IMG/VR virus record: IMGVR_UViG_3300045541_000131
Location: 32,001-96,000 of that record
Strand: one strand, 5' to 3'
Source of the DNA: a virus
Length of the DNA stretch: 64,000 nucleotides
The notes under the pieces are model-generated. The model did no database searches. It had not been told where the DNA came from and saw nothing but the letters and a program-made list of their open reading frames with translations. The translations under genes and the position numbers were made by a program. Below are positions 1-64,000 of this stretch, piece by piece (the stretch's first letter is position 1; each line of letters opens with the position of its first letter).

Positions 1-1583
1 CTATTACTGCTGGCAGTGTTATTGGACCAGCTGGTCCGACTGGTCCAACAGGTGCTACTGGTGCTGCTGCTACTATTACAGTTGGCACAGTTACAACTGG
101 CGCGGAAGGTTCCAGTGTTATTGTTACAAACAGCGGAACAAGTGGCGCTGCGGTTTTAGACTTTACAATCCCCAAAGGCGACACAGGTCCAGCATTCAGT
201 TTAAACAGCAAAACCAGTAGTGTAAATGTATTAGGTATTGGCAATACTACAGTTGCCGGTTACGATTTAGAAGTTGATACTGCTAATAAATGGCGTACTG
301 CTCGCAGTTTAAGTTTAACAGGTAAAGTTACTGGTCTTGCTACTGGTATCGATGGTAGCGGAAATATCAGCTTAACTACAAGCCTAAGCGGTGTTACTAC
401 TGACGATGTAACCGAAGGTACAAATCAATATCATACAACTGCAAGAGCCCGTGCTAGTGTTAGTGCTAATACATTAAGTGGTATTACATATAACAGCACC
501 ACTGGTGTGTTTAGTTTAAGCAGTATTCCTACAGGTAGTTTGGCCGCAAGCTCAATAACTATTAACGGTACAAGTATTACACTAGGTGGCAGTGGTACAC
601 TTACTACCAGCAACATCACCGAAGGTTCAAATCAATATTTTACCAATGCTAGAGCAGATGCTCGTGCTGATGTAAGAATTGCTGCCAGCAGCATTAATGC
701 ATTGCAAGACGTCGACACAGCAACTACATTACCTACATCAGGACAGGCACTTGTTTGGGACGGTACTGTTTGGAAACCAGGTACAGTTGCAGGCGGTGGC
801 AGTAGCGGTATTAGCAATATCAACGGTTATAGTACTAGCACAGTAACTTTAGTAACAGATGATATTGCCGAAGATGGCAGTCCAAATAACAAATGGTTTA
901 CAGATGCTCGCGCTCGTGCTGCTATAAGTGCAGGCGGAAACCTAAGCTACAACAGTACAACTGGTGTAATGAGTTACACTACACCAACAACCGATGGAGT
1001 AAGTGAAGGTAGCACAAACTTATACTATACCACAGCACGCTTCGATACTCGCTTAGGTCAAAGTAATCTAAGTCAATTGGCTGATGTGGCTGACACTGCT
1101 GCAACAGCAGGACAAGTTCTTGCTTGGAATGCCAGCACCAGTCGTTGGACACCAAGTTCTACAGCAGGCGGTGGTGGTACAACACTAGAGCGTTTAGCAG
1201 TTCAGGTAGATTATGATGCCAGCGGTAACTTAACTAGTGTTACTGTGTTAAATGGCAGCGGTAGTGCTACAATTACTGCTGCCACTGCTGCTACTGCCGA
1301 AGTTGAATTTACCTTAACAGGATTTAGTGCGCCACCTATGTCTACAGTAGTTTATGGTTATCAGCGGGCCAGCAACGTTTATGCGATGCGACATGTTGAC
1401 AATGCAACATGGACAACAAAACGATTTGCAGCTGGCGGCACTTCGGGTAGCCCTACAATGTGGAGCAGTTGGGATCCGACTGTACATAAGCTAACATTAA
1501 CTTTAACTAGATCGGTTACATTAGCCAGCGCAGGTGTTGGTCAAACAACTCATTGTGTGGTACAAATTACTGGGGTTGCTTAA
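1..1583 (+). CDS. Tail fibre / virion structural repeat protein (5'-truncated by window)
   Basis: The frame is open from nt 3, so the ORF-track start at 507 is internal. It has a short collagen-like GPAGPTGPTGATG run, is rich in Gly/Thr/Ser/Ala, and carries four T(D/S)x(V/I)xE(D)GxxN-(Y/W)-TxAR-type repeats and two GQxLxW(D/N)xxxW motifs typical of phage fibres. Confidence 0.75.
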   Translation, partial: ITAGSVIGPAGPTGPTGATGAAATITVGTVTTGAEGSSVIVTNSGTSGAAVLDFTIPKGDTGPAFSLNSKTSSVNVLGIGNTTVAGYDLEVDTANKWRTARSLSLTGKVTGLATGIDGSGNISLTTSLSGVTTDDVTEGTNQYHTTARARASVSANTLSGITYNSTTGVFSLSSIPTGSLAASSITINGTSITLGGSGTLTTSNITEGSNQYFTNARADARADVRIAASSINALQDVDTATTLPTSGQALVWDGTVWKPGTVAGGGSSGISNINGYSTSTVTLVTDDIAEDGSPNNKWFTDARARAAISAGGNLSYNSTTGVMSYTTPTTDGVSEGSTNLYYTTARFDTRLGQSNLSQLADVADTAATAGQVLAWNASTSRWTPSSTAGGGGTTLERLAVQVDYDASGNLTSVTVLNGSGSATITAATAATAEVEFTLTGFSAPPMSTVVYGYQRASNVYAMRHVDNATWTTKRFAAGGTSGSPTMWSSWDPTVHKLTLTLTRSVTLASAGVGQTTHCVVQITGVA

Positions 1584-3589
1584 TGACTATTAGTGCGTGG
1601 AAGACCAGTTTTATAGGACTTAGCAAGCCACCTAAGGTACTTGGTGCCACAGTATCTGCTAGTGAAAACTTAGAACTGTGGCCTTACGCCCTGGGAACAG
1701 ATGATCCTTATTGGTCTGGCGGTGTTAACCCGCTGCCTTATAGATATAAAATGACTTTTTCTTTTATTGATCAAGGTCATGGTAGTCATTTAACTAGAAC
1801 ACCTTTTTTATACAACGCTCAAGATATCGAAGTAGGCGACTTTGTTGCTGGTGCCGACGATGGTAAAGTGTTGCAAGTAATGAGTATAATCAGTAAGGAT
1901 GATTATAATCTAGTGGCCATAGTCGAAGACCGACTTCGTTATAATGTATACAAAACTGGTTCTAGTATTTTTAACGTTCCAGGTAACGTAATCTTTTTCC
2001 AAATTAACGAACTAGGTGTCCCGATGTTGGACCCATTGCCAGGAACGGCCGGCTCGACTTTTTATGCTAACGTAATGAGCAGATTTCAGTACATGAATCC
2101 GTTAACAAATTATGTACTAGAAAAAACAGCACATGGTTTTGAAAAAGGCGATGCTATTTGTATAGAAGGCGGAGAGTTTGTTCTCAGTGATCCCGACAAT
2201 ATTACAAAATTTATTGGTACAGTAGTCGAGCCCGGCCCAGGTCCAGATCAATTTATTCTAAGACCTGCCAATGGTATCATCGACTTTGTACCAGGCTTAC
2301 CAGGTAATGTAGGCGACTACATATATCCAAAGATTGATGGTTCTGGTGATTTGACTACCAACGATGAAAGTCAGCGACCAATTTTTATGAAAGTCGCTGA
2401 TGCTATTTCCACATATACTATCGGCAGTAACCTAGACCCCACTGGCATAGACGGGGATGTAGTTGAGATAAATAAAATTCAAGTTACATTAAGCAGCGGC
2501 AGCGGAACTTACACGTTAACAGATGCTATCACAGACATTAACGCATTAACTTCCGATCATAAATTAACTGCTGACGCTGTTAACGGAGCTACGAGTGTAA
2601 TCAGTGACTTTATTGGTGTTGGAAGTGCGTATGGTGTGGTCGCTGGTTACACTCCCTTTTCTGCTAGTATCAACGGCGTAACAATAAACTTTACAACAAC
2701 TACCAGCGGTAGTGTAGCCTTCGGTGATCCCGCTGTAGCCAATGCTAGCGACATGGCTGAAGACATTAATGCTGCCAAGATTCCCAACATAAATGCCAGT
2801 GTATCAGGCGCAGGAGAACTTGTTCTTATTAACTCAATAGGAACTGCCATAACTATTGTTAATATCACTAACGATGCTAACGGAACTCCATGGGCTGGCG
2901 CGAACAGTTTATCAAGTTTAGCATTGAATACCGCCGCTAACACAACTAACTTTGTTTTACGCCTACAGCGATTAGACGGTGGGCCAATGACATTGCGTGA
3001 CGTACAAGGACAATTCTTTACCACCGCCGGTGTAATCAGCGGTCAGAATGGTCGTTATGCTCTTGGACTTTACATTGAACAAGGTCTTCGCAGTAGTAAA
3101 ACAACAATGGTAGCTAATATTGCTGCCAGAAATGCCTTATATCCTTTGCCTGGAGATCAAGCGTATGTGATTGATGATGGCAATGGCGAATGGGCAGTAT
3201 TTTTATATGACGGAGCATCTTGGCAGCGTGTATCTAATCAGCGCAGCGACGCTACAGATGCCAGAACTTATACTACTGAATTTGATTTGAGTAGTATAAC
3301 ATCAACTGGCATTGTTCGACAAAGCCTAGGTCATATAAGTGCTGGCCGAACAGTTATTAGCGCAAAAGTTCTAGTCACTGGTGTATGTCCTGCAGGAACA
3401 ACAATTACAGTTGGAACTGATACATCTCCAAATGAATTTTTTGAAGAAAATGATGCTATCTTAACTCAATCTGGACAATATAACACTACGCCAGATTATC
3501 GAACAAACACATACACAGAGGTTGTAGCCGAATTAAATCTGCCCACACTGGGCATCGGCTATGTAACAGTTATATTAACTTATGTTTAA
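1583..3589 (+). CDS. Putative virion structural protein
   Basis: ATG overlaps the upstream stop (TAATG). Gly/Thr/Asn-rich beta-strand composition, with an IAARNAL..GDQAYV..W..F.Y.G..W motif common in phage tail proteins. Confidence 0.6.
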   Translation: MTISAWKTSFIGLSKPPKVLGATVSASENLELWPYALGTDDPYWSGGVNPLPYRYKMTFSFIDQGHGSHLTRTPFLYNAQDIEVGDFVAGADDGKVLQVMSIISKDDYNLVAIVEDRLRYNVYKTGSSIFNVPGNVIFFQINELGVPMLDPLPGTAGSTFYANVMSRFQYMNPLTNYVLEKTAHGFEKGDAICIEGGEFVLSDPDNITKFIGTVVEPGPGPDQFILRPANGIIDFVPGLPGNVGDYIYPKIDGSGDLTTNDESQRPIFMKVADAISTYTIGSNLDPTGIDGDVVEINKIQVTLSSGSGTYTLTDAITDINALTSDHKLTADAVNGATSVISDFIGVGSAYGVVAGYTPFSASINGVTINFTTTTSGSVAFGDPAVANASDMAEDINAAKIPNINASVSGAGELVLINSIGTAITIVNITNDANGTPWAGANSLSSLALNTAANTTNFVLRLQRLDGGPMTLRDVQGQFFTTAGVISGQNGRYALGLYIEQGLRSSKTTMVANIAARNALYPLPGDQAYVIDDGNGEWAVFLYDGASWQRVSNQRSDATDARTYTTEFDLSSITSTGIVRQSLGHISAGRTVISAKVLVTGVCPAGTTITVGTDTSPNEFFEENDAILTQSGQYNTTPDYRTNTYTEVVAELNLPTLGIGYVTVILTYV

Positions 3590-3601
3590 GGAAGAATAAA
3601 A

Positions 3602-4102
3602 ATGCCTAAATTAGATGAAGACGATTTCGTAGACCCAGGTAATTTACCTCCTATTGCAGGACCAAAAAATCCTCCTCCAGCCGGACTTGCTAGTCCTAGT
3701 GGTATGGGCGGTGGTATGAGCATGGGCGGTGGTTTTGGTAGTGGCACAACAAACATTGGCCAACAATTTAACGCTGCACCACAAATGGATCGCAATGCTG
3801 GTGGTGCTAACGCTGCACAAGGTGCTGATGTTTTAGTTAAACACAGCAAAGAAAGCGAAGACTGGATTAACAAAAAATGGCGTCCAGTAATGGGTTGGGT
3901 ATATATGGCTACATGTACCGCCGACTTTGTGTTATTCCCTGTTCTATGGAGTGCATTACAGGCACTTAGCCATGGTTCAGTAAATACACAATGGAATCCA
4001 ATTACGCTACAAGGTGCTGGACTTTACCATATTGCCATGGGTGCCGTACTTGGTATTGCAGCCTACGGTCGTACTAAAGAGAAACTTGAAAGCAAGCAAT
4101 AA
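3602..4102 (+). CDS. Holin-like protein (3TM / GTA-holin type) with a low-complexity N-terminus
   Basis: W..KWRP.MGW.Y motif followed by hydrophobic helices and LG..AYGRT.EK. Confidence 0.65.
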   Translation: MPKLDEDDFVDPGNLPPIAGPKNPPPAGLASPSGMGGGMSMGGGFGSGTTNIGQQFNAAPQMDRNAGGANAAQGADVLVKHSKESEDWINKKWRPVMGWVYMATCTADFVLFPVLWSALQALSHGSVNTQWNPITLQGAGLYHIAMGAVLGIAAYGRTKEKLESKQ

Positions 4103-4110
4103 CTACTATT

Positions 4111-4458
4111 ATGATTATAGAAGAATTTCAACACTATTTTAGAATTTGCATGGGTCGAACCATTACTGGCGAAGAGGCTAGGTTATACCTCTTCGCTGTC
4201 AATGACCACGCAGATGTCGAAGCAGACGCAGAAGATGTCGTCATGGTTTATCATTTGGACGAAGAAACAGGTGCTCATTGTTACGATGTTCGTTTATCCA
4301 AAGATATTACTGGCGAACAAGGCGATCAAATTATCGCAGGCCTGGAAGAAATTTTCCCAACCGATGATTTCACCGCAGAAAGTAGTATGGATTCTGTCAG
4401 CGAAAACCAATATTTGAACCAAGCCATTTTAGTTAAACTTGGGGAAAAATTGGTTTAA
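4111..4458 (+). CDS. Hypothetical acidic protein
   Basis: 115-aa ORF in operon-like spacing. Confidence 0.6.
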   Translation: MIIEEFQHYFRICMGRTITGEEARLYLFAVNDHADVEADAEDVVMVYHLDEETGAHCYDVRLSKDITGEQGDQIIAGLEEIFPTDDFTAESSMDSVSENQYLNQAILVKLGEKLV

Positions 4459-4464
4459 GTTAAA

Positions 4465-4493
4465 TTGACTGTATTTGTTTAGTCATGTATAAT
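4465..4493 (+). promoter_or_regulatory. Sigma70-like promoter for uvsE
   Basis: TTGACT-N17-TATAAT, 6 nt before ATG 4500. Confidence 0.65.
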
Positions 4494-4499
4494 AAGTGC

Positions 4500-5516
4500 A
4501 TGACTAAACGAATTGGTTTTGCTTGCAAGTGGATTGACCACCCACATCAAGTTAATGGTATCAAGCCTAAAGATGATTGCAAGCGGTACAACACTGGTAC
4601 TACAACAATCACCTGGCTAAATAGACAAAGCCGGGAAGTTGCTGAACAAAAACTGTGGGACTTAATGAAGTCCAACATCGAAGCAACAAGGCTTTTGGTA
4701 GAACGAGTAGGTAGTTTAGATGAAAATCTTCGCATGGTGCGTATTAGCAGTGATCTTCTTCCTGCTTATACTGAGCCCAAATGGAGTTACTTCTGGCGTC
4801 AGCCTGATGTTGTCCGCTATTGTGAGCATCATTTTCATCGCATTGGGACTTGGGCTCGGAGTAATAATACTAGGCTTAGTTTTCATCCTGGCCAGTTTTG
4901 TGTACTTGCTAGTGAAAATCCTGATATCGTTAATCGTTCAATAGAGGAGTTTGAATATCATGTGGATATGGCCCGTTGGATGGGATACGGCAAGGAATTT
5001 CAGGACTTTAAAATCAACGTCCATATCTCGGGTAGAGCCGGTCCAGCGGGTATCCGACAAGCCCTACAACGCATGTCCCCCGAAGCAAGAAACTGCATCA
5101 CAATCGAAAACGAAGAAATGGCCTGGGGACTCGACAGCACGCTCGAGCTCGCCGGGGATCTCGCTTTGGTGCTAGACATCCACCATCATTGGATTAAAAC
5201 CGGAGAATACATTGAAGCTAGCGATGATCGTATTAAAAGGATTATTGATAGTTGGCGCGGCGTTCGTCCTGTTATACATTACAGCGTTAGTCGTGAAGAT
5301 GTACTCGAAAGCCATGACGCCTCTAATCTTCCACTCATGGAGTCTCTGCTAAAGTCAGGTTACAAAAAAGCCAAACTGCGAGCACACAGCGACTTCTATT
5401 GGAACGATGCTGTCAATCAGTGGGCATTGACACACAATGACTGGGCAGATATAATGTGCGAAAGCAAGGGAAAGAATCTAGCTAGTTTTGAACTGGCTAA
5501 AATGTTAAATGACTGA
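4500..5516 (+). CDS. uvsE: UV DNA damage endonuclease (UvsE/UvdE)
   Basis: RIGFAC, RISSD, RLSFHPGQF, INVH, IENEE, LVLDIHHH, HYS, AHSD and DIMCESKGK motifs. Confidence 0.92.
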   Translation: MTKRIGFACKWIDHPHQVNGIKPKDDCKRYNTGTTTITWLNRQSREVAEQKLWDLMKSNIEATRLLVERVGSLDENLRMVRISSDLLPAYTEPKWSYFWRQPDVVRYCEHHFHRIGTWARSNNTRLSFHPGQFCVLASENPDIVNRSIEEFEYHVDMARWMGYGKEFQDFKINVHISGRAGPAGIRQALQRMSPEARNCITIENEEMAWGLDSTLELAGDLALVLDIHHHWIKTGEYIEASDDRIKRIIDSWRGVRPVIHYSVSREDVLESHDASNLPLMESLLKSGYKKAKLRAHSDFYWNDAVNQWALTHNDWADIMCESKGKNLASFELAKMLND

Positions 5517-5649
5517 TCAAGAGCTGATACAGTTGTACGAAGAAATGAAACAAGTGTTCGGAGACAAACTGCCCAACCCCGAGCACCATCCACTTGTCTT
5601 TGCATATTATCTCAGGCTTTATCTTTACACCAAAACACACGGCTATTAA
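5509..5649 (+). CDS. Small hypothetical protein (46 aa, MTDQELIQLYEEM...)
   Basis: Read manually; it fills the gap between uvsE and the next gene with overlapping or abutting ends. Confidence 0.55.
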   Translation: MTDQELIQLYEEMKQVFGDKLPNPEHHPLVFAYYLRLYLYTKTHGY

Positions 5650-5651
5650 CA

Positions 5652-6260
5652 ATGAGTATTTTTAAAAATTTGACTTTTTCTTTTGATGATTTAGATCGAC
5701 CCTCGTTTTCAAAAATAAGTTCACCAATAACCCTTCAAGACATTGTTAATACAATCTACAATGGCATCGACGGCGGGCCATGGATCGCAGGCGGCATGGG
5801 TCGTCAGATGGTATTGGGAGAAACAGATTTCAATGACATCGATGTATGGTTTAAAAATCCCATTCAATTCGAGCAATTAAAAGCAAGATTGCAGGAAAAG
5901 TATGGAAACACAATGTATGAAACTTATGCCAGCGACAATGCCATTACCTACAACATCGGCGATGTTAAAGTTCAATTGATTAGACGCAAGTGGTATAATA
6001 GCCTAGAGGATGTGTTTAAGGATTTTGATTTTACCTGCTGTCAGGTTGCTGTTGACCAAAACATGCAACCTTATGGGCCGGGTATCGAAGATGCTAAAAA
6101 TTACAAGTTAGTTGTTAATCGGTTAGACACTAAAGGATTTTTAGCTCGTTACAGCAAATATGTCAGTTATGGATATGTTATGAATCCTGAGGACTTTGTC
6201 AAAGTTCTAGAACAAGAGGAAATCAATTATGAATTCGATGGCTCAGTTTTCGGATACTGA
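5652..6260 (+). CDS. Nucleotidyltransferase, CCA-adding/poly(A) polymerase head-domain-like
   Basis: WIAGG..R, DIDVW, VQLI and DFDFT motifs of class II NTase catalytic heads. Confidence 0.7.
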   Translation: MSIFKNLTFSFDDLDRPSFSKISSPITLQDIVNTIYNGIDGGPWIAGGMGRQMVLGETDFNDIDVWFKNPIQFEQLKARLQEKYGNTMYETYASDNAITYNIGDVKVQLIRRKWYNSLEDVFKDFDFTCCQVAVDQNMQPYGPGIEDAKNYKLVVNRLDTKGFLARYSKYVSYGYVMNPEDFVKVLEQEEINYEFDGSVFGY

Positions 6261-6609
6261 TTATAATCAAGCATTACTGGTTAGTCGACTCAGTGGGTTG
6301 CCAGTAAATGTTTCTGACGATGTATTTGTATGGAATGATAAAATCATCGACAGAGCCACTGCTATTGTGGCTTTGTTAAAAGTTTATAATCAAGTACCTG
6401 TCGGCGACAATGCTAAACGGCGTCTTTATAAACAATATCAAAAAAAGTTTAAAGCAGTTTGTAAAGAAAAAACATTTTTAGTTGCTAATGAAGAGCATGC
6501 AGACTCTGGAAATATTTGGTTCTATCAAGTTTGCAAACGCATTCAAAAGTCTGCCGCTACAAGAACTAATGAAGAGATTAAAAATATTCTCATCAGCTTA
6601 CACAGGTAA
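6229..6609 (+). CDS. Hypothetical protein
   Basis: ORF coupled to the upstream gene. Confidence 0.55.
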   Translation: MNSMAQFSDTDYNQALLVSRLSGLPVNVSDDVFVWNDKIIDRATAIVALLKVYNQVPVGDNAKRRLYKQYQKKFKAVCKEKTFLVANEEHADSGNIWFYQVCKRIQKSAATRTNEEIKNILISLHR

Positions 6610-7545
6610 TGGATCAGAGTAAGGTGTTTCAAAAATTACCATACGAAGTTTAAAATCATAATTATAAAAATCCAAGCCTGAATATTTCATGTAGTCGTCA
6701 ATGGAGCGAACGGTTCCTAGTCCATACGGAGCAGCTAGTTGATTTCGAACTAACTTGCTGATATGTTCCTTAGCTTCTTGTTGAATTTTTTCAGTGTGGC
6801 CTGGAGCATAGTCTCTTTGAACTACGCCGCCGTATGATTTGTCCCAGCAATGATTTAAGGGAATTTTGGACAAGTGAAAGATATTATATCCGCTTGTCCA
6901 TGCCCGCATGCTGATTATAATTTCTTCGCCCCCAAAAAACACTGCGTCATCGTAGGGAACTTCTTTGACTAAACTTGCATCGGAAAACATAAAACATGCA
7001 CCAATGTGGTAACCATGTACTATATTATGAATTGTGGGTGTAAAGTTTCCTACTGGGGGATGAAAACCATTTAACGAAAATAAATGATTTCGTTCTTCTA
7101 AATTTAAAATCGAACAGATAGTATTTGGCACAAGCGGCTGTTTTACAAAAGTTTCAGGGTTAAAGCTGTTTGGGTATCCAGTTAATATTGGCTTGGAATG
7201 ATACTTCTTTATTTCATTCAAATGATTTATCAAAGTTTGATCCCACGCATCATCAAACAGTGTATGAGCGTCGATCTGCAAAAAATAGCTTTCGTCGCTG
7301 ACCATTTTTTGAATATTTTTTCTTGCCCAGCAAACTCCTTTGGTTGATTTTGGGTCGACGTTGGCATAAATTATTTGCTTTCGAAAATCAAATTGATTTA
7401 GATTTAATTTTTCGTTGTCATTGGCTTGCTCAAATACACCAAAAACTAAACTATCTTTGAATTTGGCTTTATTATAAGCGTCATTGATTGTTGTTGCTAA
7501 TAATTTGTCTCGATATGATGCAATGCTAATGAAGATTTTATCCAT
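6598..7545 (-). CDS. GlcNAc-transferase (Skp1-hydroxyproline GlcNAc-T / GT60-like)
   Basis: IFISIASYRD, GVCWAR, YFLQIDAH..F...WD, EVPYD and F.GEE..S.RAWT.GY motifs. Reverse-strand TAAATA lies just upstream of Met 7545. Confidence 0.8.
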   Translation of the reverse strand: MDKIFISIASYRDKLLATTINDAYNKAKFKDSLVFGVFEQANDNEKLNLNQFDFRKQIIYANVDPKSTKGVCWARKNIQKMVSDESYFLQIDAHTLFDDAWDQTLINHLNEIKKYHSKPILTGYPNSFNPETFVKQPLVPNTICSILNLEERNHLFSLNGFHPPVGNFTPTIHNIVHGYHIGACFMFSDASLVKEVPYDDAVFFGGEEIIISMRAWTSGYNIFHLSKIPLNHCWDKSYGGVVQRDYAPGHTEKIQQEAKEHISKLVRNQLAAPYGLGTVRSIDDYMKYSGLDFYNYDFKLRMVIFETPYSDPLPV

Positions 7546-7592
7546 GTTGATATTTATGAGGTTTTCCAAAACTCAGAAAAAACTGCGGAAAA

Positions 7593-7624
7593 ATGCTGCG
7601 GTGCCACATAATTTCTGTTATAAT
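7593..7624 (+). promoter_or_regulatory. Extended -10 promoter with PhaR-like operator (ATGnnGC-N3-GCnnCAT)
   Basis: Imperfect palindrome ATGCTGCGGTGCCACAT at 7593-7609 and TGTTATAAT at 7616-7624, upstream of the phasin-like gene. Confidence 0.45.
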
Positions 7625-7691
7625 CGCTAAATAGTAATATGCGATGCTCCAAAGAGGTCGCCAGTAAACTTGCTTATTAAAGGAGAAAACT

Positions 7692-7961
7692 ATGTTTACA
7701 TTTGACGCTATGATTGACGCTGTACAAACCAGCAAGAAGACTTTTGTTAATACTTTCGTTACCAACGAAAAGGTTAAGTCTGCACTAATCGAATTTGTCG
7801 ATGCACAGACAGAATACACAAAGAATGCCAGCAAAGTTGGCATGAACACATTTTCAACTGTGGCCAAGGAAACAGTTAGTGCTGTTCAAAATGCTGCCAA
7901 GTTCGACTACAGCAAGTTCGGCGAAGGCATCATGAAGGCTTATCAAGCACAAACTAAGTAA
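7692..7961 (+). CDS. Phasin-like (PHA granule-associated) protein
   Basis: 89-aa amphipathic helical protein (IDAVQTSKKTFV..FV...FVDAQTEYTK) with a strong AAGGAGA RBS. Confidence 0.5.
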   Translation: MFTFDAMIDAVQTSKKTFVNTFVTNEKVKSALIEFVDAQTEYTKNASKVGMNTFSTVAKETVSAVQNAAKFDYSKFGEGIMKAYQAQTK

Positions 7962-7979
7962 TTAAACTTAGCTCCAAAT

Positions 7980-8017
7980 AAAAACCCCGACTAAATATAA
8001 GATTAGCGGGGTTTTTT
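7980..8017 (+). terminator. Intrinsic terminator enclosing a TAAATA late-promoter motif
   Basis: AAAAACCCCG...CGGGGTTTTTT stem with TAAATA at 7992-7997 between the arms. Confidence 0.7.
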
Positions 8018-8020
8018 ACT

Positions 8021-8431
8021 ATGCGATTTAACGAACTTGACCAGCCTACAGTAGGCGATATATTAGAAATTGAAATTGGCGACGAAATCGTCGAAGCTGT
8101 TATTGCTGAAATCGACGGTGATGAAATCATCAGTGAAACAGACAATGTTGAAGGCGGCAATTTACTATTAGAAAACATTCAATTAGACGAAGCTGAATAT
8201 CAAGGTCGTGAAGTTAAACTAGGCAAACCAATGGCTGGTGATGTTAAGAAATTTAAAGTCTATGTTCGCAATCCTGCTACAGGCAAAACTATCAAAGTAA
8301 ACTTTGGTGATCCCAACATGCGTATTAAGAAAAGCAATCCTGCAAGACGCCGCAGTTTCCGTGCAAGACATAATTGCAAGAATCCAGGACCAAGAACAAA
8401 AGCTCGCTACTGGAGTTGTAGAAAATGGTGA
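8021..8431 (+). CDS. Putative virion internal protein: acidic N-half and basic Cys/His C-domain (DUF6321-like)
   Basis: MRFNEL leader; after LDE|AE comes KKFKVYV...FGDP...RRSFRARH.C....ARYWSC..W. Confidence 0.65.
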
Positions 8432-9039
8432 TGAGATCTCATCACCCTATTACTTTTTCAGATCATTTTGCTTATGCGTTTACTAAAAGTCTGCGTTTCC
8501 TAGCAGATACATTTTTTAAGAAACGCTATGGCCATCGTGCTGTAATATTAGAAACTGTTGCTGGTGTGCCAGGAATGGTGGCTGGTATGTGGACGCATCT
8601 TAAAAGCCTGCGACAAATGCGGACAGGCTACGGTCCTAAAATTCGCACTCTATTAGGTGAGGCGGAAAATGAACGAATGCATCTAATGACATTTATTGAA
8701 ATAGCCAAGCCCACTTGGTTTGAAAGACTAATTGTTCTTTTAGCACAAGGAATATTTTGGCATATTTACTTTTTTATCTATGTGTTCTTTCCAAGGACAG
8801 CACATAGAATTGTAGGATACTTTGAAGAAGAAGCAGTTTATAGTTACACTGAATTCCTTAAAGAAATTGACGAAGGCAGGATTGAAAATGTTGCTGCTCC
8901 TCAAATAGCCATAGACTATTGGAAATTGGCCCGGGATGCCAGATTGCGCGATGTAGTGATAGCCGTAAGGGCCGATGAAGCTGGTCACAGAGATGTTAAT
9001 CATGAGTTCGCAGATCAAATTGACAAAGGACAGTGGTAA
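8431..9039 (+). CDS. aox: Alternative oxidase (di-iron ubiquinol oxidase)
   Basis: [25 protein letters not shown] and RADEAGH iron-ligand motifs, all intact. Confidence 0.93.
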
Positions 9040-9659
9040 TATTGGACAACATTGAAGATCGGGATGTTTGGCCTAAATTAGATCCTGAAGATTTATGGAT
9101 CTATGATAAACTAATTGTAGCAAAAAAACTAGGACATCTTGCCGGGCCTGCAGGTGTGCCAGTGCCAAAACCAGACTGGTACATTGTTCGTCCTATTACT
9201 AATATCAGAATGATGAGCCGAGGCGCGGCAAGAGTATGGCTAACACCTGAAACTACCGATTCGGTTCCTGATGGATATTTCTGGAGTGAAATATTTACAG
9301 GGGACCATATTTCAGTCGACTATCGTTATGGTCAACAGGATCTTACTGTACAAGGCATTAAAAATAATAATAGGCTAGATAGATTTTATTGTTGGTATAA
9401 AGTTAATGCCAAACTTCCGCTGCCGGATATTTTGTTAGATCTGTCTAAAAAATATGAGTGGATAAATGTCGAATACATAGGTGGTCACGCAATAGAATTT
9501 CACCTAAGGTACAATGACGATTTTAGAAATCACGACGCAGATTTTATCTATCCTGTTTGGAAAGACGAACCTACTGCCCAGCCTGCAAACTCTAGCTGGT
9601 ATGAAAGCCCCGCTGGTGATAGATTAGGTTTCTGGGTCATAAATAAAAACACTTGTTAA
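9033..9659 (+). CDS. Hypothetical protein, possible ATP-grasp-like fold
   Basis: YDKL..A..LG, YIVRP, W.E.F.G.H.SVD and INVE.I....IE.H.R patterns resemble ATP-grasp motifs. Confidence 0.5.
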
Positions 9660-9670
9660 AGAGGTGTTAA

Positions 9671-10114
9671 ATGAAAAAGCTATTAACTTTATTAGCATTT
9701 GCTGTATTCTCGACCGCAGCAGTTGCACAAAAACAACCCCCGATGGTCTGCTATGATTGGAAGCTAAATCGTGTAGTCGATGGCGACACTATTGAAGTTG
9801 CCACTCCATGGGTTCCTGATCCTATGCCTAAAAAGATGAGCGTTCGTGTGTTTGGTGTCGACACTCCTGAAAAAGGATTCCGTGCCAAGTGCGATAGCGA
9901 AGCCAAACGCGGCCAAGCTGCTACAGAATTTACCAAAAAGGTAATTACTGCCAGCAACACAGCTAAGGTCTGTGTCGTCGATTGGGACAAGTTCGGTGGT
10001 CGTATGTTGGGCGACATTGTATTAGATAACAATGTTAGCCTACGTGGTCTACTAATACAAAACGGCTTTGCTCGAGAATATTACGGCGAAGCAAAACAAA
10101 GTTGGTGTAATTAA
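9671..10114 (+). CDS. Thermonuclease (SNase-like) with signal peptide
   Basis: RVVDGDTI, R..GVDTPE, DKFGGRMLG and GFAR.Y motifs; N-terminal signal peptide. Confidence 0.88.
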   Translation: MKKLLTLLAFAVFSTAAVAQKQPPMVCYDWKLNRVVDGDTIEVATPWVPDPMPKKMSVRVFGVDTPEKGFRAKCDSEAKRGQAATEFTKKVITASNTAKVCVVDWDKFGGRMLGDIVLDNNVSLRGLLIQNGFAREYYGEAKQSWCN

Positions 10115-10137
10115 AAATGGCCCCTAGGGGCCATTTT
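10114..10137. terminator. Bidirectional intrinsic terminator
   Basis: 24-bp perfect inverted repeat AAAATGGCCCCTAGGGGCCATTTT between convergent genes. Confidence 0.8.
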
Positions 10138-10867
10138 ATTTTTTCTCATAGACAAAATATAATCTGTCATTGTCTTTCTTAAACTCTAGCAGTTTAAGAT
10201 TATATTTTTCCGCAAACTCATTTACAATTTCAAAGCTCCAAGGGAAGATATCGACATAGGGACCTGTCTTGTGGGGAATACCTGGATTTGCTCGCATATA
10301 CATGCGACCTCCCTGAGCTAATAATTCTATACAACGGCCAAATCGCTGTTCAATTTCTTCTCTGCTATTAAAATTGATACTGCCTAAGGCCATAATAACA
10401 TCATGTGATCCGGACTTAACTTTATAGTCCAGAATGTCCACCATGTAGTCAGCGCAGTTATTATAAGGGTCAATGCCCACAATGTTTTGTATGCGTTCTT
10501 TAAATGGATGATAACCGCAGCCTACATCTAGAACAGAGTTGGGATTTAATTTATTAATTTCGTCAACTAGTTGCCAACCCGTATAATCGTATTCCCCGGT
10601 TCTGGGTTTCCATATTTCACCAAAAAATCTGTTGATATAGCGCTCACTGAGATCCGCAGTAATACTGCGAACAGTGCCGATATAATCACAAGGTAAATGC
10701 AATTCTGCTTCAACAGCATCTTTAAATTTACGATAGCGAGCAGGCGTCCACGGCAAATCTTGCACTACAGTATTTTCGTCTAGGCCGTCAGAAATTTTTT
10801 GATATTTGGGCAAATTAAAGGCTTGCTTTAAATTTTTTATTAAAAGTGCAAAAATTTTAGTATTCAT
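10136..10867 (-). CDS. Class I SAM-dependent methyltransferase with an extra N-terminal helical domain
   Basis: VLDVGCG motif I, then GID, DVI..GSINF and L..GG; ~75-aa N-terminal extension. Confidence 0.75.
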   Translation of the reverse strand: MNTKIFALLIKNLKQAFNLPKYQKISDGLDENTVVQDLPWTPARYRKFKDAVEAELHLPCDYIGTVRSITADLSERYINRFFGEIWKPRTGEYDYTGWQLVDEINKLNPNSVLDVGCGYHPFKERIQNIVGIDPYNNCADYMVDILDYKVKSGSHDVIMALGSINFNSREEIEQRFGRCIELLAQGGRMYMRANPGIPHKTGPYVDIFPWSFEIVNEFAEKYNLKLLEFKKDNDRLYFVYEKK

Positions 10868-10936
10868 ATTAAAAAAATTGGATTAAGAACTAAATATTCC
10901 AACATATTAATTATATATTCTTTTTAACCTTATTTT

Positions 10937-11569
10937 ATGCGATACATATTCATGGCCGGAGTTCCTGGCAGCAAATGGAGCAGCGTTAGTAAAAACATCT
11001 ACTATAGCTCTAATATTGACCGTAGCGACTATACTGATGAGCGTACATATTATCACGATGCGTCAGGTAAATTAGAATTGATGCACACGGGTGCTTACTT
11101 TGACCCTGGCATGGAATTTGGCAGCTTTTTTGACAGATTAAATCAAGCAACTAAAAGTCAATGTGAATACGAATTCAATCGTGCATTTAACAAACCGTTT
11201 CAAAAAGAACACTATCGTATTATCAAAAGCCACGTGTTCTGCAATCACATTGACTACTTGAAAGCCACATGGCCAGAAAGCCCTGTTATTTTAGTTCATC
11301 GAACAGATGACGCTAGCTTAGGATGGTGGGTCAAGTGCGGTCACTTTAACATCACTTATCCCTTGTACAATGACTATTACAAAGACCTTGCCACAATGGC
11401 TAAAATTATTAAAAGCCAAAATCAAAACTTACTAACAGCCTGGGAAAAGTATTCTGGAATTGAAGTTAAAAACAATACTGAATTGGCCGACAGCTTGGGT
11501 ATTCGTAGACCTCCGCAAGAATACAAACAAGATTATATAAAATCTGACATACGAGTAAAAGTTATCTAA
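10937..11569 (+). CDS. P-loop / sulfotransferase-like protein
   Basis: N-terminal F.AGVPGSKWS, plus IIKSH and VILVHR patterns as in sulfotransferase-fold proteins. Confidence 0.5.
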   Translation: MRYIFMAGVPGSKWSSVSKNIYYSSNIDRSDYTDERTYYHDASGKLELMHTGAYFDPGMEFGSFFDRLNQATKSQCEYEFNRAFNKPFQKEHYRIIKSHVFCNHIDYLKATWPESPVILVHRTDDASLGWWVKCGHFNITYPLYNDYYKDLATMAKIIKSQNQNLLTAWEKYSGIEVKNNTELADSLGIRRPPQEYKQDYIKSDIRVKVI

Positions 11570-13009
11570 ATGGAATACGCACTTTGGTTAGTACTGGGTA
11601 CTGTTTATGGATTGCTTATTGGCATTATACCCATGGCTGGTGCTACTACAGGCTTGCTGACTGTGTTTGCACTCAGTGACCAGTTTCTTGCTAATCCATA
11701 TCTTGGCATTATCTTTTTAACTAGCCTAGTGGCAGCGTCCAGTACTGGCGACAGTTTTACCAGTATCTTAACTGGCATACCTGGCAGCAATACTACCGCG
11801 GCTAGTATCATTGACGGATACAAAATGGCACAACAAGGGCAAGCTGCCAGAGCATTAGGCATTGCTATTATGGACAGCACTATCAACGGCATTATTTGGG
11901 GTTTGATTGCTTTTGCTCTGATGCCATTGTACGCAAAACTAATTTTAATATTTGGTATACCCGAGTTCCTTGCCTTTATGATTATAGCACTGGCTTGTGT
12001 GGGATTTATTGCCAGCAGAAATGTTTGGCTTAGTTTAACAGGTATCGGACTGGGAATATTTTTAGGATTCATCGGGCAAAACCCTGCCACAGGTGTTGCT
12101 AGATTTACTGGCGGCTGGGAATACTTAGAAGCCGGCATACAGATCATTCCTTTGATAGCAGGCCTATTTGGCATACCAGAAATAGTTGAAGGATTTAGAA
12201 ATAAAAGTCCCAGGGCTGCTGCAATTACTAATTACTGGAATCAACTGTTCCAAGGATTCAAAGACTGCGTTATACACTGGCGCGATATGATGCGTGGCGG
12301 CGTTATTGGGTTCTTTACTGGATTGTTACCAGGCATTGGCGGGACAATTGGCGACATCATGGCCTATGGTGCTACTGTGGCCAAATATCCCAATGAAAAG
12401 TTTGGCAACGGGAATGTCAAAGGGCTGTTGGGCTGTGAAGGTGCTAATAATGCACAAAAAGCGGGGAGTCTGGTTCCGACAGTTTTATTTGGCATTCCCG
12501 CTGCACCTTTCGCTGCGGTGCTGATGGCCATCTGTGTTTACTTTGGCATGGAGCTAGGCAGTCCGCAACTACCACAAGATGAAAAGTTTTTATGGAGTCT
12601 CGGCGGTGCGTTTATAGCCAGCACAATTTTAGTGCTGTTTATATCTGTGTTTACAGTTAGACTGGTAGTAAAGCTATTAGAAATACCTTATTGGATTTAT
12701 GCCACACTGATATTGTCAGTAATAGTTTGGAGTTCCATGGAATATACAGGAACAATTAATGACTTGTATATTTTGATATTGTGCAGTATATTAGGGTTGA
12801 TTTGTAAGTATGCAAAGATCAGCAGACCAGCAGTTATGGTTTCCTTTATTCTAGCAGAGCGTCTAGAAAAATACAGCCTGCAGACATTTACCTTATATCA
12901 ACCCGAAGATTTATTACATCGTCCACTGTTTATGATTTTAATAGCAGTAGCTATTGTAGTCATTGTTTACAGTTTAACAAAGAAAAATCGTGGTATTGAT
13001 TATCACTAA
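11570..13009 (+). CDS. tctA: Tripartite tricarboxylate transporter large permease (TctA family)
   Basis: Polytopic membrane protein with G..G.IP..G, ILTGIPG, DGY.MA.QG.A..AL, GLLPGIG, EGANNA and LFGIP motifs. Confidence 0.88.
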   Translation: MEYALWLVLGTVYGLLIGIIPMAGATTGLLTVFALSDQFLANPYLGIIFLTSLVAASSTGDSFTSILTGIPGSNTTAASIIDGYKMAQQGQAARALGIAIMDSTINGIIWGLIAFALMPLYAKLILIFGIPEFLAFMIIALACVGFIASRNVWLSLTGIGLGIFLGFIGQNPATGVARFTGGWEYLEAGIQIIPLIAGLFGIPEIVEGFRNKSPRAAAITNYWNQLFQGFKDCVIHWRDMMRGGVIGFFTGLLPGIGGTIGDIMAYGATVAKYPNEKFGNGNVKGLLGCEGANNAQKAGSLVPTVLFGIPAAPFAAVLMAICVYFGMELGSPQLPQDEKFLWSLGGAFIASTILVLFISVFTVRLVVKLLEIPYWIYATLILSVIVWSSMEYTGTINDLYILILCSILGLICKYAKISRPAVMVSFILAERLEKYSLQTFTLYQPEDLLHRPLFMILIAVAIVVIVYSLTKKNRGIDYH

Positions 13010-13018
13010 GGAGAAAAA

Positions 13019-14092
13019 ATGAAACTTAAGACTATTTTTAAAACTCTTGTTGCTGCTGCCGTGCTGGCCGCATCCACTGCTCATGCAGAATTTAGAATGA
13101 TTGTTCCGCAGGGCCCGGGTCAAGGAACTAGTGTTTGGGCAGGTATCATTGCCAAGCACTTGGAAAAGCAACTGGGAGAAAAGGTTGTTATTCAACATAT
13201 TCCAGGTGCCAAAGACATTCCAGGCTTTAACGAATTCCACAATAAACTACGCATGGATAACAATACCATTATGGTCAGCCATGGTGGTAATGGTGTTAGT
13301 TTCTTAGTTGACAAGGTAGACTATGACTACAGTCAATATGAAAGCATTGGTATGCAGAACCTAAACATTGTGTTAGGTCGTAAAGAATCAATGGATCCAA
13401 AAAACCCTGCCAGTGTAGCCAGACTAGCTGGTGGCAGTGGCTTAGAGCCTGATGGCATGGCAGTGGCTATGTTGATGTGCGGCAACTTGCCTAAGAAGGA
13501 AGACTATCTTGCCTGCTTTAAAAAGCGTGTAATTTGGGTCAACGGTATTCCAGGAGCCGAACGTAGACTAGGATTTATGCGCGGCGAATTGAATACTACT
13601 CGTGAAACTACTGTTGCTTGGTTTAAGTTCTATACCAGTGTAGCAGAAAACAAACTATGGTTCCATCATGGCATTTATGATCTTAAGACAGGACGAGTAG
13701 GAGACGATCCTAACTTTCCCAAGGGCTATAAGTTTGAAGATGTGTTCAAGAGTATCCATGGCGTTGCACCCAAGGGCGAATTCTTTGAAGCTTATCAACT
13801 AAGCAGAACATTCCGTGATGTACTACAAAAGGCCTTATGGGTCAACAAAGGCAATCCTAATACACAAAGACTTCGTGCTGCTGTTCAGCGTATGATTACT
13901 GATCCAGAAGCTGCTGCTGCTCTAGAAGCAGACACTGGTAAATATGAATGGATTACAGGCGACGAAGGCAATAGAGTTGTAGATCGTCTACGCAGAAATG
14001 TCACTGAAAAGAAACTACAAGATCTAGTATGGTGGCACGATAATGCTTATGGATTCAAGAGTGAATTCAAACCACAATTGGTAATAAAATAA
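13019..14092 (+). CDS. TctC/Bug-like periplasmic substrate-binding protein (divergent)
   Basis: Signal peptide (AHA), then MIVP.GPG.GT...A.IIA..L...LG..VVI..IPG; adjacent to tctA. Confidence 0.7.
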   Translation: MKLKTIFKTLVAAAVLAASTAHAEFRMIVPQGPGQGTSVWAGIIAKHLEKQLGEKVVIQHIPGAKDIPGFNEFHNKLRMDNNTIMVSHGGNGVSFLVDKVDYDYSQYESIGMQNLNIVLGRKESMDPKNPASVARLAGGSGLEPDGMAVAMLMCGNLPKKEDYLACFKKRVIWVNGIPGAERRLGFMRGELNTTRETTVAWFKFYTSVAENKLWFHHGIYDLKTGRVGDDPNFPKGYKFEDVFKSIHGVAPKGEFFEAYQLSRTFRDVLQKALWVNKGNPNTQRLRAAVQRMITDPEAAAALEADTGKYEWITGDEGNRVVDRLRRNVTEKKLQDLVWWHDNAYGFKSEFKPQLVIK

Positions 14093-14805
14093 TGGCATAT
14101 AAAGATCAGGGTCAATACGAAAGTTCATGGGAATGGACTCGTGCAAACAGCCGGTATCACTTTGACTACACTCGCAGAGATCAGCCCGGGGAATATTATT
14201 TCCCCTTGGGTAGATTTGAAGGTGATTGGTCCGCAGAGCTTGCTGACACTATGGAACGCATGACCAGTCCTATAACATGGGCTACAAGAAAATACAGTCC
14301 CTACTACAACAAAGAAGACGGTACTAAGATTCAAAGCACTATGATCGAACAAGAAGAAAATGATCTTAAACGATCAGGCTTTGATGTTAATCTACAGCTA
14401 ACTGATGTGTTGGAAAAAGACGACATTGGTCCTATGATCTCGAAGATGTATGAATTTTTTGCCATAGATAATCCATGGGTGAGATTGCACATACAAAAGC
14501 CCGGGCAGATGTTTAATCTGCACATAGACAAATTGTATGAGCGTTCAGATGATCCCATGGATACTGTGAGAATAATTGTGCATTTGGCAGATTGGGAACC
14601 CGGACAGTTTTATCAGTATGGCACTTACACTCTAAGTCATTGGCGTGCTGGTGATATTCATACTTTTGATTGGCCCAATGTTCCCCATGCCACTGCTAAT
14701 GCTAGCCACAGTCTACGACCAACTTTAATGATGACTGGTCTTAAAACTGCAAGAACTAGAGAAATTCTAGCGGCTGCAACAGCTGATTCAATATATCGTA
14801 TATGA
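14092..14805 (+). CDS. Fe(II)/2-oxoglutarate oxygenase-like (cupin) protein
   Basis: QKPGQ...HID...W.AGD..F.....PHATANA....R facial-triad layout. Confidence 0.65.
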   Translation: MAYKDQGQYESSWEWTRANSRYHFDYTRRDQPGEYYFPLGRFEGDWSAELADTMERMTSPITWATRKYSPYYNKEDGTKIQSTMIEQEENDLKRSGFDVNLQLTDVLEKDDIGPMISKMYEFFAIDNPWVRLHIQKPGQMFNLHIDKLYERSDDPMDTVRIIVHLADWEPGQFYQYGTYTLSHWRAGDIHTFDWPNVPHATANASHSLRPTLMMTGLKTARTREILAAATADSIYRI

Positions 14806-15431
14806 AACATTTTATAGTGCTTACCGGGCCGCAAGGCTCGGGTAATCACATGTGGAGTAAAATCTTTAGCTTACATAAAGACGTCTATGGCTGGAGTGAC
14901 CTAAACAACGAATTCTGGATAGGTCACGACAGAGAACCATTTAATACTTATTGGAAAAACATTAGTGCATTAAAAGATTTTGATTGGCAGCAAAGTGATT
15001 ACTATGTTTCCAGCATCAGTGTTCCCTACATGGAAAACGGTATGGCTACTGTACCAAAGATTAATGAATTTGTCGAATGTCTAGAATCTCTGGATATCAA
15101 AGCCACTGTCTGTGTTATTGGGCGTGATAAAAATATATTGTCCATGCAAGAACAACGACTCAGACTAGCAGAAACTTATCATCAAGCTCTCGAAGTATAC
15201 CAAAACTTGCCCATGGACAAAACTTACTTTTTAAGTCACGAGTTGTTGATTTTATATAGGCATCAATACTTAAATAAAATAAGCAAAGATTTAAATTTTC
15301 CCGTCGATGTTAGTAATTCCAAAGTCGAAGACATTCTCGGCGAAAATGCAAACAAAAAATATCTAAGACCCATCGACGATCATTGGGTTGATGATTTAGC
15401 AAGAAATAGTTCAAGGAAATGGCATGACTAA
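14802..15431 (+). CDS. P-loop / sulfotransferase-like protein
   Basis: IVLTGPQGSGNH.WS N-terminal loop, plus VIGRD and FLSHE patterns. Confidence 0.5.
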   Translation: MKHFIVLTGPQGSGNHMWSKIFSLHKDVYGWSDLNNEFWIGHDREPFNTYWKNISALKDFDWQQSDYYVSSISVPYMENGMATVPKINEFVECLESLDIKATVCVIGRDKNILSMQEQRLRLAETYHQALEVYQNLPMDKTYFLSHELLILYRHQYLNKISKDLNFPVDVSNSKVEDILGENANKKYLRPIDDHWVDDLARNSSRKWHD

Positions 15432-16275
15432 AAAGATTTTGATTATGGGTTTACCCGGTGCCGGCAAGACTTATTTTGCTGAGCGTCTCAAAGCTTGGCT
15501 CGAACGCAACGGCGAAGCATCTGCAGAGCGTTTAAGTCAATACGAGATGTTACCCAGTGCTATGGAACTACGAGCAAAAGTAGATTGGTTCAATGCCGAT
15601 GATGTTCGCAGAAAATACAACGACTGGGACTTTAGTAAGGAAGGTCGTATTCGTCAAAGTTTACGTATGTTTGAATTTGCGCTTCGTTGTAGCGGCGAAT
15701 ATGTAATCTGTGACTTTGTTGCACCTTTGCCCGAAATGCGAGCAAACTTCAAAGCAGACTGGACAATTTGGATTGACACTATTGATGCAGGTCGTTATGA
15801 AGACACTAACAAAGCATTCGTAGCACCAGATGTCTATGACTTCCGCATCACTGAACAAAACGCAGAGAAGTGGGTAGAGTTTGTGGGTCAACATATCATT
15901 GAAGATCGCCGTAGACCAGTATTTGACTGGCGCAAAGAAACTGTACAGATGTTGGGTCGCTGGCAACCATGGCATCCAGGTCATCGTGCTTTGTTTGAGC
16001 GTAGTATTGCTAAAACAGGACAGGTTTGCATCATGATTCGCGATTGTCAAGGTTGGAATGGATCAAATCCTTTTGACTTTGAACAAGTAAAGAATTTTAT
16101 CAAGCGTGATTTAGATCCATTATATCAAGGCCAATATACTATTCAACTGGTGCCTAATATTGTAAACATCACTTATGGCAGAGATGTTGGCTATAAGATT
16201 GAACAAGAAGTGTTCGATGATGCCACACATGCTATCAGTGCTACAAAAATTCGTAAACAAATGGGCATAGAGTGA
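15424..16275 (+). CDS. cysC: Adenylyl-sulfate (APS) kinase-like domain fused to an HxGH nucleotidyltransferase domain
   Basis: GLPGAGKT, NADDVR, DFS.EGR and DFVAP motifs; C-terminal GRWQPWHPGH and ISAT.IR. Confidence 0.72.
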   Translation: MTKKILIMGLPGAGKTYFAERLKAWLERNGEASAERLSQYEMLPSAMELRAKVDWFNADDVRRKYNDWDFSKEGRIRQSLRMFEFALRCSGEYVICDFVAPLPEMRANFKADWTIWIDTIDAGRYEDTNKAFVAPDVYDFRITEQNAEKWVEFVGQHIIEDRRRPVFDWRKETVQMLGRWQPWHPGHRALFERSIAKTGQVCIMIRDCQGWNGSNPFDFEQVKNFIKRDLDPLYQGQYTIQLVPNIVNITYGRDVGYKIEQEVFDDATHAISATKIRKQMGIE

Positions 16276-16496
16276 ACAAGTATCACATTCGGTTTAATAC
16301 CAAACACGACGGCAGTGATTTAGTTTGGCGTATCTTTGAAAATGGTGTAGAACATCTAGCAACAGATGTTCGCATCATCGGCGAAACTTATACTGAATGC
16401 ACCGAAGAGCATGGCGAAACTAAGTGGAATATAGCCTGCAAAGGTCGTTTGGTATGGGTGGATAAGGTCGCTGTGATCGTTACCGGAAAAGATTAA
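16272..16496 (+). CDS. Hypothetical protein
   Basis: 74-aa ORF, translationally coupled on both sides. Confidence 0.6.
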   Translation: MNKYHIRFNTKHDGSDLVWRIFENGVEHLATDVRIIGETYTECTEEHGETKWNIACKGRLVWVDKVAVIVTGKD

Positions 16497-16699
16497 TGAA
16501 TGAATCTAATACTCGTAGTCTTGTAAAAACCGTAAGTTGGCGCTTGACTGGTTCGGGCGCCACTTTTTTGATTGCTTATCTTATATCAGGCAACTTAACT
16601 GTGGGCGGAACTATTGCTGTTATTCAGTTAGTGTCTAATACTATTTTATATTATATACACGAAAGAATTTGGAATCGTATTAATTGGGGTAAAAAATAA
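16496..16699 (+). CDS. Small membrane protein (DUF2061-like)
   Basis: RSLVKTVSWR...LYY.HERIW.RI.WG. Confidence 0.75.
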   Translation: MNESNTRSLVKTVSWRLTGSGATFLIAYLISGNLTVGGTIAVIQLVSNTILYYIHERIWNRINWGKK

Positions 16700-16707
16700 A
16701 TAGTTTA

Positions 16708-16806
16708 ACACCTTAGGACCGTTACTCAGTTATCTGAGCCTAAGGCGTCCGGCGGCTGCTGCCGGTGTTGCCCGGATTCGCTACCCTGAGGCGCACGAAG
16801 TGAGCA
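16708..16806 (+). ncRNA. Candidate structured RNA: three stems and a possible pseudoknot (family not recognised)
   Basis: GC-rich intergenic island after TAAATA (16697). Stems: CCTTAGG/CCTAAGG, CTCAG/CTGAG, CCGGCG/TGCCGG, GTGTTGCC/GGCGCAC. Loop TTCGCT is complementary to the AGTGAG tail. Confidence 0.6.
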
Positions 16807-16819
16807 TTTATTTTTGACT

Positions 16820-17374
16820 ATGAAAACAATTATACTTGTAGCATTACCCGAAGAACTAGACAGCAGTCTAGTTGATGTGCCCGTTGTTTATACAGGAGTG
16901 GGCATCAGCAATGCTGCTATGATGACCTATGATGCTATAATAGAGCATAGTCCAGACTTAGTCATCAACTATGGTAGCGCAGGTAGTTTGAAAAACTACA
17001 AAGGATTATTGCCTGTTAATCGTGTTTGCCAGCGTGATGCAGATTGTAGCCCGTTACGTGATCGTGGCTACATGTTAGGTGAAAATGTGTTATACTATCA
17101 TAGCGGCGAAGATGGTGTTTATTGCGGCAGTGGCAATAACTTTGTTACAAAGCCCGATACTTGGACGCTAAATCATTGCGATATTGTCGATATGGAACTT
17201 TGGAGCATAGCTAAAGTTTGCGAATACCACAATGTTCGGTGGATCAGCCGCAAATGGATCAGCGATAATGCTGATAGCGAAGCGGGAAACACATGGGAAA
17301 CAGCACTAGCAGCAGGTCAGCAAGAATTCATCAAATGGTTTAAGTCAGGTAAATATACTAATATCTGCCCTTAA
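16820..17374 (+). CDS. MTA/SAH nucleosidase-like protein (PNP/UDP family)
   Basis: VALPEE, YTGVG..NAA, VINYGSAG, VDME..IA and KWISDNAD motifs. Confidence 0.82.
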   Translation: MKTIILVALPEELDSSLVDVPVVYTGVGISNAAMMTYDAIIEHSPDLVINYGSAGSLKNYKGLLPVNRVCQRDADCSPLRDRGYMLGENVLYYHSGEDGVYCGSGNNFVTKPDTWTLNHCDIVDMELWSIAKVCEYHNVRWISRKWISDNADSEAGNTWETALAAGQQEFIKWFKSGKYTNICP

Positions 17375-17377
17375 ACT

Positions 17378-18658
17378 ATGAAAATCCAGCAATTAATCAC
17401 AGAAACAGTCGACGGTAAAAATCTCCATCTCGAGCATCTGGATGATGAGATTTGGAATCGTGGACATCAAGGTGCCGTTGAAGCACTACAATACTTAGAA
17501 GGTGCTGCTGGCTTATTGCTTGGATCTAGCGATCAAAAGTATTTTGCTACTAAAAAGTGGGATGGTAGCCCAGCATTGCTAGTAGGCACAGATCCCGAAA
17601 CTGGCGCTTTTGTTATGGGCGACAAAGGCATTTTTAGTGCAACAAAAGAAAACAGAATATACAAGGCCGGCGATGTAGATCGTGTAAAGCCTGACAAAGA
17701 AGTTAAAGGCCAGAAAGTAGATCGTAGTGATCTTAGAACTAAACTCAAAACAGCCTTTAACTACTTAAAAGACTTAAACTACGGCGACAAGATTTTACAA
17801 GGCGATTTGCTTTGGACACAAGGCGACGGTCAAAGCGGATTCCAAATGATCGACGGCGTTAACTATTGGACATTTACTCCTAACTTGTTAACTTATGCTG
17901 TTCCAGCCGACACACCTCTGGCACAGCGCATGAGCAAGGCTAAGGTGGGTATTGTGTTTCATACAACCTATGAAGGTGGTCCTACTCTTAAAAACATGTC
18001 GGCGAGATTTGGTGCTGACATCGGTGAAATAGGCAGCACACCTTATATCTATGTTCGTGATGCTACAATTAAAGATGTTAGCGGCAGCGTAACACTAACA
18101 CAACGCGAAAGCAACATGTTGGAAATGGCCGTTGCTGAATTATGGAACTACTTGTCGGCAATCGGTGAAGAAACATTTAAATGGTTAGAAAGTTCAGTGG
18201 CCGGGCATAGCCTACGAGACTTAATCAAGATAGACATTAACAAAATGGTTCGTGCTGGTGCCATGGATCAGCCAGAAGCGTATGTTCAGCAGTTCCTTAA
18301 GAGATTAGCTGAAAGATTGACTGCTGACATTGAAAAACTAAAGACACAAGCTGGTCAGGATCGCAAGCGTGCCGCACAAGAAGAAGCATTAAAATATATT
18401 CAGCAGCACACTGAAAGCATTGAAAATGTTTACTTGTTGTTCATTGGTATTCAGCGTGTTAAAGATGTTTTACAGAAACACTACGCAGCTATTCGTCAAA
18501 TAGATACATTTATTGCCAGACCAGATGGCAGCTTTGATGTTAAACCCGAAGAAGGTGTAGTCATTGTTGACCATTTAGGCAAAGGCGGCAAGGAAGCAGT
18601 TAAGATTGTAGACAGATTAGATTTCAGTCGCGAAAACTTTGAAAAGGCTCGAGGATGA
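17378..18658 (+). CDS. ATP-dependent ligase-fold protein (DUF6267-like) with capsid-targeting-like leader
   Basis: MKIQQLITE leader, NLHLEH, KWDG (KxDG motif I), QGDLL, EGVV and KIVDR.FS..NF. Confidence 0.65.
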   Translation: MKIQQLITETVDGKNLHLEHLDDEIWNRGHQGAVEALQYLEGAAGLLLGSSDQKYFATKKWDGSPALLVGTDPETGAFVMGDKGIFSATKENRIYKAGDVDRVKPDKEVKGQKVDRSDLRTKLKTAFNYLKDLNYGDKILQGDLLWTQGDGQSGFQMIDGVNYWTFTPNLLTYAVPADTPLAQRMSKAKVGIVFHTTYEGGPTLKNMSARFGADIGEIGSTPYIYVRDATIKDVSGSVTLTQRESNMLEMAVAELWNYLSAIGEETFKWLESSVAGHSLRDLIKIDINKMVRAGAMDQPEAYVQQFLKRLAERLTADIEKLKTQAGQDRKRAAQEEALKYIQQHTESIENVYLLFIGIQRVKDVLQKHYAAIRQIDTFIARPDGSFDVKPEEGVVIVDHLGKGGKEAVKIVDRLDFSRENFEKARG

Positions 18659-19284
18659 GATTACTAGAATTAAAAGGCGGGCGTAGACTTATAGTCGTAT
18701 ACGGTGGCGGCTTTCAGCCTTTTCATGTGGGACACATGAGCAGTTACTTACAAGGCAAGGCAGCATTTCCTGATGCTGACTTTTATGTTGCTGCCAGTAA
18801 TGTAACCAGCGAGCGTCCAATACCTTTTACTGAAAAGAAATTTTTAGCACAACAAGCTGGTGTTAGTGATCCTGTTGTTCAAGTGGGCACTATGAGTTAT
18901 ACAAATGATGCTGGCCGTAAAGTAACCAGCACTCCATTGAATCCTTTAGAAGTTTTACAAAAATACGATCCAAACAAAGATGTCCTAGTTATTCTACGCA
19001 GCGAGCGTGATCCAATGAAGACCACAGCCACTAGTTATTATCAGCCATGGCAAGGTATGGAAGCAGCAGAACCATTCGGCGAGCATGCTTATATTTTTGT
19101 AACTAAGAAACATGACTTTACTCTCTGCGGCAAAGATGTATGTAGCGGCACACAAGTTCGTAACATGTATCAAGAAGCCAATGACAAAGAAAGATTAAAT
19201 TTAATCAAACAACTATATCCCAGTGCTACTAATGAAGTAAAAATAAAGAAAATATTAGACAGCAGATTAGGTTCAGCAACATGA
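18655..19284 (+). CDS. HxGH-family nucleotidyltransferase with capsid-targeting-like leader
   Basis: MRLLEL leader; GGGFQPFHVGH and SGTQVR motifs. Confidence 0.75.
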   Translation: MRLLELKGGRRLIVVYGGGFQPFHVGHMSSYLQGKAAFPDADFYVAASNVTSERPIPFTEKKFLAQQAGVSDPVVQVGTMSYTNDAGRKVTSTPLNPLEVLQKYDPNKDVLVILRSERDPMKTTATSYYQPWQGMEAAEPFGEHAYIFVTKKHDFTLCGKDVCSGTQVRNMYQEANDKERLNLIKQLYPSATNEVKIKKILDSRLGSAT

Positions 19285-20999
19285 AATACTTAGAAATATT
19301 CGAGCAAATGCTCAGTGAAATCAACATGAGCCCCAGCAGCCTAAGAACACTGGCCAGCCAGATTGATGCTCGTGCTGGCATGGAGTTCGAAATGTTAGTG
19401 CCAGGTGTTGGTGGTGCAGATGAAGAAGGCGACATGGAACCCGACTACGGTGCCGACGAGCGTATTCGTAGATTTGGTGATATTAGAGACTTTTTCTATG
19501 ATGGTAACTTCAATAGTCGTCGCGATGTAGAGAGTTTAATGGATGAAATCTGGAACGATTACGCGGACAGCGATTGGCTCAGCGAAAAGAAACAATCAGC
19601 ATGGGATGAAGTTGCCGAAGATCATATCCGTGATTTAGTAGAGCGTGACTATGGTGATGAATATTTAGAACAAGCTGAGGAAGAAGCCAAAGATCAAGCA
19701 CCGGAATTCGGCATGAACGCTGAAGAACTACAACAAGCTGTACAGGTTCGTTATAAAGAATTATTCCTAGACAAAGTCAACGAAATCCTCAGCGACATGG
19801 GCGACGACTACGACAAGGCCTTTGAAGAATGGCAAGACGAAGTTTGGCCTGAAATTTGGAACGACGATGACATGTTCACCGACTGGGCCGAGGAAGAAGG
19901 CATGAGAATGATGAGTGACATAACAAGAGGTTATGAAATCACATGGCCACATTGGGAATCGCCTGAAACCGAAGGTGAAATAGACATTGAACAAGTTGCT
20001 GATGAATTCGGCGATGCTATAGGCAGACCAGTTAATTGGAGCCGCAATTATCATGGCGGCAAGCGAGCAGCCAACACTTATGTGGTCGAACCCGACGGCA
20101 GTTTAGATGGCGATGATCCTGGTGATGCTGGCTTAGAATTTGTTAGCCCACCATTACCCATACAAGAACTATTAAGTGATTTGGTTAAAGTTAAAAAATG
20201 GGCCGAAAGAGCAGGTGCTTATACAAATTCCAGTACTGGCTTACATATCAATGTCAGCGTACCTGGTTGGCAAGGCAATTTACAAGACTTAGATTATGTT
20301 AAACTAGCTGTATTGTTAGGCGATGAATATATTCTAGCTCAGTTTGGTCGCAGCAGTAACACTTATACCAAGAGTGCTTTAGGCATAGTTAAAAAGCATA
20401 TTCAACAGAGACCGCAAGACGCCGAGGCTCTGCTCAAGCAAATGAAGGATCACTTAAATGCTGCTGCCAGTAAATTAATACACAGCGGCGTTACTGAAAA
20501 GTATACCAGTATCAATGTTAAGGGTGGCTATATAGAATTTCGTAGTCCTGGCGGCGACTGGTTAAATGAAGATTTGGCTACGATTGAAGCAACCTTATTA
20601 CGATTTGTAGTGGCCATGGATGCGGCAGTGGATCCCAACAAGTACAAAGAAGAATACGCAAAGAAGCTTTATAAGTTATTAGCCCCTAGCAATGACACAA
20701 CAGATACGCTACAATACTTTGCTAGATTCAGTGCTGGCACACTACCTCGCAGTGCGTTGACTAGTTTTGTTAAACAAGCACAACTACAGCGTACAATGAA
20801 GAAAACAGGTCCTCAAGCGGGCAAGCGTTATTGGTGGGATGTATCTAAGCCGGACTCAGCAGCTGGCATTAGAGTAGTAGCTGCCACGAAAGAAGAAGCC
20901 ATTGCCAAGGCACAGGGAGAATACCCAGAATGGCGATATGCTAGAAACATTGTAGCTACGCCTTCGGAAGAATACAAAGAACAGGGAGCAGGCTCATGA
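19281..20999 (+). CDS. Putative amidoligase (COOH-NH2 ligase family) with a large acidic insert
   Basis: GMEFE, EPDGSL, GLEFVSPP, TGLHINVS, KY.SIN and IEFR motifs; MKYLEIFE leader. Confidence 0.78.
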   Translation: MKYLEIFEQMLSEINMSPSSLRTLASQIDARAGMEFEMLVPGVGGADEEGDMEPDYGADERIRRFGDIRDFFYDGNFNSRRDVESLMDEIWNDYADSDWLSEKKQSAWDEVAEDHIRDLVERDYGDEYLEQAEEEAKDQAPEFGMNAEELQQAVQVRYKELFLDKVNEILSDMGDDYDKAFEEWQDEVWPEIWNDDDMFTDWAEEEGMRMMSDITRGYEITWPHWESPETEGEIDIEQVADEFGDAIGRPVNWSRNYHGGKRAANTYVVEPDGSLDGDDPGDAGLEFVSPPLPIQELLSDLVKVKKWAERAGAYTNSSTGLHINVSVPGWQGNLQDLDYVKLAVLLGDEYILAQFGRSSNTYTKSALGIVKKHIQQRPQDAEALLKQMKDHLNAAASKLIHSGVTEKYTSINVKGGYIEFRSPGGDWLNEDLATIEATLLRFVVAMDAAVDPNKYKEEYAKKLYKLLAPSNDTTDTLQYFARFSAGTLPRSALTSFVKQAQLQRTMKKTGPQAGKRYWWDVSKPDSAAGIRVVAATKEEAIAKAQGEYPEWRYARNIVATPSEEYKEQGAGS

Positions 21000-22342
21000 G
21001 ATTAAGCGATTTACAAGAAAGTCAAACTGTCGTCGAAGACGCAAATCCTGTACAAAAGGCAGCAGTACATTTCTTTAACAGTAAAGTTGGCGATGTAGAC
21101 AAAGAAGCCGTTGATAACTATGTAGACGCTGCTAACAGTCTTTATAAAAAAGCACAGCAACAGGGTTTTGGCGATCAAGTAAAGCAAGCATTAGTTAAAG
21201 CCAAGAAAAGTCCTTATTTACAAGGTGGTGTTGTTACTACCATTGGTGCTGTACTTACTGGCGGATTATTAGCATCAGCACAGAGATTTGGCTTAACTCC
21301 TGGTCAAACAAATATGTTATTACAAGCAGTATTGAATACAGTTATTCCTACTGTAGTTAGTCGCATTAATGGTCGCAGTTGGGATGAAACTATTAAGTAT
21401 ACATTGGCCAGTGCCGCTACTGGCATAGGTGCCGCAGCAGCCATGGGCGAATCAGACTACAGTCCAATGACCAAAGACGCAATGAAAGCAGACAAGATCC
21501 GCAGTCTAGAGAATCTTATTGCCAAGTACAAAGAACAAGGTCGCCAATTAAAAGTTCAAGAACTTGAATTAGAACTAAAGAAACTACAAGGTGTGGCAGA
21601 AGGCCCATTGAATGAATCCGATAAATTTACTAGTTGGTATGATTGGAAAGATCAGGCTATAAGTAGTGGGTATACTATTACAAAAAAAGATGATAAAATT
21701 GTAGCATTGAACAAACAAGGCCAAATAGTCGGTCATTGGTCTGATGTTGGTAGGTTTCTAAGTGGTAAGGCACCGCGCCCAAATTTCAATGCCGCAATGC
21801 GGGCAAAAAAAAATCTAGATAATGAGCAAGGTGTGGCGGAAGAAATCAATCCCGAAGTTAAACAACCTGGGTTTAAGCATCGAATCGTAATAGGCGATTA
21901 CATCTATAGTGCCAAAGGCTCTCCCAGTGGCCTAAGGATAGAATGCCACGATAGTGAAGGTACACTTTTAGGCTACGCTCAGTTTATGTTTTACCGAGAC
22001 CACCTTGAAAGTCAGTATACTAAAGTTCGTAGTCAATACCAAGGCCAAGGTATAGCCAGCAATATGTATGCTTACGCACACATGCTAGGCAATGATATTC
22101 AGCCAAGTCCTTATTTAGAGCCTGACGGTAAAAAAATGTGGCGAGCATTCAAAAAATCCGGGGCGGCAAAAATTATGGCCGGTGATACAGTTAAGGAAGC
22201 CAAAATGAGTGCTGCTGTTAGATTTCAGCGTGCCATGGATCGCGAGCGTGCCAAAACTGATGCCCATTATCGAGCAGGCAAAGAAGTAATGGCTCGTGCT
22301 CGTGCCGAACAAGACAAGAAAAAAGAACAAGAGAAAAAATGA
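20996..22342 (+). CDS. Modular putative internal virion protein containing a GNAT acetyltransferase domain
   Basis: MRLSDLQE leader, two QGVAE junctions, and GNAT motif A V.SQYQGQGIA..MY. Confidence 0.7.
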   Translation: MRLSDLQESQTVVEDANPVQKAAVHFFNSKVGDVDKEAVDNYVDAANSLYKKAQQQGFGDQVKQALVKAKKSPYLQGGVVTTIGAVLTGGLLASAQRFGLTPGQTNMLLQAVLNTVIPTVVSRINGRSWDETIKYTLASAATGIGAAAAMGESDYSPMTKDAMKADKIRSLENLIAKYKEQGRQLKVQELELELKKLQGVAEGPLNESDKFTSWYDWKDQAISSGYTITKKDDKIVALNKQGQIVGHWSDVGRFLSGKAPRPNFNAAMRAKKNLDNEQGVAEEINPEVKQPGFKHRIVIGDYIYSAKGSPSGLRIECHDSEGTLLGYAQFMFYRDHLESQYTKVRSQYQGQGIASNMYAYAHMLGNDIQPSPYLEPDGKKMWRAFKKSGAAKIMAGDTVKEAKMSAAVRFQRAMDRERAKTDAHYRAGKEVMARARAEQDKKKEQEKK

Positions 22343-22527
22343 AAACAATACACTGGTTCTATTTTGTATCAGCTCTTTGCGTAACATTTTTCGCAGGCTT
22401 AGTCTTAGGCATGATTGCCATGCGAGATTTTATGGCCGAAGAATTTATTGTTATAGATCCTGAAAAACTTCAGCACTATCGTCAGATTCATGAACCTGTA
22501 AAAAAATCTCAAGGAATGACAGCATGA
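22339..22527 (+). CDS. Small membrane protein
   Basis: 62 aa with one N-terminal hydrophobic helix; ATGA overlaps at both ends. Confidence 0.55.
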   Translation: MKTIHWFYFVSALCVTFFAGLVLGMIAMRDFMAEEFIVIDPEKLQHYRQIHEPVKKSQGMTA

Positions 22528-23771
22528 GATTACTTGAATTAAAGCAAGGTCTGGGACTAACTATCTTCGACATCGACGATACGCTGTTTCACACCACCGC
22601 CGAAATTAAAGTAATTAAGAACGGGCAAATTGTTCGCAGTCTAAATAATCAAGAATTCAACAACTACGAATTACAACCCGGCGAGTCATTTGACTTTGGT
22701 GAATTCCGCAGTGCCGAAAAGTTTAATCGTGAAAGTAAACCTATTAGACCAATGATTGCCAAATTAAAAGCCATGCTAAAGAACGCCGGAGACAGCACAG
22801 TTATCATGCTGACTGCTCGTGCCGACTTTGACGATAAAGAAAAGTTTTTAAGCACATTTGAAAAGTATGGCATTGATATGAGTCGTGTTCATGTACATCG
22901 TGCTGGCAACTTGCCTGGAGATGATATACCTGCTGAAAAGAAAGCCGTATGGGTTCGTCGCTACTTAGACACTGGCAAGTATGGTCGTGTAAGATTATAT
23001 GATGACAGCAGAACAAACTTAAAGGTATTTAAAGCATTGGCGGCAGAATACCCCAATGTTGAGTTCGAAGCCTACTATGTTGATCCTAATGGTCAAGCCA
23101 TAGTTCATGAACAAGAAGTATTTGAAGATTACAGCACTATAGTTCAAACACTTAGAAAAGCTGGCTATCAAGAACTTGGATCAGGTGCTGATGCTACTGT
23201 ATGGACCAAAGATGCAGGAACTGTAATTAAAATTATTGTACCCGAAGACGAAGAATCTGAGTCGGATCAAGCAGTTGCTACATTTAAAAAGTTCTACGAG
23301 TTCTGTATGGCACACCAGGACATAGAATGTTTGCCTAAGTTTATTAAAATACAAGGTAGCCATTACGCAGAGTTTGAAATAAAAGGTCGAACATTTTTAC
23401 AAATTGCCATGGAACAATTATATCCCATAAAGAAGAATAGCTTCGAACAAGGTATAGTTTATGTATTCAGCGATTATGCTACTAAACGAATACCATGGCA
23501 ACGAGTTAAACAAGAACTCACTCTGCCAAAAACATGGCATGATACTGAATTCTTTGAAAGAAAAGCTAATGAATTCGCATTGAAAATATCCCAGTTGAAT
23601 GAATTAGATGAAGCAAAATTATCAGTGCTATACAATGTAATGGTATTGTTATATCACACTGGTAGAATAAACAAGATGGGTTGGGATTTACACACAGAAA
23701 ATGCCATGCTAAGACGAGATGGCACTATAGTTATTATTGATCCGTGGTTCAATATAGAGGATGGTGTATGA
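22524..23771 (+). CDS. HAD phosphatase fused to a protein-kinase-like (APH/ePK) domain
   Basis: HAD motifs FDIDDTL, LTAR, K and LYDDS..N; kinase motifs LGSGADATV, VIKI, MEQL, WDLH.EN.M and IIDP. Confidence 0.78.
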   Translation: MRLLELKQGLGLTIFDIDDTLFHTTAEIKVIKNGQIVRSLNNQEFNNYELQPGESFDFGEFRSAEKFNRESKPIRPMIAKLKAMLKNAGDSTVIMLTARADFDDKEKFLSTFEKYGIDMSRVHVHRAGNLPGDDIPAEKKAVWVRRYLDTGKYGRVRLYDDSRTNLKVFKALAAEYPNVEFEAYYVDPNGQAIVHEQEVFEDYSTIVQTLRKAGYQELGSGADATVWTKDAGTVIKIIVPEDEESESDQAVATFKKFYEFCMAHQDIECLPKFIKIQGSHYAEFEIKGRTFLQIAMEQLYPIKKNSFEQGIVYVFSDYATKRIPWQRVKQELTLPKTWHDTEFFERKANEFALKISQLNELDEAKLSVLYNVMVLLYHTGRINKMGWDLHTENAMLRRDGTIVIIDPWFNIEDGV

Positions 23772-24082
23772 ACATTGATGATTTAATGGGAAAGAGTCGT
23801 CCTAAAAAAGTCCAGCGTGAATATACTGACATGGAAAGAGCCATCATGGAAGGCGGCGGGGAAATATTATCAGACGATGTTTATTACCTACAAAAGGAAT
23901 TAGAACAACAGTTTGAAAACTTTGCCGACGGAAAGAAACCTGGACGCAAAGGACTAGCAAAACGCATGGGTGTAGATTGTAGCAAAAGCGAAACTGCACT
24001 ACGCAAGATTGCTAAAAATTCATCAGGCGAGCGTCAGCGTATGGCACATTGGTGTGCTAACATGAAGGGTGGCCGCAAGTGA
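23768..24082 (+). CDS. Small modular putative internal protein
   Basis: MNIDDL start, then a basic module after FE|NFADGKKPGRKG...HWCANMK. Confidence 0.6.
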   Translation: MNIDDLMGKSRPKKVQREYTDMERAIMEGGGEILSDDVYYLQKELEQQFENFADGKKPGRKGLAKRMGVDCSKSETALRKIAKNSSGERQRMAHWCANMKGGRK

Positions 24083-24639
24083 AAGTTGCAGACATTATCA
24101 CCGAAGCCAAAGTCAGTGTCCGTGATCAAATCATTGCGGCTGTTAAAAAAGATGGCGGCAAGTTAAATGACTATTTTGTTAGATTTACAGATGTTGACCA
24201 GTTGGGATATTCAGCACGACAAAAGTTTGGTCGTACACCCGATGTCGGCGCTCCTGATTTTGATGTTGATTACATAGGAACAAACAAAGGTAGTCCAGCA
24301 CTTTGGTTTTACCCTTTAAAATATTATCTCAGTCAAAAAGAATCCTATGCTACTGATAAACCTTATGTATGGGTAGTCAAATTAAAACCTACAGCATGGC
24401 TACAGCCCGTTAGCAGTTCAACTAAAGAAAAACAGCCTGCACCTGCAGGACTTGAGCGAGTGGGATTTTTACGCAAATCTACTGTGCCTGCTGCTATATT
24501 TTTTAAACCTGGCTATGAACTTGTGGCTAAAATCTATGACTATGGCGGGCAGCATCAAAGACATGGTGAAGTCAAGGGTGCTCCTAAAAAACCTGGTTTA
24601 CTGTCAAAGGTATTAGGTATGTTTGGTAAAGGTAAATAA
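24079..24639 (+). CDS. Hypothetical protein with capsid-targeting-like leader
   Basis: MKVADIITE|A leader. Confidence 0.65.
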   Translation: MKVADIITEAKVSVRDQIIAAVKKDGGKLNDYFVRFTDVDQLGYSARQKFGRTPDVGAPDFDVDYIGTNKGSPALWFYPLKYYLSQKESYATDKPYVWVVKLKPTAWLQPVSSSTKEKQPAPAGLERVGFLRKSTVPAAIFFKPGYELVAKIYDYGGQHQRHGEVKGAPKKPGLLSKVLGMFGKGK

Positions 24640-24645
24640 TATATT

Positions 24646-25983
24646 ATGCGATTACTAGAAATTAAATCACTATTAGAAGCTACAACACTTACCGCCAAGG
24701 AAATGTCCAAATACCCTTTCCGCCAAGAAGTGTTTTTACAAAAAGTTAAAAATCAAAGTCCTTTTGAACTAGATGACGGAACCAGCGGTGTAGTTGATAA
24801 AAAAGAACTACCTAGACTAAAGCAATTATTTGCAGCTGGTAACTTTGCTGCTGTTGGCAAAATCAAGCTAGCAGATGGCAGAATGGTTGCCATGGGCAAG
24901 TTTAAAAAGACTGGTGAGTTTGGCGGCAAGACTGGTGGCGAAGAAGGTAAAGTAAGTAATCGCGGTGAAGTTGCTGAAGGCATTATGGGTGCAGGTTTAT
25001 TTGCTAAACTAGCTGCTCGTGCCGGCGGAAAAATTAATGCTATTGGCCCAGATGATATTTGGCGTGTTATTGACCAACTAAAAAGCTCCGGTGCCGACGA
25101 ATACTCGATGAAGATTCGTGATGCTGGTAAGGTAGTCGTCAATGACAGCATTGTGTTTACATTAAGGCTAAAAGAAGGTCCTTATAAGGATTTGCTAAAT
25201 CCAGCCAAGCGTAGTTTATTAACTGACTTAGTGGGTAGCGTAGTTGAGTTTTCTAACAGTAAGGATGCTGAAGAATACAGTAAGTATTTCTACTTAAATG
25301 GCAAGCCTGATATTATCAATGTTATTGCCGACGGGGTTACTGAAGAGAAAAGCAGTAAAGTTGACGTTAAGGTCGTAGTAACTGATCCTAAGACTGGTCA
25401 ACAAAGCGAGCGTGTATTGAATCTAAGCCTAAAAGCTGGAGCCGATCAGTTCGGTCAAGTTGGCGGTGGCAAGGCCGCTGTTGCCGGCAGTCAGTTTGAA
25501 AGCCAAAAAACACTATGGAGTCGTTTTGGTATAGATGTAGAAAGTCTACGTGCTGACTTTGAGCGTTTACTCAAGGATAAAGGCCTATTGGAGGCCATTG
25601 CCATGATGTATACTAACGCTGACAGCATGTTTAGAGAACTATTAAGCGGTGACTACGACGAAGAAGAATATTTGTATCTAAAGGACTTTGTCAAAGCCAT
25701 TAATTATTTTGCTACATTAAACATGCCTAATATCTTATTAGTCAGCATGGAAGGCGGCACTTATGATGTGTTGAACTTTGACTTGCTAGAAGGCAAGCTA
25801 AAAGACATCAATCTCAGCAGTAGATTTAGCGAAACAACCAAGAATCCTCAAGTTGAAATTTACGACGAAGCTACAGGACAATGGCTGCTTAGAGTTCGTG
25901 CTAAAGTAGAGGGCGGTAGTTATTTGCGTAACTACATCGAAAAAGGCCCGCTAATGTCTAAGCTAATTAGCGTCAAACGCTAA
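24646..25983 (+). CDS. Putative PD-(D/E)xK-like nuclease with capsid-targeting-like leader
   Basis: MRLLEIKSLLE leader; NRGEVAEG, KVDV and LSLK spaced as in restriction-like nucleases; TAAATA 13 nt upstream. Confidence 0.45.
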   Translation: MRLLEIKSLLEATTLTAKEMSKYPFRQEVFLQKVKNQSPFELDDGTSGVVDKKELPRLKQLFAAGNFAAVGKIKLADGRMVAMGKFKKTGEFGGKTGGEEGKVSNRGEVAEGIMGAGLFAKLAARAGGKINAIGPDDIWRVIDQLKSSGADEYSMKIRDAGKVVVNDSIVFTLRLKEGPYKDLLNPAKRSLLTDLVGSVVEFSNSKDAEEYSKYFYLNGKPDIINVIADGVTEEKSSKVDVKVVVTDPKTGQQSERVLNLSLKAGADQFGQVGGGKAAVAGSQFESQKTLWSRFGIDVESLRADFERLLKDKGLLEAIAMMYTNADSMFRELLSGDYDEEEYLYLKDFVKAINYFATLNMPNILLVSMEGGTYDVLNFDLLEGKLKDINLSSRFSETTKNPQVEIYDEATGQWLLRVRAKVEGGSYLRNYIEKGPLMSKLISVKR

Positions 25984-26025
25984 TTTCAATTTAAAATAAT
26001 CGAACAAAATTGACTAAATAATACT

Positions 26026-26313
26026 ATGAAAATAGTAGAACTTATCGCGGAAGATGCAGGCGGCATGGGAGCAGGCAGCGTTGCTGCTGTAGCTATGCCT
26101 TTTATGCGTCCTCATCGCAAACGCAAAACACGCACAATGCGTCGGGAAAGCGGCAACGAAATCCTACGCAGAATGCCTTATAATAATATTGCCGAAGAAT
26201 TAATGGCTTCACTGGAAGAAAAGTGGAGCGAAAAATACAAGCGTAGTATTAACTGCGATAACCCTAAAGGTTTTAGTCAAAAAGCACATTGCCAAGGAAG
26301 AAAAAATGGATAA
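26026..26313 (+). CDS. Small modular putative internal protein
   Basis: MKIVELIAE leader; C-terminal module EKWS.KYKRSINC.NPKGFSQKAHC.GR. Confidence 0.65.
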   Translation: MKIVELIAEDAGGMGAGSVAAVAMPFMRPHRKRKTRTMRRESGNEILRRMPYNNIAEELMASLEEKWSEKYKRSINCDNPKGFSQKAHCQGRKNG

Positions 26314-27385
26314 AGCAAAAGCCCGTAAAATGTATGAACTTGCTGATCGTTTAAGCAAAGTTGATACAAGTAGCCTAAATGAACAGCAACTAGCAGAGCG
26401 TAGTGCTATGATTCAACGCCTTGGCGAAGAACTAAAAGCTATGAAGCAGGGTGTGGCGGAAGCCAGAGGTTTTACTGATCAAGACCTTGAATATTATGAT
26501 AGAGTGGCACGAGAAGCAATTGAGCTAAGTCGACAGTGGCAGAAGAAACCATTGGATACTATGATAGGCGGTAAGGCTATGATAAGGATTACTCAACTTT
26601 TAGGTCCAAGAGGTCTATTGCCAGAATTTTTTAAGGTAGACATTACAGCGGTCGCTGGCGATACTAACCATTATAAAGATCAGTATGCGAAGGCTATATC
26701 TGGTTACAATCCAGCCTATAAACCAACACAACTTATGCAACGGGTAAAGGAGCTCAATGAGCTGTTCGTTATAAGTAAGGATCCCAACGAAGTTGCAAAA
26801 CTAGACGCACAAAGATTGTCAATGGAAATATTTACGTTTGCTGGAATTATTCAAGATTTTGTGATACGACAACTTAACCAGATGGACATGCATAACCGTA
26901 ATAAATCGCTCCGATTCGGTCCAAACACCCAGCGCGAAGGTATGGCAGAAGACGAAGAAGACTTGCACACAAGTTTTAATGTTGTTAAACTTGGTGGTGC
27001 TTTAAATGCTGATCCTCGAACACTTCGTGCTGCTATTGCAAGACACATGCAGGGCAACCCCACAAGAACAGATATAATGGTATTAGCTAATGCGTTCATG
27101 GGAATGTTAAAGAACAGCGACGATCAAGAAATACAAAGAATTGCTAACTTAATCAAGTCTGGCAATCCTCGCGAAGTTCCGCAGGAAAGCACTGCTGCTA
27201 TAGCCGAACGCAATGCTTTCGTTGATGCAATGCGTCAAGTTAAAAAAGGTGAAAAGTTTACAGTAGGTGGCAAGGAGTTTACAAAGACTACAAGCCACGG
27301 TGAAGATGAAGTTAAAGAAGCCGTTGACACAGAAGCCTACGACAGACTCAAGAAGGCATTTGATTTCAGCGATTACAAAGGTTAA
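26306..27385 (+). CDS. Modular putative internal protein with a domain bounded by QGVAE...EGMAE
   Basis: Junction motifs at 26447 and 26936; several xxE sites (LNE, VKE, IAE). Confidence 0.65.
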   Translation: MDKAKARKMYELADRLSKVDTSSLNEQQLAERSAMIQRLGEELKAMKQGVAEARGFTDQDLEYYDRVAREAIELSRQWQKKPLDTMIGGKAMIRITQLLGPRGLLPEFFKVDITAVAGDTNHYKDQYAKAISGYNPAYKPTQLMQRVKELNELFVISKDPNEVAKLDAQRLSMEIFTFAGIIQDFVIRQLNQMDMHNRNKSLRFGPNTQREGMAEDEEDLHTSFNVVKLGGALNADPRTLRAAIARHMQGNPTRTDIMVLANAFMGMLKNSDDQEIQRIANLIKSGNPREVPQESTAAIAERNAFVDAMRQVKKGEKFTVGGKEFTKTTSHGEDEVKEAVDTEAYDRLKKAFDFSDYKG

Positions 27386-27388
27386 ATT

Positions 27389-28783
27389 ATGAAACTATTT
27401 GAATTATTCGAAAGCCCAATGATGACTGGGGCCAGCAATCTAAAAGTTATTGCCGACGCAGTCAGAAGCAGTACCAGTGCTGAAATCAGCTTGGGCGGTG
27501 AACCAGTAACACTAGAGCCACAAGAAGCAAACTATGTTTATAGTTTGTACAAGAGCGCATTAGAGAATGGTCGTCAAGAACAGTTTATGCAAATGCTCAG
27601 TGATCCACAAAGTTTTGATCGCATCATGGGCGGCATGCGTACTCGCATGGATACCATTCAACAAAAGATGTCAGGTACACACCCTAGCATGACAGGTGCT
27701 GCGGCAACTCGTATCGGTCAGCCTGGCGTGCAAGAAGATGCTCCTTTGGCAACTCCAGATCAACCTGCTGAAAACACACATACATTAAAGTATATTGTCA
27801 AGCGTTTTCCTAAAGAAGTTAAAGAGTTTTTCGGTACAGGCGAACTAGATGAGCATTTATACGATGCGTTATTTGATTACTACAACATGCATGGCGAAAT
27901 GCCATATGGCGTTGCTAAGGCTCGCACAGCCGATCCGATTCAGTGGATTGGTGACAGATTCGAAAAAGACGCACAACCATATCTTCACTTACATGAAAGT
28001 CTAACCGAAGCTAAGAAGGCAGTTTCTGAGCGTTGGGATGATGACGATGATGATTGGTGGGGTCTAAAAGACAAAAAGACTAGTAAGACCAGCGCAGGCG
28101 GTACAGTTACACAAACCGGCACCGGTGTTGTTCACAAAGGCAAATATGGCAGTGAATACCAAGGTGATGATGGCGACGACGATGACTACGATGAGTGGGG
28201 CAAGAAAAAACCCGAAGCTAAGGCCAAGGCTGCTGCTAAAAAGGCAGCTGATAAAGCAGCTGAAACAAAACGCAGTCGTGGACGCCCAAGTGCTGCTATC
28301 AAATCAGCCGACGGCAGTGAAACAATCAGTGACTACAGTACATGGTATCGTAAGAGCAAGCGCAGCCACCCTGAGCGTAAGATTGCTGGCAGTGCTAACA
28401 AAGCTGTGGCAGTTATTCCTAAGGGTAAGAAGTTTGCTGTAGTTGGTTCATGGGATGGCAGCAAAGGTAGTATTATGGCTAAAGCAGGAGAACTAATGAC
28501 TGCCGACCAATTAAGTAGCTTTAAGAGTGCCAAAGGTCGTCCTAAGAAAGTTCGTGAGTTCATCGAAAATCTACGCTATGTCGTAGAAGCTAAAAATGAC
28601 ATGGGCGAAACAGAATACACTACTTACAGCGGTTGGAAGGCTGCTTGTAAAAAGGCCGGGGCCGACAAGTTTGACGGTGACCGCGATATTTGCCAAGCTA
28701 TGAAAGATGGCAAGGGCGTAGGCGAGTGGGACGGTGCTGTGGGCACAGTTTATGATGACGCACATAAGAAAGCAGCAAAATGA
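27389..28783 (+). CDS. Modular putative internal protein with acidic and basic tracts and AT-hook-like RGRP/KGRP motifs
   Basis: MKLFELFE leader; repeated Y..W...VG.WDG modules. Confidence 0.65.
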   Translation: MKLFELFESPMMTGASNLKVIADAVRSSTSAEISLGGEPVTLEPQEANYVYSLYKSALENGRQEQFMQMLSDPQSFDRIMGGMRTRMDTIQQKMSGTHPSMTGAAATRIGQPGVQEDAPLATPDQPAENTHTLKYIVKRFPKEVKEFFGTGELDEHLYDALFDYYNMHGEMPYGVAKARTADPIQWIGDRFEKDAQPYLHLHESLTEAKKAVSERWDDDDDDWWGLKDKKTSKTSAGGTVTQTGTGVVHKGKYGSEYQGDDGDDDDYDEWGKKKPEAKAKAAAKKAADKAAETKRSRGRPSAAIKSADGSETISDYSTWYRKSKRSHPERKIAGSANKAVAVIPKGKKFAVVGSWDGSKGSIMAKAGELMTADQLSSFKSAKGRPKKVREFIENLRYVVEAKNDMGETEYTTYSGWKAACKKAGADKFDGDRDICQAMKDGKGVGEWDGAVGTVYDDAHKKAAK

Positions 28784-37245: not shown

Positions 37246-38776
37246 AAAAACAAGAATTGACATGCAAGCAAAGAATATGGATTATGCCATATTCTTACCT
37301 AGCATTAGCGGGTTTTACCAAGAGCAAGTCAGCAACCAACAGCAGGATCCAAACTGGATTCCTCGGAATCGTATTCCTGCAGAGTTCGAACTTGGGGTAG
37401 AAGGCCTTAACTTCCTTAACAAGGAACAAAGTTATTTCTACTATCCTGATGCATTGTATTCGGCAGGCCATGCACAGCTCAACACTCAAAAGAGCCTTAC
37501 CGAAGAAAGCATGATCCAACAACGAGATCGAAAGAATACTTTTATTCTTGGCGACTCAGGTGGATTCCAGATCGGTAAAGGTGTTATTAACTTTGACTGG
37601 CAGCACTTCTGGGAAAAGCAAGGCGATGCTGGCTATGTAGGCAAAGCAGATAAGACTCGTATGGCCATTCTTAACTGGCTAGAGTTTACTGCTGACTACA
37701 GCATGGTACTTGATATTCCTACTTGGGCGGCCGCTCCTATCAATCAGGAACGCACAGGCCTTAAGACATTCCAAGACTGTCTAAGTGGCACATTGTTTAA
37801 CAATGATTTCTTCCTGCGTAATCGTCAAGGCAAGACCAAGTTCCTGAACGTTCTACAAGGCGGTAACAATGTTGACGCCGAGATTTGGTACGAACAGGTC
37901 AAGCACTATCCCTTCGAAGGTTGGGCTATGGGCGGCAACAACATGAAGGACGTTGATCTCATGTTGCGTCGACTGATTAAACTGCGCGATGAAAAGTTGC
38001 TAGAGCCTGGTCGTGACGTTATTCACTTCCTGGGTACAAGTAAACTTGAACTGGCTTGTTTGCTAACTGCTATTCAACGTAATATTCGCAAGAGTATTAA
38101 TCCTGCTATGAAGGTAACATTTGACTGTGCTAGTCCGTTCTTAGCCACTGCTTATGGTCAGATTTATACTCAACACGTTCATCAGAATAAGCGATTTAGT
38201 TATATCATGGACAAGGCTATAGATGACAAGCGTCTATCAGGTAGCAAGTTGCCTTTCCCATGGGGCAGTCCAATCGGCGAGCGAGTCACTATGGGAGACT
38301 TGTGCTGGTACAAGCCCGGTGATGTTAACAAGTTCGGCAAAGAATGTAAGACATCATGGGACAGTTTCAGCTATGCCATCATGATGGCACATAATGTCTA
38401 TCAGCATATCGAAAGCGTTCAACGTGCCAATATGTTACTAGACTCTGCTTGTAGTTTATATCAACCCGATCCCGGCAAGTTTAGCAAAGCCAAAGGTGTT
38501 AGTGCTGAATTCAGCAATTGGGTACCACGTAGTGTTATCTATGGTGTTGAACTAATCAATCGTGTGTTTGCCAGCGAAACTCCTTACACTGAGCTAGATA
38601 ATGCACAGGCATTGTTAGCAGAACTCAACGGCAAGAAAACTCTTAAGAGCAGTGCCGAAGCATTTGGTGCCTTGTTTGCCAGTGATGACAAGGGCGACGA
38701 CAATGATGCTGAAGCTGCTGAAGCTTGGGACGAAGATCATGCCGAAGAACTGCTAGCGGAGGTTCGTAATGCCTAA
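37232..38776 (+). CDS. dpdA: tRNA-guanine transglycosylase-fold protein (DpdA-like DNA base-exchange enzyme)
   Basis: DSGGFQ, MVLDIP, NVLQG, GWAMGG, IHFLG, FDCAS and HN motifs; context of folE, queD and queE. Confidence 0.72.
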   Translation: MSLSKKTRIDMQAKNMDYAIFLPSISGFYQEQVSNQQQDPNWIPRNRIPAEFELGVEGLNFLNKEQSYFYYPDALYSAGHAQLNTQKSLTEESMIQQRDRKNTFILGDSGGFQIGKGVINFDWQHFWEKQGDAGYVGKADKTRMAILNWLEFTADYSMVLDIPTWAAAPINQERTGLKTFQDCLSGTLFNNDFFLRNRQGKTKFLNVLQGGNNVDAEIWYEQVKHYPFEGWAMGGNNMKDVDLMLRRLIKLRDEKLLEPGRDVIHFLGTSKLELACLLTAIQRNIRKSINPAMKVTFDCASPFLATAYGQIYTQHVHQNKRFSYIMDKAIDDKRLSGSKLPFPWGSPIGERVTMGDLCWYKPGDVNKFGKECKTSWDSFSYAIMMAHNVYQHIESVQRANMLLDSACSLYQPDPGKFSKAKGVSAEFSNWVPRSVIYGVELINRVFASETPYTELDNAQALLAELNGKKTLKSSAEAFGALFASDDKGDDNDAEAAEAWDEDHAEELLAEVRNA

Positions 38777-39653
38777 GGCCTTAGTTATTGGCCTAGGCAT
38801 GGGCCAACAGTATCGTGACTGGATGGCAGAGATGGGCTATGAAGTTTTTACCTGTGACATAGACGCAGGTAAAAGCCCCGACTACACCAATATGAATGAA
38901 GCTATATTAGAGCATAAAAACTTTGATATTGTTTATATTGGCACGCCAAACTTTACGCATGAGATATTGGCCTATAATGTAGTTAATAACTGTCGCTTAT
39001 TGCTGATTGAAAAACCCGGTGTCGTTGACAGCATGTCTTGGCGTAACTTGGTCAAGTCTAATCCTAGTACTAGGATTATGATGGTTAAGAACAATCAATA
39101 TCGTCCCGAGATTGCCGAATTTAAACGACTGGCCAGTATGAGCGAGCGTGTATATGTTCGTTGGAACAATCGCAATCGTATTCCTCATCCTGGCAGTTGG
39201 TTTACTACTCGTAGTAAGGCATTTGGCGGTGTCAGTAGGGACTTGATTCCTCACATGTTAAGTTACTACTGTGCGTTGACAAACTATAGCACTGGTGTTA
39301 GACTATTTGCTCAGGCACAACAGCGACATGAACTCAAGGATATTCAAGATACTGATTACGGCAGCGTTAATCATAGTGGTGTTTACGATGTCGACGACTT
39401 CTGTGAATTTGAATTTAAAAATGCCGACACTCGTTGGGTATTAACAGCTAATTGGAAAGATGATCGGGCCGATGACAGTAGCATTACATTTGATGTTTCC
39501 GATCAGATTACAAAGTTTGAATTAGGCCTTTGTCCTAAGGAAGCGTATCAGACTATGATAGAAACTGCTGTGGCAAACCTAAATAATAATATATTCTGGG
39601 AAGAACAATTAGCTCAGGATCTTTGGATACACAAACAAATCGAACATCTATGA
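38769..39653 (+). CDS. Gfo/Idh/MocA-family oxidoreductase
   Basis: IGLGMG, DIVYIGTPN..H, IEKP and GG...DL.PH motifs. Confidence 0.85.
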   Translation: MPKALVIGLGMGQQYRDWMAEMGYEVFTCDIDAGKSPDYTNMNEAILEHKNFDIVYIGTPNFTHEILAYNVVNNCRLLLIEKPGVVDSMSWRNLVKSNPSTRIMMVKNNQYRPEIAEFKRLASMSERVYVRWNNRNRIPHPGSWFTTRSKAFGGVSRDLIPHMLSYYCALTNYSTGVRLFAQAQQRHELKDIQDTDYGSVNHSGVYDVDDFCEFEFKNADTRWVLTANWKDDRADDSSITFDVSDQITKFELGLCPKEAYQTMIETAVANLNNNIFWEEQLAQDLWIHKQIEHL

Positions 39654-40546
39654 ATAGAGTATTAGCAACTACAGGGCAAGGTCAGTTCGTTGAAACTGAA
39701 TATACCGGCAGCTTAGATATTGAACCTAATCAGATTCTTGTTGAATCTGTAATGACTGGCGTATGTCGCAGTGACATTGATATGATGCAGGGCAACTTTG
39801 GTCCGTTGCCTATTAATATGCAGGGACACGAAGGATTAGGTCGTGTCATCGAAATTGGAAAGGAAGTAAAAGATGTTATCGTTGGAGACTATGTTGCAAC
39901 CCGAGGCGAACCAGCCTATGCCGACAGATATGTTGTTCGTCATAGAGAATATGTTAGGGTTCCAGAGGCTCATCCTCGATTTATATTGGAACCAGTGGCT
40001 TGCGGCATCAACGTTATACATCAACCTATTCGAGAAATCGCTGAACGCAGTGGGCCAGGACGTAAACTCCTAATCCTTGGCAGTGGCTTTTTGGCTTGGG
40101 TGGCTTATAACACTATCATGCTCAATCACTTAGAATTCGATATTACTGTTATTGGCAACAGTAATAAAGAACTTTGGGGACAACAACTGGCTCTATACTA
40201 CGGCGGCAAGTTTGATGTTGTTATTGATTTAAGTAGTAGAGATGATGTGTTTACCAAAGACATCCTACGCAATGAAGCATTGGTAGTATTTGGTGTTGAG
40301 AAAAAGATAACCACATCATTTGCCAATTTACTTTGGAAAGCCTGTACTATAGTATTTCCCAGCCCCAGAACTGACAAGTTTTACCAATGTATGGCAGATG
40401 CGGCTCGTTGGATAGAGGATGGCGATATTGATGTTGACACCTTCTGGACCAAAGTCTATAATAGGGATACCGAATGGCAGCAGGCATTTACCGACGGAGT
40501 AAACCGCCCCGAAGGTTACAGCAGAGGATATATTAAATGGCTTTGA
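39650..40546 (+). CDS. Medium-chain (Zn-type) dehydrogenase
   Basis: GVCRSD, GHEG.G.V..G..V...VGD.V, EP.AC and ILGSG motifs. Confidence 0.85.
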   Translation: MNRVLATTGQGQFVETEYTGSLDIEPNQILVESVMTGVCRSDIDMMQGNFGPLPINMQGHEGLGRVIEIGKEVKDVIVGDYVATRGEPAYADRYVVRHREYVRVPEAHPRFILEPVACGINVIHQPIREIAERSGPGRKLLILGSGFLAWVAYNTIMLNHLEFDITVIGNSNKELWGQQLALYYGGKFDVVIDLSSRDDVFTKDILRNEALVVFGVEKKITTSFANLLWKACTIVFPSPRTDKFYQCMADAARWIEDGDIDVDTFWTKVYNRDTEWQQAFTDGVNRPEGYSRGYIKWL

Positions 40547-41055
40547 ATACCGCAGAACGAAAGAACATTGTTTACTTTACTGGATATGAGGTAGAGCATA
40601 CCGTTTGTTATGGTATGAAAACTTTGTTTGTTGTAGGCACACCGCCCTTGGCAGAAATTCTTGAACGAGCACGACAAGACCCTGAAATCAAGCAAATCTA
40701 TTTTGGCACCAGTCAAAGTTTTACACCTCGCGAAACTAGTGAGTGGAGGACCTGGGATGATCGTATTACAGGTTGTTTAAATGCAGATTATTGGGTTACA
40801 CTAGACTTTGATTCGTCGTATGCTCAAGAAATGCACGAAGAAGGTTGGTGTGAGCATGACAAATTCGTGCCTATGATCAGTGTTAAGCTGCCTTATATTA
40901 AACTCTATAACTATAATACAACACTTAAGATTGATGATAATACATGGGGTGCTACTAACCCTGGTGTATGGACACACCAACTGCATGATTTGATGAGTAA
41001 GGACAAATATACCTACTGGGATCAATACACACAGGATACACCAACTAATGAGTAA
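40537..41055 (+). CDS. Hypothetical protein within the DNA-modification locus
   Basis: 172 aa; G.EVE, IYFG..SF and KIDD..W..TNPGVW; overlaps both neighbours. Confidence 0.65.
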   Translation: MALNTAERKNIVYFTGYEVEHTVCYGMKTLFVVGTPPLAEILERARQDPEIKQIYFGTSQSFTPRETSEWRTWDDRITGCLNADYWVTLDFDSSYAQEMHEEGWCEHDKFVPMISVKLPYIKLYNYNTTLKIDDNTWGATNPGVWTHQLHDLMSKDKYTYWDQYTQDTPTNE

Positions 41056-42151
41056 TATATTTTTAGTTGACTTAGAAGCTGTCGAGACACGCTACACAGG
41101 ACAATGGAAGCATCATGTTCCCGAACTACTTAAAAAAGCAGGACATCAAGTTCAAGTTATCAGTGGCCCTGAAGACATTCCTAGTGCCACTACTCCTGGG
41201 GCCTTTCTTAATTTTGGCGGCACTAATATCTATAAGTCTCGACAAGTTGAGCAAATGGGTCGTTTATTTTGCTCCGGAGCAGTTAGGCCTGGTGATCATT
41301 TTCTTTTTACTGATGCTTGGCATCCTGGTATCATAAACTTAAAGTACATGAGTGAACTGTTGCAGATTCCTGTGACAATTCATGCATTATGGCATGCTGG
41401 CAGTTATGATCCGCATGACTTTCTAGGACGCCTTATCGGTGATGAGCCTTGGGTTCGTTATGCAGAAAAAAGTTTTTATCATGCCATTGACCATAACTAC
41501 TTTGCCACAGCCTTTCATATCGATATGTTTGTGCGTAATCTTCTTAATGACAATGGCTCTGCAGAAAATCCTTGGTTAGAAGATGACTTGGACATGATTA
41601 TGGCTAGCCAATCTGCCAAGTTTGTTCGCACAGGTTGGCCCATGGAATATATGGAAGCAACGCTAACTCCATACAAAAATATGACTAAGCGTGATCTTAT
41701 TTTATTTCCGCATCGTATCGCACCCGAGAAGCAAGTTGATATCTTTAGAGACTTAAAGCAACATTTGCCTCAGTATGAGTTTGTTGTTTGTCAAGATCAT
41801 CAGTTGACTAAGAATGAATATCATAACTTGCTAGGCCAAGCAAAACTAGTATTCAGTGCCAACTTACAAGAAACACTGGGTATCAGTTGTTATGAAGGTG
41901 CCATTGTTGATGCTATTCCAATGGTGCCTGATAGGCTAAGTTATCGAGAAATGTATTTCGAAAGTTTTAAGTATCCTAGTAAGTGGACAGAAAGTTTCGA
42001 TGCTTATTCTGTTTATCGACCGGATCTCTGCAGAAAGATCATGGAGCATATGGATCATTATGAAACTCGTTTGCCCATGCTTAAAAAGCAAACACAGTCG
42101 CTGACAGAACATTTTTTCAGCGCCAACAAGCTCTTGGAGAACATTAAGTGA
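41048..42151 (+). CDS. GT-B (GT4-like) glycosyltransferase
   Basis: FPHR.APEK and S...QETLGIS..EG.....IP..PDRLSY.E (ExxxxxxxE nucleotide-sugar motif). Confidence 0.78.
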   Translation: MSNIFLVDLEAVETRYTGQWKHHVPELLKKAGHQVQVISGPEDIPSATTPGAFLNFGGTNIYKSRQVEQMGRLFCSGAVRPGDHFLFTDAWHPGIINLKYMSELLQIPVTIHALWHAGSYDPHDFLGRLIGDEPWVRYAEKSFYHAIDHNYFATAFHIDMFVRNLLNDNGSAENPWLEDDLDMIMASQSAKFVRTGWPMEYMEATLTPYKNMTKRDLILFPHRIAPEKQVDIFRDLKQHLPQYEFVVCQDHQLTKNEYHNLLGQAKLVFSANLQETLGISCYEGAIVDAIPMVPDRLSYREMYFESFKYPSKWTESFDAYSVYRPDLCRKIMEHMDHYETRLPMLKKQTQSLTEHFFSANKLLENIK

Positions 42152-42528
42152 TTAAAGTAATTTTCACTGGCGGCCAGCCTAATATGTATCAGCTTGATCG
42201 CAGTTATAGTTTACCAAGTGTTACTGGCCAAGTTCGCTGGAACGGTTCTAGTAAATGTTTTGAAGTATGCGACAATAACAATGGCAATTATTCAGCCAGT
42301 GGTGGTTGGATGAAAATTGACAATACCATTGAAATGAATACTAACGGTCCTGACATTTGGGAAATGCATCGCTGGATCGAAGAAAAGAAACGAGAAGAGG
42401 CTGAACTCAAGGCACTACGCACTAAATACCCAGCACTAGACGAAGCTTACAATCACTACAATCTTATTAAGGAATTAGTTAAGGCTGGCCCTGAATACAG
42501 TAATGAAAAGGAACCCAATCGTCCATGA
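42148..42528 (+). CDS. Hypothetical protein
   Basis: Coupled ORF with a C-terminal coiled coil. Confidence 0.55.
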   Translation: MIKVIFTGGQPNMYQLDRSYSLPSVTGQVRWNGSSKCFEVCDNNNGNYSASGGWMKIDNTIEMNTNGPDIWEMHRWIEEKKREEAELKALRTKYPALDEAYNHYNLIKELVKAGPEYSNEKEPNRP

Positions 42529-42998
42529 TTTTCAATAAAGTTCGTGAGCTTAAAGATAAAGGCCTAAAAATCGGCATAACTTTTAGCACATTTGATCTGC
42601 TGCATGCAGGACATATTGCTATGTTAGCGGAGGCAAAAAATCACTGCGATTACTTGATTGTCGGTCTACAAACTGATCCTACTATTGATCGTCCCGGCAC
42701 AAAGAACAAACCTGTTCAAAGTGTCGTTGAGCGACAAATACAACTAGCTGCTGTTCGGTATGTTGACGAAATAGTAGTTTATCAAACAGAACAAGATTTG
42801 CTAGACATTATTCTTACTCTGCCTATTGATGTAAGAATCTTGGGCGTCGAATATCGTGACAAAGACTTCACTGGTAGATCGCAAGGACTTACTAGAAATA
42901 TCGAACATATCTATAATCGCCGTGATCATAGTTTCAGTTCTAGTAATCTTCGCAAGCGTGTCGTCGAAGCAGAATTAATGAAAGAATTAAAACAATGA
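42525..42998 (+). CDS. Cytidylyltransferase (TagD/RfaE-like)
   Basis: TFDLLHAGH, LIVGL.TD, ER, VDE and R...SSS.LR motifs. Confidence 0.88.
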   Translation: MIFNKVRELKDKGLKIGITFSTFDLLHAGHIAMLAEAKNHCDYLIVGLQTDPTIDRPGTKNKPVQSVVERQIQLAAVRYVDEIVVYQTEQDLLDIILTLPIDVRILGVEYRDKDFTGRSQGLTRNIEHIYNRRDHSFSSSNLRKRVVEAELMKELKQ

Positions 42999-43918
42999 GA
43001 ATTGGTGTTATTGGATATGGATACGTAGGTAAAGCAGTTGCGGCTGCACATGACAGAAACTTGATTATGGTCAATGACCCATATGCTTTAGAAGAATGGG
43101 AACAGTATACCATTGATCAAATTAAAGAACATACTGGCTGGGTGTATGTTTGTGTCCCGACCCCGATGGCAGAAGATGGTAGTTGCGACACTAGTATTCT
43201 GCAAGGAGTATTGGATAGTTTAGCGGATTACGAAGGTATTGTTATTAGCAAATGTACCGCACCACCAGAATTTTACATTAATATTTCCAAAGAGTGCGGA
43301 AAATATAAAAAGTATAAATTCCGTTTAATTCATATGCCCGAGTTCTTAACCGCGGCCAATGCTCTGCACGATTATATGCATCCTGAACTAATTGTCATTG
43401 GAGGTAATGCCCACGATACCAGTTATGTTTCTCAATTTGTTATCGCTACTGATATGACCTATAAAACCAAGGCTAAGGTTATTAGAACAGACATCGGTAG
43501 TGCGGCCGCTATGAAATATTATGCCAATAGTTGGTTAGCCACTAAGGTTGTGTTTAATAATCAATTTGCCAAATGGTGTGAAAGCCAAGGTGTAAATTGG
43601 AATGATATGGCCGAAGTTTGCAAAGAAGATCAGAGATTAGGTAAAAGTCATTATCGTGTTCCTGGCGAAAATGGTGATGTTGGCTATGGTGGCGCTTGTT
43701 TTCCTAAAGATGTTAGTGCTATTTTGACATCGGCTGGAAAAAAGAATGTTGATATGAGTCTATTACAAAAGCAAGTTGATATTAATAATCAAATGCGAGA
43801 GCAACAGAGATTAGAACGGGAAGAGGCCGAACGACTTAAGAGTTCAATTCCAACTCGCCGAAATCGAAACGAAATTCCTCGTGGGCCGATTGCTCGACAA
43901 CCTCGCCGAAATCGTTGA
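42995..43918 (+). CDS. UDP-glucose/GDP-mannose dehydrogenase family protein (short form)
   Basis: GYGYVG, CVPTP, PEFL, KY.AN..LA.KV.F.N and GYGGACFPKD; lacks the usual C-terminal domain. Confidence 0.85.
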   Translation: MRIGVIGYGYVGKAVAAAHDRNLIMVNDPYALEEWEQYTIDQIKEHTGWVYVCVPTPMAEDGSCDTSILQGVLDSLADYEGIVISKCTAPPEFYINISKECGKYKKYKFRLIHMPEFLTAANALHDYMHPELIVIGGNAHDTSYVSQFVIATDMTYKTKAKVIRTDIGSAAAMKYYANSWLATKVVFNNQFAKWCESQGVNWNDMAEVCKEDQRLGKSHYRVPGENGDVGYGGACFPKDVSAILTSAGKKNVDMSLLQKQVDINNQMREQQRLEREEAERLKSSIPTRRNRNEIPRGPIARQPRRNR

Positions 43919-43985
43919 CTATGCCTAAATACTATTGTATAATCTAAATATACGTGTGACCCACCACAATAACTCGGAGAATAAA

Positions 43986-44687
43986 TTGACAGATACAAGT
44001 AAAAACCTAAGCCAAATCCTTCGCGAACGAATGAAGGCCGACAACAAACGATTCTGGGCCGGAGACAACATTAGTGACTACATTGCGCCCAGTGACAAAG
44101 AACACTTAATCAACGAAGCTACTAAAGCCTTTGAACAAGTATTGGACACTCTGCTAATTGACAGGGAAACTGATCCAAATAGTAAAGGTACAGCGCGGCG
44201 TCTTGCCAAGATGTACTTTAATGAGATAATGAGTGGTCGATATGAACCAAGGCCGGATGCGACAAGTTTTCCCAACGATTCGGTGGATCGTTACGAAGGC
44301 ATGCTAGTTGTTCGTAGTGAACTTCGTAGTATGTGTAGCCATCATCACCAGCCGGTGTCGGGAGTTGCTTATATTGGTATCATTGCTGCCGAGAAGCTTA
44401 TTGGCCTTAGCAAGTATACTCGTATTGCTCAATGGTGTGCTCGTCGCGGTACACTACAAGAAGAATTGGCTAATGACATTGCCAGAGAAATTGAAAAAGC
44501 TACTGGTGCCAAGAACCTGGGTGTTTATATTCAAGCCACACACGGATGCTGTGAAAATCGTGGCATTATGGCACATAGTAGTCTAACACAAACTACAGTA
44601 CTGAAAGGTTCTTTTAAAGAAGATCCGGGTGCTAAAAAAGAATTCTTTGACAATATTAAACTTCAGCAAGAGTTTGCTCCGAGGTAA
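43986..44687 (+). CDS. folE: GTP cyclohydrolase I
   Basis: T.RRLAKMY, SMCSHH..P, IGLSK..R, R..LQE and H.C...RG motifs. TTG start follows GGAGA. Confidence 0.95.
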   Translation: MTDTSKNLSQILRERMKADNKRFWAGDNISDYIAPSDKEHLINEATKAFEQVLDTLLIDRETDPNSKGTARRLAKMYFNEIMSGRYEPRPDATSFPNDSVDRYEGMLVVRSELRSMCSHHHQPVSGVAYIGIIAAEKLIGLSKYTRIAQWCARRGTLQEELANDIAREIEKATGAKNLGVYIQATHGCCENRGIMAHSSLTQTTVLKGSFKEDPGAKKEFFDNIKLQQEFAPR

Positions 44688-44689
44688 TT

Positions 44690-44875
44690 ATGAAAGATCC
44701 TATTGTGCAAGAATTGGTCGATGATCTTAAAAATTCTGTTGCTCGTGTCAATGCATTGATGGCAGAACTACAAAATCACAGCGTTGAAGTGCGTATAGAA
44801 TATAGAGACAGAAAAGGCGATGAACCACAGCGTATAAATTTGTGGCGTATTCAACAGCATAATGACTACCTCTAA
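44690..44875 (+). CDS. Hypothetical protein
   Basis: 61-aa coupled ORF. Confidence 0.55.
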   Translation: MKDPIVQELVDDLKNSVARVNALMAELQNHSVEVRIEYRDRKGDEPQRINLWRIQQHNDYL

Positions 44876-45227
44876 CAATATCGGAATCTATCATGTCACC
44901 GGTGGCGGCACAGGGATTAATTATCCTAATTCTGCTATTGCCAATGGGCAATATACAATCTCTGCCAGCAATAACCTAGGAATAGGACAAACACAACAAA
45001 GTGGAATAACTATAATGGCACCTGACGGCGAAGCGATTATAACCTTTCATACAGATGGCAGGATAGAAACAAAAGGCGGTTCAATACAGGCTCGAGATCT
45101 AACCGCAGTAATTAAACTAATGAAGCGTATGATGACTGACATGGCCAATGATGAAGAACTCGCCAAGAAGTTTCCTTACATCAAGGATGCTGCTCACGAG
45201 TGGGTTATGGATGAACTAAGGAAGTAA
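44862..45227 (+). CDS. Hypothetical protein
   Basis: 121-aa coupled ORF. Confidence 0.55.
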   Translation: MTTSNNIGIYHVTGGGTGINYPNSAIANGQYTISASNNLGIGQTQQSGITIMAPDGEAIITFHTDGRIETKGGSIQARDLTAVIKLMKRMMTDMANDEELAKKFPYIKDAAHEWVMDELRK

Positions 45228-45228
45228 G

Positions 45229-45597
45229 ATGAATATAGAAAAGTATTTTAGTTTTTACGGATCAGCAACACGGTCTGAATATTGGGGAGTGCAAATAATT
45301 TCTTATATTGTATTCTTTGTCTTTGCAATGATGGCTGCTTTAATCAGCACTGCATTGGGACCTTCCGGCGTTATTGCAGTAGGTGTTTTTATCTTTTTAT
45401 TGATTGTTCCACTAACTTGGATTGTAATGGCAACTACAGCAAGACGATGCAGGGACGCAGGCATTAATCCATGGTTTACTGCTGCAATTTTTATCCCGTA
45501 CCTGGCTATTATTCCGTGGATAGTTTTTGGATGTTTATCAACTGTAAAAGGAGAACAAAATGGTAACAAAGAAGAAAGCAACACCAGTGTCAACTGA
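45229..45597 (+). CDS. DUF805-family membrane protein
   Basis: F.F.G.ATRSEYW...RR.RDAG...W signature. Confidence 0.8.
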   Translation: MNIEKYFSFYGSATRSEYWGVQIISYIVFFVFAMMAALISTALGPSGVIAVGVFIFLLIVPLTWIVMATTARRCRDAGINPWFTAAIFIPYLAIIPWIVFGCLSTVKGEQNGNKEESNTSVN

Positions 45598-45844
45598 CCC
45601 GGTGATTGTCAAAGGCAGTCATCTCACAGTGACAACGTGGGCCAATGGTCGCACCGAACTTAAATGGGACGACGAAGCATTGCTGAAAGATGTGCAAAAT
45701 GCTGTTCTAAAATACGAGTCAAATATTCCAGCAACTTCATCAAAGCCTGCTAAAAAGGTTGCGGCGAAGATGACTGTCGACAAAAAAGAACCAGCAAAGA
45801 AAACTGCTGCCAAAAAGACTACACCTAAGAAAACTAAAAAATGA
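45560..45844 (+). CDS. Hypothetical protein with a histone-like Lys/Ala tail
   Basis: AAGGAGA RBS; PAKK/TAAKK repeats. Confidence 0.65.
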   Translation: MVTKKKATPVSTDPVIVKGSHLTVTTWANGRTELKWDDEALLKDVQNAVLKYESNIPATSSKPAKKVAAKMTVDKKEPAKKTAAKKTTPKKTKK

Positions 45845-45984
45845 TCTTCTTAACTATTTTGATCTTTTTATTAGGATTTGCCTGCATGATTTTGGCTGCT
45901 GCCAAGGGTTGGATTAAACCTGGCTGTGCAGGCGACTGTTATCAGGGTCGCAGGGCTTGCAATTGTAGAGGACGCAATGACTAA
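45841..45984 (+). CDS. Small Cys-rich membrane peptide (47 aa)
   Basis: Read manually: MIFLTILIFLLGFACMILAAAKGWIKPGCAGDCYQGRRACNCRGRND; overlaps both neighbours. Confidence 0.55.
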   Translation: MIFLTILIFLLGFACMILAAAKGWIKPGCAGDCYQGRRACNCRGRND

Positions 45985-46567
45985 AGTTTATTATACTTGG
46001 CGACAGTTTGATCGTGATGTAGTCGAGCTAGCAAGACAAATTTGGGTCAGCGGCTGGCAACCAGACTATATTGTAGGTATTAGTCGAGGTGGATTGCCTT
46101 TGGCAGTGGCACTCAGCAACTATATGAACATTCCAATGAAACCCTTGCAGGTCAGCTTGCGAGATGGAGGCGAATGTGTCAGTGACTTAGGCATGGCCGA
46201 AGATGCTTATGGTTATCCGAAGCAAGAAGTCATTGTTAGTGATGAAACAGATTTTGGTGCTGTTCTAGACGCTGCTAATGATTTACTTGAGCAGGGCCCT
46301 AACTACAAAAACATTCTCATTGTAGATGACATCAACGATAGCGGTGCCACATTTAATTGGATTACAGAAGACTGGCCCTCAGGCTGTATGCCTAATGATC
46401 CGGATTGGGCAGATGTGTGGAACAACAATGTAAAGTTTGCTACACTATGGGACAATCCGGCTAGTAAATTTAAATATTCTGTGGATTATACTATTCACAT
46501 AAAAGATCCCGAACAAGATCCATGGATCGTATTCCCATGGGAACAACCATTTACAGGTGAAGCATGA
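45977..46567 (+). CDS. Purine phosphoribosyltransferase (XGPRT-like)
   Basis: IVGISRGG, ILIVDDINDSGAT (PRPP-binding loop) and WIVFPWE. Confidence 0.88.
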   Translation: MTKVYYTWRQFDRDVVELARQIWVSGWQPDYIVGISRGGLPLAVALSNYMNIPMKPLQVSLRDGGECVSDLGMAEDAYGYPKQEVIVSDETDFGAVLDAANDLLEQGPNYKNILIVDDINDSGATFNWITEDWPSGCMPNDPDWADVWNNNVKFATLWDNPASKFKYSVDYTIHIKDPEQDPWIVFPWEQPFTGEA

Positions 46568-46998
46568 AAAGAAAAGGCTCTAAGAAAAAATCCGAAATGA
46601 CTATCAAATTTGATGTCGAACAGTTTATCATGGAAGATCATCCATGGCGTGATCCCATTAAGGAAAATGATAACATGTTTGTTTTCCGCGACGGGTTTCC
46701 GGTAAGTGAAGTTGGTCACTTTTTATTTGTGCCAAAGACTAACGACATGGATGATATATCAGCTTGCCTGGATGCGGCTGTAAAACAAGGTGCTGTGTTT
46801 GTAGATCAAGAAATATGTGATGCATTTAATGTTGGCATGAACTACGGCGAAGCTGCCGGGCAAACTGTCATGTGGCCGCATATTCATTTAATTCTTAGAA
46901 AGACAGGCGACTGTGAAAATCCTCGTGGCGGAGTAAGACATGTTATTCCGGGCAAAGGAGACTACACAAAATATGTCACGGATGCTAATTCAGATTAA
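46564..46998 (+). CDS. HIT-family nucleotide hydrolase
   Basis: D.FPV..GH.L.VPK, N.G.N.G.AAGQTV..PHIH; the first His of the triad is replaced by Trp. Confidence 0.82.
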   Translation: MKRKGSKKKSEMTIKFDVEQFIMEDHPWRDPIKENDNMFVFRDGFPVSEVGHFLFVPKTNDMDDISACLDAAVKQGAVFVDQEICDAFNVGMNYGEAAGQTVMWPHIHLILRKTGDCENPRGGVRHVIPGKGDYTKYVTDANSD

Positions 46999-47203
46999 TT
47001 TTTGGCAAGCCAAACAATTAGAATATTGGCTTAAGGACAACTATCCCGAATGTACCGTTTCGGCAATTGACTATGATCGTCACGTGCCTCCTGAAGAATT
47101 AGATTGGTATAGAGTAGATGGCCCAATTGATGTTGACTTATCCTGCATGATTCAGTTAAAATACGGAAAAGCAAAAGAAGAAACTACAAATGGAAAAATT
47201 TAA
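46973..47203 (+). CDS. Hypothetical protein
   Basis: Short coupled ORF. Confidence 0.5.
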   Translation: MSRMLIQINFWQAKQLEYWLKDNYPECTVSAIDYDRHVPPEELDWYRVDGPIDVDLSCMIQLKYGKAKEETTNGKI

Positions 47204-48050
47204 AGTCAGTGAAATATTTTATTCGGCACAAGGCGAAGGAAGATTCGTCGGTGTGCCCAGTATCTTTTTTAGAACTTTTGGTTGTAACTTTAAGTGTGCA
47301 GGATTTGGTTTACCCGCAGGTGAAAAAACCACAGAGCCAGACGAAATAGGTCGACAAGTTCATCTATATAAGTCTTTCATGGATTTGCCTTTGGCTAAAA
47401 CTGGTTGCGATAGTTATGCCAGCTGGCACCCTGCGTTTAAGCATTTAAGCCCTAACTACAGCGTTGATGAAGCCATTGATGCTATGCTGGCTTTGACGCC
47501 AAATCATCGTTGGGGACAAAGCAACGGCAATGATGTTCATTTGGTTATTACAGGCGGAGAGCCGTTACTTGGCTGGCAAATGCTGTATCCTGAACTGCTG
47601 GCTAATAAGCAAATGAAGGATCTTCGTAATCTAACTTTTGAAACTAACGGCACTCAACATCTGCACAAGGAATTTAAATACTTCTTGATGGATAACTTCC
47701 ATATTGCCAGAGAAGGTATTACCTTTAGCGTTAGCCCTAAACTTAGTGCCAGCGGCGAATCGTGGGAAGATGCAGTTAGACCTGAGGTTATTAAAGAGTA
47801 TCAACAGGTAGGCTTTACTTACTTGAAGTTTGTAATTGATAAACAAGAAGATTTCGACGAAGTTGATCGTGCTGTTCAAGAATACCGTCGAGTTGGCTTT
47901 ACTGGACCTGTCTATGTTATGCCCGTTGGCGGTACTGATGCTGCCTATTTTAGCAATACTAAACACATCGCCGACGAAGCATTGGCTCGCGGCTATCGTT
48001 ACAGTCCACGACTACATGTGGACATTTGGAGCAATGGTTGGGGAAAGTAA
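47190..48050 (+). CDS. queE: 7-carboxy-7-deazaguanine synthase (radical SAM)
   Basis: EIF.S.QGEG...G.PS.F.R.FGCN, GCDS, TGGEP, ETNGT, SPKL, LKFV and SPRLH motifs. Confidence 0.9.
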   Translation: MEKFKVSEIFYSAQGEGRFVGVPSIFFRTFGCNFKCAGFGLPAGEKTTEPDEIGRQVHLYKSFMDLPLAKTGCDSYASWHPAFKHLSPNYSVDEAIDAMLALTPNHRWGQSNGNDVHLVITGGEPLLGWQMLYPELLANKQMKDLRNLTFETNGTQHLHKEFKYFLMDNFHIAREGITFSVSPKLSASGESWEDAVRPEVIKEYQQVGFTYLKFVIDKQEDFDEVDRAVQEYRRVGFTGPVYVMPVGGTDAAYFSNTKHIADEALARGYRYSPRLHVDIWSNGWGK

Positions 48051-48277
48051 CAGAAACGAGAACTAGAACATTAGTTAAGACTGTTATCTATAGAATATGG
48101 GTAATAGTATCAACTTATGTGATGTTATTGCTTACTGGTCAGAGCATGACACAGGCTCTGATTCCAACCATTATTATTAACTGTGTTTGGATGACGTCAT
48201 ATTATCTGTATGATCGACTATGGAGCCATATAGATTGGGGAAGAAATGAAAGCACAGACGCCAGCACAAGGAATTAG
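48026..48277 (+). CDS. Small membrane protein (second DUF2061-like copy)
   Basis: RTLVKTVIYR...YY.YDRLW..I.WG; start codon uncertain. Confidence 0.6.
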   Translation: MEQWLGKVTETRTRTLVKTVIYRIWVIVSTYVMLLLTGQSMTQALIPTIIINCVWMTSYYLYDRLWSHIDWGRNESTDASTRN

Positions 48278-48599
48278 TCTTACCGGAGACTACGGCGGAG
48301 CTAAAAACTTTAAAGTAGAATGCGACTGCGGCAGCGATGATCATGCTGCTCATATGTGGATCGAGATACAACGTGATCAAGATGTCCCTGATGTAGAAGT
48401 TAGTTTTTATGTAACTACTTGGACTAAACAGTTCTGGGATGGATGGCCGGCTCGACTACGAGCCGTGTTTGATATCCTTGTTCAAGGTGTACACAAACAA
48501 GAACATCATATGTTGTTGAACAAGCAAAGTGCCGTAAACTTTGCTCATGCAATTTTAGATACTGTAAAAGAAATGGAAAAGAAAAATGGCAATGCCTGA
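48246..48599 (+). CDS. Hypothetical protein
   Basis: 117 aa with a CxC....H motif. Confidence 0.6.
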   Translation: MKAQTPAQGISLTGDYGGAKNFKVECDCGSDDHAAHMWIEIQRDQDVPDVEVSFYVTTWTKQFWDGWPARLRAVFDILVQGVHKQEHHMLLNKQSAVNFAHAILDTVKEMEKKNGNA

Positions 48600-48774
48600 A
48601 AAAGTTATTATCCCTGCCGCAAAAGATCCCGGACGCGGACATTTTTATGTTAGCCTTTTTAAAAGCGCCATACGCATTGGTGCAGGTCTATATTTGATCT
48701 ATGGCAATCTTTTTATGGCCGGTATTTTCCTTATTGCGGCCGAAGTCCTTGGCGTAGTTGAGGAATTGGTATGA
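48586..48774 (+). CDS. Small membrane protein
   Basis: HF.VS..KS.IRI...AEVLG.VEEL. Confidence 0.6.
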   Translation: MAMPEKVIIPAAKDPGRGHFYVSLFKSAIRIGAGLYLIYGNLFMAGIFLIAAEVLGVVEELV

Positions 48775-49103
48775 ACTTCTTTAAAAACCTTTTTGGTAAA
48801 AAAGAACAGCCAAGTAATCCAAAAGAAAGTAAAGAGCCGTGGGTTAACGTTGTTAACACTGACTTCGACGAAAGTAACCCTAGACAAGGTTTCATGGAGT
48901 TAGAGTGGAATGACGCTTTTATCCAATTCCTCAAAGAGCATGGTTACACGGGCAAAAACGACGAAGAAATAGTAGACAAGTGGTTTACTGAATTGTGCAA
49001 GAACATTGGTGCTCAATTGGACGAAGAATCCAAATTTGTAGCAGATGCAGATGTTTTACCAAAACGTCGAAAGAAAGTTGACAAGAAATCCAATGAAAAG
49101 TAA
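48771..49103 (+). CDS. Hypothetical protein
   Basis: 110-aa coupled ORF. Confidence 0.65.
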   Translation: MNFFKNLFGKKEQPSNPKESKEPWVNVVNTDFDESNPRQGFMELEWNDAFIQFLKEHGYTGKNDEEIVDKWFTELCKNIGAQLDEESKFVADADVLPKRRKKVDKKSNEK

Positions 49104-49305
49104 ACTTAACTGGAACTTTCGCATAAATTGGGTAGGAAACGATCACATTCTAATTGCTTACAAAAAACAAGACAATGATGAATGGGACGAGTTTTTACTT
49201 ACTGTACGAGAATATACTGAATGGATGAGTTTATTGCAAGATTTTAATTCTGCATTTCACGATCGTATTGAACAACAACTTCTTAACTCTTATTTAAATG
49301 GCTAA
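49093..49305 (+). CDS. Hypothetical protein
   Basis: Short coupled ORF. Confidence 0.55.
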   Translation: MKSKLNWNFRINWVGNDHILIAYKKQDNDEWDEFLLTVREYTEWMSLLQDFNSAFHDRIEQQLLNSYLNG

Positions 49306-50284
49306 AATGTATCTTCTAGTAGACGCCGCTAACATGTTCTTTCGTGCCCGTCATGTGGTACGAGGAGAGGACGCTGAAACTAAAGTTGGTATGGCATACC
49401 ATATTATGTTCAACAGCATTAACAAAGTATGGCGTGATTTTAAAGGTAGTCACGTTGTGGTCTGTCTCGAAGGCCGCAGTTGGCGTAAGGATGTCTACGA
49501 AGGCTACAAGCGTAATCGAGCCGATGCTCGTGCTGCACTTAGTCCAAAGGAAGCAGAAGAAGATAAAATCTTCTGGCAAGCATTCGATGAACTCAAAGAA
49601 TATCTCACTGCTAAAACAAATTGCACGGTACTTCGGCATGACCGTTGCGAGGCTGATGATTTTATTGCTCGTTGGATTCATAATCATCCCGACGATAATC
49701 ATGTTATTGTAAGTAGCGACAGCGACTTTTATCAACTATTGGCTCCTAATGTCAGGCAATATAATGGCATTACTAAACAGCTAATCACTGTCGAAGGTGT
49801 CTTTGATGAAAAAGGCAAACGAGTCTTAGATAAGAAAACCAAGGAACCCTTGCCAGCACCTGATCCTCAGTGGCTGCTATTTGAAAAATGTATGCGCGGT
49901 GATACTACTGACAATATATTCAGTGCTTATCCCGGTGTGCGTGAAAAGGGCAGTAAGAACAAGGTTGGACTTCGCGAAGCATTTGCTGACAGGGATACCA
50001 AAGGATACAATTGGAACAACATGATGCTACAGCGTTGGGTTGACCACGAAGGTATTGAGCATCGTGTCAGAGACAAGTATCTGTTCAATAAACAATTAAT
50101 TGACTTGACTGAACAGCCCGAAGATATTAAACTAGCACTAGACGAAACTATTGCCACTGCAACTGGCAAGACCCGTGTAAGTCAAGTCGGCTTACATTTT
50201 GTAAAGTTTTGTTCCAAATGGAATCTTGTTAATGTGGCAGACAAGATGACAGAGCATGGAGATTATCTGGGAGCGGCATACTAA
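49298..50284 (+). CDS. rnh: T4 RNase H-like 5'-3' exonuclease / flap nuclease
   Basis: LVD..N, SWRK..Y..YK.NR, EADD, SSD.DF.QL and GD..DNI motifs. Confidence 0.88.
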   Translation: MAKMYLLVDAANMFFRARHVVRGEDAETKVGMAYHIMFNSINKVWRDFKGSHVVVCLEGRSWRKDVYEGYKRNRADARAALSPKEAEEDKIFWQAFDELKEYLTAKTNCTVLRHDRCEADDFIARWIHNHPDDNHVIVSSDSDFYQLLAPNVRQYNGITKQLITVEGVFDEKGKRVLDKKTKEPLPAPDPQWLLFEKCMRGDTTDNIFSAYPGVREKGSKNKVGLREAFADRDTKGYNWNNMMLQRWVDHEGIEHRVRDKYLFNKQLIDLTEQPEDIKLALDETIATATGKTRVSQVGLHFVKFCSKWNLVNVADKMTEHGDYLGAAY

Positions 50285-50751
50285 TGATTCTGGCAAAAAG
50301 CGTGATTAAAGACAAGTTTTGGATTCTTGAAGAAAATGCCAAGCGTGTTGGCATGATGAACTTCAAGGACAATAGTTATACTATTAATCTTAGGCGTAAA
50401 GATTTTACGGTAAAAGACACTACCGAACTTAAAAAGATGGGAATCGAGTTTGTAAATCGCGATCTCAAACACGGCGGCCACTTGGAAGTCATGGGTTATC
50501 CCACGGATCAAGAAGAAGTCTTTAATGTCAAGGAAATCGACGGTTATCCCACCTTTACCAAAAAAGCCGCTAGTAAAAGTACCCATGTGGCGGGATGGTA
50601 CGGACTAAAGTTTAAGAATGGATGGGTTTGTAGCCTATGCCCAAGACTAACTACAGTTAAAACCAACGTTCATGTTGGTCCATATAAAACTAAAATGGAA
50701 CTTAAAGTAGTACTAGGACAGCAAAAAACCGAAGATTTTGAAGATGATTAA
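50284..50751 (+). CDS. Hypothetical protein
   Basis: 155-aa coupled ORF. Confidence 0.65.
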   Translation: MILAKSVIKDKFWILEENAKRVGMMNFKDNSYTINLRRKDFTVKDTTELKKMGIEFVNRDLKHGGHLEVMGYPTDQEEVFNVKEIDGYPTFTKKAASKSTHVAGWYGLKFKNGWVCSLCPRLTTVKTNVHVGPYKTKMELKVVLGQQKTEDFEDD

Positions 50752-50762
50752 ATAATGCTTTA

Positions 50763-50800
50763 ATGCGTTTCTCTGATAAATACAAATAGGAGAAACGCAT
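50763..50800 (+). promoter_or_regulatory. RBS-sequestering hairpin with a TAAATA late promoter in its loop
   Basis: ATGCGTTTCTC (50763-73) pairs perfectly with GAGAAACGCAT (50790-800), which covers the SD and start codon; TAAATA at 50777. Confidence 0.72.
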
Positions 50801-51116
50801 GGCAAGACCTAAGCCTACTATACTTTTAACTCATGTAGACCCTAGCACTTATAAAAGTGAAGAAATTCTAGAAGCTGAAGCCATCTATGCAGTTTTCTAT
50901 AAAGGACGACCATTTAATCTACGCAGTCATTTGAACAGTTTACAGGATTATCCTGGTCCTAAATATAAAAAGGTCAGTTTTAGTAATCCAGGTCATGCAT
51001 TCAATTTGATGGAAAAAATGAATAAACTATTCAAGTGTCAAGACTTTAGTGTTGTTGAGCTTACCGAAGGTGCTGTGGTTAATGAGTACGAGCTGGTCAA
51101 AAAATCAGAAAAGTAA
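50799..51116 (+). CDS. Hypothetical protein (likely late-expressed)
   Basis: 105 aa with an AGGAGA RBS. Confidence 0.7.
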   Translation: MARPKPTILLTHVDPSTYKSEEILEAEAIYAVFYKGRPFNLRSHLNSLQDYPGPKYKKVSFSNPGHAFNLMEKMNKLFKCQDFSVVELTEGAVVNEYELVKKSEK

Positions 51117-51423
51117 ACTGATCCTCCAAGAGATACAAAAGTCAGTGGATATTCCGCTGACTTTTTTTATGATTTTCAAGAACGAAAAAGGCACCAGATT
51201 TACTGGTACTGGCTTTGAACTAGCTAAATCTATTTGGAAAACTTATACAGTCAATCTGCCAGATAATTATCGCATACTAAATAGAACGCTGCTTATGCTG
51301 GACGATAGAATGGACTGGCCTTACTATCTCAGCAAGCGAAAACTAGTGCTATTCAGCGAGATAGATGCTTTCGAATTTACACTTTATCAAGGCGATATAA
51401 ATCAATGGGCCCGCAAGGATTAA
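51082..51423 (+). CDS. Hypothetical protein
   Basis: Coupled ORF. Confidence 0.55.
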   Translation: MSTSWSKNQKSKLILQEIQKSVDIPLTFFMIFKNEKGTRFTGTGFELAKSIWKTYTVNLPDNYRILNRTLLMLDDRMDWPYYLSKRKLVLFSEIDAFEFTLYQGDINQWARKD

Positions 51424-52103
51424 AAGAACAACTGCTAGAACAAGGATTTGTTGTAGTAAAAAATACAATACCAAAGATCATCATTGATCATATTAACGAG
51501 CGTTGGTGGGAGCTAAGACCCGATCGTGGTCATGCTGTAGATAACAAATACTTTCCCAGAGGCAAAGTTCTTGAATGTCCGGAGTTTGCTTTGTGGTGGA
51601 GTCAACAGCTACACGATTGGATGGAAGTACAAGCAGTGGGAAGAATACTGCTAAATCATGTAGGACATTTATTTACAGATCCTGCGGTATATGTAGCAGA
51701 CATCATTACTAACACACCTAAAAACAAATACATCAAGCCCCACATCGACAGCCCGTATCGTTTTGATCGTTGGCACGAAAGGTTTGATCTGCTTGGTGTT
51801 CAATGTATTATTCCTCTTTGCGAGTTTACACAAGCCAACGGAGGAACAGGATTATTACCAGGTAGTCATAAAAAGAATTGGGTGGTACAAGATAGCTATC
51901 GCGGTGTTTATAATGAAGAATTTTTACAAGGTGTTGTGCAACCGCATATGATGCCAGGAGATGCATTAATTTATTTTCCCCGTGTTCTTCACAGTACCAT
52001 GCCCAATAATACTGAATACGATCGCAGGGCATTATTAGTACACATTACCAGCAAAGAAATGATTAACCAAATGAAATTGGTAGACAATATTTGGTTAGAA
52101 TAA
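51405..52103 (+). CDS. Phytanoyl-CoA dioxygenase (PhyH)-family Fe(II)/2OG oxygenase
   Basis: EQGFVVV, PHID, NGGT..LPGSH and PGDAL....LH...PN....R motifs. Confidence 0.85.
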   Translation: MGPQGLKEQLLEQGFVVVKNTIPKIIIDHINERWWELRPDRGHAVDNKYFPRGKVLECPEFALWWSQQLHDWMEVQAVGRILLNHVGHLFTDPAVYVADIITNTPKNKYIKPHIDSPYRFDRWHERFDLLGVQCIIPLCEFTQANGGTGLLPGSHKKNWVVQDSYRGVYNEEFLQGVVQPHMMPGDALIYFPRVLHSTMPNNTEYDRRALLVHITSKEMINQMKLVDNIWLE

Positions 52104-52193
52104 TCAAAAACCTGTCAACTGACTTGGTATCCTAGGCGTTAAATATATAAGCAAGTAAATTTACTTGCTGAGATTTCGTCAAAGGAGATAAAC

Positions 52194-52439
52194 ATGAAAT
52201 CACTTATCGCTATCGTTGCTGCTCTGGCCGTTGGTACTGCATTTGCTAATGCCCCTGCTAAAACTGAAGAAGTTAAGAAGCCTGCGGCTGCTACTACTCC
52301 AGCTCCTGCCACACCTAAGGAAATGCCTAAGGTAGAAAAGCCAAAGACCAAGGCTGAAAAGGAGGCTGAAAAGAAAGCTGCCACCAAAAGTGAGCCTGCT
52401 AAGGCAGAGCCCGCTAAAACCGAAGCTGCTAAGAAGTAA
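52194..52439 (+). CDS. Secreted low-complexity Ala/Lys/Pro/Glu-rich protein
   Basis: AAGGAGA RBS, signal peptide ending AFA, and EPAK repeats. Confidence 0.7.
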   Translation: MKSLIAIVAALAVGTAFANAPAKTEEVKKPAAATTPAPATPKEMPKVEKPKTKAEKEAEKKAATKSEPAKAEPAKTEAAKK

Positions 52440-52650
52440 TCCGCATAGAGTTGCACTAGTTATCATTGATGGATTCGATCCATTAGAAATTGAAATAAAC
52501 GATGACTTTATCTATGTTGGATATACACGCCGGCCAGATGAGTTAGATTTTATTGCTGACAATGACGACGATGAACTCAGTGATTATGTAAAGCTAAGAC
52601 TTTTTCTCGCAAGAGAAATGGCACTTAGAGCATACAAAAGGAAACAAGAG

Positions 52651-52676
52651 GAAGCCGCTTAATGCGGCTTCTTTTT
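52651..52676 (+). terminator. Intrinsic terminator
   Basis: GAAGCCGC-TTAAT-GCGGCTTC followed by TTTTT. Confidence 0.7.
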
Positions 52677-52806
52677 GACAAAATTATGATCCAGCATTAC
52701 ATCGTTCGCTATGATGATCACAAGGATCAATATTGCGTGTTAGAAGTTTTAGAGTGCGAATTAAAACTACATAGCATGTACAACACTCTTGCAGGAGCGA
52801 GATCCA

Positions 52807-52992
52807 ATGCCGACAAACTCAATGAGCAATACCAAAAGTCTTTGGCAAGTCAACATCACTGATATTAACGGTCAAGTGGTTGAAGAAATAACTTTTGAAT
52901 TCCGTAAGGAAGCCGAGTTTTTTGCTCGACAATACAATCAGGATCCAGAACCAAACACCCAAGCTCAACTTCCTGTAGAAACCAAATATTGA
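52807..52992 (+). CDS. Small early hypothetical protein
   Basis: Its stop codon lies inside the -35 box of the next promoter. Confidence 0.5.
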   Translation: MPTNSMSNTKSLWQVNITDINGQVVEEITFEFRKEAEFFARQYNQDPEPNTQAQLPVETKY

Positions 52993-53017
52993 CACAAATT
53001 GGTTTTGGTGCTACACT
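52989..53017 (+). promoter_or_regulatory. Early sigma70-like promoter (repeat copy 1)
   Basis: TTGACA-caaattggttttggtgc(17)-TACACT. Confidence 0.75.
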
Positions 53018-53038
53018 AGCAAAATCGTAAACAAGGAG

Positions 53039-53248
53039 ATGGCTATGAGCCGTATGCGTGATTTGGTTATTGACATCCAAGATGCCATTGAGCAAGGCAG
53101 CGAATCCTTTGTGGAAATTGCCGAGCGTTTTAATGTGACATTCGCTGATGTCAAGGCCATTTCTGACGCCCTTGACGACTACTATGATATGCTGGCTCGT
53201 AGCCATACCGCAGTAGATGTGGGCTGTGAGTTTGATCCCAAATATTGA
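53039..53248 (+). CDS. Small acidic early protein
   Basis: AAGGAGA RBS immediately upstream. Confidence 0.6.
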   Translation: MAMSRMRDLVIDIQDAIEQGSESFVEIAERFNVTFADVKAISDALDDYYDMLARSHTAVDVGCEFDPKY

Positions 53249-53273
53249 CACTAAATTGGTTTGAGCTTACAAT
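53245..53273 (+). promoter_or_regulatory. Early sigma70-like promoter (repeat copy 2)
   Basis: TTGACA-ctaaattggtttgagct(17)-TACAAT. Confidence 0.75.
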
Positions 53274-53303
53274 AGCATTATCGTGAACAAAACGGAGACC
53301 ACA

Positions 53304-53585
53304 ATGGCTACCGAAATCTATAATCAGTTGACCGAGCAGGAAAAGCGCGAAGTTCGCATGTATGGCTGTACCGTTGAGCAGATGCGTGAAGCGGTTGAAG
53401 ACAGCTTTACCTTTCGCTTCTCGGGTCCTGCTATGATGGCTGCTAGCCTTATGAGCGACTGCCAGGAGATGCTGGCACACGACAACGGTGGCACCTACGA
53501 CTTTATGGCAGTAGAAGATGTGCGTCAAACGCTGAATCGTGCTAAGTGGATTCTGTTCACTTATGTTATGGAAAAGCGAGCCTAA
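53304..53585 (+). CDS. Small early hypothetical protein
   Basis: GGAGA RBS before MATEIY. Confidence 0.65.
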   Translation: MATEIYNQLTEQEKREVRMYGCTVEQMREAVEDSFTFRFSGPAMMAASLMSDCQEMLAHDNGGTYDFMAVEDVRQTLNRAKWILFTYVMEKRA

Positions 53586-53595
53586 AGAGACTGTT

Positions 53596-53844
53596 ATGCC
53601 CAGCATGAGTTATTGCCTCTGTGAGAATACCAGTGCCGACATGCAGGAAATTTTAAGCCGCATGTTTGACAATGGCGTCAAATATGTCAAGGGTATGAAT
53701 CGCTACGAGCGTGATGCCTACAACGAACTCTACGAGCAGTGCCGTGAGTTTATGGCTCAATACGAAGAAATTGAAGACAAGCAAATGGAGTCAAGAGATA
53801 CAGACTATCTGGATTCTGACACTCACTTAGAGCAAGTAGAATGA
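53596..53844 (+). CDS. Small acidic early protein
   Basis: MPSMSYC..ENT..D start. Confidence 0.6.
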   Translation: MPSMSYCLCENTSADMQEILSRMFDNGVKYVKGMNRYERDAYNELYEQCREFMAQYEEIEDKQMESRDTDYLDSDTHLEQVE

Positions 53845-54032
53845 ACGAACGAATTCTAGAACTTATCCGTGATGTAGGATTCACTAACAGTGATCTAGGT
53901 GATGGCAGAGATCAAATGTTGATTGAATTCGCCGAGTTGATTGTGCGAGAATGTGTAGGTATTGCTGATGAATACGATGGTGTTGGTTCTACTATTGTAA
54001 GCAGGATCAAACAACATTTCGGAGTTGAATGA
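53841..54032 (+). CDS. MNERI-family small protein, copy 1
   Basis: MNERI.EL / EFAELIVREC / IKQHFGVE blocks. Confidence 0.7.
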   Translation: MNERILELIRDVGFTNSDLGDGRDQMLIEFAELIVRECVGIADEYDGVGSTIVSRIKQHFGVE

Positions 54033-54367
54033 TGAACGAACGAATTAAAGAACTTGTTTTCCAGGCTGGATTCATTGGAGAAAGCATGAATCCTATTATT
54101 GGGACTAGTCAAGCAACGGCATTGGAAAATTTCGCCGAATTAATTATTAAAAAGTGCGTCACGATTGGCAACTATGCTTACGACGGCGGTGAATATCCTG
54201 GGACAATGATCAAAGAATATTTCGGAGTTGAAAAACTACCTGCTTGTAAACACGATTGGTATAGTGCCCGAAACCCAGTTATACAAAATGGCAGTATTTG
54301 CGTTATTTGTGGTGTTATCGATCCCAGAGAACCGGAGGAGTTAAATCGTGAACGAACGAATTCGTGA
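54029..54367 (+). CDS. MNERI-family small protein, copy 2, with a C-terminal CxH...CxxC extension
   Basis: The same three blocks plus CKHDW...CVICG. Confidence 0.7.
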   Translation: MMNERIKELVFQAGFIGESMNPIIGTSQATALENFAELIIKKCVTIGNYAYDGGEYPGTMIKEYFGVEKLPACKHDWYSARNPVIQNGSICVICGVIDPREPEELNRERTNS

Positions 54368-54566
54368 ACTTGAGAAACAGGCGACGGAAACAGTGAAATG
54401 TGGTCTAAACGGTACTTCCACTACTGAAAGTTTTAATCGTAAAAAGTTTGCCGAGTTGATTGTCAGGGAATGTGCTAGTATTGATTTTAGACACAAAGTT
54501 GGATTGTCATCCGATGATGATTTTGAAATCAGTAAGGTTATTAAACAACATTTCGGAGTCAAATGA
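54348..54566 (+). CDS. MNERI-family small protein, copy 3
   Basis: GGAGGAG RBS and GTG start; the same three blocks. Confidence 0.7.
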   Translation: MNERIRELEKQATETVKCGLNGTSTTESFNRKKFAELIVRECASIDFRHKVGLSSDDDFEISKVIKQHFGVK

Positions 54567-54808
54567 TGATTAAGATTGACGGACTTACTCGCGAACAATG
54601 CGACATGTTGAACATTATTTGGGGTTTCAAGAGTCGGGAAGATTTTGAAGAATGGCAATTAGGCTTGCCCTTTGACCAACTGATGGTCAGTGCCGCACTG
54701 GTTGAATTGATTGCCCTTGCTATTTTGGAAGAAGACATGGGCGATAAATATCGAGCCGAAGCCCAAGCGGTTATCCAAAAGATTCAATCAAAATTTGACA
54801 CAAATTGA
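54563..54808 (+). CDS. Small early hypothetical protein
   Basis: Coupled ORF ending inside the next promoter. Confidence 0.6.
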   Translation: MMIKIDGLTREQCDMLNIIWGFKSREDFEEWQLGLPFDQLMVSAALVELIALAILEEDMGDKYRAEAQAVIQKIQSKFDTN

Positions 54809-54823
54809 ACAATCCACTATAAT
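54795..54823 (+). promoter_or_regulatory. Early sigma70-like promoter (repeat copy 3)
   Basis: Perfect consensus TTGACA-caaattgaacaatccac(17)-TATAAT. Confidence 0.85.
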
Positions 54824-54832
54824 ACAAGAATT

Positions 54833-54988
54833 ATGAAACGAGAAGTTATCACTGTCCAAATCCCGCGCCAAAAGCGCCGTGCTGACTTCTTGTTCCATAA
54901 CGGTGCTTATCGCCCGCAGACTGTCAAAAGCCGGAAAGTCTACAACCGTAAACAAATGGCTAAACCGAATATTGACACAAATTGGTGA
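54833..54988 (+). CDS. Small basic peptide (51 aa), ArfA-like pattern
   Basis: Read manually: MKREVITVQIPRQKRRADFLFHNGAYRPQTVKSRKVYNRKQMAKPNIDTNW; it lies between two promoters. Confidence 0.55.
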   Translation: MKREVITVQIPRQKRRADFLFHNGAYRPQTVKSRKVYNRKQMAKPNIDTNW

Positions 54989-55001
54989 TAGGTACTATAA
55001 T
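54972..55001 (+). promoter_or_regulatory. Early sigma70-like promoter (repeat copy 4)
   Basis: TTGACA-caaattggtgataggtac(18)-TATAAT. Confidence 0.75.
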
Positions 55002-55067
55002 AGAGGTATGATGAGCAATGGTGCTAATCATACATTTTTGACACACAGAGAGAAAGGTATTTTTATC

Positions 55068-55328
55068 ATGGCTACTTCTAAGACTTTTAAGGTTATCGGC
55101 ATTTCTACCCTCAAGGGTAAGACTAAGGTTCGTTATGCGAACGACTTGGCGACTCGTATCAAGAATCTGGTTAAGAACGGTCACACCGGTGTCGAGCTGT
55201 TCGAGCTGCCCGCTGCTATGACCAAGGAAGCAGGTCTCGCTTACGCTCGTGAGCAGAACCTGTTTGCTATCCCGGCAGACACTGATGTTTCTGCTGACGA
55301 AGTCGTTGCCGCCGCCCAAGGCGAGTAA
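55068..55328 (+). CDS. Small early protein
   Basis: Start MATSKTF follows promoter copy 4; codon choice is strongly biased (AAG, CGT, GGT). Confidence 0.7.
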   Translation: MATSKTFKVIGISTLKGKTKVRYANDLATRIKNLVKNGHTGVELFELPAAMTKEAGLAYAREQNLFAIPADTDVSADEVVAAAQGE

Positions 55329-55339
55329 TCCTAACTAAG

Positions 55340-55368
55340 GCAGGGGCGCAATGCCCCTGCTGTTGTTT
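55340..55368 (+). terminator. GC-rich hairpin, probable terminator
   Basis: GCAGGGGC-GCAAT-GCCCCTGC followed by TGTTGTTT. Confidence 0.6.
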
Positions 55369-55373
55369 ATACT

Positions 55374-55514
55374 ATGGAAAACTTTCTTATCAGCGTTGAA
55401 CGCGAAGCCGATGGCTCTTATGTGGCTATCTTCTCCGATGGCCAAAGTGTGCCGCTCGATGCTCAAACTTATCACGATGCTGTTCTTGAAGCAGATCATC
55501 TCGAGGTTGCGTAA
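55374..55514 (+). CDS. Small acidic protein (46 aa), HicB N-domain-like pattern
   Basis: Read manually: MENFLISVEREADGSYVAIFSDGQSVPLDAQTYHDAVLEADHLEVA; TAATG-coupled to the next gene. Confidence 0.55.
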   Translation: MENFLISVEREADGSYVAIFSDGQSVPLDAQTYHDAVLEADHLEVA

Positions 55515-55813
55515 TGGGTAAAATCAATCAAGCCGGCAGGCACTACGAAGTTTTCGATCCCTTCAACAAGAAGCATCGACAAATCTTTCACGAAGCACTC
55601 AAGTACAAGACTTGGGGTCGCAGTCCTATTCGGTTCTGGTTGGACGAAACTACTGACAACCTCATGGACCAGTGTACCAAGAAGATTGCCAAATACTATC
55701 TTCTTAAAGAATTCGGTAAGTTGGAAAACGACGAACCTTTTGAAGGCGTTCGTATTCGCCCCAATCCCGATTCCGGCGCTGTGAAGCGCAGTCAATCTAT
55801 TGACAGTTTTTAA
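55514..55813 (+). CDS. Hypothetical protein
   Basis: 99-aa ORF. Confidence 0.65.
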   Translation: MGKINQAGRHYEVFDPFNKKHRQIFHEALKYKTWGRSPIRFWLDETTDNLMDQCTKKIAKYYLLKEFGKLENDEPFEGVRIRPNPDSGAVKRSQSIDSF

Positions 55814-55842
55814 TCGACACAAATTCCCGTTGGCACTATAAT
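55814..55842 (+). promoter_or_regulatory. Early sigma70-like promoter (repeat copy 5)
   Basis: TCGACA-caaattcccgttggcac(17)-TATAAT. Confidence 0.72.
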
Positions 55843-55870
55843 ACGAGTATTGTTTAACAAGGAGCCCTAA

Positions 55871-56977
55871 ATGGCAAAGCAAGAGAAAATCGAAGGTCGC
55901 ACCGTTAAGATCAGCGAAGCGAAGCGTTATATCCGCAAGGCCTTTGCAGCCAAGCGTCCCGTGTTCCTGTGGGGAGCACCTGGCATCGGCAAGTCAGATA
56001 TTGCCGCTCAACTAGCAGAAGACATGGGCGGTGCCCTTGTTGATATTCGTCTTAACCTGTGGGAACCCACTGATATCAAGGGTATTCCGTTTTTTAACGC
56101 TAACTCCAGCAAGATGGAGTGGGCGCCACCCGCTGAACTGCCTACTGAAGAGTTTGCCAGTCAGTATCCTATCGTGGTTCTGTTCCTTGACGAACTGGCT
56201 AGTGCTCCGCCCGCTGTTCAAACTGCGGCTTATCAGCTGATTCTTAATCGCCGTGTTGGCACTTATAAGCTGCCTGACAATGTGGTTATGATGGCAGCAG
56301 GTAATCGAATGACCGACAAGGGTGTGACTTATCGCATGCCTACTCCGTTGGCTAATCGTTTCATGCACTTCGAACTTCGTGTGGACTTTGCTGACTGGAA
56401 CCTGTGGGCTCTGCAGAATCGTGTGCATCCCGATGTGGTTGGTTACTTGAACTGGGCTAAGAATGATCTCTACAATTTCGATCCTACTGTTCATGATCGT
56501 TCGTTCGCCACTCCGCGCTCGTGGAGTTTCGTGAGCGATGTTATTGACGACACTATGACCGAGAACGAGCAGACCGATATGGTTGCCTCCTGCATTGGCG
56601 AAGGTCTTGCTATCAAGTTTATGGCACATCGCAAGATTGCCGCCGACTTGCCTAACCCCAGCGATGTGCTAGCAGGTAAGGTCAAGGACCTTAAGGTCAA
56701 GGAAGTCAGTGCTATGTACTCGCTGACTACTAGTCTCTGCTACGAGCTCAAGGACGGCTACGAGAATGCCAAAAAGAGCGGCAAGTTGGATACATGGCAT
56801 AGCCAGTGCGAGAACTTTATCCAGTACATGATGGATAACTTCGAAGCCGAAATGGTTATCATGGGAGCTCATACTGCACTCAAGAACTACAACCTGCCGT
56901 TTGATCACAAGAAGCTCAAGAACTTCCCCGAGTTCTTCAAGCGGTACGCTCACTTGGTTGTTGATGTTAGTAACTAA
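55871..56977 (+). CDS. MoxR/dynein-related AAA+ ATPase
   Basis: Walker A GAPGIGKS, Walker B LFLDE, AAGN, LANRF and TPRSW. Confidence 0.9.
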   Translation: MAKQEKIEGRTVKISEAKRYIRKAFAAKRPVFLWGAPGIGKSDIAAQLAEDMGGALVDIRLNLWEPTDIKGIPFFNANSSKMEWAPPAELPTEEFASQYPIVVLFLDELASAPPAVQTAAYQLILNRRVGTYKLPDNVVMMAAGNRMTDKGVTYRMPTPLANRFMHFELRVDFADWNLWALQNRVHPDVVGYLNWAKNDLYNFDPTVHDRSFATPRSWSFVSDVIDDTMTENEQTDMVASCIGEGLAIKFMAHRKIAADLPNPSDVLAGKVKDLKVKEVSAMYSLTTSLCYELKDGYENAKKSGKLDTWHSQCENFIQYMMDNFEAEMVIMGAHTALKNYNLPFDHKKLKNFPEFFKRYAHLVVDVSN

Positions 56978-56988
56978 GACTGTACATG

Positions 56989-57012
56989 AAAAGGGATCTA
57001 AGATCCCTTTTT
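56989..57012 (+). terminator. Probable terminator after the AAA+ gene
   Basis: AAAAGGGATC-TAA-GATCCCTTTTT. Confidence 0.55.
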
Positions 57013-57295
57013 CTACGACTACACTTACCTTAGTCTACGGAGAAATTGAATATATCAGAAGTGTGTTCGGCACCGATGCTGTAACTAGATGGATGATTAT
57101 TGAATATTTCGAACAGGCTCGCGAAACATGGCATAAAGGTTCTTATGGCCGTGTCGCAAGTCTAGAAGACTTAAAAAAGTGGTGTCATACACAAGGCATA
57201 GGCAGACTACATTATTATGTACCGCCTGGTAGTCTGGATGTCTATTTCAAAGAAGGCCCGCATGTTTTCCTATTCAATTTGAAGTTTGGAATTAA

Positions 57296-57324
57296 TTGAC
57301 ACTTAATACCAAATGTCGTATAAT
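57296..57324 (+). promoter_or_regulatory. Early sigma70-like promoter (copy 6)
   Basis: Perfect consensus TTGACA-N17-TATAAT. Confidence 0.82.
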
Positions 57325-57350
57325 AAGTATATTACAAAGGAGTATTTGCA

Positions 57351-58547
57351 ATGAAACTAGATGTGCGTGATCGGCTTACTAAGGCCCGTGTTAAGATGCT
57401 ACTCAAGCATCCGTTCTGGGGTAACTTGGCTACCCGCTTGAAGTTGGTAGAAGCCAGCGACTGGTGCTCTACTGCCGCTACCGACGGTCGCCACTTTTAC
57501 TACTGCACTGATTTTATCAACAAGCTCGACGACGACGAGCTGGTGTTCTTGTTTGGTCACGAAGTAGGCCATTGCGTATTCAATCACATGACTCGTCGTG
57601 GCGAGCGTGATCCGCAAGTGTGGAACATGGCAGGTGACTATATTGTCAACGACATGCTACTGCAAAACAATGTAGGCAAGAGAATCACTACTGTTCCTAT
57701 TCTGCACGACATCAAGTACCGCGACATGGTCACCGAAGAAGTCTATGACGAGCTGATGAAGAACGCTGTCAAGATCCAAATGACCTTGGACATGCACATG
57801 GACGGCTCAGGCGAAGAAGGCGAAAAAAACGGCCTGGGCAGTGACGGCAAGTCTAAAAGCTCTAAGATCAAAATTGACGAAGAGACCGCTAAGAAGATTC
57901 GCGACGAACTCAAGGAGGCTGTACTGCAATCGGCACAGGCTGCTGGTGCTGGCAATACGCCCGCGGGCATCAAGCGACTGATCCAACAGTTTACCGCTCC
58001 CAAGATGCGTTGGCAAGACATCTTGCGTATTCAACTCGAGAGCAGTCTCAAGAATAACTATTCGTTCATGCGTCCCAGCCGCAAGGGTTGGCATACTGGT
58101 GCTGTTCTTCCTGGCATGTTGCCTGCTGAACACTTGGATGTTGCTATTGCGCTAGATGTGTCGGGCAGTATCAGCGAAGACATGATCCGCGACTTCCTCA
58201 GCGAAGTTAAGGGCATGATGGATATGTATACTACCTATGCCATTCATGTGTTCTGCTTTGATACTGCCGTTTACAATCCGGTTACCTTTACCGAAGACAG
58301 TGGCGATGACATTCACGACTACGAGCCCATGGGCGGCGGTGGCACTGACTTTGAGTGTGCCTTTAATTACATGAAGGAAGAAGGCATCGAGCCCAAGCAG
58401 TTCATCATGTTCACTGACGGCTACCCGTTCGGGTCATGGGGCGATGAAAAGTATTGTGACACCGTGTTTGTTATTCACGGCAATGACCAAATTGAAGCAC
58501 CGTTTGGCATCACTGCACACTACGAATACGAACCTAGTACAGTGTAA
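57351..58547 (+). CDS. Metallopeptidase-like (HExxH) plus VWA-domain protein (DUF2201-like)
   Basis: TAATDG, HEVGH, MIDAS motif DVSGS, GGGTDF and FTDG. Confidence 0.88.
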   Translation: MKLDVRDRLTKARVKMLLKHPFWGNLATRLKLVEASDWCSTAATDGRHFYYCTDFINKLDDDELVFLFGHEVGHCVFNHMTRRGERDPQVWNMAGDYIVNDMLLQNNVGKRITTVPILHDIKYRDMVTEEVYDELMKNAVKIQMTLDMHMDGSGEEGEKNGLGSDGKSKSSKIKIDEETAKKIRDELKEAVLQSAQAAGAGNTPAGIKRLIQQFTAPKMRWQDILRIQLESSLKNNYSFMRPSRKGWHTGAVLPGMLPAEHLDVAIALDVSGSISEDMIRDFLSEVKGMMDMYTTYAIHVFCFDTAVYNPVTFTEDSGDDIHDYEPMGGGGTDFECAFNYMKEEGIEPKQFIMFTDGYPFGSWGDEKYCDTVFVIHGNDQIEAPFGITAHYEYEPSTV

Positions 58548-59610
58548 ACTGATCGCTGTTTATAATTTTTTGTAAAATGTCGGATTGTTGCAAAACATCC
58601 GACATTTTTTTTGTTGTAGTAGTGTGATCAATTCCGAAAACATTACAAATATATTTTATGTGGCTTTCAGCCTTATCTAACAAACTAATGATAGAAGAAT
58701 TATCAGCAGTAGCGAAATAAGGATCGACTTTTATTAATTGATCTAAATTTTTGTTGATAATAAGATCGTGCATGTCAACATCAATAACTGTTGCTAGTTT
58801 ATTTGCTATCAAAGGCTTAAAAATTCTTTGAGCTTTGTTATTAAATTCGAATTCGATTTCTTTTTCTGACCATTGGAAGCTATTTTTTAGACGGCGGATA
58901 GCGTCTTTCGTATTAAAAAAATCTAATTTATTAAATACTGGTAGGGTTGTATTTTTTATAGTATTTTGAAAATAACAATGCTTATAGAATACCAAAACTT
59001 CACCTAACCAAAATTTATCTACAGGGAAAAAACAATTAACTATTTTGCGATAGAAAAAAGGTTGAAAAAAAGTTCTTTCTGGAAATAAATTAGATATACT
59101 GCTGGGAGCAAATTCATGTAGTTCCGAGTCATGAAATTTAACGAACGGAAAGTCGCAGTCTTTAAAGGTGTTATTATTACGATGGTATAACTCCAATACC
59201 AATTCGTGTAATTTCGTATCATCCATTTCACCAAATATATTATCAGTTTTGCCATAAACCGAATTGGTTTTTTGAGATATAAATTTTGAATTCCATTTAT
59301 CAATTGCATATTGGAATGTCACGTGAGCAAAAGCAAGATCTATTTCGATCAGATCAGAATGATAATTGCTAAGGATTTGATATATCTTTTTATATTTTTC
59401 ACGGCGATATTTTCTGTTTTGGCCAAAGATATTTCCTATACGATCTTCTACCGACCACTCAAAAGTACCATCATGAGCAAAATTCCTGACGGCCATTTCA
59501 TTGTTGTAATCAAGATGCTTGTCTACCATTAGCCTTAAAAAGAAAGCACCCATATGGCCAGGAATCCAAGAAACAGGAACTAAGTCCTTGAGATAATCAA
59601 ATTTTTCCAT
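58534..59610 (-). CDS. AT-rich hypothetical protein (probable paralogue of 30294-31184)
   Basis: SWIPGHMGAFFLRLM N-terminal loop; reverse-strand TAAATA just upstream. Confidence 0.65.
   Translation of the reverse strand: MEKFDYLKDLVPVSWIPGHMGAFFLRLMVDKHLDYNNEMAVRNFAHDGTFEWSVEDRIGNIFGQNRKYRREKYKKIYQILSNYHSDLIEIDLAFAHVTFQYAIDKWNSKFISQKTNSVYGKTDNIFGEMDDTKLHELVLELYHRNNNTFKDCDFPFVKFHDSELHEFAPSSISNLFPERTFFQPFFYRKIVNCFFPVDKFWLGEVLVFYKHCYFQNTIKNTTLPVFNKLDFFNTKDAIRRLKNSFQWSEKEIEFEFNNKAQRIFKPLIANKLATVIDVDMHDLIINKNLDQLIKVDPYFATADNSSIISLLDKAESHIKYICNVFGIDHTTTTKKMSDVLQQSDILQKIINSDQFTLY
58574..58612 (+). terminator. Terminator hairpin embedded in the convergent gene
   Basis: AAAATGTCGGAT...ATCCGACATTTT followed by a T-run. 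Confidence 0.6.
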
Positions 59611-59706
59611 TATAGTTATTTATTCATTGACTCTTGTAGCACTTCTGCTATAATAAGACTTCATACTATAAATAAACTTGGTATATAATTAAACAAAGGA
59701 GTTTAT

Positions 59707-59919
59707 ATGACCATTCAAGATCTAAGTGTACTATTAGCTGCTATTGATGTCGCTGTTAAGCGCGGCACGTTTAGCGTTTTGGAAGTCGGACAAGTTTCTG
59801 CTGTTGCTGAAAAGCTCAATAATTTCCTAATTGAAGCTAAGAATCAAGCCGAAGCTCAACAAGCCGAACAACAAACAGCTGAAGCTCAAGCTGCTGATTC
59901 TGAACAGGCTGCTGCTTAA
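59707..59919 (+). CDS. Hypothetical protein
   Basis: AAAGGAG RBS; upstream TTGACT..TGCTATAAT promoter at 59627-59654. Confidence 0.65.
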   Translation: MTIQDLSVLLAAIDVAVKRGTFSVLEVGQVSAVAEKLNNFLIEAKNQAEAQQAEQQTAEAQAADSEQAAA

Positions 59920-59931
59920 TCGGAGATTGCA

Positions 59932-60528
59932 ATGCCCCAATTTATTAAACATGTTGGGCAAGTCGACGCAACCGGCAGGAAGTGTGTTGTGGTATTCAGA
60001 GAGGTACCGGGCGATACATCTTCCTGCTTGATTGTCGAAACCGAAAGCTTGCCACAGCAATATCATGATGATCTAATGACGGCTGTCGAATCGGAAAGTG
60101 CCCAAAGCGATCTCGACTTTTACAAGTATGCTAGTCGTAGTTCATTCCATGATGGAAGAAATATGCTAGAAGCATTACATCTGAGTGGATGGCTTAAAAA
60201 GTCTAGTAGCGGTGACATTACCATGTTACCAACTCGTGATATTTCAATCAAACTAAACGAGCTCAATTCTCAAATTAGTGACCTGGATAATACCGGAAGA
60301 ACGACTAGCGGCGACATCAGTGGCCAAGCAGAAGTTGCTGAAACTAAAAGCCCAGGTGTATTAGATGATTCGCAACTTGCTAATCAAATGCGTAGTCAGG
60401 CAGCGTATTTTCAAAAAGAAGCTCAGCGTTTGCTAGCAGAAGCCGAAGCTCTTGATCCTGCTAAGGCAGTGACAGCAGTTAGCTCGCCCGATGTTAAGCC
60501 AAAAAGAAAATACACTAAAAAAAAGTAA
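59932..60528 (+). CDS. Hypothetical protein
   Basis: 198 aa with a GGAGA RBS. Confidence 0.65.
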   Translation: MPQFIKHVGQVDATGRKCVVVFREVPGDTSSCLIVETESLPQQYHDDLMTAVESESAQSDLDFYKYASRSSFHDGRNMLEALHLSGWLKKSSSGDITMLPTRDISIKLNELNSQISDLDNTGRTTSGDISGQAEVAETKSPGVLDDSQLANQMRSQAAYFQKEAQRLLAEAEALDPAKAVTAVSSPDVKPKRKYTKKK

Positions 60529-60544
60529 TTAAGGAATCTGACAC

Positions 60545-60850
60545 ATGGCAATTAGGAGAAAGGATCGAAGTTTTGAAGAGATCCTTAAAGATGTGGTCAT
60601 GGAAGAAGTTCCTATAGAATACATTACCCACATTCAACTCAAACTGAATAATGGCGAGATATTAGAATTTACTCAAGAAGACCTAGTCGGCATGAAAGAC
60701 GCCAGCGAAGTCCTGCGTGCTCGAGGTTTAGAGCACTTAAGAGAAAATATTTTAGACATCGAAGTTTTTATCGACAGTGCTAAAATTAAGAACAAAGTTG
60801 TTCATTACGTTAAACATTTATTGCAAAGCCAATTCGGCGAGGGAAAATGA
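60545..60850 (+). CDS. Hypothetical protein
   Basis: 101-aa ORF. Confidence 0.65.
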   Translation: MAIRRKDRSFEEILKDVVMEEVPIEYITHIQLKLNNGEILEFTQEDLVGMKDASEVLRARGLEHLRENILDIEVFIDSAKIKNKVVHYVKHLLQSQFGEGK

Positions 60851-61695
60851 CACAGAGATCAGAAATTAATTTTGACGAAGATAAGAACTATGTTCCTGTA
60901 TTGGATCATGGTTTCGTCGGTCTAGTTGACCATATGGGCAGTGATAGTGCTATTGTGCAGGCTGCTCGTGTCAGTTATGGTGCTGGCACTAAACAAGTTC
61001 AAGACGATCGTAACCTTATTCGTTATTTGATGCGTCACGAACATACTACTCCCTTTGAAATGTGCGAAGTCAAATTCCACATCAAGCTGCCTATCTTTGT
61101 CATGCGTCAGCTAGTGCGCCATCGCACTGCCAGTATGAACGAATATAGTGCTCGTTATAGTGTTATGACTGACGAGTTTTATATTCCCGAGCTAGAACAG
61201 ATTCAGCGTCAAAGTTCTACTAACAAACAAGGTCGCGAAGAAAGCGAATGGGGTTTTGAAGAACGACGCAATGTTCAGCATGCCTTTCAGCGTAGCTTCT
61301 TTAATGCTTATAAAGAGTACGCTAGTCTATTAGGCAAAGACAACGACGGGCTTACACGCGAGTTAGCCAGAAGTGTGCTGCCAGTGGGTGGTTATACTGA
61401 ATTGTATTGGAAAGCCAACTTGAAGAATTTCTTACACATGGCTCGCTTGCGTATGGATCCTCATGCCCAATGGGAGATTCAGGAATACGCTCGTGCCATG
61501 TACGACCTAGCCAAGCCTTTGTTTCCCGAAGCATGTCAGGCCTTTGAGGACTATGCCGTTAACACAGCTAAGTTTAGTTCGGCTGAATTTGAACTACTGA
61601 AGACGCTAATTGATCCTACGAAATGGGACGAATCTAAGGTCTCTGGACTTAGCAAACGAGAGCTTACTGAATTTAAAGCAAAGTTAGGTCTGTAA
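60847..61695 (+). CDS. thyX: Flavin-dependent thymidylate synthase
   Basis: AARVSY, H.TPFE, RHRTASMNEYSARY (RHRx7S), ELAR..LP and HAQWEI. Confidence 0.95.
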   Translation: MTQRSEINFDEDKNYVPVLDHGFVGLVDHMGSDSAIVQAARVSYGAGTKQVQDDRNLIRYLMRHEHTTPFEMCEVKFHIKLPIFVMRQLVRHRTASMNEYSARYSVMTDEFYIPELEQIQRQSSTNKQGREESEWGFEERRNVQHAFQRSFFNAYKEYASLLGKDNDGLTRELARSVLPVGGYTELYWKANLKNFLHMARLRMDPHAQWEIQEYARAMYDLAKPLFPEACQAFEDYAVNTAKFSSAEFELLKTLIDPTKWDESKVSGLSKRELTEFKAKLGL

Positions 61696-62238
61696 AGGAT
61701 CTACACTTATTTCGTTGATGTGAACATCACCGGGCTGCTCAAGTATCCAACGGATATATTCAGCAGCCTTTCTTATTGGCATTGTTTTTCTATCTGGATG
61801 TTTGTGCTGAACATTGCTAAGTGAACCAAAGCTGATTAGCGTAACTCGAGGATTGTTGGCCCACACGCCTGTCATGCCTAAACTGTTGGCATAATCTCTC
61901 AGAGCTTTCTTTTCTGCGTTGTATAACCAATCAGTGGCTTTGTTTACCCTATCTGTAGTGCTGCCAATACAAATGATTAATGTACGCTTGTTTTCTGCTT
62001 TAAGTTTTTTATAAACTGCTTCAAGCAATAGCGTTTGATTAAATTTCCATAATGCGCTACAAAGAATGACTATATCATAGTCTACTGTCATGGCGGCGAA
62101 TTCTTGCTGTTTGTCACCTTTAGTTAGATCCATACCCATAGTCGATCTACTTACAAAGGTTAGTTCGTAGTCAGCTAATTCTTGTTTTATTTCATGAGCT
62201 AACCCATATTCAGGATTGCCTGCTACAAGTATTTTCAT
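61684..62238 (-). CDS. Short-chain dehydrogenase/reductase-like protein (divergent)
   Basis: KILVAG...GLA, IICIGS and YNAEK (YxxxK). Confidence 0.65.
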   Translation of the reverse strand: MKILVAGNPEYGLAHEIKQELADYELTFVSRSTMGMDLTKGDKQQEFAAMTVDYDIVILCSALWKFNQTLLLEAVYKKLKAENKRTLIICIGSTTDRVNKATDWLYNAEKKALRDYANSLGMTGVWANNPRVTLISFGSLSNVQHKHPDRKTMPIRKAAEYIRWILEQPGDVHINEISVDPLQT

Positions 62239-63548
62239 TTGAACAGTTCCTCGTATTCATGGGCAATATCTAATATACTGTGGCCGCGAGCTTGATCTAG
62301 GTATTTGGTAAACTTAACGAACTCAGGGAGTTTGTCGCTGTAGTCTGCTCCTAGTGCGTACTTGGTTATGCTGTTTAAAATACTGGCAGCATTTTTAGCT
62401 ATATCATCCTCGAAGTTATCTGCAAAGTAAGCTATTTCTCTAGCGTAGTATTCAACTAGTTGCTGTTTAAGCTCCGGGGTCAATATTCTAATGTTTACTC
62501 TCTTAGGGCCATGTGCTACGTGATGAGTTATGATAGGACGCTTCTTAGTTGAGTTAATCTTTTTAAATCCGCTTTCCAGTAGCTTCCAACGCATAAATGT
62601 AGGTATGTGCCAAACATTATATGCTGTTACTGTACAGGCCATCCATGGCAGTATGTTGCTATTCTTTTGTGCGTACTCATCTAGTTTTTGTAGATTTTTA
62701 TATGCTTGTGTCCACTTTAAAGGCCAACGTTGATATTCTACTACCGCACCCATACCGTCCATGCTGGCACCAACTCTTACCTGCTTGAACTTTGTCCACA
62801 TGTCTAGTACACGATTAGGCAAGTTACTCATGTTAGTATTGTATTCTAGAATCATTTTGCCAGCTTGTCCCATGTCAATACATTTTTGCAAGAACTCATA
62901 ATGACGTTCAATCATCATAGGTTCACCGCCGGCCATATAAACATGCTTTAGGTTAGGAATGTTAGCTTCAATCTGCTGCCAAAATGTTTCGCTACTGTGC
63001 CAGTCATAGTCTCGAGTAGTTAATCTTCCGTTTTCATTGCGTGTTAGTTTAACTGTGCCATGTGTGTCTTTGTACTCGTTGCTGCCGTGATATTCAGTCC
63101 ATTGTTCATACCAAGTGTGACTATCTGTTGGGCCGCACATACGGCAAGCAAGATTACATAAGTTACCAAAACGTAGATCATAATATTCTAAGTTTGGCTC
63201 TTTAATTGTGCCATCTTCAGCAGTAACATATCTAGCATCGTCAATGCTGAACTTCCAGTTATCTAGTTCATATTGCCTGCGACTGTTAAGGCCGGCAGCT
63301 TCTTCTTGCTGACAGCGACCACATTCCTGGCTCCATTCACCAACTAGCATATTCTTACGAACTTCACGCATAAGCTCAGCATTTCGAGCTTCAGTCATGT
63401 TGTCCATGGCAGCATTGTATGGTGTGCCGTCTGGTTTGCGAACAACGCCTTGATTTTCAGTTACATTAGCTTGACAGCATATACGGATATCGCCGTTGTT
63501 GCGTACTGCTTGAAATATCCATGGTATAGGACAAAAAGTAGTTGTCAT
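62235..63548 (-). CDS. Radical SAM protein with an N-terminal Twitch/SPASM-like Cys cluster
   Basis: CNLACRMC, AGGEP, YNTN and SMDG; N-terminal C..PW...CC...CxxC. Confidence 0.85.
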   Translation of the reverse strand: MTTTFCPIPWIFQAVRNNGDIRICCQANVTENQGVVRKPDGTPYNAAMDNMTEARNAELMREVRKNMLVGEWSQECGRCQQEEAAGLNSRRQYELDNWKFSIDDARYVTAEDGTIKEPNLEYYDLRFGNLCNLACRMCGPTDSHTWYEQWTEYHGSNEYKDTHGTVKLTRNENGRLTTRDYDWHSSETFWQQIEANIPNLKHVYMAGGEPMMIERHYEFLQKCIDMGQAGKMILEYNTNMSNLPNRVLDMWTKFKQVRVGASMDGMGAVVEYQRWPLKWTQAYKNLQKLDEYAQKNSNILPWMACTVTAYNVWHIPTFMRWKLLESGFKKINSTKKRPIITHHVAHGPKRVNIRILTPELKQQLVEYYAREIAYFADNFEDDIAKNAASILNSITKYALGADYSDKLPEFVKFTKYLDQARGHSILDIAHEYEELFK

Positions 63549-64000
63549 TAGAATTTCATCCAATTTATATATTTTTCTATCGGGCCGGCTGGCACCACAA
63601 AATCATCATGATTAATAACCAGTTCTTCGTATTTTTTATTTTCGATTAGATTAGATATTTTTTCAAATAATATCAAGTTATTCTCGTCGGACAAGTGATT
63701 TTTTCGTTGATCTCTTAATACTCGGTGCTGTTGTACGTCAGCATATCCAAGATGAAGTCCGTTGTCTGAATATTTACTTTTATAATCTAATTGTTCTAAT
63801 TCCCAAAAACACAATTTAAGTAAACTATTGTTGTCCATCGACGATGCGTCAATGAATATCAGATTTTTTTCTTTTTTAATTTTTTCAGCAAGAATTTTAT
63901 TTGTATCTTCGATGTAATCAAAGTCTATCCAATTCTCATAACTAAATTTGACATTCTCGACGATTTGTAATTTTTTTAATAATTTAGAGTCATTGGGTTT
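63548..64000 (-). CDS. Hypothetical protein (5' end beyond window)
   Basis: The frame stays open from 63838 to the window edge. Confidence 0.55.
   Translation of the reverse strand, partial: KPNDSKLLKKLQIVENVKFSYENWIDFDYIEDTNKILAEKIKKEKNLIFIDASSMDNNSLLKLCFWELEQLDYKSKYSDNGLHLGYADVQQHRVLRDQRKNHLSDENNLILFEKISNLIENKKYEELVINHDDFVVPAGPIEKYINWMKF

Follow-up and report, generated by a model that had tools for sequence, protein, structure and literature searches.

A phage-borne family of structured RNAs with exposed loops complementary to the helix 69 region of 23S rRNA

The intergenic element described here, which lies within a 64,000-nucleotide stretch of viral DNA (the window), belongs to an RNA family carried by hundreds of phage contigs, at least about 200 of them in IMG/VR, and by one cultured phage. 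The only sequence-invariant exposed parts of this abundant family are complementary to the helix 69 region of 23S rRNA, which is among the most conserved parts of the ribosome. On balance, the best overall explanation is a phage small RNA that would pair with the large-subunit rRNA of the host. Since the element's exposed loops exactly complement a very conserved rRNA stretch, its probable role is to act on the host ribosome, not to sense a metabolite. The original prediction had offered a phage small RNA, a ribozyme or a riboswitch for a SAM-cycle or purine ligand; the small RNA survives, as a conserved, covarying RNA of the + strand, and the riboswitch and ribozyme do not.

The element sits between two + strand ORFs (Table 1), with the upstream stop codon six bases before it and the ATG at 16820 following its end after 10 bases. 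As first described, this ATG has no obvious Shine-Dalgarno sequence, the stretch is non-coding and G+C rich (0.57 in 16700-16799 against 0.29-0.46 in the flanking DNA), and helices, bulge, loop and tail are present in the window with the letters and at the positions given for them. There is no other copy of the element in the 138.6 kb phage record, and ARAGORN detects no tRNA or tmRNA gene in the 64 kb window. The phage itself is a large lake phage.

Table 1. Features of the element and its surroundings, in window coordinates
Feature	Position	Strand	Basis or remark
Whole RNA element	16705 to ~16809-16812	+	Conserved span in family alignments, from the pre-P1 bases to the AAGUGAGC tail and U-rich stretch
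P1	CCTTAGG 16711-16717 with CCTAAGG 16739-16745	+	Minimum-free-energy fold
P1a, hairpin enclosed by P1	CTCAG 16725-16729 with CTGAG 16734-16738	+	Minimum-free-energy fold
Bulge ACCGTTA	16718-16724	+	7 nt, free
P2 hairpin CGGCGG-CUG-CUGCCG	16750-16755 with 16759-16764	+	Family alignment
P3 hairpin, variable covarying stem	16765-16775 with 16786-16796	+	Family alignment
P3 loop AUUCGCUACC	16776-16785	+	Contains TTCGCT 16777-16782
3' tail AAGUGAGC, then U-rich sequence	16798-16805	+	(Nearly) invariant in both family alignments
AGTGAG within tail	16799-16804	+	Read from sequence
ACCUUAGGACCGUUA	16710-16724	+	Exact complement of E. coli 23S 1917-1931, 15 nt
UUCGCUACC	16777-16785	+	Exact complement of E. 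coli 23S 1929-1937, 9 nt
Upstream ORF, DUF2061 membrane protein	16496-16699	+	Pfam match, E 8.8e-22
Downstream ORF, PNP_UDP_1 superfamily (nucleoside phosphorylase or nucleosidase)	16820-17374	+	Pfam match, E 3e-13

The structured RNA had been called unrecognised, and so it is: a search of Rfam 15 at the gathering score over the whole 64 kb window gave no match, nor did a search of 16600-16900 at E up to 10 with ribozyme and riboswitch models included, and on the long-class member of phage DC31 (L145, about 2499-2690) Rfam matched only the tRNA. A literature search at the level of titles and abstracts, which may miss an unindexed mention, retrieved no description of such an RNA. Queried with the window region or with class B, blastn against cultured phages returned nothing; with a type II query it gave a single match, Limnohabitans phage DC31. 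Relatives on virus contigs came from two scans of at least 120 matches each, each of which fixed part of the sequence by design; the second (at least 120 matches) had the P3 loop in its search pattern and left the 5' motif unspecified. Among the matches listed for the same pattern in bacterial and archaeal genomes, 122 in number and by our estimate about as many as chance would give, none has the 5' motif, and among the matches listed the element appears to be phage-specific. One near-identical copy (L039) lies upstream of a different gene. The comparative evidence describes a large family of structured small RNAs that phages encode and that is so far uncatalogued.

Support for a real RNA comes from these relatives, whereas the single-sequence fold of the window's + strand lies within chance expectation (z = -1.59; 13 of 200 shuffles fold equally well). 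The original prediction had proposed collecting homologues for covariation analysis, and 89 distinct type I members, among the matches listed, were available to examine P2 and P3. Paired cells amount to 93.1% across the two helices against 74.1% in shuffles, and the covariation score is 0.519 against 0.158; none of 500 shuffles reaches either value, and slid-alignment controls stay at or below 0.148. Each of six P3 pairs has changed on both sides in 13-49 of the 89 sequences. The closing pair of P2 varies (GC 39, AU 26, GU 16, CG 7; n = 89) around constant inner pairs, in a region that holds a nearly invariant 13-nt block, GGCGGCUGCUGCC; type III members have CCCGG...CUGGG at P2. P1 in its drawn form persists within the subtype of the window (L007/L039, L163, L002, L223), with one G-U pair in L163 (CCTTGGG with CCTAAGG) and six pairs in L002, while in most family members P1 is closed by other flanking bases and the CCUUAGGACC core lies within the loop. 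The helices first proposed are thus upheld by strong covariation at P2 and P3 and, for P1 as drawn, within the window's subtype; the pseudoknot proposed with them is not.

The excess of G-U over A-C in the stems, 20 to 1 at the three P3 pairs adjoining the loop and 16 to 0 at the closing pair of P2, fits the + strand only. The + strand fold is more stable than the - strand fold in 24 of 29 class A members, and among the matches listed the element shares its direction with the upstream ORF at 97 of 104 loci and with the downstream ORF at 83 of 103. Gene orientation and stem counts together argue that the functional RNA is the + strand. Were it instead the - strand, the element could imitate 23S domain IV on a small scale and serve as a decoy for a protein or nuclease that recognises this part of rRNA. 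In the window the - strand does fold better than the + strand (z = -3.18 against -1.59), and its loops carry sense rRNA sequence, but orientation, stem counts and the class A folds all point the other way, and the part of helix 69 that is functional, its loop, is not preserved. We consider such a mimic highly improbable.

An H-type pseudoknot between the P3 loop (TTCGCT) and the tail (AGTGAG) is abandoned as a family feature: the tail AAGUGAGC is unchanged in 10 distinct type II members with a different P3 loop. Four type I members have altered tails (AAACGAGC in three, AAAGCAGC in one) with the P3 loop unchanged, a weak test of the pseudoknot because the loop was fixed by the search pattern. 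Compared with shuffles by duplex energy, the 3' tail has no significant pairing partner in rRNA.

Complementarity to rRNA was assessed against E. coli as a stand-in for the hosts. The duplex of ACCUUAGGACCGUUA with 23S has an energy of -25.8 kcal/mol, which is reached by none of 200 shuffles; in the window's subtype 16711-16717 are paired in P1, so that 7 of the 15 complementary bases are tied up. The P3-loop duplex (-14.4 kcal/mol) is equalled somewhere in 23S by 15 of 200 shuffles and, taken alone, falls short of significance; its weight therefore lies in adjacency, the best 23S site for the loop abutting and overlapping the first target stretch. Within 23S, the target (1917-1937) takes in the 3' strand of helix 69 together with the unpaired junction that runs on to helices 70 and 71. 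It is nearly invariant in the Rfam bacterial LSU consensus, and E. coli 23S is identical to it over 21 nt. This complementarity, the decisive feature of the element, was absent from the original prediction.

The match is conserved across the family. The 5' segment is antisense to 23S in all 89 type I members among the matches listed, over an exact 8-15 nt (median 12) centred on 1921-1930, and the P3 loop is antisense over 8-11 nt in all 89, the loop itself being part of the search pattern. In the independent 5'-motif scan, 13 of 99 distinct matches carry the window's P3 loop, among the matches listed. The extent of the match differs by lineage, with 1920-1931 (31), 1920-1930 (24), 1917-1931 (12) and 1921-1933 (6) among the matches listed, and relatives lengthen it in either direction along the 23S sequence. 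An A to G change opposite U1926 in L163, and another opposite U1923 in other classes, both give G-U wobbles. Because the match is kept when the 5' motif is left unspecified, is extended in lineage-specific ways and accommodates G-U wobbles, these data argue that selection acts on the pairing, beyond the motif alone. Like trans-acting base-pairing small RNAs, the family has a conserved single-stranded seed complementary to a target, here 23S. Complements to neighbouring strands of 23S occur in other subtypes: CACCGGGCAGGCGUC, in three distinct members (L076, L114, L117), is a 15-nt complement of 1828-1842, the type II loops UUACGCCA complement 1971-1978, and L049 and four others complement 1969-1976. 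In the Rfam LSU consensus structure, 1830-1833 pair with 1972-1975, near helices 68-71.

Several observations qualify the pairing model. Residues 1920-1924 form base pairs inside helix 69 according to the Rfam LSU consensus structure, and since this holds in the finished ribosome, pairing would need an unfolded or breathing target. The two loops meet the target in permuted order, the 5' loop with its 5' part, and overlap on 1929-1931, so that simultaneous binding of both would need an unusual junction. The P2 block, the tail and the first A of the P3 loop are invariant without an rRNA partner, which shows that selection acts on something besides 23S pairing. The P2 block is a 10-nt exact complement of 16S 519-528, which 52 of 200 shuffles pair equally well, and a duplex with 23S 1902-1911 is likewise possible if three G-U pairs are allowed. 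With its 10-nt match within the shuffle range, the 16S 530-loop as a putative target of P2 is not counted as support. Matches to rRNA in class B loops were dropped because 8-mers are equally frequent in both senses, at chance level (726 antisense and 698 sense 8-base matches over 103 distinct elements). Host covariation at 23S 1923 was also set aside. The Rfam consensus there is a lower-case u, but in the species-genome collection only 7 loci have the 20-nt target with C1923, so the G variant of the element is a G-U wobble and not host tracking.

Genomic context bears on several other explanations. A riboswitch, as a cis-regulatory leader for the downstream nucleosidase-family gene, would be in keeping with the short distance from the element to the ATG of a gene without a Shine-Dalgarno sequence, and L013 has the same arrangement. 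That locus is the only one of 21 viral nucleosidase-family loci with readable upstream DNA in which the element lies directly upstream; in six more of the 21 it lies 0.9-2 kb upstream, behind another gene. Whether the downstream gene is constant, as for a cis element, or variable, as for a small RNA, had been put forward as a check, and across the family it is variable, drawn from many unrelated families (hsp20, FNR-like reductase, PstS-like, DctP, TauD, desaturase and others). Among the matches listed, 22 of 118 distinct members are followed, at a distance of 8-9 bases, by a sigma-70-like promoter, which places the element outside the transcript of the next gene in those members; such a site occurs in 2 of 454 control windows. 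At the window's own element there is no promoter-like or terminator-like site on the + strand, and no terminator-like site in 16700-16820, so none between element and gene. Among the sequencing runs listed, no RNA run contains the region. The leader thus has neither a constant class of downstream gene nor an expression platform, nor a Shine-Dalgarno sequence to sequester, and no Rfam riboswitch model matches it. Class B members do have a terminator-like hairpin and a ribosome-binding site, but are without the window's 3' domain. From this pattern we conclude that the element has no functional link to the PNP_UDP_1 gene, and a riboswitch is scarcely credible. Very improbable, too, is a self-cleaving ribozyme or a DNA-level cassette, that is a recombination or regulatory module travelling with an early promoter. 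Sharp conserved borders (5' GAAC... and 3' ...AAGUGAGC), the fixed 8-9 base spacing of the promoter-like site in those 22 of 118 members among the matches listed, and the placement of the element at different sites in related phages would suit one or the other. Against this, at E up to 10 the element finds no match among the ribozyme models of Rfam, including the cores of hammerhead, twister, pistol, hatchet and HDV-like ribozymes, the 138.6 kb genome holds a single copy, and RNA-type covariation with G-U pairs would be unexpected for a DNA site.

Many members start 3-8 bases past the upstream stop codon, and a co-directional ORF usually follows within about 150 bases. Together with the missing Shine-Dalgarno sequence of the window's downstream gene, this arrangement would suit an element that acts in cis within phage mRNA, holding a 50S subunit or terminating ribosome through its 23S complementarity and so favouring ribosome re-use on a polycistronic transcript. 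RNA elements complementary to rRNA are known from eukaryotic viruses. Long-class members, however, follow tRNA genes rather than ORFs: in phage DC31 such a member begins, on the same strand, a few bases beyond the end of a cluster of five tRNA genes, and another (L094) starts six bases after a tRNA, positions that suggest processing. The promoter-like site between element and next gene in 22 of 118 members, among the matches listed, also speaks against a tether, the complement is to large-subunit RNA, which does not select start sites, and helix 69 is buried at the interface of the translating ribosome. We regard a tether in cis as rather unlikely; the genomic context fits a stable RNA or a 3' tail. 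An improbable alternative is that the structured RNA presents its loops for protein or intra-RNA contacts, and that the antisense likeness is a relic of a captured, inverted piece of a host rRNA gene. The 5' domain of L076, L114 and L117 is indeed colinear with antisense 23S 1828-1931, apart from a deletion of helix 68 and an altered helix 69 loop, GGCGU and ACGCC of type II can pair inside the element as their complements do in 23S, and neither P2 nor the tail, both invariant, has a significant partner in rRNA. A relic would be expected to decay evenly, yet the stems vary freely while the complementary loops stay invariant; different lineages have lengthened the match in either direction, exactly along 23S, and the P3 loop is not colinear with the remainder.

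For a small RNA that pairs with host 23S, a course of events can be proposed. The + strand would be transcribed, the element probably forming the tail of the upstream transcription unit or else being released by processing as a stable RNA, and its scaffold of P1, invariant P2 and variable P3 would display two single-stranded segments complementing 23S 1917-1937. Direct base pairing with host large-subunit rRNA is the most likely mechanism, and we infer both this pairing and its effect in the cell. Pairing would take place when the target is not locked in a finished 70S ribosome, on nascent or late-assembly 23S or on free 50S subunits. Its outcome may be a block to domain IV folding and to subunit joining; alternatively, the nearby RNase E entry cut after 1942 may be steered or shielded. 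In E. coli a single RNase E cut after residue 1942 initiates the decay of 23S (PMC4931109), and the complementary stretch ends at 1937, 5 nt before that site. A more far-reaching version, which we think unlikely, is a guide-like phage RNA that would clamp 1917-1937 with its two loops and guide an enzyme of host or phage origin in dismantling, blocking or remodelling host ribosomes, RNase E at its natural entry site after 1942 being the most concrete candidate. If true, it would represent a viral, bacterial-world counterpart of rRNA guides and broad-host-range control of the ribosome by RNA alone.

Although base-pairing small RNAs are a familiar class, we know of none in bacteria, cellular or viral, that has been described as targeting rRNA itself. 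The helix 69 region joins the two ribosomal subunits. Should the pairing be real, viruses would have a new route to host translation, open to them in widely different hosts since the target shows so little variation, and the RNA would be a natural ligand for testing helix 69 accessibility, late 50S assembly and the start of ribosome decay. Experiments are within reach, since the cultured Limnohabitans phage DC31 carries a member and the E. coli target is identical over 21 nt.

Loop-presenting antisense RNAs are represented by CopA/CopT of plasmid R1, RNA I/RNA II of ColE1 and the two-loop OxyS-fhlA contact. The phage RNA resembles them in offering short complements in hairpin loops or bulges on a stable scaffold, with two loops directed at one target. 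Unlike them, its presumed target is universally conserved host 23S and not an mRNA or replication primer, and it is virus-encoded and would act in trans, by a pairing predicted from sequence. With the rRNA guide RNAs of archaea and eukaryotes (box C/D, H/ACA and U3) it has in common a small RNA with a two-part guide against conserved functional centres of rRNA. Unlike in box C/D RNAs, CUGA follows within 2 nt of the loop in 8 of 89 members (window included) and RUGAUGA in none of the 89, among the matches listed; a box C/D reading was rejected, the CUGA beside the window's loop not being conserved. Unlike H/ACA RNAs, it carries its guides in two separate hairpins and in permuted order rather than in one pocket. 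We know of no bacterial use of box C/D- or H/ACA-type rRNA guides, nor of a partner protein. Small RNAs can also direct RNase E cleavage, as in the MicC-ompD type. The likeness to RNase E-directed decay lies in a complementary stretch that ends at 1937, five bases before the natural entry site, as placed in PMC4931109. In contrast to MicC-ompD, the end with which the phage RNA would pair lies inside a loop and is not a free 5' end. As with the phage motifs and ribozymes in Rfam, the element is intergenic, structured and phage-borne, although it matches no Rfam family. Eukaryotic viral rRNA-complementary elements and ribosome-associated non-coding RNAs contact the ribosome through its RNA, at the small subunit or in cis; unlike those viral elements, the RNA described here belongs to bacteriophages and complements an interface strand of the large subunit.

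The reverse complement of the element matches E. coli 23S rRNA (annotated rrnH operon of strain K-12, whose numbering is used here) exactly over 1917-1931 (15 nt) and again over 1929-1937 (9 nt). The target region was aligned to the Rfam LSU model for structure and conservation. Its parts are the last two loop bases of helix 69, the 3' strand of that helix, a one-pair element formed by C1925 and G1929, and the stretch from there to 1937, in which GUAGC (1930-1934) is unpaired; in the bacterial LSU consensus every base but u1923 is upper case. The first duplex amounts to -25.8 kcal/mol, which none of 200 shuffled loops reaches anywhere in 23S. The second, at -14.4 kcal/mol, is reached somewhere in 23S by 15 of 200 shuffles, so that what counts for it is its position right next to the first. 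In the window subtype P1 takes up seven of the 15 complementary bases and ACCGUUA stays free; even so, a simple co-fold with 23S 1900-1945 favours the heteroduplex by about 15 kcal/mol once the unfolding of both partners is paid for. Eight-base rRNA matches occur at chance level (726 antisense vs 698 sense across 103 distinct elements). The invariant P2 block GCGGCUGCUG complements 16S 519-528 exactly over 10 bases, but 52 of 200 shuffles match its energy, and the same block can equally pair with 23S 1902-1911, the helix 69 5' strand, by way of three G-U pairs, a match that is likewise not significant by shuffling; neither is counted as support. For the tail AAGUGAGC, no significant rRNA partner was found.

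The match was followed through 89 aligned, distinct type I members (the window's kind), drawn from 91 distinct sequences of a pattern scan and earlier loci; one row with wrong coordinates was dropped, and L003, a near-duplicate of L002, was excluded. Their 5' region lay outside the search pattern. Its longest exact antisense match to 23S measures 8-15 nt, with a median of 12, and is always centred on 1921-1930. The match spans 1920-1931 in 31 members, 1920-1930 in 24, 1917-1931 in 12, 1921-1933 in six and other stretches in 16; in lineages where complementarity was lost on one side it was gained on the other, and the rRNA sequence is always followed. Where the core does change, the substitutions are transitions that preserve a wobble: G opposite U1926 (L163) and G opposite U1923 (class B and type II). 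The minimal form, in L152 and relatives, is a four-pair stem with a 12-base loop that is almost all complement. These border shifts and wobble-keeping changes are evidence that conservation would be maintaining the pairing with 23S. An A/G position was considered as a tracker of host variation at 1923 and rejected, the C1923 form of the target occurring in only seven species-genome loci. Some subtypes have further complements, to adjacent strands within that rRNA domain. In three members (L076, L114 and L117) an exact 15-base complement of 23S 1828-1842 directly follows the antisense helix 69 hairpin, so that the 5' domain reads as antisense 23S 1828-1931 with helix 68 deleted. Type II members, L049 and others have eight-base loops complementary to 23S 1971-1978 or 1969-1976; since 1830-1833 pairs with 1972-1975 in the LSU consensus, the two complements can also pair with one another within the phage RNA, and this part is ambiguous.

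The family is large and divided into several classes. Scanned for the 15-base 5' motif, viral contigs yielded at least 120 loci, and the matches listed gave 99 distinct sequences: 46 of class B, 13 of type I, 10 of type II, three of type III, seven long or other forms plus one other, and 19 with no further likeness by the sorting rules used, some of which make up one more class. An independent second scan, for the P3 loop and a portion of P2 only, also found at least 120 loci, and the 5' core is present in nearly all matches listed though absent from the pattern. The same pattern returned at least 122 matches from 185,579 species genomes, about chance level by estimate, and none of those listed has the 5' core, so the family looks phage-specific as far as listed. 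Limnohabitans phage DC31 is the sole cultured phage found with a member. Class B (L025, L027 and about 44 other loci) keeps the common 5' domain, the complement of 23S 1917-1931 followed by GGCGUC, and differs in its 3' half, where a hairpin with loop AUAAAGUAAG precedes a terminator-like UUCG hairpin and a ribosome-binding site. Its neighbours are nearly always a regA-type translational regulator gene (26 loci) on one side and an hsp20 gene (40 loci) on the other. In a further class (L034, L038, L066, L080, L108 and L128) the 5' motif sits in a loop closed by ACACAC/GUGUGU, followed by GGAGGCCCCUGCC and the tail AAGUGGGG, upstream of a lysozyme/chitinase-like gene in five loci.

The parent IMG/VR record is 138.6 kb and 33% complete by CheckV, and the phage genes in the window include a family B DNA polymerase. 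The helices of the original prediction were all recovered at their positions (table), as was its GC-rich stretch, with a G+C fraction of 0.57 vs 0.29-0.46 around it. Folded as a single sequence, the element does not stand out (z = -1.59 for the + strand, -3.18 for the - strand). Covariation, which the original prediction had left to be analysed, is present in both P2 and P3 across the 89 members: standard pairs make up 93.1% vs 74.1% in shuffles, 235 cells vs 78 are changed on both sides, and the covariation score is 0.519 vs 0.158 (slid controls at most 0.148), values that none of 500 shuffles reaches. The inner P2 pairs show no variation, and one is a conserved G-U.

Coordinates of the element, its neighbours and selected family members
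Feature	Sequence	Position	Strand	Remarks
Upstream ORF	window	16496-16699	+	DUF2061 protein
Terminator-like hairpin	window	16538-16562	+	with T run; within DUF2061 ORF; sole such site in 16000-17500
Intergenic stretch	window	16700-16819		holds element; flanked by two + strand ORFs
P1	window	16711-16717/16739-16745	+	
P2	window	16750-16764	+	block GCGGCUGCUG
P3	window	16765-16796	+	loop 16776-16785
Tail	window	16798-16805	+	
Downstream ORF	window	ATG at 16820	+	PNP_UDP_1 superfamily
ORF	window	22524-23771		matches to both polynucleotide kinase family phrog_415 and protein kinase family phrog_15752 (annotation: host transcription inhibited, RNase III and RNase E modulated)
Class B example	L027	3340-3500		
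Promoter-like site example	L118	1786-1830		
Long-class member	L145 (phage DC31)	2499-2690		

Element starts often lie 3-8 bases past the upstream stop codon. In 22 of 118 distinct members, against 2 of 454 control windows, the tail is followed by a promoter-like site (TTGAC, 17-20 bases, TAnnnT), spaced 8-9 bases from it in 21 cases and 6 bases in one. These 22 elements thus end the upstream unit, outside the leader of the next gene. Element and sigma-70-like promoter may move together as a single cassette. The long class, of about 190 nt with the family's 5' domain, lies on the same strand as phage tRNA clusters just before it. The DC31 member, which lacks annotation in GenBank and any match in Rfam, begins a few bases past the last gene of a five-tRNA cluster; the L094 member begins 6 bases past a tRNA and the L092 member 280 bases past six tRNAs. 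Flanking genes are of the auxiliary sort typical for large aquatic phages (PstS-like, DctP, TctC, TauD, desaturase, reductase and radical SAM). A look through sequencing runs for the region turned up no RNA run.

The reading best supported by these comparisons is that of a small RNA of the phage, or of a processed 3' tail, which would pair with host 23S rRNA via two displayed segments. Given that helix 69 is closed in finished ribosomes, the substrate should be nascent or late-assembly 23S or free 50S subunits. The pairing might there block domain IV folding or subunit joining, or else alter the decay of rRNA. Degradation of E. coli 23S is described as starting, in quality control and in starvation, when subunit interfaces are exposed, from one RNase E cut after residue 1942 (PMC4931109). 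This site is five bases past the complementary stretch, and pairing could either promote or prevent the cut.

Among the rivals, a riboswitch, as raised in the original prediction, has to be set beside the genes that the element precedes. Searching viral contigs for the nucleosidase-family protein gave 22 loci. The 200 bases before the gene were read in 21 of these, and in L013 alone does a related element lie immediately before it. Six others (L002, L004, L005, L007, L015 and L016) carry the element 0.9-2 kb upstream with another gene between. That gene is an FNR-like reductase in L004, L005, L007 and L015, where its stop codon overlaps the ATG of the nucleosidase-family gene; the window and L013 are without the reductase gene, and the element adjoins the nucleosidase gene. 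A copy on the same contig as L007 (L039) differs from that of the window by one base across the element, yet stands before that other gene. The downstream gene is thus not constant, a point that the original prediction had asked about, and the element is not tied to it. A tether acting in cis and a ribozyme or DNA-level cassette are further rivals.

A mimic formed by the - strand is another rival, to be set against the stems themselves. G-U outnumbers A-C by 20 to 1 at the three P3 pairs nearest the loop and by 16 to 0 at the closing pair of P2, so that wobbles of the + strand would be mismatches on the - strand. Of 29 class A members, 24 have the stabler fold on the + strand, the window and its twin belonging to the five exceptions. 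As to the nearest ORFs, the element is co-directional with the upstream one in 97 of 104 loci and with the downstream one in 83 of 103. From this wobble excess, stability and co-direction we conclude that the predicted functional RNA is the + strand. A relic of captured antisense rDNA, whose loops would bind protein, is a rival too; the members reading as antisense 23S speak for it and the shifting borders against it.

A known family had been one possible outcome for the element, and Rfam gave no family at gathering score for the whole window and none at E up to 10 for the element, and ARAGORN detected no tRNA or tmRNA genes in the window. In the literature the 13-base core leads to papers on 23S rRNA methylation and on a 23S homing-endonuclease site. 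Full-text literature searches, judged by listings and abstracts, turned up no account of phage RNA with complementarity to 23S rRNA. Set against published kinds, the element is predicted to be a base-pairing RNA whose class of target has no precedent.
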